Shown: positions 1-46,958 of the stretch, one piece after another
Layout of the letters: each line of letters opens with the position of its first letter
Numbering within the stretch: position 1 is the stretch's first letter
DNA from: a virus
DNA length: 46,958 nt
Virus record (IMG/VR): IMGVR_UViG_3300042731_006922
Span: 1 to 46,958 of that record
Strand: one strand, 5' to 3'
The notes under the pieces: model-generated
Told to the model about the DNA's origin: nothing
What the model saw: the letters and a program-made list of their open reading frames with translations, nothing else
Databases searched by the model: none
Program-made: the position numbers and the translations under genes

Positions 1-69
1 CTATTTCAGATGTACTTGGGGCAAAATCATAAGTTTTTATTCTGTTTCTTTCTTCATTTTTATCGTCTT
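1..69. repeat. Terminal direct repeat, copy 1 (identical to 46890-46958)
   Basis: The 69-nt string ctatttcagatgtacttggggc...tatcgtctt occurs at both window ends. Confidence 0.95.
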
Positions 70-409
70 TGTATTGTACGACTTTAAGTAATATAGGAAT
101 ATTATGAACTAATTTAGTATCTGTTACTCCTTGTTTGTTAACGTAATAACAGATAGTGTTAAATCTTTCCCATGCTTTATCGATTTTCCATTCAGAGTCG
201 CCCCAAAAACTTAAATAATCATATAAAGTATATCCTTTAAATTCACCTTCTAATATTCTAAATGTAAATAATAAATATTCTCCTGTTTCTTCGTTATTTA
301 CTTTTTTTTCTTCTGATATGATCATACCTATATAATCATTAGTTGGGATACTTTCTTGAATTCTATTGCAATTTTCAGGGGTGTTTCCTGCTTTATATAA
401 TGCTACCAT
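1..409 (-). CDS. N-terminal part of a junction-spanning gene; DUF669-like, putative ssDNA-binding protein
   Basis: ATG at 407-409 preceded by AAGGAGAT. Open to base 1. After circularising via the 69-nt repeat the frame continues to the stop at 46495 (804 nt, 267 aa). N-terminal sequence resembles DUF669 proteins that accompany Sak4-type ATPases. Confidence 0.6.
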   Translation of the reverse strand, partial: MVALYKAGNTPENCNRIQESIPTNDYIGMIISEEKKVNNEETGEYLLFTFRILEGEFKGYTLYDYLSFWGDSEWKIDKAWERFNTICYYVNKQGVTDTKLVHNIPILLKVVQYKDDKNEERNRIKTYDFAPSTSEI

Positions 410-445
410 TTAATTTATCTCCTTTAAGTTATAGATTTATTATTT

Positions 446-745
446 TTATTTTATATCTTCACTGCTTTCTGCGTATATAGTATCATGTCTAATACAGTCT
501 TTATCAATAATTAAAATTGTAGATTTTTCTAAAGAATTTATTTTTTTTATAGATTCTTTATCATTATCAGTTTTAATTTTTATTGTATATTCACTGTCAC
601 TTAAATCTGAAATTGTTCTAATTTTTTTTATTTTTATAAGATTATATAATTCATAAAGTTTTTTATCATCTATAAAAATATCTTTAGAATTTTTTTTTAC
701 TTTTAAATATTCTTTTATATTTTTAGAACCTATGTATTTTTTCAT
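446..745 (-). CDS. hypothetical protein (99 aa)
   Basis: ORF in a tightly packed minus-strand operon; ATGA overlap with the upstream gene. Confidence 0.55.
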   Translation of the reverse strand: MKKYIGSKNIKEYLKVKKNSKDIFIDDKKLYELYNLIKIKKIRTISDLSDSEYTIKIKTDNDKESIKKINSLEKSTILIIDKDCIRHDTIYAESSEDIK

Positions 746-1422
746 ACTATTTCTCCTGCCGACTTTTTAAAGATATAGGTTAAGTTTGCCGGTTCTTGTG
801 GGGCAAGCTTTCCACTCCTATCACCTAATACCGGATATTGATAATCCTTTTTTGTTTGGATATATCTTGATTTACCATCATCAGATAGCCTGTATACTAA
901 TACTTGATTAAAAAGATAAGAAATTTTATCTGTTATTTTACGAGTCACCATAGCTGGCATATAAGTTGTAATCTTTAATTTATCGTCTACTACAGTTCGT
1001 TGTTCACTTATAAAACAAATATGTTTATTTGGTATATCCCTAAATTTTCGAGATATATCTGTTATTTCAACATAAGTTTTATCATAAGCACTTAAATAGC
1101 TCTTTTTTTTAATTGCATGTTTAGTAAATACTTTTTCAGTAGTTTCAGAAATAGAGTCTAAACAAAATGTTTTATATTTTCTTGCTTCATTTGAACCTAT
1201 ACACCATTTATAAGCTTCTTCTAATTTTTTAAAGGTATCTATTTCAATCGCATCTATGTATATTTTATTATCTTTTAACGTCTTTAAACCTCTATCAGTG
1301 GATAAAAGTACAGGAGATGGGGCAGTTGTACATAATGTAGTTTTACCTATCTTAGGAAGACCGTAAATGAATACCTTTTCTCCATTAAACCTCATATTTC
1401 TTGTATTAACTACTTTAATCAT
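742..1422 (-). CDS. Sak4-like RecA-fold ATPase (AAA_24 type), recombination/annealing protein
   Basis: 226 aa. Walker A GLPKIGKTT near the N-terminus followed by SPVLLSTDRG, the usual layout of phage AAA_24/Sak4 proteins. Overlaps both neighbours. Confidence 0.7.
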   Translation of the reverse strand: MIKVVNTRNMRFNGEKVFIYGLPKIGKTTLCTTAPSPVLLSTDRGLKTLKDNKIYIDAIEIDTFKKLEEAYKWCIGSNEARKYKTFCLDSISETTEKVFTKHAIKKKSYLSAYDKTYVEITDISRKFRDIPNKHICFISEQRTVVDDKLKITTYMPAMVTRKITDKISYLFNQVLVYRLSDDGKSRYIQTKKDYQYPVLGDRSGKLAPQEPANLTYIFKKSAGEIV

Positions 1423-1823
1423 TTTTTGACCTCAGTAATTTTTAATTCGGGTGTTGTGGGTTTTTCTATTATAGCTTGATGGAGTAAACTATCTTCAGGT
1501 AATTGTTTATATTCTTTTAATTTAAGTGTAGGTTTATGTTTTATAGCTCTTTTTTCTTGTATACTTAAGCTATCTTTAATTACAGTAAAAACAGGTTCAT
1601 CAATATTATATCTTACTGATTGTCTTGTTTTTAATCTCCATTTATTATTATCTGATAATTTTATTATTGTAATAGGCGGTGTCCTATTTTGTAGGATATC
1701 ATAACATATTTCTTTTCTTAACTTTAGCTCTTCAGCTTCTAATTTTTTGTATGCACTATATGTTTTTAACCATTTTAAGTATTTTTCATCCATTTTTGCT
1801 CTCCATGAGTTTTCCATTTTCAT
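1419..1823 (-). CDS. hypothetical protein
   Basis: ORF-track ORF. The more likely start is ATG 1793 (MDEKYL), preceded by GGAGAG. Confidence 0.55.
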   Translation of the reverse strand: MKMENSWRAKMDEKYLKWLKTYSAYKKLEAEELKLRKEICYDILQNRTPPITIIKLSDNNKWRLKTRQSVRYNIDEPVFTVIKDSLSIQEKRAIKHKPTLKLKEYKQLPEDSLLHQAIIEKPTTPELKITEVKK

Positions 1824-2187
1824 CTATTTCAAAAAATAAAGATAAAAGAGTTTTTTCATTTTTAAAATTCATTAAATCTAATCTATATTTTCCTGAGGGT
1901 ATTGCTTTTATGTTATATTCATCTTTCATCTTGTGTACTCTTTCAAGATTAAAAAATTTAAATGTTACTAAATTTCCGCCATTCCATATATCAGTTAAAA
2001 AGTTAACCTTTAAATGAGCTTTAACAATACAAAGTTTAGGACTTTTTCTTTTCAAAAGTTCTACAAAATAATATCCAGGTATAATTAAATCAAAATTATA
2101 TTTTGATTTTTTGCTTATTTCTATTTCTTCTCCAATATAGGGAATAATAGGTATAGCTTTTTTATTATTTATAAATTCTATTTTCAT
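1786..2187 (-). CDS. hypothetical protein (133 aa)
   Basis: ORF in operon context. Confidence 0.55.
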   Translation of the reverse strand: MKIEFINNKKAIPIIPYIGEEIEISKKSKYNFDLIIPGYYFVELLKRKSPKLCIVKAHLKVNFLTDIWNGGNLVTFKFFNLERVHKMKDEYNIKAIPSGKYRLDLMNFKNEKTLLSLFFEIDENGKLMESKNG

Positions 2188-2188
2188 T

Positions 2189-2431
2189 TTACCTCACCTC
2201 CACTTTTTTTTTGAAATAAGGCATGATTACATTTTTTAGCATAATAAGAGCTCCCCATATGCACGCTATTATTGACATTAATATTATAGATAAGCTCACA
2301 ACAATGATTATAACAGCTAAAAGTTCAAGAGTTATATTTTCTCTATACATACTTAAACTTGCAATTACTATACCTATGATTGCGCCGGATATAAAAGCCA
2401 TGATATTATTTATTTCTTTTTTTACATTCAT
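2189..2431 (-). CDS. small membrane protein (two hydrophobic segments)
   Basis: 80 aa; hydrophobic stretches AFISGAIIGIVIASL and LLAVIIIVVSLSIILMSIIACIWGALIML. Confidence 0.55.
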   Translation of the reverse strand: MNVKKEINNIMAFISGAIIGIVIASLSMYRENITLELLAVIIIVVSLSIILMSIIACIWGALIMLKNVIMPYFKKKVEVR

Positions 2432-2449
2432 AATTTATACTCCTTTATT

Positions 2450-2725
2450 TTAATCTATATCTATTTTACCGTTTATATGAACAGAATGTATATTACCTGG
2501 CATCTCTGCCTCCATTTCAATATCTGCCATACCTAACAATTGTTGTATTATAGATAGTTCTGTAAAATTATTAATATTTTGATATGCATACATCTTTTTA
2601 GTATAATCTCTAATTGCGAGTTGTAGAAGATATACTTGATTTTCTGTAAGTTGTTGAGATCCTATGATAACAGGAGTTTTTTCCCAAACATCTCTTTCTT
2701 GTAAAATAAATTTATCATTTTCCAT
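2450..2725 (-). CDS. hypothetical protein, member of the small-gene array
   Basis: Start moved to ATG 2723-2725, which lies inside the conserved junction GGTGAAAATTATG. Confidence 0.55.
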   Translation of the reverse strand: MENDKFILQERDVWEKTPVIIGSQQLTENQVYLLQLAIRDYTKKMYAYQNINNFTELSIIQQLLGMADIEMEAEMPGNIHSVHINGKIDID

Positions 2726-2730
2726 AATTT

Positions 2731-2931
2731 TCACCCAATTTTTAAAAGTATCCAACCTATTTTTGAGTTATCTTCAGTTTTTATATAATAAGTATCTTCT
2801 AAACTTACGTCTTGAGCTATAGCGCCTTCATTTTCAAATATTCGATTTTCAGGACTACCCTTTATAAGGTATACTCTTAATTTGCCTCGTTCATCAAAAT
2901 GCATTTTTTTAAGATATTTTACTAAATCCAT
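2731..2931 (-). CDS. hypothetical protein, member of the small-gene array
   Basis: ATG 2929-2931 inside junction motif; its TGA stop lies inside the next junction motif. Confidence 0.55.
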   Translation of the reverse strand: MDLVKYLKKMHFDERGKLRVYLIKGSPENRIFENEGAIAQDVSLEDTYYIKTEDNSKIGWILLKIG

Positions 2932-2936
2932 AATTT

Positions 2937-3143
2937 TCACCTACCCATAAATCTACCATTAATTTCTAATTTGTTATTAAAGTACATAGTAAGTTTTTTT
3001 AAATTATTTTTGTCAACGTAACCTTTTAATGACAGTTTAACCACCTCTCTTTCTATCCATTGTTCATAAGAAAGAGAATATACATCTAATAATTCAATAG
3101 ATTTTTCGTCATACAATAATTTAATAGAATTGTCTTTACTCAT
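2937..3143 (-). CDS. hypothetical protein, member of the small-gene array
   Basis: ATG 3141-3143 inside junction motif; N-terminal half resembles the product of 3170-3352. Confidence 0.55.
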   Translation of the reverse strand: MSKDNSIKLLYDEKSIELLDVYSLSYEQWIEREVVKLSLKGYVDKNNLKKLTMYFNNKLEINGRFMGR

Positions 3144-3169
3144 AATTTTCACCTTAAGTATATTTTGAA

Positions 3170-3352
3170 TTAATGTATATTAAGAATATTTATGAATTTT
3201 TCTAAATCCATTAAATTAATATCGATATTTAAAGTAATTCTAATCGAATCTCCTTTTAAAACTTTTTTTTTACTAAAACCTGCATAACTAACAGAGGCTA
3301 TATGTATTATTTCTACAGATTCTTTATCATTATTGATAGAAGGATTTGACAT
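3170..3352 (-). CDS. hypothetical protein, member of the small-gene array
   Basis: ATG 3350-3352 inside junction motif. Confidence 0.55.
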   Translation of the reverse strand: MSNPSINNDKESVEIIHIASVSYAGFSKKKVLKGDSIRITLNIDINLMDLEKFINILNIH

Positions 3353-3367
3353 AATTTTCACCCATTC

Positions 3368-3568
3368 TCAGGCATTTCTGTTAATTTCATTTTGTGTCCA
3401 CTCTCTATAATTTTCCCAATTTCCGTGTTCGCCTACTTTATACCCATATTTTGAAACTATATTTTCAATTTCATTCATCATCTGATTGATTTGGTTAGGG
3501 GTTGCTTGAGCAGTTTTAATCTCTAACTTTAAACCTATATCACCCATGGACTTATATTTAATTTTCAT
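3368..3568 (-). CDS. hypothetical protein, member of the small-gene array
   Basis: ATG 3566-3568 inside the variant junction GGTTAAAATTATG. Confidence 0.55.
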   Translation of the reverse strand: MKIKYKSMGDIGLKLEIKTAQATPNQINQMMNEIENIVSKYGYKVGEHGNWENYREWTQNEINRNA

Positions 3569-3572
3569 AATT

Positions 3573-3749
3573 TTAACCTTTATATGTTCTGCCTTTTTTA
3601 AATGATTCATAAATAAGCATTTTTACCTTTTCAGATTTATTGATATTTTTTTCTAATAATTTTTTATGTTTTTTCCATATAATATTACTTTTAATATTAA
3701 ATATAATAGCTATAATACTCATAATAATAATTATAATATGTAAAACCAT
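3573..3749 (-). CDS. small membrane-anchored protein
   Basis: ATG 3749 after AAGGAGAAAG; N-terminal hydrophobic segment VLHIIIIIMSIIAIIF followed by a basic tail. Confidence 0.5.
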   Translation of the reverse strand: MVLHIIIIIMSIIAIIFNIKSNIIWKKHKKLLEKNINKSEKVKMLIYESFKKGRTYKG

Positions 3750-3912
3750 ATTCAACTTTCTCCTTTTCTAAGATTAAATATAAAGCCAATGTATATAATA
3801 AAAATGCTATTATTAAAAATGTAAGTAAAATTGATTTAGGTAAATCAAATATTAAAAGTAATAAATGCATTATAATAAAAGTAAGGATTATTAATAATAA
3901 TATGATTTCCAT
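3697..3912 (-). CDS. small hydrophobic membrane protein
   Basis: AGGAG 6 nt before the ATG; strongly hydrophobic; shares the (F/I)DLP(K/N)S motif and 5' leader with the 45-aa ORF at 3926-4063. Confidence 0.5.
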   Translation of the reverse strand: MEIILLLIILTFIIMHLLLLIFDLPKSILLTFLIIAFLLYTLALYLILEKEKVEYGFTYYNYYYEYYSYYI

Positions 3913-3925
3913 TTCGTTCTCCTAT

Positions 3926-4063
3926 TCATACTGAAACTAATATTATATTTAAAAATAACATTACTATAAACATTAAAGCTAACATTGAGTTAGGTAGATC
4001 TATTAATATAAATATTAAATATATACGAAGTAAAATAAACGTTATTAAGCATTTTATTATCAT
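3926..4063 (-). CDS. 45-aa hydrophobic peptide (not in the ORF track), paralog of 3697-3912
   Basis: Hand translation MIIKCLITFILLRIYLIFILIDLPNSMLALMFIVMLFLNIILVSV. GGAAAG before the ATG. First ORF downstream of the minus-strand promoter. Confidence 0.4.
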   Translation of the reverse strand: MIIKCLITFILLRIYLIFILIDLPNSMLALMFIVMLFLNIILVSV

Positions 4064-4113
4064 TTCGCTTTCCTATTTATATTTAAAGTATTATTAAACT
4101 TATTAAGTATATT

Positions 4114-4142
4114 TTTATATGCTAACTATAGCTACTTGTCAA
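4114..4142 (-). promoter_or_regulatory. sigma70-type early promoter, TTGACA-17 nt-TATAAA
   Basis: Minus strand reads TTGACA (4142-4137), a 17-nt spacer, then TATAAA (4119-4114). It lies about 50 nt upstream of the first minus-strand ORF. Confidence 0.6.
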
Positions 4143-4252
4143 GATAGTTTATTAAAATATATTTTTTAATATTGACTTATTTATTAACATATGATCTATA
4201 GTTTATAGACATTTTTTTTGACAACTATTTCTCATGTTATTACGAATAAAAA

Positions 4253-4286
4253 CCGGTGAAAGTGGATGGACTTTTATCGGTTTTTT
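4253..4286 (+). terminator. Intrinsic-terminator-like hairpin H1
   Basis: 11-bp stem 4253-4263/4270-4280 with two G-U pairs; loop GGATGG; T6 at 4281-4286; A-run upstream. Confidence 0.6.
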
Positions 4287-4366
4287 ATTGACAGACTCAT
4301 ATTTTATAGTTTATATTACTCAGGATAATTTTTAATCATTGAAGATGTCATGTCAGAGAAAGAAAA

Positions 4367-4401
4367 TCGGTAAGAGTCGCAAGATTTTTACCGATTTTTT
4401 T
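4367..4401 (+). terminator. Intrinsic-terminator-like hairpin H2
   Basis: 12-bp stem 4367-4378/4383-4394 with two G-U pairs; GCAA tetraloop; T7 at 4395-4401. Confidence 0.6.
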
Positions 4402-4467
4402 ATTTGACATATATCATAAGGTATGATTTAAGTTTTTGTATCCAAAATATATCTGCATGCAAAAAGG

Positions 4468-4495
4468 CCAGTAAGAAAAATCTTGCTGGTTTTTT
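4468..4495 (+). terminator. Intrinsic-terminator-like hairpin H3
   Basis: 9-bp stem 4468-4476/4481-4489; AAAA loop; T6 at 4490-4495. Confidence 0.55.
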
Positions 4496-4553
4496 GTATT
4501 TATATTATGCTTAATAGATTATTAATGTTTTATAAAAACACAAGGAGTAAAAC

Positions 4554-6953
4554 ATGCAAGTTTATTTTGGAAATTCTCAAAGAAGTCATATTATCTACTC
4601 AAAAGAAGTAAAATCCTTTCAAGACTTTTGTGATAAGTATCTAAGAATAGTACAAAAAGGCCCTAAAAAAGGCTCCTATGTTGTAATTGGAAATAAATTT
4701 AAAAAACTTATAAGAGCAGATGAAAATCAATTAAGTGCTCATATGTTTGCTTTAGATTTTGATATGTGTCTACTTACTTTTGAAGAGTTAAAGAAAGTAC
4801 TTTTTACTTTACCGTATAATTTTGCTTTATTTACTACTCATTCTCACATGACAAATCATGTAGAAACACTTAAGAAATGGAAAAACTTTTATCGAGCATT
4901 TATACCTTGTGATTTGCCTTCAAAGGCCCATCTCACCCCAACGGTATATGAGTTTGAACAACAATTACAAAATATAGATGCCCGAATAAAAGTAGCCGAC
5001 GAATCAAGGACCTGGTCATTACCATGGTTTTTACCTCGTAGAGCGAATCTTGCTGATGATTTTCATAGATATGCCGAATTTCATGCAGGATATAATTTTA
5101 TCGCAAAAACACCCTCTACTGTCGCGGACCAAGCTAATAAAAAACATAATACATCAGATTCAATTGAAAAGCAAATAAGAATCATTGCAGATGGTTTACC
5201 GAACACGGGGCTACATAAGGCAACCCGTAACCTTGCATATCAATTAATTATGGACGGAGTGGCTCCTGTGACCGTGAAAGCTATATTAAGAGCAATAATG
5301 CAGAACTATGATTCCGAAAATCCACGTCAATTGGAAAATTGGAGTAAAGTAAATTCTATAGTTGATAGTGTTGTAAATAAATATTCTCAAAATTGGGGGG
5401 ACCCCAAACCGATACCAGATCCCATGGACCTAGTAATTGAGGTTGAATTTCCACTGCATGTGGTGCCTAAATCCATGTTAATAGCGGCTGAAGAAATAGC
5501 TAATTTTAACATTGCATCAATTCACGATATTATGCCTAATATGATCGGCGCTACTTGTATGGCCATTAATCGTAAAGCCATGGTCGAGACAGGCTCATCT
5601 TCTTTAAAATCATTCTATCATTTAGGTGTAATAAATATATCCCCATCTGGGGGGTTTAAATCAACAATATTTAATATGCTATTACAAGGTAATAAAAAAG
5701 CTATAAATAAAATGACGGATGAATTTAATATAAAAGAAATCGAGGTATTATCAAGAGAAAGATTTCTTAAAAAAGCTTTAAAAAATTCTGAAAAAAATAT
5801 GAAAACAGATATTACGGATACAAAAGATATTGCAAGAATAGTTAATAAAAATATTCATCTAGCTAAAGAGTTGTATGAACTTGAGCAACGCAGACGACCT
5901 GCTATTTTTGCTGATGATATAACTCCTGAACGTGCTGTTGATATGGCATTTAAGGCCGGGGGTTGTCTTAATTATATTTCTGAAGAAGGTTTAAGTTTTT
6001 TTAAATCTTTATCAAACCCCTATAATGTTACAGATAATAATTCCACTGATTTACTTGTGCGCGGGTTGAGTGGATCGACTTTTAGTAGTGCTCGAAAATC
6101 TGGACCTAATATGGTTTTTAGACCAGTTATTTCCACTATGATTTTTTGTCAACCTGACATTTACAGAGAAAATTTTCTTTTTAAAAAAATCTCAAAAGCC
6201 TCAGGATTAATAGCTCGAATGATAACAGTTGATTGGCGTCGTCAAAAGTACGCTAAAAATGCAAAAACTAAAAATAATGTTGAAGTTAATCAAGATAAAA
6301 TGGCTGAATATTGGAAAAGAACAGAACAATTAATGTTATTTGATGACCGAAACAGTCATAGGCATTATTCTGTTGATGATGATTTTAATCAACATATTAT
6401 TAAACCTGTTACAATATTAGTAGTTGATTCCAAATTAATTCATCATCATATAGATATTTTTAACGATATTTTTGTATTATTTGGAAAAGGCGAAAAATAT
6501 GAAAATCAAGCTGAGACTTTAAATAAATGCCTTCAAATTGCGTATATTATGGCTGGTAGTTTATATGCATATCATAATTATAAAACATTTTTTCAAACAC
6601 CTATTCATATATTAGATATGCGTATGATTAATATTGTTAAAGAACTTGCTAAATATTTATTAGAAAAAAAATCAAAAGAACATGATTTACATCAACAGAG
6701 TGTAGCAATTAAAAGTGCACGTAGAATATTAAAAGTTTTAACCTCTGATGCTAATTATGAAAATACTCTAAGGGGATTGACTGAAGCTAAATTTAAACGT
6801 ATTTTCCATATGGAACGAAAAACCGAAAATAATTCAGACATACATTTAGGTTTAGATTTGCTATTTAAATTGAATCTTTTAAAGGTGGATAAAAAAGAAA
6901 GATTCATCTTAAATCCTAAAGTTAGTAAGAATGACACCAAATTTAATACATAA
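4554..6953 (+). CDS. primase-helicase: AEP-type primase N-terminal domain fused to a DUF3987/D5-like helicase region
   Basis: 799 aa. AAGGAG SD. N-terminus has FALDFDM (DxD) and TTHSH (sxH), matching AEP primase motifs I and II. The central region has a P-loop-like SPSGGFKS and a Walker-B-like AIFADD. The P-loop deviates from GxxxxGK[ST]. Confidence 0.65.
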   Translation: MQVYFGNSQRSHIIYSKEVKSFQDFCDKYLRIVQKGPKKGSYVVIGNKFKKLIRADENQLSAHMFALDFDMCLLTFEELKKVLFTLPYNFALFTTHSHMTNHVETLKKWKNFYRAFIPCDLPSKAHLTPTVYEFEQQLQNIDARIKVADESRTWSLPWFLPRRANLADDFHRYAEFHAGYNFIAKTPSTVADQANKKHNTSDSIEKQIRIIADGLPNTGLHKATRNLAYQLIMDGVAPVTVKAILRAIMQNYDSENPRQLENWSKVNSIVDSVVNKYSQNWGDPKPIPDPMDLVIEVEFPLHVVPKSMLIAAEEIANFNIASIHDIMPNMIGATCMAINRKAMVETGSSSLKSFYHLGVINISPSGGFKSTIFNMLLQGNKKAINKMTDEFNIKEIEVLSRERFLKKALKNSEKNMKTDITDTKDIARIVNKNIHLAKELYELEQRRRPAIFADDITPERAVDMAFKAGGCLNYISEEGLSFFKSLSNPYNVTDNNSTDLLVRGLSGSTFSSARKSGPNMVFRPVISTMIFCQPDIYRENFLFKKISKASGLIARMITVDWRRQKYAKNAKTKNNVEVNQDKMAEYWKRTEQLMLFDDRNSHRHYSVDDDFNQHIIKPVTILVVDSKLIHHHIDIFNDIFVLFGKGEKYENQAETLNKCLQIAYIMAGSLYAYHNYKTFFQTPIHILDMRMINIVKELAKYLLEKKSKEHDLHQQSVAIKSARRILKVLTSDANYENTLRGLTEAKFKRIFHMERKTENNSDIHLGLDLLFKLNLLKVDKKERFILNPKVSKNDTKFNT

Positions 6954-6972
6954 AGTTGAGTTTAAAAGTGTT

Positions 6973-7203
6973 TGGTGCACTTGGTACAGGTACCTGCTTT
7001 ATTTAGTTCGTAATGTGCCAGACGCACCAGAGGATTGCTCAAAAAAGGATGTGTGCCAAATGCACCATGTCCCAACCTAAGAGGTATAAATTTCATTATA
7101 TATATATATATATTAAAAGATTTATAATTCCTTAGGTTGGGACATGGGGGCATTGGGGCACTTTTTAAATTAAAAAAAGAGGGTCCCTTGGTGCTTTTGG
7201 TGC
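6973..7203. promoter_or_regulatory. Iteron cluster: TGGTGC / GCACCA hexamers and two 15-nt GTGCCA-N3-GCACCA repeats (candidate ori, cos or pac)
   Basis: TGGTGC at 6973, 7189 and 7198. GCACCA at 7024 and 7062. 15-mers at 7015-7029 and 7053-7067 match at 13 of 15 positions. 10-bp palindrome CAGGTACCTG at 6987-6996. Confidence 0.5.
7066..7146. repeat. 16-bp perfect inverted repeat CATGTCCCAACCTAAG flanking a 49-nt AT-rich spacer with (TA)8
   Basis: Arms at 7066-7081 and 7131-7146; (TA)8 at 7097-7112. Confidence 0.9.
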
Positions 7204-7350
7204 ACTGTACTTTTAAAATAGCTAAAGTTATTTTGCTTTTTTTAAGGATTGTTCCTAATTTTGGGACCCTTGATTTTCAGGAAAATCCTTAAAAGTATAG
7301 CTTTAACACTAAAGTTCAACTATTAAATAACTATATTAAAGGAGAAGTTA

Positions 7351-7713
7351 ATGGAGGCGCGGGATATACGAAAAAAGTTCTTAGAGGATAACGCAGAGTT
7401 TGTTCTGGATGAAGTACGAACAGTTTTAAGGGGGGAGGGTGATTATAAACATAAATCACAAGATCTATTTGATACTGTTTTTGATATGATTAGAAAGATA
7501 ATTGAAAAGACTGACGAGATTCAAAGTATACAAGCTAAAAATACAACAGATGTTATTAGGCTACTTACACAAGGAAAAATAACACCAAAAGAAGCGTATC
7601 AATTAATAAATATGCTAAAAACAAAAATCGATATGCGGAAAGAAAAATTGAAAGTGGATGAACTAACAACTAAAGTTAGAACTCAAAAACAACTTTTAAG
7701 GATGATAAAGTAA
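7351..7713 (+). CDS. hypothetical protein (120 aa)
   Basis: Strong AAGGAG SD; first ORF after the non-coding region. Confidence 0.6.
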   Translation: MEARDIRKKFLEDNAEFVLDEVRTVLRGEGDYKHKSQDLFDTVFDMIRKIIEKTDEIQSIQAKNTTDVIRLLTQGKITPKEAYQLINMLKTKIDMRKEKLKVDELTTKVRTQKQLLRMIK

Positions 7714-7892
7714 TGGAAAGATTAATTGAAGTTTGGAGAACATGCGGCTGCAGTATTGGAAAAATATCAAAAGATAGAAATGAATTAAATAGTACACCAA
7801 CTACAAAGAGTAAACTTTTAGATAAATTTATGAATATGAAAAGTGTAATTAAAAATACACCAGAATCGGAAGATATTAAATGGGAAAAATAA
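7713..7892 (+). CDS. hypothetical protein (59 aa, not in the ORF track)
   Basis: TAATG overlap with the upstream gene. Hand translation MERLIEVWRTCGCSIGK...DIKWEK. Confidence 0.4.
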   Translation: MERLIEVWRTCGCSIGKISKDRNELNSTPTTKSKLLDKFMNMKSVIKNTPESEDIKWEK

Positions 7893-8296
7893 ATGTTAAA
7901 GATAAAGGGCGTGCTGGTGAGTTAGAGGCTTGTCGGTGGCTTAGAGATGTCCTTAATTTGGATTTTTTACCAAAGCGAACTCTAGATCAGACTCGGGAGG
8001 GAGGGGCTGATATACGTGATATACAACCCCTCCTGATTGAAGTTAAAAGACAGGAGATACTTAAAAAACATGATTGGTGGATCCAAGTTGCGTCAAAATG
8101 TAAATATGATCTCAATATAGTCCCGGTGGTCATGTATCGGCAAAATCATAAACCTTGGAAATTTCTTATTAGTGCTAATCATATCGGAGTATCAACAGGT
8201 TATATCGACCTTACTGGTGCGATATTTGAAAAATGGGCAAGAGATCTAATTAAAAGAATTTCTTTAATCAATGTCTCAACTTATATGATACAATAA
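7880..8296 (+). CDS. PD-(D/E)XK nuclease, Holliday-junction-resolvase-like
   Basis: 138 aa. GRAGELEACRWL, then GGADIRD, then LLIEVKRQ, which gives an E...D...ExK arrangement. Sits just upstream of the terminase genes. Confidence 0.55.
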   Translation: MGKINVKDKGRAGELEACRWLRDVLNLDFLPKRTLDQTREGGADIRDIQPLLIEVKRQEILKKHDWWIQVASKCKYDLNIVPVVMYRQNHKPWKFLISANHIGVSTGYIDLTGAIFEKWARDLIKRISLINVSTYMIQ

Positions 8297-8306
8297 TGTT
8301 TCAAAC

Positions 8307-8335
8307 TTGACACACTTTTGAATTGACATTATATT
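8307..8335 (+). promoter_or_regulatory. sigma70-type promoter, TTGACA-17 nt-TATATT, upstream of the packaging genes
   Basis: TTGACA at 8307-8312, TATATT at 8330-8335, and ATG of the next gene at 8368. Confidence 0.55.
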
Positions 8336-8367
8336 TAGAACATTATAAAAATATTCAAAAACTCAAT

Positions 8368-8931
8368 ATGACTGAATCTATAGATGCTTTAATATTAAAA
8401 CTTTCAATACTAAATAAGGGGATTGAAAATAGCAAAATTGATCTGCTCTTACATACTTATAAATTGAACTCCCAAAAATGCATCAAAGAAGCCAGACAAA
8501 CAGTGGAAAAATATAATGACAATGATTTTCATTCCGAATATTCTATTATAGCCTGTAATGTCCTTTCAAGTAGTCCTTTTTCATCAAAGATACATTTGTG
8601 TCAATCATTAAAATGTAATAAATCAACTTTAGATACTTGGTATCGAACAAAGATTGAATTCATGCAAAAAGTTGATGAAGGCTTTATCAATGGAGAGGTC
8701 TTAGCAAGAGATTTGATGTTAATGTTATCAGTAGCCCCAGCCTCAAAGGTTAATACAAACTTAATTAAGATATTAGCTAATAATGTATATAGTATTGAAG
8801 AACAGGCCACGCAAGCTCCTATTGAAGTAAACGTTAATACTAAGGTTGATATAGAAGAAGAGTTGAAAAAACGTGGTATACCGTTGCCTGAAATCGGAAT
8901 AGAGGATTTGAATGAAACTCAATCATTCTGA
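8368..8931 (+). CDS. putative terminase small subunit
   Basis: Position immediately upstream of and overlapping terL. HTH-like stretch CNKSTLDTWYRTKIEF. Start set at the first ATG (the track uses TTG 8323). Confidence 0.45.
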   Translation: MTESIDALILKLSILNKGIENSKIDLLLHTYKLNSQKCIKEARQTVEKYNDNDFHSEYSIIACNVLSSSPFSSKIHLCQSLKCNKSTLDTWYRTKIEFMQKVDEGFINGEVLARDLMLMLSVAPASKVNTNLIKILANNVYSIEEQATQAPIEVNVNTKVDIEEELKKRGIPLPEIGIEDLNETQSF

Positions 8932-10372
8932 CATAGACCTTCTAGAAAATTACTGGATAGAAAAATCCAGAAAGAATTTTTTAGCTTACCGTATGTATAT
9001 GAGATACGGTGATTTTAAATATGGTTGGTTTATTACGGATCTATGCAGAAGGTTACAAAAGTTTTATATTGATTATTTAAACGGCAATCGTCCTGTTTTA
9101 ATCATCAGCACACCTCCGCAACACGGCAAAAGTTGGACTGTTTCTGATTTTATTACCTGGTTAAGTGGACGGCATTCAGAATTAAGAATTATTTTTAGTA
9201 GTTTTTCGCAGTATTTAGGTATTAGGTGTAACACATGGTGTCAGCGAGCTTTTGAAAGTGTGAAATTTAATAAAGTATTTCCTGATTTTATGTTTTCTGA
9301 TATGAATAGAAGAACTACTATTAAAGGATTAAAACGTAATAGTGATATAATTGAATTTACTAGCGGAGATCAAATAGGTTATTTTCGTAATACGACAGTT
9401 GGGGGTTCAGTGACGGGTGAGACTTTTGATATAGGTGTAATAGATGACCCTGTTAAGGGGCGTGAAGAGGCCAATTCCCCGGTTATTTCAGAAAAAACAT
9501 GGAACTGGTATCAGGATGATTTTGATACGCGCGCAAGCGAAAATTCAGCGCAAATTATCATCATGACAAGATGGAGTACCACTGATCTTGCTCAACGAAT
9601 AATTGATAATGATAAAAAAGTTCAAGTATTAAATTATAAGGCTATTGCTACAACAAGAGAAGTAAATAGAGAAGAAGGCGAACCGCTTTTTCCGGAATTA
9701 AAATCCCTTCAATTCTTAGAAGAAAAGAAAAGAAGAACTCATCAATCTAATTGGGAAGCTCTTTGGCAAGGTAATCCCACTATTACTGGTGGTAATATCA
9801 TAAAGGATAACTGGTGGCAGTGGTGGAAAGTATTACCTCCATTAAAGTATAAGTTTATTACTGCCGATACAGCTCAAAAGACTAAAAACATGCATGATTA
9901 TAGTGTTTTGCAATGTTGGGGAGTAGGATTAGATAAAAGAATTTATCTTTTAGATAAAATAAGAGAAAAATGGGAATCTCCGGAATTGCTTAAAGAAGCT
10001 AAAATATTTTATAATAAGCATAATATAAAAAAGAAAAAAGTAAATGACCCTGTTTTAAGAGCTATGTATATTGAAGATAAATCAAGTGGTTCAGGTCTTA
10101 TTCAGCACTTATCAAGATTGAATATCCCTGTACAAGAAATACAAAGAAGTACAGATAAAGTAAATAGGGCAATGGATGCCTCTCCTTTTATTGAGATGGG
10201 TTTAGTTGTATTAAATACTGAAATAAATGGTATAGGTAATTTAACTAAAGAAGCAAGAGAATTTCCTAACAGTGAATTTGATGATGATATTGACACCTTA
10301 GTAACGGCTATTGAAGTTACGTACATTAATGAAGATATATATAACAGTTTACAGGCGGCAATGGAAGCATGA
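8912..10372 (+). CDS. terL: terminase large subunit
   Basis: 486 aa; Walker A PPQHGKSW; Walker B IGVIDDP; C-terminal nuclease-like acidic motifs ITADTAQK and IEDKSSG. Confidence 0.9.
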   Translation: MKLNHSDIDLLENYWIEKSRKNFLAYRMYMRYGDFKYGWFITDLCRRLQKFYIDYLNGNRPVLIISTPPQHGKSWTVSDFITWLSGRHSELRIIFSSFSQYLGIRCNTWCQRAFESVKFNKVFPDFMFSDMNRRTTIKGLKRNSDIIEFTSGDQIGYFRNTTVGGSVTGETFDIGVIDDPVKGREEANSPVISEKTWNWYQDDFDTRASENSAQIIIMTRWSTTDLAQRIIDNDKKVQVLNYKAIATTREVNREEGEPLFPELKSLQFLEEKKRRTHQSNWEALWQGNPTITGGNIIKDNWWQWWKVLPPLKYKFITADTAQKTKNMHDYSVLQCWGVGLDKRIYLLDKIREKWESPELLKEAKIFYNKHNIKKKKVNDPVLRAMYIEDKSSGSGLIQHLSRLNIPVQEIQRSTDKVNRAMDASPFIEMGLVVLNTEINGIGNLTKEAREFPNSEFDDDIDTLVTAIEVTYINEDIYNSLQAAMEA

Positions 10373-11298
10373 GTAGAAAACATATAAATAACGGTGATGC
10401 ATGGGTTAAAAAAAGATTACAGGGAAAAACTGTCAATAGTAAACCTGTTGTAAAAACATCTATACCAGATGTAAAAAATTATACAGTTCCTAAAGGTACG
10501 ATAGAAAAAGGCAGTAGACAAAATATAAATGTAGGTGAGACCGGACTAGTAGTTAGAACTAAAATTAATGAAAATTTTATTGAAACGTATAAATCTAATT
10601 TAGGTATTCAAAGAATTAAGATAGAGTGGAATTCTGTTTCTTCCTTAATTTTTAGAGCTGGTTATTTGGAGATTGCTGAAACAATATATGAAATATCTTC
10701 ACAATTTATTAAAACCGGTATAACTGGATTAACCGCTTCTACATGGTATTATATTTACGTAAATCCGCCTACAAGTAGTATAGAAATAACAACTACACAA
10801 ATAGAGATAGAAGATACTGAACCGGTTTTAAATGATTCATTAATGGCCTATTACCATCCTACTGAAACCACTTGGAGATGTATTGGGGTAATTTATTCTG
10901 ATGGAGGTTCAAATATTCGAGCATTTCATCTAGAAAATAATCAATATTTTTATGAAACTGAATTTGTAGATTATGATACGACTTCTTTGCCTGATATCGC
11001 TACTGTTGTAAATTTTACAATGCCTCCTATTACTAGATATGTAATGGCTACTGTAATACTTAGAGATACTAATACTGATGATAATGTTTCAGCCTATTAT
11101 AATAATACTGGAACATTAGCTATTCAAAAAGTAGCGGCATACGTATACTTAGATACTAATACATCATTTTCTAATCAGATATTTGTTACAAATACAAGTC
11201 AACAAGGTTATTTTAGAAAATCAATAGTTACAGGTAATAACGCTAATTTTACAGTCAGAACAACAGGCTTTATATTACCTAGTGAATTTTACAATTAG
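10369..11298 (+). CDS. fibre-associated or receptor-binding-like structural protein (putative)
   Basis: 309 aa, T/N/S-rich. ATGA overlap with terL. First gene of the fibre-like module. Confidence 0.5.
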   Translation: MSRKHINNGDAWVKKRLQGKTVNSKPVVKTSIPDVKNYTVPKGTIEKGSRQNINVGETGLVVRTKINENFIETYKSNLGIQRIKIEWNSVSSLIFRAGYLEIAETIYEISSQFIKTGITGLTASTWYYIYVNPPTSSIEITTTQIEIEDTEPVLNDSLMAYYHPTETTWRCIGVIYSDGGSNIRAFHLENNQYFYETEFVDYDTTSLPDIATVVNFTMPPITRYVMATVILRDTNTDDNVSAYYNNTGTLAIQKVAAYVYLDTNTSFSNQIFVTNTSQQGYFRKSIVTGNNANFTVRTTGFILPSEFYN

Positions 11299-11307
11299 GA
11301 GAAAATA

Positions 11308-11592
11308 ATGGCTCAAATTGTAATAAATGCAGATGGAGAATATTTTTTACCTACAGGTACAAGTGGTAATGTCACTGCTCATGCTGTTTCTACTGTCATG
11401 ATAAAGGAAAATAGCGCGGGGGCTACAACCGAATATGGTCTAGCTGATGAAAATGATAATTTTGTAGCTTACCCTAATGGAGTTATACCCGTAGGCGATA
11501 TTATTTTACATGGAATAGGTATTAAATTAATGGTAAGAGTTTCGGGGATTACTTCAGATAGTGTTACAATTGACGTGGCAAGGCACATATAA
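11308..11592 (+). CDS. hypothetical protein (94 aa)
   Basis: TAGGAG-N6-ATG junction. Confidence 0.55.
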   Translation: MAQIVINADGEYFLPTGTSGNVTAHAVSTVMIKENSAGATTEYGLADENDNFVAYPNGVIPVGDIILHGIGIKLMVRVSGITSDSVTIDVARHI

Positions 11593-11601
11593 GGGGGAAT
11601 T

Positions 11602-14600
11602 ATGCCTATTATTGGAGGGGGAGGTATAATAGGGGGAGGCAGCGGTGGCGCGTCTCCTGACACAACCACTTTTGAGCGTATACCATATAAAGATGGTGTG
11701 GGTGTATTTGCCAATTCACCGTTATATTTTGATACTTCTGAAGATAAGGTTGTTTGTGATGTTACTTTCGAAGTTCCTAGTGGTACTCTCGCCATAGGTG
11801 AAACAACTAACTTATCTGCTGGTGGTACGTTAATTTTATCAAATGAAATAAATGATACAAATACTTACACCATATCATCTGAATGGGATTCTACGGGTTC
11901 ATCTGAACCTGTTTATTTAGATTTAGATCCTGAATCAATACTAGATATTCAATTAGATTTTAGTCAGACTATAACAGCTAATCCTCTAACGTGGTCTATT
12001 ACAGGTACTGTCATACTTCCGAAAAAGCGTCAAGTAAATGCTTTCCGAATAAAAACCGGAGCGGCAATGACCAATGTTCGGTTAAGACTTGTTGATAATA
12101 TAACCGGTATACCAGTTCGATATATACCCTCAAAAGCTGATTGGAACGCTAGCACGGGGTTAAGTTTAATACCTGGAGATAATGAGCTTAATTTTGTTTC
12201 AACAGCACCTAGTACTCCTGGTCAATATAATATAGGTGTAAATCCTTATATTATTGAAAATGGTCAACAAATTGATATTGAATTAAGGGCTGATACTGTT
12301 TCTATACTAGGTGATGCATTAGGGGAACCCTACCAGCAGGCAGATATTCAAGATTATCTTGAAACGTCAATGATTATTAATCCTGCTGGAATTGATAGGG
12401 CTATTCAATATAATAATGCGGGCGTTTTTGGTGGAGAGGGTAATTTTATATATACAAGACCTTCGGATGTCCCTATCCTGACATTAGAATCTAATAGTTT
12501 AACTGGTGGCGCTGAAATAAAATTTAATGATTCTACGACAGCAACTAAAGTTTCTTTTAGATTTTTTGAAGCTGAAAACAACTTTATTTTGAATACTGCA
12601 ACAGATATAGAATCATTTTTATTTTTTGGAGACAATCTAAATGTAAATGTAGTGGGTGATTATACGATAACTTTCCAAAATGATGAAGCGGTTTTTTTAA
12701 TCAATGATTTTGCGGGAGGTTATGCTTTTTCTTTTAGTAATGCGTTAGCAAATACCTTACCTTTATTAGTTCTAACTAAAACAGGGCCTCAAGGCGGGAC
12801 TTCTCAAATCTTTACTAGTACTGTATCACCTGAGGGGGCTATATCCGGTAACGGGGGCGATCTTTGCATTGTTGACGCGGGGGTGAATTCTGACTTTTTT
12901 CTAAAAAGATCTGATGGGGGTAATACTGGATGGGTTGATTTTCTTCATAGTACAAGCGGGGTAAAGGGCCCGGCAACCTCTACAGATAATGCTATAGCAA
13001 CATGGAATGGCGTGGATGGAAGTGCTATAAATGATTCATATGCTTCAGTTGTATCTGATGCGAATACAACGCATTTATACGTAAATTCAGTATCAGCTAG
13101 CGGACAGTCTCTTCTTACTTTACGTAATAATGCCTCTGCTAATAGATTCTCTATCAATTATAATCAAGCTTTAAACGATGTATTTATAAGTTCTTCTTCT
13201 ACTGTACCTATTTTTGTTAATTCTGGAAATAGGTTGTTACTTGAAGCAAATGAAAGAATTGATATTGAAGCATTAGGAGATTACGCTATAACTATAGATA
13301 ATGATGAGGCGACTTTTTCAATTAGTACATCTACTAATGACTATTATTTTAGTTTTAGCAACACCTTAGACGGAACTGTACCTCTTATGAATTTTGCGAA
13401 AGCAGGACTTAATGGGGGTTCTTCAAAATGGTTTTTTTCAACAGTATCTCCTGAAACGGTTATAACAGGTAATGGAGGAGATCTTTGTATAGTTAATGCG
13501 GGAGTGAATTCAAATATATACCTTAAATTACAAAATGCAACTAATACTAACTGGCAATCATTATTAGGTGATGTCATAGGTCCTGCTACTTCTACCGATA
13601 GTGCAGTTGCTCTTTTTGATGGTACGACAGGAAAACTTTTAAAATCCTCTTCATTAGTTACTGTCAGTGAAGCTACACAGACGGAATTAAGATTAAAGTC
13701 TCCTAGCGCTACTTTAGGATCTCAAATAGTATTTGAAAGTTTTGGTGGAGGCAATCTTACACTTTTTCAATATGATGAAAATGCCTTAGAAACGTCTTTA
13801 ATATTAACTGGAACTTTGCATTCTTTTAATTTAGAAACGACCGGATTCATAGATTTTAGAGCTATCGATGATGATGATATTAGACTTAGAAACGATAGTT
13901 CAAGTTATACTATTTACGGTTCAACACAGAGTTACCTTCATCAAATAACGAACAATCAGCCTAATACGAATGCTCTTATTCGATTTTCTCAAACAGGTGT
14001 TAATGGAGGTTCTTCTGACATACATTTCAGTACTGTAGCACCAGAAGGAGTAATCTCTGGAGTAGGAGGTGCTTTATGTCTAGTTAAAGCCGGTATAAAT
14101 TCAGATTTATATATTAAAAGAACTGACACAGGCAATACCGGTTGGGCAGATTTCTTGCATGGGGCAAGCGGGGTTCAAGGGCCAGCAGTTTCGGTTGATA
14201 ATGCTATAGCTACTTGGGACGGTACAGATGGATTAACTCTTAATAATACTACTGTTTATGTAGACTCAGATGTAAATAGTACTTTTTTATATGTTGATAA
14301 TATTACTGCAAGTGGGCAATCGAGCATAAATCTTAGAACAAATGCAGGGGCGTCAAGATTTATTGCAAGATATAATCAGACATTAAATGATGTTTTTTTA
14401 ATTAGTACTACGGGAGTTGATTTTTTTGTAACTTCAGGAGGTAGATTAGATCTCGGGGGCGCGGGAGTTGTAGTATTAAATACTACAACAAATAACACTG
14501 TTACTATTGCAAATAATGATGCTACCTTTTTAGTAAATGATTCTGCCGGTAATTATACTTTTGATTTTTCGAATAGTGCTATAGGGACTAATCCTCTTTT

Positions 14601-15711
14601 AAGTTTTCGAAAAACTGGTCTTTTTGGAGGTACTTCTAGATTGTTTGTTACGTCAACTTCTCCCTTAGGCAGTATATCTGCCAATGGAGGGGATTTGGCT
14701 ATTATTGACGCTGGCATACTTTCTAATTTATATCTAAAAAGAGTGGACGGGGGCACCGGGGGCTGGAACGTATGTATTACTAGTGCAACTGAAAGTTCAA
14801 CATTAAACGCAATACCTTCTTTTGACGTGACAACAGGCAATTCCTTAACTCCCATAAATACAGCTACATTACAAGCGGATACTACTAGTACATTTATTGA
14901 CTTGAGACCAGTTACTTCAGCAGGTAATGCGGAAATTAATTATAGAACTACCGGCGGCGCTTTAAAGGCGCAATTATACTATGATGAAGATGTTGATACA
15001 TATAATATAGAAACTGATACAGCAGCATTAAATTTTGGTAACTTTGGAGGGCCACTACGATTTACTAGTATAAGTGCGGATTCTGATTTATATATTCGAA
15101 ATGCGACTCCCGTTGGAATAGTAACTGGAAATCCTGGTGATCTATCGATTGTTGCAAGTGGTACTTCATCTGGAATATATGTTCATGAGGGTAGTGCTGC
15201 AAATAATACCGATTGGTATAAAGTCATAACCAAAGGTAATGATACATCTCTTGCAAGTATTTTTAGATTAGATGGTGACGGTAATAGTCCACCACGAACA
15301 TTATCTGCAATTCCAGTTCAAATTATCGATTTCACCACAGATGGAGATGATAACGGGTTACTTACTTCAGATCAAGCAAATAATGAAATAGTAATTGATT
15401 CTGTGGTGGATACGGTAAATGGTGATTTATATGAAATTAGTGTAACTATGTCTGTTCAATGTAGTAATACCAATAGAGAAGTTATACTACAAATATATTA
15501 TAGTAATGGTGTAACTGACGTAGCAACAAATATTCGAACACGGAGTTTTTTTGACAGTGCAAATGAGTTTTACAGTAAAAAAATATCTGGACCTGCTCGA
15601 GGGCCGTCAACAATAACTGGTACAGGAGCATTTAAAGTATTTTTTTCTAGTACAGACACGGGTTCACTTATTTTTAGAGAATTGATATTTACTGCCAAGC
15701 GGTTATTATAG
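11602..15711 (+). CDS. giant repeat-containing fibre or surface protein (1369 aa)
   Basis: Gly-rich N-terminus. Five recurrences of GxGGDLxIVxAG...Y(L/I)K...G(W)... . G/S/T/N-rich composition typical of fibres. Confidence 0.7.
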   Translation: MPIIGGGGIIGGGSGGASPDTTTFERIPYKDGVGVFANSPLYFDTSEDKVVCDVTFEVPSGTLAIGETTNLSAGGTLILSNEINDTNTYTISSEWDSTGSSEPVYLDLDPESILDIQLDFSQTITANPLTWSITGTVILPKKRQVNAFRIKTGAAMTNVRLRLVDNITGIPVRYIPSKADWNASTGLSLIPGDNELNFVSTAPSTPGQYNIGVNPYIIENGQQIDIELRADTVSILGDALGEPYQQADIQDYLETSMIINPAGIDRAIQYNNAGVFGGEGNFIYTRPSDVPILTLESNSLTGGAEIKFNDSTTATKVSFRFFEAENNFILNTATDIESFLFFGDNLNVNVVGDYTITFQNDEAVFLINDFAGGYAFSFSNALANTLPLLVLTKTGPQGGTSQIFTSTVSPEGAISGNGGDLCIVDAGVNSDFFLKRSDGGNTGWVDFLHSTSGVKGPATSTDNAIATWNGVDGSAINDSYASVVSDANTTHLYVNSVSASGQSLLTLRNNASANRFSINYNQALNDVFISSSSTVPIFVNSGNRLLLEANERIDIEALGDYAITIDNDEATFSISTSTNDYYFSFSNTLDGTVPLMNFAKAGLNGGSSKWFFSTVSPETVITGNGGDLCIVNAGVNSNIYLKLQNATNTNWQSLLGDVIGPATSTDSAVALFDGTTGKLLKSSSLVTVSEATQTELRLKSPSATLGSQIVFESFGGGNLTLFQYDENALETSLILTGTLHSFNLETTGFIDFRAIDDDDIRLRNDSSSYTIYGSTQSYLHQITNNQPNTNALIRFSQTGVNGGSSDIHFSTVAPEGVISGVGGALCLVKAGINSDLYIKRTDTGNTGWADFLHGASGVQGPAVSVDNAIATWDGTDGLTLNNTTVYVDSDVNSTFLYVDNITASGQSSINLRTNAGASRFIARYNQTLNDVFLISTTGVDFFVTSGGRLDLGGAGVVVLNTTTNNTVTIANNDATFLVNDSAGNYTFDFSNSAIGTNPLLSFRKTGLFGGTSRLFVTSTSPLGSISANGGDLAIIDAGILSNLYLKRVDGGTGGWNVCITSATESSTLNAIPSFDVTTGNSLTPINTATLQADTTSTFIDLRPVTSAGNAEINYRTTGGALKAQLYYDEDVDTYNIETDTAALNFGNFGGPLRFTSISADSDLYIRNATPVGIVTGNPGDLSIVASGTSSGIYVHEGSAANNTDWYKVITKGNDTSLASIFRLDGDGNSPPRTLSAIPVQIIDFTTDGDDNGLLTSDQANNEIVIDSVVDTVNGDLYEISVTMSVQCSNTNREVILQIYYSNGVTDVATNIRTRSFFDSANEFYSKKISGPARGPSTITGTGAFKVFFSSTDTGSLIFRELIFTAKRLL
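12390..15190 (+). repeat. In-frame tandem repeats within the 1369-aa ORF
   Basis: Anchor motif starts at 12847, 13468, 14059, 14680 and 15127, giving spacings of 621, 591, 621 and 447 nt. Alternate units are each 1212 nt apart. Confidence 0.85.
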
Positions 15712-15720
15712 GAGGTAAAA

Positions 15721-16023
15721 GTGGCAACTCAAAAAGAATTATTCGTAAATAGTTTGCTACAAGTAGCGCAAAAATTTGCTTTTGAGGTAATGGATAAAGT
15801 CGTTGATATAGATTCGCAGTATTTTGATAATGGATATGACGCTGTAGGTTCAAATCCTATTATAGACGCTGATTTAACAAATTACAACGGTTTGACGGCT
15901 GCACAAGTAGCAAGTGTTATCACAGCTTTTCAACAATTGAATAACTTTGCTAATAATATCGCAGTTACAACAGGCGATTATTCAGTAACTTTTAATACTG
16001 TTAGAAATGCAAAAATTACTTAA
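15721..16023 (+). CDS. hypothetical protein (100 aa)
   Basis: GTG start 9 nt after TAGGAGG. Confidence 0.5.
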   Translation: MATQKELFVNSLLQVAQKFAFEVMDKVVDIDSQYFDNGYDAVGSNPIIDADLTNYNGLTAAQVASVITAFQQLNNFANNIAVTTGDYSVTFNTVRNAKIT

Positions 16024-16032
16024 AGGAAGAAT

Positions 16033-16182
16033 ATGCAATTTACAAGAGAAGAATTAATTTTTTTAATACAAACATTATCTCAAGTTCACTTTAAAATTGG
16101 TCAAAGTGATAATCTAAAAATGGCTGAAAATATTAACGGAAAGATACAAAAAGAACTACAAAAATCAGGGGAATCTACATAG
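16033..16182 (+). CDS. hypothetical protein (49 aa, not in the ORF track)
   Basis: AAGGAAG SD. Hand translation MQFTREELIFLIQTLSQVHF...SGEST. Confidence 0.4.
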   Translation: MQFTREELIFLIQTLSQVHFKIGQSDNLKMAENINGKIQKELQKSGEST

Positions 16183-16191
16183 GAGTACAGT

Positions 16192-16392
16192 ATGGCAGCT
16201 ATAGAGAACGAAAATGATACAAGTTTTTTAGTTTCTGGTAATGTTATTCTATGCTCAAAAACTTTAAGTAATGAAGGTATTTATGAACTAACATTTGTAA
16301 CTACTGAACCTTCGAATAGAAAAGTTACTTTTAGCTATGATGACGAAACAGCTAGAGATACCGCTTACGATACGATAAAAGCGGCTGTTTAA
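16192..16392 (+). CDS. hypothetical protein (66 aa)
   Basis: TAGGAG-N6-ATG junction. Confidence 0.5.
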   Translation: MAAIENENDTSFLVSGNVILCSKTLSNEGIYELTFVTTEPSNRKVTFSYDDETARDTAYDTIKAAV

Positions 16393-16421
16393 CCAATTTT
16401 AATAAAAAGGAGTGTAAAGGT

Positions 16422-16706
16422 ATGAGTTGTCCTATTACTATCACTGGTGATGCTAATATTAATTGTAATGATGTATTGGCTTGTTATTGTGGTTTTTTAA
16501 GAAATGATCAAAATAAAGAGCGGGTTAGTAAATGTGATATTTCTTCGTATTATGCAGAAGATGTTACAAGTGACCCAGAGGGAGATTTTCATATTGTTTT
16601 TAAAATGAAAAACGGCAATATAATTGTATGGAAATTTTTTACTGCTGCTGAAAGAGATACTGTACTGGCTAATATAGATAATGTGTTAACAACTACAGAC
16701 GTATAA
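16422..16706 (+). CDS. hypothetical protein (94 aa)
   Basis: AAGGAG SD. Its C-terminal half (TAAERDTVLANIDNVL) resembles that of the preceding 66-aa ORF (ETARDTAYDTIKAAV). Confidence 0.5.
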   Translation: MSCPITITGDANINCNDVLACYCGFLRNDQNKERVSKCDISSYYAEDVTSDPEGDFHIVFKMKNGNIIVWKFFTAAERDTVLANIDNVLTTTDV

Positions 16707-16731
16707 TATAATAAATCATACTTGCCAACAT

Positions 16732-16756
16732 AGTGACTGCTATTGGGGCAGTCACT
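16732..16756 (+). other. 9-bp stem hairpin between the fibre-like module and the portal gene
   Basis: AGTGACTGC (16732-16740) pairs with GCAGTCACT (16748-16756) around a 7-nt loop. Only a weak T-tract follows. Confidence 0.5.
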
Positions 16757-16768
16757 TTAAAGGTTATA

Positions 16769-18157
16769 ATGAAAAAGCAATTTAAAGCACTTACAGACGG
16801 TTTTGTAAACATAGTTAAGGGATTAGGTACTAAAAAAGATGCCCGATCTTATAATAGGTATGTACGTGGGTTCAGGATTACTGAACAAGTAGCTAATGAC
16901 CTTTATGTTTACAATAGTCTTGCGGCTAAGATTGTAGATGCACCTATTGATGATGCTACACGAAAGTGGAGAACTCTCCTTATTCCAGACGCGGATAAAA
17001 AACAAGAAGTAGAAAAAGTTATAAATGAATTTGAGGTTAAGGAAAAAATAAATATAGCCTCGAAATGGGCTAGGATTTTTGGGGGTGCTGTTATAATTGC
17101 TATAATAGATGGGGAAGACTTAGCATCCCCACTTGATATAGAAAGAATTCGACCTAATTCTCTTAAAAATTTTATAGTGTTAGATAGATACAAGTTGTAT
17201 TCAAGTATTGCTGATGATAATACTTTATCTGAAAATTTCGGTAAGCCTGAGTATTATATGGTTTCAGAACGAGGACAACCCATCCACTATACTAGATTGA
17301 CAAAATTTGACGGTGTAATACCCACTATTAGGGAATACAGAGAAAATGATTATTGGGGAATATCTATATATACTAAATTATGGGAAGATATAGCCAATGC
17401 TCAAAACACGTTTAATTCTATATGTAATTTAGTTTTTGAAGCTAATATGGATGTATATAGAATTAAGGGTTTAAATCAGCTTGTAGCGCAAAGGCAAGAT
17501 AATTTAGTATTGGATCGTTTAAAAATCCTTCATCAAATGAAAAGTATCCTTAATGGAATTGTGCTTGACCAAGAAGATGAATATGACAAAAAGACAGTAG
17601 ATTTTTCACAATTAGCCCAAATTGATGACAGAAGTATACAAAAAGTGTCCGCAGCTTCAGACATACCCGTCACACGCTTAGTAGGAATATCACCGGCAGG
17701 AATGAACTCTACAGGTGAATCTGACTTAAATAATTATTATGATGGTGTTCAATCTGTTCAAGAAAATAAACTTAGACCTAAAATCGAATGGATGGACAGT
17801 ATAATAATGGCTTCGCATTTTCAGACAACTGAGGTTTTAGATTGGGAGTTTAAACCACTTAAACAGTTAACAGAAATTGAACAAGCTTCAGTAGATTTAA
17901 GTAATGCTCAACGCGATCAAATTTATTTGAATCAAAACGTCATCCAACCTACTGATGTAATGGCACAATTAGCTGAAAATGGCACATATGTGAAAATAGA
18001 CGAAAATAGAGTAGAAAAAGAAATAAAAGAAGAAGAAGAGCTTAATTTTACTGAGGGATTAGAAGAAGAAGAAGAAACAGAAGAAGAGATGAAAGAAGAA
18101 GAAATAACGGAAAGTAATGGCGAAGAAAAAGAAGAGAAAGAAGAGAAAGAAGAATAG
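16769..18157 (+). CDS. portal protein (DUF1073-like)
   Basis: Size, position before the Mu F-like gene, and N-terminal region (YVYNSLAAKIVDAPIDDATRKW) fit DUF1073-like portals. Start set at ATG 16769 downstream of the hairpin. Glu-rich C-terminal tail. Confidence 0.75.
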   Translation: MKKQFKALTDGFVNIVKGLGTKKDARSYNRYVRGFRITEQVANDLYVYNSLAAKIVDAPIDDATRKWRTLLIPDADKKQEVEKVINEFEVKEKINIASKWARIFGGAVIIAIIDGEDLASPLDIERIRPNSLKNFIVLDRYKLYSSIADDNTLSENFGKPEYYMVSERGQPIHYTRLTKFDGVIPTIREYRENDYWGISIYTKLWEDIANAQNTFNSICNLVFEANMDVYRIKGLNQLVAQRQDNLVLDRLKILHQMKSILNGIVLDQEDEYDKKTVDFSQLAQIDDRSIQKVSAASDIPVTRLVGISPAGMNSTGESDLNNYYDGVQSVQENKLRPKIEWMDSIIMASHFQTTEVLDWEFKPLKQLTEIEQASVDLSNAQRDQIYLNQNVIQPTDVMAQLAENGTYVKIDENRVEKEIKEEEELNFTEGLEEEEETEEEMKEEEITESNGEEKEEKEEKEE

Positions 18158-18965
18158 TAGAGAATTACCTAAAAATGCTCTGGTAGCTGCGCCTATAACA
18201 GAGCCTAAAGGGTTAGAGGTACAATATAGGAAAGAATTAAATAAACTTGGAAGAGCGCTTATAAGAGCTGTAAATACTCAATTACTTCCTTATTTAAAAT
18301 CATCTCAACAAGAATATGTTATTGACCAAGTAGGAGGTGAGTTATCAAGAATTTTTGCAAGTTTAAACGCACAATTTACAGGAGGATTTACAGCCGCTTT
18401 TGCAACTACAACAGCTAATCAAGCTGTTGATAAACTTGATCTACAAAATAGAGATAAATTCAATGATTCGATAGCATCTATTACAGGAATTGATTTAGGT
18501 AGCATTATTCAAGTAGAAGGGCTAGAAGATATACTACAATTAAGTAAAAAGGATAATGAAATTTTAATAAAATCATTACCGCAAGAATATTTAAAAGATG
18601 TAGAAATTATTGTAAATAAGGGGATTACAAGAGGTGCTACATATTCCACTATAGCAAAAGAAATAACGGCTAAAGTAGGTTCAGCTAATAGTAAACTTGC
18701 TGGTAGAATAAAAACTATCGCAAGAAATGAAATGCAGACTATAAATTCTAAATTAAATTTACGTAGGTCTGAAAGTTTAGGGATAACTAAAGGGGTATAT
18801 AGGACATCAGAAGATGAAAGGGTAAGAAAGTGTCATGAGGAAATAAATGGAGTTATTTATGAACTTGCAGAAGGGGCATGGTCTCCCACTTGTCAAAAAT
18901 ACATACAACCAGGGATTACAGATATAAATTGTAGGTGTAGGTATTCACCTATTATTGAGGTTTAA
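18117..18965 (+). CDS. head morphogenesis protein (SPP1 gp7 / Mu F family)
   Basis: C-terminal RTSEDERVRKCHEEINGVIYE motif; follows the portal gene; Lys/Arg-rich N-terminus. Confidence 0.7.
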   Translation: MAKKKKRKKRKKNSRELPKNALVAAPITEPKGLEVQYRKELNKLGRALIRAVNTQLLPYLKSSQQEYVIDQVGGELSRIFASLNAQFTGGFTAAFATTTANQAVDKLDLQNRDKFNDSIASITGIDLGSIIQVEGLEDILQLSKKDNEILIKSLPQEYLKDVEIIVNKGITRGATYSTIAKEITAKVGSANSKLAGRIKTIARNEMQTINSKLNLRRSESLGITKGVYRTSEDERVRKCHEEINGVIYELAEGAWSPTCQKYIQPGITDINCRCRYSPIIEV

Positions 18966-18969
18966 TATT

Positions 18970-20265
18970 ATGCCTGGAGAACATTCAGTAATAAAATGCA
19001 CAAAAAACGGTGTACAAGGTTGGAAAAATACAGCTACTAATATTTGTTTTACCGGTTCAGGGGCTAAGGCAAAAGCAACTGAACAAATGCAAGCTATATT
19101 AATACGAAAACAAAAAGATTCAGCTATTATATATGATCGAGCTTCAATTCTGAAAGCCACTATAGACGAAGTATCGGGTTTTTTGACTGCCCCGGTCACG
19201 CTCGCGCGCGTGGGCGTGCAGTACTACCAAGGATGGGAATTAGGTCTTACTGATAGGGCTATGGACAGGATAGGTGTATATAGATCTCCTGAAGAGGTTT
19301 TTAATCAAGAAAGTATAAATACTTTTGTAAATATGGTGGTTACAGATGAGCATCCTTCTGAGTTAATTACTACTGATAATGTTAAAAAATTTCAAATAGG
19401 TACTGTCTCTCAAGTTACTAAAAGTTCTGATGGTAAGACTTTAGAAGGTCTTATAACAATTACAGATAAGACTAAAATAGAAGAAATAAAAAATACAAGA
19501 AAAACAAAAGATAAAAAAATAGAGGTTTCAGTCGGATACTTAAATGAATTAGTACAAAACGTAGGCGTAGATAGTGGGAATTTTTATGAGTATAGTCAAA
19601 CAGGCATCAAAGGTAATCATTTAGCTATAGTAGACAAGGGTAGGTGTGGTTCAGATTGTTCAATAATTTTGGACAAAAAAGGGGGAGAGCATATGGTAAT
19701 TACAATTGACGATATTGATTTTAATATCGAAGATACACAACTTGCACAGGCTATTTTGAAACAACAAAAAAGTTTTGATGCAAAAATAAAATGGATGAAA
19801 AATAAAATGGATGAAAAAGATCAAGAAACTGAAGAAGAAATGGAAAAAATGAAAAAAGAAAAGGAGGAAATGAAAAAAGAAAAGGATAAAGCTGACGCTG
19901 CAAAAGATGCTTTATCCACACAAATCCTTGATACAGAAAAAATTAATAAAATGGTTAGCGACAGAGCTGCTCTTTTAGTAGAAGCAAGTGCTATTCTTAA
20001 AGATAAAATGCTTGAATGTATAGATTGCCCTCGAGAAATAAAAGCGGCAGTTATTGACCATGTACTTGACTTAGGAGATCTATCGGCAAAATCTGATGAC
20101 TATATTAACGCTTCATATGATCTTGCTATTAAAATGCATAAAAATGCTAAGAATTCATTATCCAGACTTAGTAATGATCTTAAAATAAACGATCAAAAAA
20201 TAGCGGATAGAGAAACCGGTCGTATTAAATATATAAAGGATTTTCTTAAAGTAGATCAAGTATAA
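18970..20265 (+). CDS. DUF2213-like prohead scaffold or protease protein
   Basis: ARVGVQYYQGWELG, VVTDEHP, SVGY and GNHLAIVDKGRCG match my recollection of DUF2213. Coiled-coil E/K-rich C-terminal half. Start set at ATG 18970. Confidence 0.65.
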   Translation: MPGEHSVIKCTKNGVQGWKNTATNICFTGSGAKAKATEQMQAILIRKQKDSAIIYDRASILKATIDEVSGFLTAPVTLARVGVQYYQGWELGLTDRAMDRIGVYRSPEEVFNQESINTFVNMVVTDEHPSELITTDNVKKFQIGTVSQVTKSSDGKTLEGLITITDKTKIEEIKNTRKTKDKKIEVSVGYLNELVQNVGVDSGNFYEYSQTGIKGNHLAIVDKGRCGSDCSIILDKKGGEHMVITIDDIDFNIEDTQLAQAILKQQKSFDAKIKWMKNKMDEKDQETEEEMEKMKKEKEEMKKEKDKADAAKDALSTQILDTEKINKMVSDRAALLVEASAILKDKMLECIDCPREIKAAVIDHVLDLGDLSAKSDDYINASYDLAIKMHKNAKNSLSRLSNDLKINDQKIADRETGRIKYIKDFLKVDQV

Positions 20266-20287
20266 TAAGTTTAAAAAGGAGATAATA

Positions 20288-21070
20288 ATGCCGGTACAAA
20301 CAACATACCAACTTGAGCTAGACGCTGCTTTTGAGGGTCAGATAAGAGATTTATCTCTTCGAAATAAGTTTTCTAAGACGGCAGAAGGTTCAGATATTGC
20401 TTTTGGTCGAGCTGTTGTTCGGGGCACAACAGATGAGCAAGCTCTCTTACCTTCTTCGAATGAAGATAAATATATAGGGGTTACTGGTACAACTTCTGCC
20501 TGGTCAGAGACTGCTGCCGGATTACATCTATACGAACAATATCGAACAATGAATATTATCGATTACGGGCAAATATGGATATATACTGAAACTGCCGTAG
20601 TTCCTGGGGATGATGTATTTTATCGTTTTATTGCTGAAACCGCTCCACTTGATGTATTAGGACGGTTTAGAAATGATGATAGTGGAGGTAATGCTTTAAA
20701 AATTGAAGGTGCGACTTTTGAAACTACGGCTGCGGCAGGAGAGCTTGCTGTAATTAAATTAACTTCAATTGAAACAGCTTTGCAAGGATTTGAAACTCTT
20801 ACTACTGCTGGTGGTGCTTCTTTATTTACTACTACCACTTTAATAGATACTTCTGGCGGCGCTTTTACCACTACTTTAGCTGCCCCTTTATATGACGGTC
20901 AAGAAAAAATTTTAAAAGTAACTGGTTATACCGCTGTTACTGATGTAACTGTCACTAATTTTTTTGATGGTACGACTATTACTTTTTCTGCTCTTAATGA
21001 TACAGTTACCCTAAGGGCTATAAATAGTGACTGGAACTTAATTTCTAATATTGGGGCTACTATAACTTAA
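20288..21070 (+). CDS. putative head decoration or cement protein
   Basis: Lies between the scaffold and the major capsid gene; strong SD; A/T/G-rich. Confidence 0.45.
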   Translation: MPVQTTYQLELDAAFEGQIRDLSLRNKFSKTAEGSDIAFGRAVVRGTTDEQALLPSSNEDKYIGVTGTTSAWSETAAGLHLYEQYRTMNIIDYGQIWIYTETAVVPGDDVFYRFIAETAPLDVLGRFRNDDSGGNALKIEGATFETTAAAGELAVIKLTSIETALQGFETLTTAGGASLFTTTTLIDTSGGAFTTTLAAPLYDGQEKILKVTGYTAVTDVTVTNFFDGTTITFSALNDTVTLRAINSDWNLISNIGATIT

Positions 21071-21082
21071 TAGGAGGGGAAA

Positions 21083-22012
21083 ATGCGGCAACAAATGACT
21101 TATGACGCTGATACGGGACTTGCTTTTGTTGAGTCTCAATTATCTTACATTGAGAGTAAAATGTGGGAGGTTCAATATAGAAAAATAACATATAATCAAG
21201 TTATTCCTATTTCGACAGAACCGGGTGAATGGGCGCAATCTGTTGTATATTACTTTTCGGATCGAAAAGGTAAAGCTAAATTTATAGGTTCAAAAGCTTT
21301 AGATGTACCTTTGGTAGAAGTAGGTACAGAAAGAGCAGTTACCCCTGTAGAGTTAGCGGGTATAGGTTATGACTATTCTGATGAAGAAATTAGACAAGCC
21401 ATATATTTGGGTCAACCGCTGCCTCAGAGAAAAGCAAACGCAGCAAGAGAGTGTTATGAGGATTTAACTCAAAGAACCGGATATTTTGGAGATCTCACTC
21501 TTAATTTACCTGGATTTTTAAATAATGCTAATGTGCCTTCTTCTGTGGTAGTAAACCCGGGCGCGGGTACTGAGTGGGTGAACAAAACTCCTGATGAAAT
21601 TACTTTTGATATAAATGATTTTTTAGGTGATATTTTTGTAGATACTTTACAAATAGAACAAGCTGACACATTATTACTTCCTACTCAGCAATGGAATTAT
21701 ATTGCAACTACTCGTTTAGATATAGTCAATAATACTACTATTTTAGAATATATTGTAAGTAAAAGTCCTTATTTAAATTCTACAGCAGATGTTATACCTA
21801 TTCCTGAGTTAGTCGGCGCGGGCGTGGGGGGTTCTGATCGGATGGTAGCTTATACTAAATCTACTGATAAAGTTGTATATTATATTACTATGCCATTGAG
21901 GTTTACTGAACCTCAACGTGAAGGATTAGGTTTTATAGTTCCAGGTGCTTTTAAAATAGGTGGAGTAGAATTTCGTTATCCATTGAGCGCAAGGTATGCT
22001 GATGGTATCTAA
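21083..22012 (+). CDS. major capsid protein (DUF2184-like)
   Basis: 309 aa. Position after the DUF2213 scaffold and decoration genes. N-terminal FVESQLSYIESKMWEVQYRKITYNQVIPIS resembles DUF2184 capsid proteins. Confidence 0.65.
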   Translation: MRQQMTYDADTGLAFVESQLSYIESKMWEVQYRKITYNQVIPISTEPGEWAQSVVYYFSDRKGKAKFIGSKALDVPLVEVGTERAVTPVELAGIGYDYSDEEIRQAIYLGQPLPQRKANAARECYEDLTQRTGYFGDLTLNLPGFLNNANVPSSVVVNPGAGTEWVNKTPDEITFDINDFLGDIFVDTLQIEQADTLLLPTQQWNYIATTRLDIVNNTTILEYIVSKSPYLNSTADVIPIPELVGAGVGGSDRMVAYTKSTDKVVYYITMPLRFTEPQREGLGFIVPGAFKIGGVEFRYPLSARYADGI

Positions 22013-22025
22013 TAAAGGAGAATAA

Positions 22026-22328
22026 ATGTTAAATATTATTAATAAATCAAAATCCATAAAAGTATTAAAAGCCATGGATTTACATAGATTTAGATTATTT
22101 CCTGGTTCTAATATGGTAGAAAGTAAAGAATTATTTGATAAATATATTGAAAATAATAAAGTAGCTAAAGATATGTGTGAAAAATATATTGAGGTTAAAG
22201 AAAGTTTTTCTCCTCAAGAAAAAATACTAGCTGAAAAATCAAAACAAAAAAATGATATGTTAAATAAGGGTCAACGTCCGCCAACAAAGGTTGAAAGACC
22301 TAGTATATTTTCTAATAAGGTAAAATAA
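22026..22328 (+). CDS. hypothetical protein (100 aa)
   Basis: AAGGAG SD. Confidence 0.5.
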   Translation: MLNIINKSKSIKVLKAMDLHRFRLFPGSNMVESKELFDKYIENNKVAKDMCEKYIEVKESFSPQEKILAEKSKQKNDMLNKGQRPPTKVERPSIFSNKVK

Positions 22329-22714
22329 TGGCTATAACTATTGCTGCTTTTAAAATCAGATTTCCTGGGTTTGTCTCTATTGATGATACTAGAATACAAG
22401 TTTTTCTTGATGATGCTCAATTGTTAATAAATAAAGAATATTGGGGGGATATATATGAATTAGGGGTATATTATTTAACTGCGCATTATCTTGCACTTGC
22501 ACTTGAAGCTGAAAGTATATCTCTTGGTACAGGCGGTAGCAAATCATCAAAATTAGGAGGTCCGGTAAATTCACGTTCTGTGGATGGTTCAAGTGTTTCT
22601 TATGCCGTAAATGCAGCGGATGGGGATATGTCTAAATATTTAAGTCAAACAGGTTATGGTGCTCATTTTCTGTATTTAATGCGAACATTAGGGGTTGCCG
22701 CATATGTCATTTAG
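22328..22714 (+). CDS. head-tail connector protein (DUF4054-like)
   Basis: FKIRFPGF...YWGD...YYLTAHYLAL pattern; position after the capsid gene. Confidence 0.55.
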   Translation: MAITIAAFKIRFPGFVSIDDTRIQVFLDDAQLLINKEYWGDIYELGVYYLTAHYLALALEAESISLGTGGSKSSKLGGPVNSRSVDGSSVSYAVNAADGDMSKYLSQTGYGAHFLYLMRTLGVAAYVI

Positions 22715-23192
22715 AATCAAACGAGATATCAAAAAAGGCGGATTATTAGGGGTTGTGAAAAGAACAAAAACCCCTGGCACTGTTGATGTAGGGGTTATTG
22801 ACGCTGGTGAACATGAAATACAAGAAGGTAAAGTAAAAGAAGCTACTGTTGCATTAATAGCTCTTTGGAATGAATTCGGAACTTTGGATGAAAATGGGGA
22901 TGTGCATATTCCAGAAAGATCTTTTTTTAGGTCCACGTTAATAGAAGAAAGATCTAATATTATAAAATTACAAAAAAAATTAGTTTCTAAAATAATATTA
23001 GGAGAAACAACGACCGAAAGGGCTTTAGGTTTAATCGGTGAATTTGTTGCAGATAAGGTATCTCAAAAAATTGTAGATCTAAAAACTCCTGAAAATGCAA
23101 CGTCCACTTTAAAAGCAAAACGTCCAAAAACTAATCCTTTAATTGATACGGGTCAATTAAAGAATAGCATTACTTATGAGGTTAATAGATAA
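22704..23192 (+). CDS. head-tail adaptor, HK97 gp10-like
   Basis: WNEFGT motif and position. Start set at ATG 22704 (the track uses TTG 22695). Confidence 0.5.
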   Translation: MSFRIKRDIKKGGLLGVVKRTKTPGTVDVGVIDAGEHEIQEGKVKEATVALIALWNEFGTLDENGDVHIPERSFFRSTLIEERSNIIKLQKKLVSKIILGETTTERALGLIGEFVADKVSQKIVDLKTPENATSTLKAKRPKTNPLIDTGQLKNSITYEVNR

Positions 23193-23539
23193 TGGCTATT
23201 AATGATGTAACTGATGCTTTTGGAGACTGGTTAGAATTAATTACAGGGACTCGTAACCCTGGTTCTTATGTCAATGGTAGATGGATTGATGATGTTCCTA
23301 TTGATATATCTTTTTATGGCGTGGTTCAAAATTCTGAACCTAGAGATTTATTAGTATTAGAAGAGGGTAATCGAACATCAGAATCTATTAAAATACATAC
23401 TATCTTTAGGTTATACCCTGAAATTGCCAGTACTCATAAAGGTGATATCATTAACTACGACAATGAGCAATGGCTTATATATAATGTAGCCTATAGATTT
23501 ATAGGCAATTATAATAAAGCATTAGCAATAAAATTATGA
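23192..23539 (+). CDS. neck or tail-completion protein (putative)
   Basis: Gene order only. Confidence 0.45.
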   Translation: MAINDVTDAFGDWLELITGTRNPGSYVNGRWIDDVPIDISFYGVVQNSEPRDLLVLEEGNRTSESIKIHTIFRLYPEIASTHKGDIINYDNEQWLIYNVAYRFIGNYNKALAIKL

Positions 23540-24045
23540 CAATTATTGAAATAGAGGACACTATAAAAGCATGGATAAATAACGAAACAGGGGTTAATAC
23601 TGTATTTGCTTATCAAGATGCCCCTAGACCTCCTACGCCTTATGTACTTGTTAATTTTATATCAACTATTCCAGTAGGGGAAAGGGAAACAAAAAGTACT
23701 TTATTACTTGATGAGTCTATAGATAATGTTTATTCTACTCCAAATAGTACTACTATAAGTATTAATTGTTATAGACAAGATGCTTTTCAAACTGCTGTTA
23801 ATATAAAAGAAAGTCTTTCTAAGGTAACTATAAGAGAACAACTTTGGATTGATGGCTTAGGTTTTTTAACCCATACAGCTATAAATAAAATACCTACAAT
23901 TGTACATAAACAATGGGAAGAAAGAGCGCAATTTGATATATCATTTATGGTTAGATTTGAAACAACTGAAAACATTGAAACAATAAGGAATATAGAAATA
24001 ACTAATGAAATCGATGGTGAAATAACAACAATAAGTTATCCTTAA
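23536..24045 (+). CDS. tail terminator or neck protein (DUF3168-like, putative)
   Basis: FAYQDAPRPPTPYVLVNF pattern; immediately upstream of the sheath gene. Confidence 0.45.
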   Translation: MTIIEIEDTIKAWINNETGVNTVFAYQDAPRPPTPYVLVNFISTIPVGERETKSTLLLDESIDNVYSTPNSTTISINCYRQDAFQTAVNIKESLSKVTIREQLWIDGLGFLTHTAINKIPTIVHKQWEERAQFDISFMVRFETTENIETIRNIEITNEIDGEITTISYP

Positions 24046-24063
24046 TAATTTAAGGAGAATACA

Positions 24064-25548
24064 ATGGTAGAAAGAGCAATAACAAGATTTATAGACGTAG
24101 AAATACGAAAAGCCACACCGGGGGTGGCATCCGCAGAATTCGGACTCTTATTATGTATAACACCTTCTAATTTATTGACTACGGGATCTAGAGTTAACTC
24201 TTTTACTAGTGTTAGTTCAGTAGAAAATTTTTATGGTGAGGATTCTGAAGAAGCAAGATATGCTGATGCGTATTTTAATCAGGACCCTGAACAGGGCACT
24301 TTACCCGAAGAATTATTATTTGGAAGATATGTAAACACTTCTATTGCCGCTGTTTTAGAGTGCGGTAATAACCCTTTAACAAATATAGCAACTTGGCAGG
24401 CAATAACAGATGGTGAAGTTCAAGTTACATCTGATTCCGGTGTAGAGGAACTTATAGGGTTAGATTTTTCAACAGTAACCTCACTTGATGACGTTGCTAC
24501 CGTTATTGACACTGCTTTAACTGATATTTCTTGTACCTGGAATCAAGTAAATAGATTTATTTTTACAAGTAATACTGTGGGGGCAACCTCCACAATATCT
24601 TTACTTTCGACAGTAACGACTCCCGTGGGCACTGATATCAGTGGAACAGGTTTTCTTGACGGAGATATTTTAAAAAGTCCATCTAACCCTGGGGGATCTA
24701 TTATATCCGCAGGACAAGACGCTGAAATACCGGCTGATTGTATACAAGCTATTCGTGATATTAATGATGCTTGGGCAGCCGGGGGTGCTTTAAGAGTATT
24801 TAGAGATACAACTGATGCACAAGACTTTGCAGCGGTTATAGAGGGGTTACGTAAAATTTTTATCCTCGCTTCTAATGACAGTAATACATTAGTGTCAGGC
24901 GATACTTCTTCAATTACTTATACTCTCAGAGATCTTAATTATAGAAGAACAGCATTTAATTATTACGATATAGATACTTTATACCCTGATGCTTCTTGGT
25001 TAGGAGGACAACTCCCTAAGAGTATAGGTTCAAGTAATTGGGCTTATAAACCACTTGCAGGGATTGCACAAGGGGCCGCATATGATATACCCGCCTCAGA
25101 ACTTACTCAAGCTCAAATTGACGCAGCTTTAAATGTAAATTGTAATGTTTATACTGAGACTTTAGGGTCTTCTTACATGTACCTTGGTACCATGGTAGGG
25201 GGTAGGAATACCGATAAAGATGGCGAGTTTATTGATATTGTACGTAATATAGATTTTCTTCAAGCACGTGTTGAAGAAGGTCTTTTAAACCTTTTTTTAG
25301 AAAGGGATATTATACCTTATACTGATGGGGGTATTTCATTAGTTGATAATCGTTTAAAAAGTTTACTAGATACATACGGTGTAAAACAAGGTATTTTAGT
25401 GGAAGATACTGTTGTAACTTCTTTTCCGAGTAGATCTGAAGTCTCTATCACAGATAGAAATGATAGATTATTACCTGATGGTACGTTTACAGCCGAGCTT
25501 GTAGGTGGCGTTAATAGAGTAATTATAAGAGGTACAGTATTCGTATAA
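24064..25548 (+). CDS. contractile tail sheath protein (DUF3383-like)
   Basis: 494 aa; followed by tube, chaperone and tape measure genes; N-terminal FIDVEIRKATPGVASAEFGLLL pattern. Confidence 0.7.
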   Translation: MVERAITRFIDVEIRKATPGVASAEFGLLLCITPSNLLTTGSRVNSFTSVSSVENFYGEDSEEARYADAYFNQDPEQGTLPEELLFGRYVNTSIAAVLECGNNPLTNIATWQAITDGEVQVTSDSGVEELIGLDFSTVTSLDDVATVIDTALTDISCTWNQVNRFIFTSNTVGATSTISLLSTVTTPVGTDISGTGFLDGDILKSPSNPGGSIISAGQDAEIPADCIQAIRDINDAWAAGGALRVFRDTTDAQDFAAVIEGLRKIFILASNDSNTLVSGDTSSITYTLRDLNYRRTAFNYYDIDTLYPDASWLGGQLPKSIGSSNWAYKPLAGIAQGAAYDIPASELTQAQIDAALNVNCNVYTETLGSSYMYLGTMVGGRNTDKDGEFIDIVRNIDFLQARVEEGLLNLFLERDIIPYTDGGISLVDNRLKSLLDTYGVKQGILVEDTVVTSFPSRSEVSITDRNDRLLPDGTFTAELVGGVNRVIIRGTVFV

Positions 25549-25558
25549 GGAGAATACT

Positions 25559-25990
25559 ATGGCAGATTTTAAAAATTTTTCATTTAAAAATGTAAGTGCA
25601 ATTTTTGGTCCTATTTTATTTGAAGGGTTTGCTGAAGGTGATGACGTAATTGTAATTGAATCCACTCAAGATCAATTTTCTATGGTGGTTGGTGCCCAAG
25701 GGGATGTTATTAGAACTCAAACCTCTGATAATTCGTGTACATGTACTATTAAATTACTTCAAACCAGTAATACTAATGAAGAATTAACAGTAAAATATAT
25801 AGCAGATAGAAGAACCGGATTAATTACTGAACCTTTATTAATTACAGATCGAGAATCGGGGGAAGTTTATTCAATCAATAATGCATGGATTAAACGATTT
25901 CCCACGGTTACACGAGGGCAGAATCCGAACTCAATGGATTGGATTTTCGATGGTGATTTCTTAACCCCAGCACTCACATTATTACCATAA
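25559..25990 (+). CDS. tail tube protein (DUF3277-like)
   Basis: 143 aa directly after the sheath gene; FEGFAEGDDVIVIE pattern. Confidence 0.65.
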   Translation: MADFKNFSFKNVSAIFGPILFEGFAEGDDVIVIESTQDQFSMVVGAQGDVIRTQTSDNSCTCTIKLLQTSNTNEELTVKYIADRRTGLITEPLLITDRESGEVYSINNAWIKRFPTVTRGQNPNSMDWIFDGDFLTPALTLLP

Positions 25991-26007
25991 CTTAGAAAGA
26001 TAGTAAA

Positions 26008-26427
26008 TTGGCAATAGAACAAAAAAGTAGAGAGATAGATGGAGTAACATATTATGTAACTCAAATGGATGGTATACGAGCTTTAGATATTCAACTTAGA
26101 TTATTAAAAATTTTAGGTCCTGCACTTCCGAAAATATTAGGTTTAAAAAGTTTTAATATTTCAGATATAAAAAATACTTTAGAAAAAATAACCCCTGATA
26201 TGTTAATTGAAGTTTTACAACCTTTAATAGATAATTTTGATGATCAACTTGTAAAAAGTTTTGTTTTATCTTTATTTAGTAAGGGTGTATTTTTAGATAA
26301 ACCCACTATTGAAGGAAAAATGATTAAACAACCTTTAGATATTTTAAATGATTTTAGAAGCAAACCTTTTACAATATGGAATGTGGCTCGATTTATTCTA
26401 GAGGTAAATCTCGCAATGGGGGAGTAA
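26008..26427 (+). CDS. tail assembly chaperone (G-like)
   Basis: Position between the tube and tape measure genes; TTG start in the track. Confidence 0.55.
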   Translation: MAIEQKSREIDGVTYYVTQMDGIRALDIQLRLLKILGPALPKILGLKSFNISDIKNTLEKITPDMLIEVLQPLIDNFDDQLVKSFVLSLFSKGVFLDKPTIEGKMIKQPLDILNDFRSKPFTIWNVARFILEVNLAMGE

Positions 26428-26660
26428 AAAGGGTAAATTTTGCCCATTACCGAACATCTTATAAAGGTAGAACTGCCGAAGAGTTAAACGTACATCCCCT
26501 TATATCTTATTTAGTTAATGGAAAGATGGCAACATTATATGAATTACAAACCATATACAATTTTGCAGATCTTTTTATTTTAAAAGAAATATTAGATATA
26601 CAGTTAGAAGCCGAATATATAGCAGCACAAAAAAGAAAAAGGAAAAGTAAAAGTGGCTAA
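26376..26660 (+). CDS. -1 frame extension of the tail chaperone (GT-like product)
   Basis: Overlapping ORF in the -1 frame relative to 26008-26427. It has no convincing SD of its own and ends inside the tape measure start region. Confidence 0.45.
   Translation: MECGSIYSRGKSRNGGVKRVNFAHYRTSYKGRTAEELNVHPLISYLVNGKMATLYELQTIYNFADLFILKEILDIQLEAEYIAAQKRKRKSKSG
26418..26422 (+). other. G5 run, candidate -1 slippery site
   Basis: ATG GGG GAG TAA. Gly-tRNA on GGG (26419-26421) can re-pair on 26418-20, two codons before the stop. Confidence 0.35.
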
Positions 26661-28176
26661 TACAATTATTGAAAATTTAATAACAACACTAACTTTTAAT
26701 ACAAATGAAAGAATACTATTAAAGTTTAGTAAAGGTATTGAAAAAATTTTCTTACAATTAGAGGCCATGGTTAAGTTTGCCACTAATGCTGCTCGATCTA
26801 TATTTGATTTTACAGAAAATGTTGCTGTTACAAATGATCAAATAGGCAAACTAGCGCAAAGATTAGGAATTGATGTTAAAGCCCTACAAGAATTGGGTTT
26901 TGTAGCTGAGTTAAACGGCGCTTCTATAGAATCTATGAACTCCGCTCTTGAAAGTATATCACAAACAATAGCAGACGCTGCAAGGGGAATGGGAGATGGT
27001 GTTGAAACATTCGGAATTTTAGGTATTTCTGTCACTGACGCGGAGGGTCGTTTAAGAAGTGCTGATGATATGCTCCTTAATATAGCCGATTCTATAGCTA
27101 TGTTATCCACTCAAGCAGAGAGGGCGGCTTTTGCTCAACGATTAGGTATTAGTGGACAGTTACTATTAGCAATACAACAAGGTAGTGCAGCTATAAGAGA
27201 ACAACGAAAAGAAGCTGAAGGATTAAATTTCGCAATAGGGGTGGAGGGCGCTCAAGCTGCGGCTGACTTTAATGATGATTTATTAAGATTAAGAAGAATA
27301 CTTTTAGGTATAAGAAACCTTATAGCTACAAGATTAATGGCAGCTATTGAACCTATGATAGAAATGTGGGTGAAATGGTTAAAGACTAATAACCTTTTAA
27401 TAAGACAAGGTATTAATAGATTCATTGATATGACAATGAATTCCTTGTTTATATTACGTAACATACTTGCCAGGGTTGTATCTTTAGTCGAATTCGGGGT
27501 AAACGCCATAGGGGGATGGGAGAATGGTATTAAAGCATTAACGGCAGCACTATTAATTTTAAATCGTGCATTAATAAAGCCTCTTTTAGTATTAGCTGGA
27601 TTTATTGGATTCTTAATATTATTAGATGATTTAAAAACCTTTGCTGAGGGCGGCGATAGTGCAATAGGAAATTTAATAGAAAGATTTCCATCATTAAGCA
27701 AACCTATTAATTTATTACTAAAAATTTTAAGTAAAGTAGCTGAAGGATGGAATTTGATTTTTACAGAAGGTGATAGAGCGATAGAAGGTTTAATTGCTTT
27801 AACTAGAGATCTTAAGGATTATACTATACAAGCTTATGATGATATAAGAGATCATATATTAGAAACGTTTGATGAAATATCAGAACGATATGAAATACTT
27901 GTTATGGATGTCAGAGATTTATTAAATAAATTACCTTGGGTAAACATCCAACCAGAGGGACCTGCACTTATAGCACCCGTAGGAGCTGGTGTTTTACGAG
28001 CAGCGGGCTTTGGAGAAACTATAAATAATACAACAAATAATAATACTTCAAATCCTAATATATCTATTTCAATCAACGGAAATAATGAATCAGAAATGAG
28101 ACAAACTTTATATCAAATATTAAATGAGCAGTACCAAGCTGCAATTGGTAATTTAAGTTCCGAGAAAGCTTACTAA
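26653..28176 (+). CDS. tail tape measure protein
   Basis: 507 aa. N-terminal LAQRLGIDVKALQELGFVAELNGASIESMNSAL pattern. Central hydrophobic segments. Position fits. Confidence 0.8.
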   Translation: MANTIIENLITTLTFNTNERILLKFSKGIEKIFLQLEAMVKFATNAARSIFDFTENVAVTNDQIGKLAQRLGIDVKALQELGFVAELNGASIESMNSALESISQTIADAARGMGDGVETFGILGISVTDAEGRLRSADDMLLNIADSIAMLSTQAERAAFAQRLGISGQLLLAIQQGSAAIREQRKEAEGLNFAIGVEGAQAAADFNDDLLRLRRILLGIRNLIATRLMAAIEPMIEMWVKWLKTNNLLIRQGINRFIDMTMNSLFILRNILARVVSLVEFGVNAIGGWENGIKALTAALLILNRALIKPLLVLAGFIGFLILLDDLKTFAEGGDSAIGNLIERFPSLSKPINLLLKILSKVAEGWNLIFTEGDRAIEGLIALTRDLKDYTIQAYDDIRDHILETFDEISERYEILVMDVRDLLNKLPWVNIQPEGPALIAPVGAGVLRAAGFGETINNTTNNNTSNPNISISINGNNESEMRQTLYQILNEQYQAAIGNLSSEKAY

Positions 28177-28703
28177 TGGCTGACTTTCAAATATTATTTA
28201 AAAAAGGTAATTTTATTCAAAATATTGAAATAGACGCATTTATAGTTGAAACCGCGTCAGCTTCGGCAACTGTTACCACTAATCCTGTGGAAAAAGGTGC
28301 AGATATAAGTGATCATATTATCATTAATCCTATTACAATTACAGTACAAGGTATAGTTAGTAATGCAAGTTCAAGTTTAATAAGAACTATTACATCATTT
28401 AATACAGTAACAGATAAAACCAGAAATCAAACAACATGGGATAGTTTACTTGAACTACATGCAAGTAGAAAATTATTTACTTTAGCTCAAAATTTAAAGG
28501 CATATGATGACGTAGCTCTTACAGCTCTTAATACAGTACAAGATAAAAATACATCAAATGCCTTAGTATTTAATGCTACATTTACACAAATAAATATAGT
28601 AGGTACAGGAACAATAGAAGCCGCCACCTTTACAGAAGAAGATATTGAAGATCAAGCAAGCACTCAAATTCAAGGCGGATTAAAACAGTTAGGTGAACCC
28701 TAA
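28176..28703 (+). CDS. tail-tip or baseplate protein (putative)
   Basis: Gene order only (first gene after the tape measure). Confidence 0.45.
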   Translation: MADFQILFKKGNFIQNIEIDAFIVETASASATVTTNPVEKGADISDHIIINPITITVQGIVSNASSSLIRTITSFNTVTDKTRNQTTWDSLLELHASRKLFTLAQNLKAYDDVALTALNTVQDKNTSNALVFNATFTQINIVGTGTIEAATFTEEDIEDQASTQIQGGLKQLGEP

Positions 28704-28993
28704 TGGAATTAATTGGAACATTGCCGGTTACATCTAATCCGGATGAAGTATATAATATAGTAATATTAGATACAGTTTATTCAATACGACAATTATATAA
28801 TACACTAGGATTTTGGACTTTAAGTATATCAGACGAAGATCTAAACCCGATTATTACCGGAATAAAAGTGGTAGCTGGAATTTTTATATTAAATCAATAT
28901 CCTCAAATTAGGTTTAATTTATATATACGAGATGAAATAGAACCCACACGAGATAATTTTGATAAATTAATTATAGAGGTATACAGCAAATAA
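28703..28993 (+). CDS. small baseplate-associated protein (putative)
   Basis: Gene order; ATG overlaps the upstream stop codon by one base (TAATG junction). Confidence 0.45.
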   Translation: MELIGTLPVTSNPDEVYNIVILDTVYSIRQLYNTLGFWTLSISDEDLNPIITGIKVVAGIFILNQYPQIRFNLYIRDEIEPTRDNFDKLIIEVYSK

Positions 28994-29844
28994 TGTATTT
29001 AAGAAGCGCAAGACTTGAAACATCCACTATAAGTATTGAGGATTTACGAATAAGTTTTAGAGTAGAAAAATCCTTGATTGGATATCCAAATTTAGCTACT
29101 ATAAGAATTTATAATTTAAGTGAATCAACTAGACAAGAAATAAAAGAAGAAGGATTGTTAGTAAGATTATATGCTGGTTATGATACTACTCCATTATTAT
29201 TTTCAGGAGATATTATTAATGTCATACATCGATATGAGCAACCTGATTGGGTAACAGAAATTTATGGTGGAGATACTTTTAGATCTTGGAATACCTCTAC
29301 AATTAATACAACATTGACAGCAGGAGCCACACAAGAGCAGATATATGATACTTTAGTCGGTTCTCTTATTGGAGTTATTAAAGGCATTACTGAAGGGCTT
29401 ACACGATGTATAACAGGAAAAAGATCGCTCGCACGTACATTTCAATTGAGTGGAAGTATAAAAGAAGGGTTAAGAGTATTAACAGAGCAATGAGGTTTTG
29501 ATTATTCTATCAATGAAGGTATCATTGAAACTACAACTAAAGATCAACCACTTACTGATGTACCTGTAGTAATAATAAATCAAAAATCTGGAATGATAGG
29601 ATCGCCGGAAAGAACTGATATCGGAGTAACAGTGAAGAATTTACTTTTACCTGAGCTTAAACTTGCAAGACGAATTAAAATAGAAAGTTTAACAGAAAAA
29701 ATAAATATAGGTAATTTAAATTTTAGAGAAGTCCCACCCATTCGTAATGAAGGAGTATACCGAATAGATAAATTAGTTCATGAAGGGGATACACGAGGAA
29801 ATATATGGCAAACAACTATAACGGGAAGAAATTTTAATGTCTGA
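28993..29844 (+). CDS. baseplate hub protein (XkdQ / Mu gp44 / P2 gpD-like) interrupted by an in-frame TGA at 29491-29493
   Basis: Track ORFs 28993-29493 and 29593-29844 share one frame. The 99 nt between them have no stop. The ATG at 29593 has no SD. Combined length is 283 codons. Confidence 0.6.
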
Positions 29845-30475
29845 TACGAGAGTAAGTTTAGAAAGAGCCATACAAACAGGTATAGATAGTGCTTTAAAAG
29901 AAGTTTTTACGGTACTTCCCGCTATAGTAACTAAAGTCGTATCTCCTCAAATTATAGAGTGTCAACCCACTATTAAGATAAAAATAAACAATATAGTATC
30001 TAATTTACCCTTACTATTAGAAGTCCCTTTAAGATTCTTTAGAACTGCTAATTTTGCAATAACTATACCTATTCAAGTCAATGATTATGTAGCTGTTTTC
30101 TTTTGTCAAAGATCATTAGATACATGGTTAAATGAGGGGGATATACAGGACCCTCAAGATATTAGAAGGCATAGTATAAGTGATGGTTTTGCTATACCTT
30201 GTATGTATCCTAATAATGATCTTGTTGAGAATGTAAGTTCTACAGATTTACAAATAAGAAATATAGATAATACTGCTTATATTAGTCTATCTCCTGAAGG
30301 ATTGATAACTTTAAATGCTCCTGCACAAGGTGTTCAATTAAACGGAGATTTATCTATTACTGGAGTAATAACAGGATCTAATGTTTTTGGCGGTTCTGAT
30401 AGTGATGAGCATAAACATACTCAAGGTAATGATAGCGATAATGATATAGAAGTTCCCACAGACCCGCCTTTTTAG
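29837..30475 (+). CDS. baseplate central spike or plug protein (gpV / Gp138-like)
   Basis: SDGFAIPCMYP pattern; C-terminal HKH (HxH) apex-like motif; position after the hub gene. Confidence 0.55.
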   Translation: MSDTRVSLERAIQTGIDSALKEVFTVLPAIVTKVVSPQIIECQPTIKIKINNIVSNLPLLLEVPLRFFRTANFAITIPIQVNDYVAVFFCQRSLDTWLNEGDIQDPQDIRRHSISDGFAIPCMYPNNDLVENVSSTDLQIRNIDNTAYISLSPEGLITLNAPAQGVQLNGDLSITGVITGSNVFGGSDSDEHKHTQGNDSDNDIEVPTDPPF

Positions 30476-30483
30476 AGGTTAGT

Positions 30484-30921
30484 ATGGTAGATATTTATTT
30501 TAATGAAAATTATGATATGACTCTTTTAAATAGAGATATGCGCATTACCACTGAGTCTGAAATTGTAGCGCAACGTCTTGAAACTCGTTTACAATTTATC
30601 TTTGGAGAATGGTTTTTAGATACTTCACAGGGTTTACCTTACCCACAAAATATATTTGAAGAAGGATTATTAAATACTGATGCCTTATACGCTTTATTTA
30701 GAACTGAAATAGCTAATACTCCTGGTGTGACTAATATTAATTCATTAACTCTTGATATAAATAGAGATGAAAGAGAATTAACTATAAATCTTGAGGTTAA
30801 TGATGGGGTTACGGTAGTTATTACACCTTTTAGTACAGCAGAACAGCCTGTATGGATACTTGCTGCAGGGGTGTGGAATGATGAAGGTACATGGATTGAT
30901 TCAGCTTTATGGATCGAATAG
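30484..30921 (+). CDS. baseplate wedge protein (gp25/W-like, DUF2634/XkdS-like)
   Basis: IFGEWFLDTSQGLPY motif; directly upstream of the baseplate J gene. Confidence 0.6.
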   Translation: MVDIYFNENYDMTLLNRDMRITTESEIVAQRLETRLQFIFGEWFLDTSQGLPYPQNIFEEGLLNTDALYALFRTEIANTPGVTNINSLTLDINRDERELTINLEVNDGVTVVITPFSTAEQPVWILAAGVWNDEGTWIDSALWIE

Positions 30922-30930
30922 GGGGTTGTT

Positions 30931-32097
30931 ATGGCTTTTGGATTAACTGAAACAGGTTTTAATAGAAAAACACTTATTGAAATAAAAACAGATATTGAAA
31001 ATAGGTTAAAAGCAATTCCTGAATTTGGCCCAAACATTGACCTAGATCCTCAAAGTAAATTCGGGCAACAAGTAGGTATTTTTTCCGAGGCTTTTTCTGA
31101 TAGGTGGCAAACTGCGGAAGATATTTATAACTCCCAATATCCTTCAACAGCTTCAGGAGCTGCTTTAGCTAATGTTGTCCAATACAATGGAATAAAAAAA
31201 CAAGAAGCTGCTTTCTCCACTATTGAAGAGGTTGTATTAACGGGAACCCCTGGTACTTTTATTGAGCAAGGGAGCCAAGCGTCAGTAGTTTCAACGGGCT
31301 CAAGATTTGCCACCGATGAGGACGCAGAAATAGGTATAGGGGGTACTGTAACCGTTTCTATGACCGCTGTTCTGACTGGTCCTATAGCTGCCGCTGCCGG
31401 GACTCTTACCGTTATTGAATCCCCTACATTTGGATGGACGGCTGTAAATAATATCACTGACGCTGAAATTGGTCGAAATGAAGAGGAGGACCCAGAATTA
31501 AGAATACGTCGTGAAGTTTCCGTTGCTGCGTCTGGACAAAATAATATTGATGCGTTATTTGGTCAATTAAGTAATTTAAATAACGTAGTTGACGTTGTAA
31601 TAATTGATAATAAAGATTCTGAAACAGATGAGTATGGAGTACCTCCTAATCGGTTTGAAAGTATAATTCAGGGGGGCGCTGAGGAAGATATTACTGCTAT
31701 TATTTGGACGAATACAACGACCGGAATTAAGTCACATGGAGATATAACGGTAATAATACAAGATTCTCAAGGGTTTGATCAAGAGGTAAGTTATTCAAGA
31801 CCGATTGAAATACCTATTTATTTTTCTTTAACAATAACAGTAAATGAGTTTTTTCCTATAGATGGAGAAGATCAGTTAAAAGAAAATATAGTAACATATG
31901 GAGAAGATACTTTTAAGATTGGAGATGATGTTATTTATATTCAATTTTTTACTCCTATTAATGAAGTACCTGGAATAGTGACTTTAGATTTAAGAATAGG
32001 TACAACGCCTTCTCCTACCGGTACCGCTAATATAGAAATAGATTTAACTGAACTTAGTACATATTCAATAACTAATGTGGGGGTAACAATTGTCTGA
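30931..32097 (+). CDS. baseplate J-like protein
   Basis: 388 aa; EEDPELRIRREVS motif; position. Confidence 0.75.
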   Translation: MAFGLTETGFNRKTLIEIKTDIENRLKAIPEFGPNIDLDPQSKFGQQVGIFSEAFSDRWQTAEDIYNSQYPSTASGAALANVVQYNGIKKQEAAFSTIEEVVLTGTPGTFIEQGSQASVVSTGSRFATDEDAEIGIGGTVTVSMTAVLTGPIAAAAGTLTVIESPTFGWTAVNNITDAEIGRNEEEDPELRIRREVSVAASGQNNIDALFGQLSNLNNVVDVVIIDNKDSETDEYGVPPNRFESIIQGGAEEDITAIIWTNTTTGIKSHGDITVIIQDSQGFDQEVSYSRPIEIPIYFSLTITVNEFFPIDGEDQLKENIVTYGEDTFKIGDDVIYIQFFTPINEVPGIVTLDLRIGTTPSPTGTANIEIDLTELSTYSITNVGVTIV

Positions 32098-32650
32098 AAC
32101 ACCAAGTGAAAAAGCAATAAATAGATTAGCTTATCAATTTAAAAATAGCACTACTTATAAATTGTATTTAGAGGCTTTTTTAGCTGAACAAGATGAACTT
32201 GCTTTAGTCGAAACTCAATTAAGGGAATTAAGATATTTAGATACAGCTTTTGGCGCACAGTTAGACGGAATCGGCGAAATAGTGGGGATAAGTAGACCCA
32301 CTGGTTATACTGATGAGCAGTATCTTTTTGTTATAAAAGTAAAAATACTCTCAAATTCTACTAATATGAATATTGAAAATTTTATAGAATTAATAGCATT
32401 TGTATTTGGTCCGGGGATACGTTACAGATTAGCGGCTAATTTAAGCCCTATTTTTTATATTGAGTTTCCTATTTCTGCTGAAGCTGAATTTGCTTTTAAT
32501 TTACTACCCACTCCTTTAGGTATAGATATTAAATATGTATATGCCCCTGACCCTGATACAACGTTTTCTTTTGCTGAGGACCCTACCGGATTGGGTTATG
32601 GGGTTAGTACAGATCCAACTATAGGCGGCAACTATGCAAAATTATTATAA
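32090..32650 (+). CDS. baseplate/tail protein (XkdU / Mu gp48 position)
   Basis: Gene order; overlaps the J-like gene. Confidence 0.5.
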   Translation: MSETPSEKAINRLAYQFKNSTTYKLYLEAFLAEQDELALVETQLRELRYLDTAFGAQLDGIGEIVGISRPTGYTDEQYLFVIKVKILSNSTNMNIENFIELIAFVFGPGIRYRLAANLSPIFYIEFPISAEAEFAFNLLPTPLGIDIKYVYAPDPDTTFSFAEDPTGLGYGVSTDPTIGGNYAKLL

Positions 32651-32663
32651 TGAGGTATAATTC

Positions 32664-34172
32664 ATGGCAAAACCTGATACATTACCAGAATGGGATACAA
32701 CCGAAGTAAACCTTACTGAGGCAGATATAGCTCATAAGGAACAAGGTCATATATTTACAGCCGGTGTTCCAGAAAAACCTCCTGCCGATTTTTCAAATTG
32801 GTATCAAAATCTTGTATATAAATGGATTTTGCATTTAAGTCAAAGTAAAGTATATACTCATTACATTACTTCACAAGTTGAATTTGACACTGTTTTTGAT
32901 GGATCTACAATTTCAGATACTACTATATATATGTTACAAGGAAATTATACTCTTAATAATCAAATACCTGTTGGCAGTAATGTATTAATTGATTCAGATC
33001 CAGGAACTATAATAACAAGAGGTAGCGGTACGGATGGATTTTTATTACAAGGGACTGCTCTATCATATATTGAAAATGTACAATTTACACGTAATTGGGA
33101 ATTAAACGGTAATGCTATTGTAACTTCTGTATCAATTATAGGTTTAGATTACGTAAAAAATTCAATATTTCATTGTTATGTCACTAATGTTGTAAAAAAC
33201 ACTGGTTCAGGAGGAGCTTATAATGATTCAAATGGATTTTCTTTTGGTTTATCTATAGAGAATATATCTAATTGTCAAGCGCCTTCTGGCGGGGCTGTTA
33301 GCGGACTTTCACAAGGATTTATTTCACCAACAGTACCGGATGTTTCCAGTTCAATTAAAAATATTTACGATTGTTCAGCAACCTCAGGAGGTGGAGGTGG
33401 TTGTAATAATATAAGATTTTGTAGGATAGAAAATATCTATAATTGTAGCGCCCCAGGCAATGGTGGGGGTCTATCTTCAGTACAATTTTGTAATATTAAA
33501 AATATTTATAGTAATACAGCTACTTTAGCAGGGGGAGGTATATCTACTGCATTTTATTGTGTAATTGATCAGATTTATAATAATGAAGCGGGTACTTTCG
33601 GTGGAGGTATCAGTTCCGCAGATTTTTGTGCTATTTCAAATATTAGAGGTAATGATGCAATAGCAAATTCAGGGGGAGGCCTTTCTAACTGTAATAGTTG
33701 TACAATTATTAATGTATTTAATAATACCTCACAAACAACTGGAGGAGGATTACACACATGTGATTTTTGTAAAATTAGTAATGTAGCTTTTAACACTGCT
33801 ACTACAGGCGCCGCTCATGCAATTGCATTAAGTACTAATTGTTCAATAAGTCAAGTGAATAATAACGGCGCAGGTAACCTTAATTATGCTATTGATTTAT
33901 GTCCAGATAGTAATATATCGTTAGTTTATGGCAATAGTTGTGGGGGAGTATCTAACAGCAATAATTGTACCCTTATAGATATATACAGTAATAATACATC
34001 AAGTGGAGGGGGAGGTGCCGATACTTGTACTGATATAGTGGCTTTAGGAAATTGGCAAGCAAATATAGGAACTCCAAATAACACAATAAATAATTCTAGT
34101 GGACTTACATTGTTAATACAGACACCAGGTCTCCAAAATTTTAATTCAACTAATGTAGCTCTTAATTTTTAA
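32664..34172 (+). CDS. tail fibre or receptor-binding protein with a beta-helix-type GGG(L/I)S repeat array
   Basis: 502 aa. About 20-25-aa periodic units (NIYNCSAPGNGGGLSS, NIYSNTATLAGGGIST, QIYNNEAGTFGGGISS and so on) reminiscent of Pmp-type GGAI/FxxN repeats. Last large structural gene. Confidence 0.6.
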   Translation: MAKPDTLPEWDTTEVNLTEADIAHKEQGHIFTAGVPEKPPADFSNWYQNLVYKWILHLSQSKVYTHYITSQVEFDTVFDGSTISDTTIYMLQGNYTLNNQIPVGSNVLIDSDPGTIITRGSGTDGFLLQGTALSYIENVQFTRNWELNGNAIVTSVSIIGLDYVKNSIFHCYVTNVVKNTGSGGAYNDSNGFSFGLSIENISNCQAPSGGAVSGLSQGFISPTVPDVSSSIKNIYDCSATSGGGGGCNNIRFCRIENIYNCSAPGNGGGLSSVQFCNIKNIYSNTATLAGGGISTAFYCVIDQIYNNEAGTFGGGISSADFCAISNIRGNDAIANSGGGLSNCNSCTIINVFNNTSQTTGGGLHTCDFCKISNVAFNTATTGAAHAIALSTNCSISQVNNNGAGNLNYAIDLCPDSNISLVYGNSCGGVSNSNNCTLIDIYSNNTSSGGGGADTCTDIVALGNWQANIGTPNNTINNSSGLTLLIQTPGLQNFNSTNVALNF

Positions 34173-34188
34173 TTAAAAAGGAATATGT

Positions 34189-34611
34189 ATGACATCGAAT
34201 GAAACTGATAATGGAATAGAAAAACCCTTGAATAGAGGGGCAACTTCTGATCGAAGAATGCCCCGTGATGAAAAATCTAAAATTGGAGCACCCCCTGAAG
34301 TCGGTATTCCTGGAAGTATTAAAAAACCAAATTTTGAATTTAATAATAATTTTACAAATTCTAAATTATTTATAGATGATTTTAAAAATACTATTAAAAA
34401 AGCTGTAAAAGAAGGTATTGACGAGAGTAAAAACGGGTTTTATATTAAACCTGAATTGCATTACAATCATCATAAAGAAATTGGAAAATTATTTGAAACC
34501 ATAAAAGACACTGGTAGGACTATCCGAAAAGTTGCAACAACAGTTTTGATCACCGCTGCATTAGGTTTGCTTGCTTCTGGAGTTGTATATTATATATCTA
34601 AAGGAATTTAA
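34189..34611 (+). CDS. C-terminally membrane-anchored protein (lysis-cassette position)
   Basis: 140 aa; hydrophobic C-terminus VATTVLITAALGLLASGVVYYI. Confidence 0.45.
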   Translation: MTSNETDNGIEKPLNRGATSDRRMPRDEKSKIGAPPEVGIPGSIKKPNFEFNNNFTNSKLFIDDFKNTIKKAVKEGIDESKNGFYIKPELHYNHHKEIGKLFETIKDTGRTIRKVATTVLITAALGLLASGVVYYISKGI

Positions 34612-34616
34612 TAGTA

Positions 34617-34814
34617 ATGCAAAAAGAACTTATATCAAGATTAGTTGGACTTTTAATTACAAATGTATTAACAAAAGAACTCATTATACTTTTAACTAAA
34701 AATGTAATTATTTTTATAGAAGAACATGTAAAAGGTACAGCTTCAGAAGTCGATGATGCTATAGCGATACCTATATGTAATATGCTTAGATCTGCCCTTA
34801 ATATCCCTGATTAA
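34617..34814 (+). CDS. small hydrophobic protein (lysis-cassette position)
   Basis: 65 aa; last plus-strand ORF. Confidence 0.4.
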   Translation: MQKELISRLVGLLITNVLTKELIILLTKNVIIFIEEHVKGTASEVDDAIAIPICNMLRSALNIPD

Positions 34815-34826
34815 GGGCATTTTAAA

Positions 34827-34850
34827 GGGTAGTTAGATCACTAACTACCC
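34827..34850. terminator. Hairpin at the convergence point of the two transcription blocks
   Basis: 10-bp perfect stem GGGTAGTTAG/CTAACTACCC with a 4-nt loop, between the stops at 34814 (+) and 34887 (-). Confidence 0.65.
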
Positions 34851-34886
34851 CTTATATTTCCCACTCGTACTCTTTGTAACTGGAGT

Positions 34887-35147
34887 CTATGGCTTCTCAG
34901 TATCCCATAGATTCCAGTTTAAAACCTCAACTTCGTCATTATCTAATATACCGTGTTTTTTATTATTATAAAAATTAGTATGTTTTCCATCTTGCCAAAT
35001 GATCATTACATCATCATCAAAAATTGTGAATAAATTTCGTGTAAATTTTAAAGCAATACCTGTGATATCTTTTTTAATATGTTTAAGTAATACAGCGCAA
35101 TGTTCGTTTTTTTCTTCAAGTAGTTCTATTAACTGATTATAAGTCAT
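34887..35147 (-). CDS. hypothetical protein
   Basis: Start set at ATG 35147 after GGAGG. Confidence 0.5.
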   Translation of the reverse strand: MTYNQLIELLEEKNEHCAVLLKHIKKDITGIALKFTRNLFTIFDDDVMIIWQDGKHTNFYNNKKHGILDNDEVEVLNWNLWDTEKP

Positions 35148-35490
35148 TTTTCCTCCAAGCGTGTTTTTCAACTACTTTGTTTAAATGATTCAATAATTCT
35201 TCATAAGTTTCAGCCTGATATATAATATAATTGTAATTATCAATATAAGCCATCGCCTCTCTCATAGTGGAAAAACCATTTTTATTATTAAATTTAATGA
35301 TATCTTCTTGAAGTTCAAAAAAATTTTCATATTGATTACCTGTACTTGCCCAGTAATATTTTTCATATTGTCCGTATTGTCCTAAAATGAATTTACGAAA
35401 AGTATTACCTTGAAGAAAACCGTAATAATAATCATCTTTACAATGTGATATAGTTATTGAATCAGGTGTTACTATAACTTTTTTAATCAT
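35137..35490 (-). CDS. hypothetical protein, paralog of 36358-36678
   Basis: Shared YYYGF, GFST and (E/K)TY(E/R)E(L/F) motifs. Confidence 0.55.
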   Translation of the reverse strand: MIKKVIVTPDSITISHCKDDYYYGFLQGNTFRKFILGQYGQYEKYYWASTGNQYENFFELQEDIIKFNNKNGFSTMREAMAYIDNYNYIIYQAETYEELLNHLNKVVEKHAWRKNDL

Positions 35491-35492
35491 TT

Positions 35493-35897
35493 TTAACTCT
35501 CATATTGATTTCGAGCATGTTCGTTATAAAATTCAGCATCATCTAATGCGTGATCATATTTTTTATTAAATTCTTTCAATTCTTGAGTCAAATAAGCTAA
35601 TATATTATAAATATCTTCTATATCTTTATTAACTAATGAATATCCTGTTCTTAATTTATATATATAGGAACGTACATTCTCTTCATTTTGAAATTTATTT
35701 GATTTATAATACATGTAAAGTGCCCTTTCACGTAATACCTCCATCTTATCACTTAAATCCTTATCTAATTCTATCATTCTATTATGTAGTTCATTATACA
35801 TTTGAACCTGACTTTTACGCATAAGAATAGATATAAATATATTTATTACACATACTATTGCTATTATTATTACTAAACTATTCACTATTCTCTCCAT
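35493..35897 (-). CDS. N-terminally membrane-anchored protein
   Basis: 134 aa; hydrophobic segment LVIIIAIVCVINIFISILM. Confidence 0.5.
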   Translation of the reverse strand: MERIVNSLVIIIAIVCVINIFISILMRKSQVQMYNELHNRMIELDKDLSDKMEVLRERALYMYYKSNKFQNEENVRSYIYKLRTGYSLVNKDIEDIYNILAYLTQELKEFNKKYDHALDDAEFYNEHARNQYES

Positions 35898-36112
35898 TTT
35901 TTATTTTTAAAATCATAAGGTACGATAACCTCGTCATTAGGTACAACTATACAACTATCCATAAAAACACCCATCAGCTTACTGCCGAATTTAACTTTGA
36001 GTTTCATTAGTTGTTCTACTTGTTCTGGTGTATAATTTAAATCTTTAAGGGTTTTTATAGCAGCCATAGCTTTAGAATCATCATAAATATTTTTTTCTTC
36101 ACTCATTTTCAA
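35885..36112 (-). CDS. hypothetical protein (75 aa)
   Basis: ORF in operon context. Confidence 0.5.
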   Translation of the reverse strand: MKMSEEKNIYDDSKAMAAIKTLKDLNYTPEQVEQLMKLKVKFGSKLMGVFMDSCIVVPNDEVIVPYDFKNKKWRE

Positions 36113-36350
36113 TTTCCTTAATTACTTTTTTAATTTCATATGCATGTTTTTCAAGTATAATCGATACCCCTTGCAGATAAGCGTATTTTTCGTATTTATT
36201 TTTTAATTTTTTTTTAAAATTAATTATTTTAGTAATATGAAATTTTAAATCATAAAATTTATCATACATAAAAGAAAAATCTTTTTCATTAAATACTACT
36301 TGTGTCCATTTATTGAGTGCTTCTTCATTAATCTCTTCGTTACTCATCAT
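36099..36350 (-). CDS. hypothetical protein (83 aa)
   Basis: ORF in operon context. Confidence 0.5.
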   Translation of the reverse strand: MMSNEEINEEALNKWTQVVFNEKDFSFMYDKFYDLKFHITKIINFKKKLKNKYEKYAYLQGVSIILEKHAYEIKKVIKEIENE

Positions 36351-36357
36351 CTTCTCC

Positions 36358-36678
36358 TCACGCAGCTATTTCAATATCTTTTTCACCTTTTCTTAGATAT
36401 GTTATAAATTCTCTATAAGTTTTAGCTTGGATTACTTCAAAATATTTTAATGCCCATTTTAGAGCTTTCTGTATAGTGGAAAAACCGTTAGGAATGGAAA
36501 ATCCCTTATCTATTTTTGATACATTAGCCTTTATACATATCCAATAATATTGATTTCGTATATGAGTTAATTTAAGTATATACCCTTTATTTTCAAAACC
36601 ATAGTAATATCTTGATTCACAATTTTTGATACTTATTTCCTTATCGTTATCTATATATTTATTGACTATTTTTATCAT
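36358..36678 (-). CDS. hypothetical protein, paralog of 35137-35490
   Basis: See 35137-35490. Confidence 0.55.
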   Translation of the reverse strand: MIKIVNKYIDNDKEISIKNCESRYYYGFENKGYILKLTHIRNQYYWICIKANVSKIDKGFSIPNGFSTIQKALKWALKYFEVIQAKTYREFITYLRKGEKDIEIAA

Positions 36679-36913
36679 TTTCAGTCTCCTTTAATATTTT
36701 TTTAGTATTCATAAGAAAATCTAATAGATTATGTTCAATATGATGCAATATGTCTCCCCTTTTATCAAGATATTCATTATTGATAGATATATTATTTTCT
36801 TTTGTACACTTTTCAAGTACTTGAAGTAATCTTATTTGAAATTGATATAGATTATATCTAATATCAGATTTTAATAATTCCACTTCAATCTCAATTGATG
36901 CGAGTGCTTTCAT
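36659..36913 (-). CDS. hypothetical protein (84 aa)
   Basis: ORF in operon context. Confidence 0.5.
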   Translation of the reverse strand: MKALASIEIEVELLKSDIRYNLYQFQIRLLQVLEKCTKENNISINNEYLDKRGDILHHIEHNLLDFLMNTKKILKETENDKNSQ

Positions 36914-37185
36914 TCTGAATCCTTTTTATATTTTTCTATTAATTGTTCTGTTTCTTCTTTTAATTCATAATATTTAGATTCAATGTATAATTTATTAGAA
37001 AGTGTACTTAAAAAATCATGCATATAAGATATACCTTTAATATATTTTTCAAGTTCCATATTTAATACAAAATTATTAATATTTTTACAATTTTCATAAG
37101 CTTTATTTAAAGGTTCTAAAATAGATAATACTTGTTCGTGACATTCTTTTGTATATTCTGATAATTTTTTATAGTTTTTAGTCAT
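36910..37185 (-). CDS. hypothetical protein (91 aa)
   Basis: ORF in operon context. Confidence 0.5.
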   Translation of the reverse strand: MTKNYKKLSEYTKECHEQVLSILEPLNKAYENCKNINNFVLNMELEKYIKGISYMHDFLSTLSNKLYIESKYYELKEETEQLIEKYKKDSE

Positions 37186-37429
37186 TTTTAATTTCCTTTA
37201 TTACATACTCATGAACAATATTAGTTACCATATTTTTTAATGCTCGTTGCCCTTTTCCTATATTGAAAAATTTAGTTATTTCTTCAGTTAAAAAAAATGT
37301 TAATTTTTCAATAGTTTTTTCAGTACCATTTATATTTATATCTTCTATTATTTGATCTACTTCTTTTTCACGTAACATAGCTTGTTGCATGAAATCTTTT
37401 TCTAATTGTTCCATATCTATTTTAAACAT
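37178..37429 (-). CDS. hypothetical protein (83 aa)
   Basis: ORF in operon context. Confidence 0.5.
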   Translation of the reverse strand: MFKIDMEQLEKDFMQQAMLREKEVDQIIEDININGTEKTIEKLTFFLTEEITKFFNIGKGQRALKNMVTNIVHEYVIKEIKND

Positions 37430-37571
37430 TTTTGTTTTCCTTTATTTTGTCTAAATATTTTTCTATTATTATTTTTTTCATAGATTTTTTAAGGGGAATT
37501 TTTTTAGCTTTTTTTTCTTCTTCTAAACATTCTTTAATAGTTTTTATAATATTTTCTGTGTATTTATCCAT
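37422..37571 (-). CDS. Lys-rich hypothetical protein (49 aa, not in the ORF track)
   Basis: Hand translation MDKYTENIIKTIKECLEEEKKAKK...KENKNV. Fills an otherwise empty 145-nt gap and overlaps the next start by 8 nt. Confidence 0.4.
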   Translation of the reverse strand: MDKYTENIIKTIKECLEEEKKAKKIPLKKSMKKIIIEKYLDKIKENKNV

Positions 37572-37574
37572 TTT

Positions 37575-37796
37575 TTATAGCCCTTTAAGTGCCTCTAAAA
37601 TACATTCTTTACAGATCTCTCTACCTATAGTAGTGGAGGGGTCGTTATCATAACTACCGTATTTAAATTTTTTTATATTTAAATAAATTTTTATACGGCC
37701 GCCTTTATCTTTTGTATCAATTGAAACATGGTTATTATCGTAATTAGGTAAGTCTGTTGTTTCTTTTCCACATACTTCGCAAAAGTATTTAATCAT
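37575..37796 (-). CDS. small zinc-ribbon protein, paralog family member 1
   Basis: N-terminal CEVC and C-terminal CKEC. Confidence 0.55.
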   Translation of the reverse strand: MIKYFCEVCGKETTDLPNYDNNHVSIDTKDKGGRIKIYLNIKKFKYGSYDNDPSTTIGREICKECILEALKGL

Positions 37797-37808
37797 TGTT
37801 TTAATCCT

Positions 37809-38009
37809 TTAAAGTCTTTCTGTGAATATTTCAATAAGACAATTTTTACATATTTCATTATTTTTATATTCATATTCATCACCATATGCTCTTATAGATA
37901 AATTAATATGTAAAGTTTTATGTTTTAATGTTACTACAATTTGATCTCTATCAAAACATTTTAACTTAGGTGTTTCTTTTTTACATTTTTCACAAAAATA
38001 TTTAATCAT
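37809..38009 (-). CDS. small zinc-ribbon protein, paralog family member 2
   Basis: MIKYFCEKC ... CKNC; same N-terminus as member 1. Confidence 0.55.
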   Translation of the reverse strand: MIKYFCEKCKKETPKLKCFDRDQIVVTLKHKTLHINLSIRAYGDEYEYKNNEICKNCLIEIFTERL

Positions 38010-38220
38010 CGGTTATCCTTTCATCAATCATATTTTTATATTCATTCAATATATCCTTAAAACAATTATCACAAACATCATAACAGTACATCCAACCAGT
38101 GGATTTTAACCGTATAGTTGGTTGTACAACAAATAAATAAATATTTTTAAAATTTAATTCAAATGATCTATTAATAGATTTATCAGTAACTTTTTTACAG
38201 AATTTACAAGTAAAATACAT
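38002..38220 (-). CDS. small zinc-ribbon protein, paralog family member 3
   Basis: CKFC ... CDNC. Confidence 0.55.
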   Translation of the reverse strand: MYFTCKFCKKVTDKSINRSFELNFKNIYLFVVQPTIRLKSTGWMYCYDVCDNCFKDILNEYKNMIDERITDD

Positions 38221-38247
38221 TTTCTTTATCCTTCAATAGTTTTTCAT

Positions 38248-38472
38248 TTATTTCGGAGGGTATATTTGTTCATCATAACCTTCATGGTTACCTTGACTAT
38301 CTACTAAACATACATGTGCTTCTACAATACGGTCTGTATCCTCTTCAATGGCTCTATCTACCGCTACCTCATAGTTATATTCTTCAATTAATTCAAAATA
38401 ATGATATTCGTAAAATTCAAGATAGTCTTTAATAAGTTCTTCTATTTTTTCATTATGTTGGCGTATATTCAT
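38248..38472 (-). CDS. highly acidic small protein
   Basis: Start set at ATG 38472 after GGAG. 74 aa with 20 D/E and 6 K/R by hand count. Confidence 0.5.
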   Translation of the reverse strand: MNIRQHNEKIEELIKDYLEFYEYHYFELIEEYNYEVAVDRAIEEDTDRIVEAHVCLVDSQGNHEGYDEQIYPPK

Positions 38473-38483
38473 AATAATCTCCT

Positions 38484-38714
38484 TCAATAGTTTTTAGCGA
38501 TTAATGCAGTCATACAATTTTGGCAAATTTCATTAATAGTAAGATTTCGTTTAAAATTATTATTTTCAAATAAATCAACATTTAAATTTAAAATAAATTT
38601 TAAATTTTTTACTAATTTTTTTAATTCTACGTCTTTACGTATTACATATTCATTATAGCATATATGACATGTACATTTTAAAAATGTTGCGGTTGCTACT
38701 TTAGATTTATCCAT
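38484..38714 (-). CDS. small zinc-ribbon protein, paralog family member 4
   Basis: CHIC ... CQNC. Confidence 0.55.
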   Translation of the reverse strand: MDKSKVATATFLKCTCHICYNEYVIRKDVELKKLVKNLKFILNLNVDLFENNNFKRNLTINEICQNCMTALIAKNY

Positions 38715-38762
38715 AATATCTTTATCCTTATTTTATTTCTTTATTAAAATATATAAAAATAA

Positions 38763-38978
38763 TTATATATAATCATTATGACTATCCGTTATATATAACC
38801 TATACTCATTACGAAGTGTTTTAGATGCTTTTTCAAGTATTTTCACAAATTCTTTCAGATCATTAGTTGCAGCTTCTATACACTCTTTATCTCCGCAAAA
38901 TTTATGAGTGTCACTTAAATTTTCTATGCAGGATCTAACTTGTTCTTGTATTTCTTGATATATGTATTCTATATTCAT
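38763..38978 (-). CDS. hypothetical protein (71 aa)
   Basis: Preceded by the conserved 21-nt leader containing GGAG. Confidence 0.5.
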   Translation of the reverse strand: MNIEYIYQEIQEQVRSCIENLSDTHKFCGDKECIEAATNDLKEFVKILEKASKTLRNEYRLYITDSHNDYI

Positions 38979-38983
38979 AATGT

Positions 38984-39004
38984 CTTACTCCTTATTTTAT
39001 TTAT
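38984..39004 (-). repeat. 21-nt leader repeat, copy 1 (minus strand ATAAATAAAATAAGGAGTAAG)
   Basis: Identical to 39321-39341. A shorter version is at 38726-38738. Confidence 0.9.
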
Positions 39005-39318
39005 ATTTTAACACCGAGTAAAGAATAACCGTGAGAATCTCTAAAATTGTGAAGTTTAAGTTCAGGTTTAGCTTTTTTTATTGGTTTTTCTATTCCTAAA
39101 AAGGCTTCAATATCTTCAATTAATGTTTCTCCATCTCCCTCACAAGTGCAATAAATAAGATCTATTTCGGATAGATCTTTTATTTTATCAATTTTTTTAA
39201 TAAGTTTATATGCAGTTTTTAATGATCTTGGTTTTGTAGTTACACCACTTTTTTCAATAAGTTCTCTTGCGGCTTTAAAAAGTTCATTTTTCTCATATAA
39301 AATATATTTGTTATCCAT
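39001..39318 (-). CDS. hypothetical protein (105 aa)
   Basis: First ORF downstream of the internal promoter; preceded by the 21-nt leader. Confidence 0.55.
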   Translation of the reverse strand: MDNKYILYEKNELFKAARELIEKSGVTTKPRSLKTAYKLIKKIDKIKDLSEIDLIYCTCEGDGETLIEDIEAFLGIEKPIKKAKPELKLHNFRDSHGYSLLGVKI

Positions 39319-39320
39319 GA

Positions 39321-39341
39321 CTTACTCCTTATTTTATTTAT
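39321..39341 (-). repeat. 21-nt leader repeat, copy 2
   Basis: Identical to 38984-39004. Confidence 0.9.
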
Positions 39342-39368
39342 AAAGTATTAATATTAACTTATGTATAG

Positions 39369-39397
39369 TTTATAAAATAAGTATGGCTATTTGTCAA
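39369..39397 (-). promoter_or_regulatory. sigma70-type promoter, TTGACA-17 nt-TATAAA, inside the minus-strand block
   Basis: Minus strand reads TTGACA (39397-39392), a 17-nt spacer, then TATAAA (39374-39369). It sits in the only sizeable intergenic gap (39319-39554) of this block. Confidence 0.6.
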
Positions 39398-39554
39398 TTA
39401 TGTTTTTAAATATAACTTTAGCTATTTAATTATATTTAAGCCTACGTAGGCAGCGTGTATTAAACGATTTTAATTTAATCAATGTTATGATATACATTAA
39501 ATATTGCGTTTGATATAGAGCTTCTATGTTAGTTTATTTTGTAACTAATTGATT

Positions 39555-39761
39555 TTATTCATCTATTTCCTCACGCATTAAATCTTGTATTTCCATTATT
39601 TTTTTACGATATAATTTAACCATTTCAATTCCGTGAAAATCATCTCCACAATTTCTATGTTGTAAATCTATAATAAAATTATTAAGTGCAACACGAATTG
39701 TCATAGCTTGCTCTTCAGTAGTTCTTTTTCCATTTATAATGATAATAGGTTCTTTTTTCAT
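39555..39761 (-). CDS. hypothetical protein (68 aa)
   Basis: ORF in operon context. Confidence 0.5.
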   Translation of the reverse strand: MKKEPIIIINGKRTTEEQAMTIRVALNNFIIDLQHRNCGDDFHGIEMVKLYRKKIMEIQDLMREEIDE

Positions 39762-39955
39762 TTCAATAAGTTCTCCTTTTCTAAATAATTTACAATTTTT
39801 TCAGCTAAATCAATATAAGATTCCCAGGCTGGATAATATGCGTTTTTCTTTGAATTATCACACACAGAATCATTAACAATCAATTCTTTAGGGTCCCATC
39901 CATTTTCTATACACATCATTTTTGCTATTTCTTCAATATGTTTTTCTTTATTCAT
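39758..39955 (-). CDS. hypothetical protein, paralog of 40177-40452
   Basis: Shared EK(H/L)IEEIA and KIV(N/E)(Y/F)L(E/K)KE(N/D)LLK termini. Confidence 0.55.
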   Translation of the reverse strand: MNKEKHIEEIAKMMCIENGWDPKELIVNDSVCDNSKKNAYYPAWESYIDLAEKIVNYLEKENLLK

Positions 39956-39961
39956 TTTTAA

Positions 39962-40180
39962 TCATCCCATAATTGAAATTTTATATAATACAACTGTTGT
40001 TATAAAAGTTAATATGAAATACATGCTTATTATAAATATACGGCGTTTGATATTTGCCCAACTAAATATTTTATCTTTTTTCTTTGGTTGTTTATTAATA
40101 TTTCTAATGTATATGTATTGATTTTCTTTTAAAAATTTATCTGCAAAATCTTTTGCAGATTTTTTATTTTCTTCTTTCAT
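39962..40180 (-). CDS. C-terminally membrane-anchored small protein
   Basis: 72 aa; hydrophobic segment IFIISMYFILTFITTVVLY. Confidence 0.5.
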   Translation of the reverse strand: MKEENKKSAKDFADKFLKENQYIYIRNINKQPKKKDKIFSWANIKRRIFIISMYFILTFITTVVLYKISIMG

Positions 40181-40452
40181 TTTAATAAGTCCTCTTTTTT
40201 TAAAAATTCTACAATTTTATTTGATAAGTTAACCCAAATTTCCCAATACTGGAAATTTGTAAGTTCTTCTATTACTATATCTACTACTTTACACTTTTTA
40301 TTATTTATTGTTACATATCTTTCATTATCTATTATTTCATATGTTTTATTTAAAAATATAGGTTTAATTAAAGACTCAAACTTATCTGGTTTTACTTTAT
40401 AATGAGTGCAAATAACTCTTGCTATTTCTTCAATTAATTTTTCTTCGTTCAT
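40177..40452 (-). CDS. hypothetical protein, paralog of 39758-39955
   Basis: Start set at ATG 40452 (GGGAG SD, TAAAATG junction with the polymerase stop). Confidence 0.55.
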   Translation of the reverse strand: MNEEKLIEEIARVICTHYKVKPDKFESLIKPIFLNKTYEIIDNERYVTINNKKCKVVDIVIEELTNFQYWEIWVNLSNKIVEFLKKEDLLK

Positions 40453-40453
40453 T

Positions 40454-42106
40454 TTAAAACTCCCATGTTTTACCGATTTTATATCCACGCGGCATAGTTA
40501 AATCAGGATACACTAAATCCTCAATCACGTATTTCCAAGCTTCCAGCATACATTCATCTAAATGTTCACCCCACATTTCAGCCTCACTATCTTTACATAA
40601 TAAAGTATTACTATCATGAACAGTGTTTATAAGTGGAATATCGGGATATTTTTTATACAATACAGCTATTGCCACTTTCTGAACTTCAGCAGTACTTCCC
40701 GAAATGGGATAATTTAAACTATCAGTTAATCTCCATGCTCGTATTTTTCTGCCTAAAGCTGTTTGGATATCTAAATATCCTTGACTTCTAAAAATATTTT
40801 TATGTGTTTTATGCCATTCATAAAAATCATTATATAAATTAAACCAACCACTATGCATTTTTTTAGTTTCACTATATGTTTTAAATATATCTGAATTAGT
40901 AAGGAGCATAATTTTAAATTTTTTAACTCCCGCACCATATAATAAACTAAAGTTACACGCTTTAGCTTCTTGTCTTTCAATATTTAAATACTTAGCTGTT
41001 ACTTGATGTAAGTCCTCACCATCCATAAACATCTGATACATAGTGGATTCACCTATAAATGCGGTAGCCATACGTAACTCAATACCACTGTAATCTTTGT
41101 ATACAAAAGAATACCCTTCAGGAGCTTCAAAACAAGCATATAAATTATGCGGTATTTGTTGTAAGTTATCGTGATCAAAACTATCTCCACCATTGCATGA
41201 AAATCTGCCCGTAATTGCTGAACTCGGATTAAAAAATCCTTTAACTATAGATCTATTATATTTTTTTAAAAATTGTAGAGATTTTATATATCTACGAGCA
41301 TCATATATCATTTTTGCTTCATGATTTTTTTCATAAATTAATTTTTTTAAAGTTACAATATCTGAAGCTGATGTATCTAAAAGTTTTTTAGATTCTACAT
41401 AAGATAGTGGATTGATTTTTAATTGTTCTAAAAGGGGTTCAAGTTTTTCAGTGTATTCTAATTGAAATTTTTTAACAGTCTTTTGATTGGTGGGCATGCC
41501 TCTTCTGGAATAATCAACAGCGTGTTTTAAATTCTTAATATCAAGTCTATAAGATAAATCAAATTTTTTTACTTTTACTACTTCATAAAGTTTTTCTAAA
41601 TATATTACATCTGCTGCGGCATATGTTAAGGCTTGACTGGATAAAGGTTTACTCCAATCTCTTTTTTGTTCTTTTTTCTTATCAATACTATCAATTAATA
41701 CATCATTTAAACCGGCATGAGTTAAGCTATCGTAAAAAGTAAAAAAAGATTCTTCATTGAAATGAATTTTTGATAAATAATAACAATCGTCTATTTCACG
41801 AGGTAACCAAGTTTTTGAAATAGTTAAATTAATTGTATGTAAATCATAAATTCCATTATAAAAAACAAAGTAATAATCATGAAAATAATCAAGTATTTTT
41901 TTAAGAGAAAGAAAATAGCAATCAATAATAATTGCTTTTTTCCAATGTTTTTGGTATATCTGAAATAATCTCACTTGACCATATAGACCTCCATCCGTTT
42001 TGCCTTCTAATTGGGCTGTTTCCGTATCGCAAAAAATAGGTTTTAACTTATCCGAATATTGCATAGACGAATCAAAATCCGTTGAAGTTCTAACGAGATT
42101 GTACAT
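40454..42106 (-). CDS. family A DNA polymerase with a 3'-5' exonuclease domain
   Basis: 550 aa. ExoI FCDTETAQL. ExoIII YAAADVIYL. Motif A DYSGIELR. Motif B RQEAKACNFSLLYGAG. Motif C region reads VHDS. Confidence 0.85.
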   Translation of the reverse strand: MYNLVRTSTDFDSSMQYSDKLKPIFCDTETAQLEGKTDGGLYGQVRLFQIYQKHWKKAIIIDCYFLSLKKILDYFHDYYFVFYNGIYDLHTINLTISKTWLPREIDDCYYLSKIHFNEESFFTFYDSLTHAGLNDVLIDSIDKKKEQKRDWSKPLSSQALTYAAADVIYLEKLYEVVKVKKFDLSYRLDIKNLKHAVDYSRRGMPTNQKTVKKFQLEYTEKLEPLLEQLKINPLSYVESKKLLDTSASDIVTLKKLIYEKNHEAKMIYDARRYIKSLQFLKKYNRSIVKGFFNPSSAITGRFSCNGGDSFDHDNLQQIPHNLYACFEAPEGYSFVYKDYSGIELRMATAFIGESTMYQMFMDGEDLHQVTAKYLNIERQEAKACNFSLLYGAGVKKFKIMLLTNSDIFKTYSETKKMHSGWFNLYNDFYEWHKTHKNIFRSQGYLDIQTALGRKIRAWRLTDSLNYPISGSTAEVQKVAIAVLYKKYPDIPLINTVHDSNTLLCKDSEAEMWGEHLDECMLEAWKYVIEDLVYPDLTMPRGYKIGKTWEF

Positions 42107-42127
42107 GATTTTCCTTACTTATTAAAA

Positions 42128-42151
42128 GGGAGCATTTTGCTCCCTTTTTTT
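42128..42151. terminator. Hairpin with a T7 tract on the plus strand, between two minus-strand genes
   Basis: GGGAGC (42128-42133) pairs with GCTCCC (42139-42144). T7 at 42145-42151 and A4 upstream, so the element is bidirectional in form. Confidence 0.45.
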
Positions 42152-42152
42152 A

Positions 42153-42770
42153 TTAATTGTTTAATTGTTCGAGAGTTTCATCTACAGTTAAATTATTTGC
42201 AAGGGCATAAGCTAATTTAAAGTTAGCTGTAACATATTTATCCACATTTTTTACAACGCCTTGTAAAGCTTCCCTTAACATATGTTCAGTAACTTCTTTG
42301 GGCTCATTGGTTGAAAATACTTCAATAATTACTCTATTAACATGGCCTATACGTCCTTTAATCACTCTTGGTTTTTTGGGAAATGGTGTATCGTTTTGTT
42401 TGAAAAACCATCTTAAAACAGCTAAAACTCGTTGTGGTGTATATTGTTGATCTACTTCTTTCAATATATTTATAATTTTTTCAATATCTGACCAGTTTTC
42501 AGTATAAGTAAGAAGAATGCCGTTATCTTGTTCTATATATTCTTTAATTTTTGATTTAATTTCTATTGGATTTACGATTAAATTATGATGTTTAGCTATA
42601 AGGTTAAATACACTATTTAAACGATTAAAAGGCAAATCTGTATGTTTAATAAGAGCTGTTTTAATTGTATCCGGTGATTTATCTTTTTTGAATCCTTCTA
42701 TAATAATTTGTTCAACTTCTCTAAAAAGTTCTTCATTAAGTCCTTTGGGACAACTTAATTCTTTAATCAT
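42153..42770 (-). CDS. hypothetical protein (205 aa)
   Basis: ORF in the replication module. Confidence 0.55.
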   Translation of the reverse strand: MIKELSCPKGLNEELFREVEQIIIEGFKKDKSPDTIKTALIKHTDLPFNRLNSVFNLIAKHHNLIVNPIEIKSKIKEYIEQDNGILLTYTENWSDIEKIINILKEVDQQYTPQRVLAVLRWFFKQNDTPFPKKPRVIKGRIGHVNRVIIEVFSTNEPKEVTEHMLREALQGVVKNVDKYVTANFKLAYALANNLTVDETLEQLNN

Positions 42771-42910
42771 GTGTTATCTCCGTTTAATTCTTTTTCTATA
42801 TTCTCATAATATTCTATATATGCCTTATATTCTATATCATACATTCTACTTTCAACATAATTTAATTTATATAATAAAAAATCTAATTCTTTATTTTGTG
42901 TTTCAGACAT
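42767..42910 (-). CDS. hypothetical protein (47 aa, not in the ORF track)
   Basis: AAGGAAA SD. ATGA overlap with the next gene. Hand translation MSETQNKELDFLLYKLNYVESRMYDIEYKAYIEYYENIEKELNGDNT. Confidence 0.4.
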   Translation of the reverse strand: MSETQNKELDFLLYKLNYVESRMYDIEYKAYIEYYENIEKELNGDNT

Positions 42911-42976
42911 ACTATTTCCTTTTTTAAAATTAATAATATTTATTTTATAATATACTTTTAAACCTAAATCAATCTA

Positions 42977-44581
42977 TTAAAATTGTATATGTTTTATTTT
43001 AGGGTATTTTTCAGAAGCGTCTATATAAATTTTTTTTGGAATTTTTAAATATTTAGCTGTATCATATACTGTTTGAGTTGTAACTTTCCGATTAGCTCCT
43101 TTTAAAGGTGTATCTATTGGGTTATTTAAATCTTGCATCAATCTGGTAAATAACCATTTTAAGGCTTGTTTTCTGGCGTATCCTTTGTGATCAAAGCAAA
43201 TATATTCAGTTATTGAAAATATTCCACAATAATAGGTTACTTTTAATGTATCCGGTCTATTTTTCTTTTTATGAATTTTGTAGAAAACATTAGTCACATT
43301 ATACCATTTATATTTAGAACCTTTTTTGATAAGTCTAATATTATCAGCTTTTGGTTTTATTTTTTCTTTAAATACGAATTCATGACCACAAAGGCTACAT
43401 TTTTTTACAGTAGGATGATATAAACAACCACATAAAGGACAACTCTTTGTGATCGCCTTACCTTTATTTTTACCTCTTCTTTTTCTTTGAATATCCATTG
43501 CATTAATAGGACCTAATCTTGCCGTATTTCCCGCGTAATCAAGTACTAAGCAATAAGTTTTTCCAGGGAACGTGCGCAGTCCTCTACCTATCATTTGAAC
43601 GTGCAGAACAGGCGACATAGTGGGACGTAAGAGACATATAAGGTCTATATTAGGTGCGTCAAATCCTGTCGTAAGTTTTCCTACATTAATAATAGCTTGT
43701 ATTTTTCCACTTTTAAACTCTTCAATTATTTTATCATTATCATTATTACTGTGATACTCTTGGGAATTAATACCATTTTTTCTTAATTCCATATTAATAT
43801 TATGTGCATGTTCTATATTAATAGCGAATATTAACCAAGATTTGTAATGTTTACCGTATATAATAAGACTTTTTATTGCTTCTTTAGTTATTTCTTCTCT
43901 ATTTATTTTAAAATCTAAATCTTTAAGATTGTAATCTCCTGCTGTTACTTTAACATTTTCAGTATTTAATTGTAACTCTGGAGGTAATGGACAGGGTTTA
44001 CATAAATATTTATTTTCAATAAGTTCGTTAAACTTATTTCTTGACGTAAGATCATAAGAAAGTTTGTTAAATATAGCTTTTTCACCTTCATAGATATAAC
44101 CGTATCTTGTTCTAAAAGGTGTAGCTGTAAGACCGGCTATCTGATAATCACTTCTACTAAAAAACTGTTGATACATACTTTTCTTTTTAGTAGAAATAGT
44201 GTGAGCTTCGTCAATGATGCATAAATCAAAATCTTTAAATAGTTTACTTGTTTTTTTCCGGTATACTGATTGAATCCCTGCAACAGTAATTTGTTCTATA
44301 TTTTTGATACCTAAACCTGAACTATAAAGACCAATAAAATGATCAGGTAAAAAATCCTCTAGAGTATCAAAATCTTGTTGTAATATATTTTTAGTATGAC
44401 TTAATATGAGTACTTTATTATGAGGATATCTATCAAGATATCTAATTATAAATCTACTTAATATGACGGTCTTACCAGCGCCAGTTGGTACTGCAATTAG
44501 TGGATTATATTTATTTATAGTATCAAGGTATAGTGCATTAACACATTTAGTTTGATACTCTCTTTCTTCGTATTTTTTCAT
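42977..44581 (-). CDS. SF2 DEAD/DEAH-type helicase with a C-terminal zinc ribbon
   Basis: Walker A PTGAGKT; DEAH box IIDEAHT; motif III TATP; motif VI QMIGRGLR; CPLCG...CSLCG. Confidence 0.85.
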   Translation of the reverse strand: MKKYEEREYQTKCVNALYLDTINKYNPLIAVPTGAGKTVILSRFIIRYLDRYPHNKVLILSHTKNILQQDFDTLEDFLPDHFIGLYSSGLGIKNIEQITVAGIQSVYRKKTSKLFKDFDLCIIDEAHTISTKKKSMYQQFFSRSDYQIAGLTATPFRTRYGYIYEGEKAIFNKLSYDLTSRNKFNELIENKYLCKPCPLPPELQLNTENVKVTAGDYNLKDLDFKINREEITKEAIKSLIIYGKHYKSWLIFAINIEHAHNINMELRKNGINSQEYHSNNDNDKIIEEFKSGKIQAIINVGKLTTGFDAPNIDLICLLRPTMSPVLHVQMIGRGLRTFPGKTYCLVLDYAGNTARLGPINAMDIQRKRRGKNKGKAITKSCPLCGCLYHPTVKKCSLCGHEFVFKEKIKPKADNIRLIKKGSKYKWYNVTNVFYKIHKKKNRPDTLKVTYYCGIFSITEYICFDHKGYARKQALKWLFTRLMQDLNNPIDTPLKGANRKVTTQTVYDTAKYLKIPKKIYIDASEKYPKIKHIQF

Positions 44582-45396
44582 TTTATTAGTGTATTTAAAA
44601 TTTCGTATTTATCACATCCTAATCTTTGCTGGCTAGTAGATAAATTAATTTTATAATCGTTACATCCCCATTTTCCATCATTTAAAATATTGACAAATTC
44701 ACAGGTACGGCAATTTATTTGAACTGGTACATTTTGGTGACAAATACCCCGAGCGTCACAGTATCCGCATTCGTACCAAGTAGGTTTAAATTTTTTAGTA
44801 GGGGGTTTATTTGATATTATAATGTCAGTAGCCTTTTTTAAGAGCATTTGAGCATGTTCTTTGTCATAATAAACTCTTTCTATGTAAAGATCATCATCAT
44901 TCTTATTAACTGCTATAAATAAGCCTCTATTTAAATTTAAACATTTCATATATATTTGCATTTGTGAATAATAAACGGGTTTAGATAATTTTAATCCGTT
45001 TTTTTGAATATCCTTGAAATACTTATCAGCCATTGTTTTAATTTCAAGTACATGATTAGTTTTAGGTGCTTCTATAACTCCTCGTGCAACGCCATCACAA
45101 TGACCTTTACAATGTCCGTATACCTCTATAAATTCTGTTTGAGTTCCCCATACTATTAAACCTATATCTTCAAGAATTTTATATATTGCAGGTTCTTCTC
45201 TATCTCCTCTACTATATAATCTATTCATTCTTGCAGACACAATACCACCGTAAGCCCAGTGGAAAGAGTACCACAAGTATCTTTCACAACTATGCCCTAT
45301 TTGGGACATGCCCAAATAGGGGCGTAATTTAATGGGGGATTGTCCCACTCTTTCTATTTCGGATAGTGTTGTTTTTGGTCCTGATAATTCAACCAT
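44578..45396 (-). CDS. Cas4/RecB-family PD-(D/E)XK exonuclease with Fe-S cluster cysteines
   Basis: HCDG...LEIKT (D...ExK); QMQIY (QxxxY); C-terminal CGYCDARGIC (CX2CX5C) plus an N-terminal Cys. Confidence 0.7.
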   Translation of the reverse strand: MVELSGPKTTLSEIERVGQSPIKLRPYLGMSQIGHSCERYLWYSFHWAYGGIVSARMNRLYSRGDREEPAIYKILEDIGLIVWGTQTEFIEVYGHCKGHCDGVARGVIEAPKTNHVLEIKTMADKYFKDIQKNGLKLSKPVYYSQMQIYMKCLNLNRGLFIAVNKNDDDLYIERVYYDKEHAQMLLKKATDIIISNKPPTKKFKPTWYECGYCDARGICHQNVPVQINCRTCEFVNILNDGKWGCNDYKINLSTSQQRLGCDKYEILNTLIK

Positions 45397-45415
45397 TAAA
45401 CCCCTCCTCTTTCAA
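45389..45415 (-). repeat. 27-nt perfect direct repeat, copy 1 (gene junction)
   Basis: tcaaccattaaacccctcctctttcaa, identical to 45556-45582. Confidence 0.9.
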
Positions 45416-45563
45416 TTATATTTATTGCTTTTTTAATATCTTCTATTGAATAATGTCTTGTTTCTCTACAAAAGGTTAAAAAATCTAAAAATTCATCTTC
45501 ATTAGGATTATCATTTAAATCTTTAAGTACAGTAATTATATCAGTAAGTATAGGATCAACCAT
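45396..45563 (-). CDS. hypothetical protein (55 aa, not in the ORF track)
   Basis: Bounded at both ends by the 27-nt repeat. Hand translation MVDPILTDIITVLKDLNDNPNEDEFLDFLTFCRETRHYSIEDIKKAINIIERGGV. Confidence 0.45.
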   Translation of the reverse strand: MVDPILTDIITVLKDLNDNPNEDEFLDFLTFCRETRHYSIEDIKKAINIIERGGV

Positions 45564-45582
45564 TAAACCCCTCCTCTTTCAA
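45556..45582 (-). repeat. 27-nt perfect direct repeat, copy 2
   Basis: Identical to 45389-45415. Confidence 0.9.
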
Positions 45583-45940
45583 GTTTATCTATTACTTGAT
45601 AAATTTCATCTTTTGTAAAATTATGTTCTCTTATACCTGCTATGAGATGTAAAATTTGCGATATTTTATAATTATAATTACAACCTATCATTATAGTATT
45701 GACTATATCTTTTAAATGATTTACGCGTTCGGTATTATTTTTTTTAAATAATTCAATTTCAAAATGATGGTCATCATAATAATTTTTAATAAAAGTTAGT
45801 GCTTCAATAAAATCAGTTTCAAGTTCAGTGTCTGTATAAGGGTATTTATTCGATAAACGTATAATTGTTTCTACTAAACCATGAAATCTTGTGTCATTAT
45901 TATATTTGTCTATTAATTCTTGTTTATTTTTCTCTTTCAT
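45563..45940 (-). CDS. hypothetical protein
   Basis: Start set at ATG 45940, preceded by AGGTGAAATA. C-terminus LERGGV resembles that of the 55-aa ORF. Confidence 0.5.
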   Translation of the reverse strand: MKEKNKQELIDKYNNDTRFHGLVETIIRLSNKYPYTDTELETDFIEALTFIKNYYDDHHFEIELFKKNNTERVNHLKDIVNTIMIGCNYNYKISQILHLIAGIREHNFTKDEIYQVIDKLERGGV

Positions 45941-45944
45941 TATT

Positions 45945-46133
45945 TCACCTTTGTTCTTCTCTTTCTCTAATAAGGGATATAACTTCCCTAAGTTCATAAT
46001 CTTTAAAATTAGGGTTATGTTCTATTAAACTAATCAACTCCATAATTCCTTCAATTTGAAGTATTGTAAGTTCATAATGAAACATTATTTTTGCAATTTC
46101 ATTAATTAATATATTTTTTTTTCTTTTATCCAT
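45945..46133 (-). CDS. hypothetical protein (62 aa)
   Basis: ORF in operon context; its TGA stop lies inside the AGGTGA SD of the next gene. Confidence 0.5.
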   Translation of the reverse strand: MDKRKKNILINEIAKIMFHYELTILQIEGIMELISLIEHNPNFKDYELREVISLIREREEQR

Positions 46134-46448
46134 CTATTTTTCCTTTTTATTAAAAATATAAAATAAAGCTATCTGAATATCTTTTAATTTATATTTCTTT
46201 TTTTGTAGTTTTCTGATTATAGATAATGCTTCCATTAATTTTGATAATTTACATCTTTTTCTTTCTCTAATAATAATACTTATTGAACCTATGATTTTAG
46301 ATATAAAAGATTTTCTGATTTCTATTTCTTTTATAAGAAGTATGGCTTTTTGAATTTCAGATATAGTAACTTGTTTTGTAGTTATTTCGTCAAGCAAAGT
46401 TTGAGCTAATTTATGAATAACATTTAATTTTATATAATTTGCTTTCAT
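46134..46448 (-). CDS. hypothetical protein (104 aa)
   Basis: ORF in operon context. Confidence 0.5.
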   Translation of the reverse strand: MKANYIKLNVIHKLAQTLLDEITTKQVTISEIQKAILLIKEIEIRKSFISKIIGSISIIIRERKRCKLSKLMEALSIIRKLQKKKYKLKDIQIALFYIFNKKEK

Positions 46449-46467
46449 AATATTACCTTAATAAGTA

Positions 46468-46492
46468 CCCTCTTTACAGAGGGCACTTTTTT
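46468..46492. terminator. Hairpin CCCTCT/AGAGGG with a T6 tract on the plus strand
   Basis: Stem 46468-46473/46478-46483; T6 at 46487-46492; lies between two minus-strand genes. Confidence 0.4.
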
Positions 46493-46494
46493 AA

Positions 46495-46958
46495 TTAATC
46501 ATCCCAAAGAGAAGTTGATTTATTTATTGTTGTATTTTGTTGGGATGTATTTTGATTAGGTGTAGATTTAGTTTGAGTTTGTTGTGACATTATTGTTTTT
46601 GCTTGATCTATCGATATAGCTCCATCTTTTAAAAGTTTTAATATATTAGGGTCAAGTGAGTATATTTGTTCTATTGTTAATGCTCCTGACGTTAAAGCTT
46701 GTATTAAAATGGGATCTAAAGCTTGAGTGGATTCAGTTGTTTGGTTATTTACTTGTTGCTCTTCCACTTGTTGTTGTTTTGTTTGTTGGCTGTCTGTTTG
46801 TTGAGTCTGTTCTTGAGTTGTATTGAGATTATCACCAACATTAGTATTAAGATTATCAGTATTACTAATATTAGAATCATAGTTATGGCCTATTTCAGAT
46901 GTACTTGGGGCAAAATCATAAGTTTTTATTCTGTTTCTTTCTTCATTTTTATCGTCTT
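46495..46958 (-). CDS. C-terminal part of the junction-spanning SSB-like gene (continues from 1-409)
   Basis: No stop in this frame between 46958 and 46498. Contains a Q/T/N-rich low-complexity linker, two LDPxxLxxL(x)xGA(L/I)(T/S)I(E/D)Q repeats and an acidic end, LWDD. Confidence 0.6.
   Translation of the reverse strand, partial: DDKNEERNRIKTYDFAPSTSEIGHNYDSNISNTDNLNTNVGDNLNTTQEQTQQTDSQQTKQQQVEEQQVNNQTTESTQALDPILIQALTSGALTIEQIYSLDPNILKLLKDGAISIDQAKTIMSQQTQTKSTPNQNTSQQNTTINKSTSLWDD
46890..46958. repeat. Terminal direct repeat, copy 2 (identical to 1-69)
   Basis: Exact 69-nt match to the window start. Confidence 0.95.

Follow-up and report, generated by a model that had tools for sequence, protein, structure and literature searches.

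A conserved in-frame UGA with a SECIS-like hairpin suggests selenocysteine in the baseplate hub of AT-rich environmental myophages

The baseplate hub gene of an AT-rich phage contains an in-frame UGA at codon 167. This codon is probably read as selenocysteine by the SelB machinery of the host, which would make the hub gene a selenoprotein gene; we put the probability of this reading at roughly two in three. The window considered here is the whole analysed stretch of 46,958 nucleotides. Comparison with homologues demonstrates that the UGA is genuine and conserved, that it replaces a near-invariant cysteine, and that a candidate hairpin downstream of it is strictly tied to the TGA state. We hold a more general reading with less assurance, at somewhat better than even odds: AT-rich environmental myophages would build selenocysteine into the virion as a Sec167-Cys139 selenylsulfide, using the host SelB and a phage-encoded minimal SECIS, and the switch and the hairpin would have arisen or been retained in several deep lineages. 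The relevant features are listed in Table 1.

Table 1. Features of the hub locus (positions in the window)
Feature	Position	Strand	Evidence
Complete baseplate hub gene	28993..29844	+	Single frame with one internal stop; unbroken phrog_196 and Pfam E217_GP41 matches
Cys139 codon (TGT), candidate partner of residue 167	29407..29409	+	Cys in 119/121 aligned sequences
In-frame UGA, codon 167, proposed selenocysteine codon	29491..29493	+	Cys-aligned; same TGA in 10 other contigs
33 start-less codons, translated only with UGA decoding	29494..29592	+	Synonymous-dominated change; hub-profile match
SECIS-like hairpin	29510..29528	+	MFE fold; sole RNAalifold consensus element
Hairpin, 5' arm (UCAAUGA)	29510-29516
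Hairpin, loop (AGGUA)	29517-29521
Hairpin, 3' arm (UCAUUGA)	29522-29528
Hub C-terminal part, Met201 to true stop	29593..29844	+	Frame shared with N-terminal part

The open reading frames at 28993-29493 (166 aa) and 29593-29844 (83 aa) lie in the same frame, and the TGA is the sole stop between them. An earlier, sequence-only reading of this region took them for one gene with 33 open codons in between, and both the frame check and the profile match of the joined product bear this out. The gene has 283 sense codons counting the UGA, followed by the terminal TGA at 29842-29844. The 33 codons after the internal stop encode GFDYSINEGIIETTTKDQPLTDVPVVIINQKSG and continue into MIGSPERT. No in-frame ATG, GTG or TTG is found between the stop and the ATG at 29593. 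The latter has no upstream Shine-Dalgarno box, as had been noticed earlier; in intact homologues it corresponds to Met201, which lies inside the protein and is almost invariant across the family (GMIGSPE), and hence is not a new start.

The joined 283-aa product matches phrog_196 (E=1.8e-57, residues 12-278) and the Pfam family PF22759 E217_GP41 (E=1.7e-13, residues 15-233; 50.9 bits with the gathering cutoff of 27). Relatives also have a precomputed PF22759 match. The stretch immediately 3' of the stop matches hub-profile positions, and the family profile matches the solved hubs 9zd7 gp85, phi92 gp137, Pam3 gp19 and E217 gp41 across the UGA site. By profile similarity, this is a hub of the E217 gp41 / Pam3 gp19 / phi92 gp137 type, which corrects the XkdQ / Mu gp44 / P2 gpD label given in the sequence-only reading. 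The solved homologues have three chains per entry. The gene order is PhageMin_Tail (tape measure), Dit_like, Pam3_gp18 (plug), hub, spike N-domain protein, Sheath_initiator and Baseplate_J. No close phage was found in GenBank by DNA.

The codons downstream of the UGA evolve like the rest of the gene. Between the window and its relative L003, the 33 codons differ by seven synonymous and three conservative nonsynonymous changes, and the ratio in the C-terminal part, 24 synonymous to 9 nonsynonymous, is similar. Since synonymous changes dominate after the stop and each gene contains one internal stop, the downstream part is translated, and the substitution pattern indicates purifying selection. 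As homologues of 283-290 aa are uninterrupted, the earlier suggestion of a single essential hub gene that requires UGA decoding is supported.

A TGA at the same hub codon was observed in 11 distinct phage genes, one in the window and ten in contigs from other samples and assemblers (L003, L018, L019, L020, L022, L030, L100, L101, L105 and L106). The TGA-bearing contigs include those of JGI 3300037793, SRR22923173, IMG/VR 3300033146, 3300022217, 3300021347 and 3300017598, SRR16123813, SRR26538806, SRR14699982 and GCA_024449895.1. The 11 genes have 53-92% amino acid identity among them and represent at least three to four deep lineages, with identities of 53-84% at that level; a single clade of the nine TGA genes known at that point was recovered in only 3 of 100 bootstraps. 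Each has exactly one internal stop and an intact downstream ORF, and the adjoining structural genes are intact as well. The two latest cases were found from protein length alone, and both have the hairpin. Gene callers report a 166-aa ORF and an ORF of 81-83 aa in every contig carrying the TGA. A metagenome pattern scan re-found two known contigs and yielded no new one, and no other interrupted genes were observed on the coding strand in 537 kb of related loci. The search for the same interruption in related phages, proposed in the sequence-only reading, gave a positive answer. The opposite outcome envisaged there, homologues naturally split at this point with a ribosome-binding site for each half, was not observed. 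An apparent split hub in GenBank Rosemountvirus, where two features lie under the match, was rejected: the second feature is an overlapping upstream gene, and the hub, about 29% identical, is intact.

The residue aligned to the UGA, also proposed earlier as a check, is cysteine in 115 of 120 database homologues; four have TGA and one has phenylalanine. A genuine TGG codon was found in none of about 150 homologues, and glycine was never seen. Two homologues with tryptophan at this position (P0001 and P0002) were considered as a hint that UGA is read as Trp. However, their DNA reads TGA, and the tryptophan appears because these proteins were gene-called under code 4; in P0002 this call also yields a false 17-aa tail.

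The presence of Cys or TGA at position 167 is coupled to a second cysteine. Of 41 close relatives, 40 combine Cys139 with Cys or TGA at 167. Neither is found in any of the 16 distant homologues, which lack the loop holding Cys139, or in P0118, where the two residues are Leu and Phe. As judged from the alignment, the Cys139-Cys/Sec167 pair is specific to the AT-rich environmental subfamily. The partner of a Sec167 would probably be this co-evolving Cys139, 28 residues upstream.

The candidate hairpin starts 16 nt after the UGA, and the spacing from the UGA to the loop is 23 nt in all 11 TGA genes. The exact pattern UCAAUGA-N5-UCAUUGA is present in 11/11 TGA genes and in 1/32 TGY genes (Fisher p=2e-9 without correction for phylogeny; effectively, there are about three to four independent TGA lineages). 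L025 is a Cys form that already has the hairpin. When IMG/VR was searched the other way round, starting from the hairpin in combination with any TGN codon, five TGA genes and one TGT gene came up. Third-position conservation within the TGA set ranks the hairpin window first among 277 (1.0 in the stem, 0.28 in the loop), and this signal is absent in the TGY set. The stem is built from xUC codons, which are rare in this genome for all three amino acids concerned: ATC accounts for 7% of Ile, GTC for 7% of Val and CTC for 3% of Leu codons. At codon 177, the dinucleotide UC is retained although the encoded residue may be Ile, Val or Leu.

The published bSECIS consensus has a loop of 3-9 nt, an upper stem of 4-16 bp, a spacing of 16-37 nt, MFE of at most -7.5 kcal/mol, and a G within the first two positions of the loop with another G after it (PMC13188914). 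The phage hairpins fall within it, with loops of 3-5 nt, stems of 7-8 bp and the 23-nt spacing. The loop has the form N-G-G-N-N, with the required G in 11/11 cases, which is not independent evidence, because both G's belong to a conserved glycine codon. The 63-nt folds of the TGA genes have MFE from -8.5 to -16.4; the apical hairpin by itself is weak (-4.9 to -5.7 kcal/mol), and the 60-nt window fold is no better than shuffled sequences (z = -0.5). All seven stem pairs are invariant, with no compensatory changes and a covariation term of 0 in RNAalifold; three sequences have an optional eighth pair of U-A, and one has C-G. Thus the structure is predicted from synonymous-site conservation and not from covariation. 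An Rfam scan of positions 29400-29650 with E up to 10 gave only chance matches and no SECIS family. A possible lower stem, pairing UGAGG with downstream Pro-Leu codons, was discarded: it can form in only 6 of 11 genes, is absent in the window and in L003, and has no consistent covariation. Nine other perfect 7-bp hairpins follow TGA in the window by chance; hence such a hairpin in one genome alone would not be significant, and the weight of this one lies in its conservation.

These observations suggest the following mechanism. When a ribosome reaches the UGA, the hairpin would bind SelB of the host and thus recruit it together with Sec-tRNA(Sec). Selenocysteine would be inserted at residue 167, and 116 further codons would be translated to give the full 283-aa hub. 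The host would have to carry selA, selB, selC and selD. In the folded protein, a Sec167-Cys139 selenylsulfide may replace the Cys139-Cys167 pair of other phages. Inefficient insertion would be tolerable, since the hub is trimeric and three copies per virion suffice. It weighs against this reading that, to our knowledge, almost all bacterial selenoproteins are redox enzymes with selenocysteine in a recognisable active-site motif, and we know of no structural virion protein with selenocysteine and a partner cysteine 28 residues away. The sequence-only reading had listed programmed read-through among its explanations. This holds only in the broad sense; selenocysteine was not named there, although the proposed check of the aligned residue leads to it.

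The host assignment is at the stage of a lead and points to Campylobacterota. The GTDB matches with identity above 35% are only to Campylobacterota or Sulfurimonas MAGs, the link resting on MAG binning of phage-like contigs. In one of these, L017 from a Sulfurimonas MAG, the available part has short ORFs of phage character, and none of its genes is clearly from a host. Portal homologues were also tried as host markers and were uninformative, with scattered MAG labels (Nanoarchaeota, Desulfobacteraceae and others). Most epsilonproteobacteria have the complete Sel system, the trait being patchy inside Sulfurimonas, and their SECIS elements are hairpins of 5-6 bp shortly after the UGA with an invariant G in the loop (PMC4607533); the covariance model of that paper has a reported cut-off of 16 bits.

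The main alternative is programmed read-through of the UGA without selenocysteine, by a near-cognate tRNA (Trp, less likely Cys or Arg) and perhaps aided by the hairpin. Truncated 166-aa product would then be abundant and full-length hub scarce, though sufficient for the three copies of a virion. UGA is the leakiest stop codon, and the A1 protein of phage Qbeta is made by UGA read-through. A low-copy trimer would suit such a mode of expression; moreover, the hairpin is short, AU-rich and has no SECIS match in Rfam, and the Sec machinery of the host is only putative. We nevertheless consider this explanation unlikely. If tryptophan were tolerated, a TGA-to-TGG transition would lift the handicap, yet none of about 150 homologues has made it, and the site is otherwise occupied by a near-invariant cysteine coupled to Cys139. 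We know of no structure-stimulated read-through in bacteria besides SECIS/SelB. Relatives with a Cys codon produce only the long form, and the short product has no obvious role, because the stop cuts the hub fold mid-way.

Production of the hub as two chains, one of residues 1-166 and the other a C-terminal fragment begun at the ATG at 29593 or by re-initiation, is very unlikely. This model would agree with the annotation of two ORFs in all TGA-bearing contigs and with PHROGs 38154 and 23564, which resemble half-hub families. However, the 33 codons have no in-frame start, yet the protein sequence that they encode is conserved, with mostly synonymous change, and fits the hub profile. In intact homologues Met201 lies inside the chain and is invariant, no Shine-Dalgarno box precedes it, and the linkage between the hairpin and the TGA would be left without explanation. 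Still less credible is a decaying allele, that is, a nonsense mutation in a non-viable genome, as the sequence-only reading had allowed. A single mutation turns TGT, TGC or TGG into TGA, and the sources are metagenomic contigs. On the other hand, 11 phages from several deep lineages share this stop, which occurs once per gene, and the downstream part is intact and under purifying selection; the neighbouring structural genes are intact, and conservation of the hairpin is confined to genes with the TGA.

Genome-wide reassignment of UGA, to Trp as in code 4 or Gly as in code 25, or a suppressor tRNA of the phage or host, was likewise among the earlier suggestions and now deserves very little credence. 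The genome is indeed AT-rich (30.6% GC), and relatives were in some cases gene-called under code 4. However, the window contains one in-frame TGA in 12,107 codons compared to 128 TGG, and about 20 of its ORFs end in TGA. The TGA-terminated genes listed earlier are correct entries in an incomplete list, and the statement that all such stops lie at gene overlaps does not hold, as several are outside overlaps. Read-through of most of these ORFs would add just 2-28 codons. Thus UGA is an ordinary stop elsewhere in this genome. Searches of the window and 11 related loci for tRNA or suppressor tRNA genes found none, the homologues have cysteine and never glycine or genuine tryptophan at the site, and the code-4 call on P0002 produces the false tail. 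Finally, a sequencing or assembly error, also considered earlier and suggested by nothing specific to the TGA site, has a negligible chance: the sequence is identical in the JGI and Logan assemblies (possibly of the same sample origin), and the TGA recurs in ten contigs from other samples and assemblers, in several deep lineages.

If confirmed, the hub would apparently be the first selenoprotein in a bacteriophage particle, as far as our literature search found: recent selenoproteome reviews and database papers include no phages, and a review of viral recoding includes only the poxvirus GPx genes. Selenocysteine decoding would extend the selenoproteome to bacteriophages and add a rare case of non-enzymatic, structural use of selenocysteine. 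Infectivity, host range and productivity of these phages would be tied to optional host genes selABCD and to the selenium supply, which leads to a testable ecological prediction. The family would also provide naturally occurring Cys and Sec counterparts, with a minimal SECIS of 19 nt lying inside the coding sequence, for studying origins of Sec codons. At present, genes of this type are annotated wrongly, as a pair of ORFs or, under code 4, as Trp proteins with false extensions. As a single Sec codon splits gene calls, virome pipelines that infer recoded phages can be misled. If the hairpin instead assists read-through without SelB, this would in itself be a new bacterial recoding mechanism.

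Among known systems, the closest in the protein itself are E217 gp41 (PF22759), Pam3 gp19, phi92 gp137 and 9zd7 gp85, with homology over nearly the full length at the sequence or profile level and the same gene order. In gp85 and phi92 gp137, the two that were compared residue by residue, the position of residue 167 holds no cysteine, and Cys139 is missing from phi92 gp137 as well. The Qbeta A1 protein is another phage virion component that depends on UGA decoding. The short product of Qbeta is its major coat protein, to which read-through adds an extra domain, and the tryptophan inserted at the stop does not matter. In the hub, neither is the short product complete nor is the read-through part an added domain: the stop lies in the middle of the hub-domain alignment and cuts a single fold, replaces a conserved cysteine, and is coupled to a conserved hairpin. 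Stop-recoded crAss-like and Lak phages (TAG or TGA) also have in-frame stops in late and structural genes and split calls under code 11. Many genes are affected in these phages, and suppressor tRNAs are usual. Here, the phenomenon involves one codon in one gene, with TGA as a normal stop and no tRNAs.

The gene organisation is similar to that of bacterial selenoprotein genes such as fdhF of E. coli and the epsilonproteobacterial genes of Fdh, SelD and SelW (PMC4607533). The common features are an in-frame UGA in a conserved ORF, cysteine homologues at the UGA position, UGA as a normal stop elsewhere, a small stem-loop that follows the UGA at a distance of 16-37 nt and has a G within the first two positions of its loop, and restriction of the hairpin to UGA forms. 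The differences are that the hub is a structural protein of the virion with no recognisable redox motif, that its hairpin is AU-rich, weak and without covariation, and that the decoding machinery would be wholly borrowed from the host. Virus-encoded genes with UGA redefined as selenocysteine by host machinery are known in poxviruses, namely the GPx1-like gene of molluscum contagiosum virus and the GPx4-like gene of fowlpox virus, the latter with the SECIS inside the coding sequence (PMC8310308). Those are captured antioxidant enzymes of the host with SECIS elements of the eukaryotic type in eukaryotic viruses, whereas the case considered here is that of a bacterial virus with a bacterial-type hairpin in a core structural gene, where selenocysteine is proposed to have evolved from cysteine.

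The reading frame of the baseplate hub gene contains a single internal stop, the TGA at codon 167. The 33 codons that follow include no ATG, GTG or TTG and are open into Met201, which is not preceded by a Shine-Dalgarno sequence. The joined 283-aa product is matched without a break by phrog_196 (E=1.8e-57, residues 12-278) and by the Pfam family PF22759, E217_GP41 (50.9 bits, cutoff 27). The profile of the hub family matches the solved hubs 9zd7 gp85, phi92 gp137, Pam3 gp19 and E217 gp41, in each case spanning the UGA site. The frame and these matches confirm the sequence-only reading in that the hub is interrupted by this TGA only. Its view of a single gene whose UGA must be decoded is borne out, but three of the causes it had offered (a reassigned code, a nonsense allele in a defective genome, an error in the consensus) are rejected. 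Selenocysteine, absent from its list, is the most likely mechanism.

The tail genes in the window are arranged as in the tail module of an E217/Pam3-like myovirus: tape measure, Dit-like protein, Pam3 gp18-like plug, hub, spike, sheath initiator, Baseplate_J. The window covers nearly all of a 47,127-bp JGI contig, and a 12.5-kb stretch of it was found identical in a Logan assembly. The solved hub homologues have three chains per entry, so three copies should suffice per virion, and we infer that inefficient UGA decoding would be affordable. The ORF for the tail assembly chaperone, which lies between the genes for tube and tape measure, overlaps a 94-aa ORF, the usual arrangement for chaperone frameshifting. 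In the 1369-aa ORF no Pfam domain reaches significance; the one hit, GA-like, is below threshold.

Positions of the hub gene, its elements and other features
Feature	Sequence	Position	Remarks
Baseplate hub gene	window	28993-29844 (+)	
Cys139 codon	window	29407-29409	
In-frame TGA, codon 167	window	29491-29493	
Candidate hairpin	window	29510-29528 (+)	UCAAUGA-AGGUA-UCAUUGA; 7-bp stem, 5-nt loop, 16 nt past the UGA
Met201 codon	window	29593	
Tail assembly chaperone ORF	window	26008-26427	Phage_TAC_15
94-aa ORF	window	26376-26660	-1 frame relative to chaperone ORF
1369-aa ORF	window	11602-15711	between terminase and portal regions
Hub protein P0001	L100	30-884	'Trp' at site 167
Hub protein P0002	L101	1042-1944	'Trp' at site 167
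Hub match	L053 (IMGVR_UViG_3300033153_005012)	2594-3471	18 stops in matched frame

The search for the same interruption in related phages, proposed in the sequence-only reading, yielded TGA at codon 167 in ten others, which makes eleven distinct hub genes with 53-92% amino acid identity. One is in contig L003, from a different SRA run and 83.6% identical to the window in nucleotides. Between these two genes there are seven synonymous and three conservative differences in the 33 codons past the stop, and 24 synonymous versus 9 nonsynonymous ones beyond. The further nine were found by pattern scans, in tblastn-confirmed loci and from truncated database proteins (L018, L019, L020, L022, L030 from IMG/VR; L100, L101, L106 from Logan; L105 from an NCBI assembly). 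All nine have just a single internal stop, with an open and conserved C-terminal region beyond it. In the hub tree, the window and L003 group with 100% bootstrap support, and a six-member group has 85%. Only three of the 100 replicates united the nine TGA genes then known in one clade, and the distances among the TGA groups are as large as those to the Cys-codon relatives.

Otherwise codon 167 is a cysteine codon (TGT or TGC), with no genuine Trp or Gly. The residue aligned with the stop, a check also put forward earlier, is Cys in 115 of 120 database homologues (mostly 283-290 aa), Phe in one and 'Trp' in two, and is missing in two truncated proteins. Both 'Trp' residues are artefacts of gene calling under code 4: the DNA has TGA, and the proteins are not reproduced under code 11. 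P0002 also continues beyond its genuine TGA terminator, which adds a false C-terminal tail of 17 aa. A single Sec-type codon can thus pass in public databases for evidence of code 4.

Of 41 close relatives, 40 have both Cys139 and residue 167 (Cys or TGA); 16 of 16 distant homologues have neither, and the loop holding Cys139 is also absent there. This joint presence and loss suggests that Cys139 and Cys167 form a pair, linked either as a disulfide or through a metal. The sole exception among the close relatives is P0118 (290 aa, Logan), with Leu at 139 and Phe at 167; its C-terminus resembles that of the TGA-bearing L106.

The two arms of the candidate hairpin are identical, at an identical offset, in all eleven TGA genes, including the last two, which were picked by truncated-product length without regard to the hairpin. 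The exact hairpin occurs in one of 32 Cys-codon relatives (Fisher p=2e-9, phylogeny ignored), and three have seven pairs in register. The loops in the TGA genes are AGGUA, UGGAA, CGGGA, UGGAC, AGGUG or CGGUG. Four genes allow a further U-A or C-G pair between the outermost loop bases, giving 8 bp and a 3-nt loop. When 2.9 million IMG/VR contigs were scanned in reverse, for the hairpin in its context with any third base allowed in codon 167, the matches were five TGA and one TGT.

The stem depends on rare codons. In the TGA genes codon 173 encodes Ile or Val and codon 177 Ile, Val or Leu, invariably by xUC; in the window genome ATC accounts for 7% of Ile codons, GTC for 7% of Val codons and CTC for 3% of Leu codons. 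Among 277 seven-codon stretches along the gene, codons 173-179 have the highest third-position conservation in the TGA set, with values of 1.0 in the stem and 0.28 in the loop, versus 0.32-0.58 at the same sites in the Cys-codon set. An RNA stem-loop under selection has this pattern. RNAalifold recovers the consensus hairpin as the sole element; all pairs are invariant, with no compensatory changes in the stem. By itself the hairpin has about -5 kcal/mol, the 60-nt fold in the window is no better than that of shuffled sequence (z = -0.5), and chance alone places nine perfect 7-bp hairpins after TGA triplets in the window. Thus the case for the putative hairpin stands on comparative conservation, not on the single sequence.

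Contig L025 (also L102; IMGVR_UViG_3300033145_003126) has TGT followed by the exact UCAAUGA-AGGAG-UCAUUGA in codons 167-179, unique among the Cys-codon relatives; this gene may represent either a pre-adapted intermediate or a reversion from TGA. The UGAGG of L019, L030, L100, L101, L105 and L106, six of the eleven TGA genes, can pair with Pro-Leu codons (CCUC or CCCUUA) about 60 nt downstream, forming a lower stem around the apical hairpin. This pairing is impossible in the window or L003, and the lower stem has no consistent covariation.

To our knowledge, bacteria have one established mechanism that links a downstream hairpin within the coding region to the decoding of a particular UGA, namely selenocysteine insertion by SelB and SECIS. 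Here host SelB with Sec-tRNA(Sec) would bind the hairpin as a SECIS, and UGA 167 would be decoded as selenocysteine; we give this reading a probability of about 0.65. All parameters lie within the bSECIS consensus (PMC13188914): apical loop 3-5 nt (consensus 3-9), upper stem 7-8 bp (4-16), UGA-to-loop spacing 23 nt (16-37) and MFE of 63-nt folds -8.5 to -16.4 kcal/mol (at most -7.5). The Rfam SECIS models do not match 29400-29650, even at E up to 10. The hub combines an in-frame UGA, Cys homologues and a consensus-fitting stem-loop confined to the UGA forms; the bSECIS fit and the Sec/Cys homologue pattern are the standard computational criteria by which a selenoprotein gene is predicted.

The main rival, SelB-independent read-through, possibly helped by the same hairpin, seems unlikely. 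A UGA read as Trp would be relieved by one TGA-to-TGG transition, and therefore the absence of TGG from codon 167 in about 150 sequences is informative and counts against this form of read-through. All remaining explanations together are very improbable. UGA as a sense codon (code 4 or 25) or a suppressor tRNA, both suggested by the sequence-only reading, are rejected: the window has 128 TGG versus one in-frame TGA in 12,107 codons, and about 20 of its ORFs end in TGA, several outside overlaps; read-through would lengthen most of these ORFs by only 2-28 codons. There are no tRNA genes in the window or in eleven related loci, and across 537 kb of related phage DNA the hub is the one coding-strand gene with a TGA interruption. 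A split gene is rejected since the 33 startless codons are conserved as protein and Met201 is an invariant internal residue of intact homologues. Sequencing or consensus error and a dead nonsense allele are dismissed by the recurrence of TGA in eleven genes and the conserved, synonymous-biased sequence past the stop.

Two families without assigned function, phrog_38154 and phrog_23564, each cover just one half of the hub, N-terminal or C-terminal. Their source may be deposited phage genomes in which interrupted hub genes were annotated as split. A Rosemountvirus lead to a split hub proved to be a gene-overlap artefact. L053 probably carries a copy that is frameshifted or decayed, or else tblastn misjoined the match.

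In GTDB, hubs with more than 35% identity occur only in contigs binned as Campylobacterota or Sulfurimonas, and the GC content of the hub family (30-39%) is compatible with such hosts; portal homologues have scattered taxon labels. We infer this host from the MAG binning of phage contigs, and binning is no proof. Most epsilonproteobacterial species have a complete Sel system, with a SECIS of 5-6 bp shortly past the UGA and an invariant loop G; SelA/B/C/D are present in Sulfurimonas denitrificans, and S. autotrophica has no SelA/B/C (PMC4607533). Such a patchy trait would fit the patchy distribution of TGA and TGY among the hub phages.

The only viral selenoproteins found in the literature searched are poxvirus GPx homologues (PMC8310308). 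Phages are not mentioned in recent prokaryotic selenoproteome reviews and database papers, and further non-exhaustive searches found no phage selenoprotein, which is no proof of absence. What would be new is the biological setting, a phage virion gene, since the recoding machinery itself is known, and a selenocysteine hub would surprise specialists in recoding or phage structure. Its closest working likeness is to bacterial selenoprotein genes of the fdhF type; unlike known selenoproteins, the hub is phage-encoded and structural and has no recognisable redox motif. Genome-wide recoded phages differ in that here one codon is affected, tRNAs are absent and TGA is otherwise a normal stop. In contrast to the Qbeta A1 read-through, the hub stop interrupts a single fold and stands in place of a conserved Cys.
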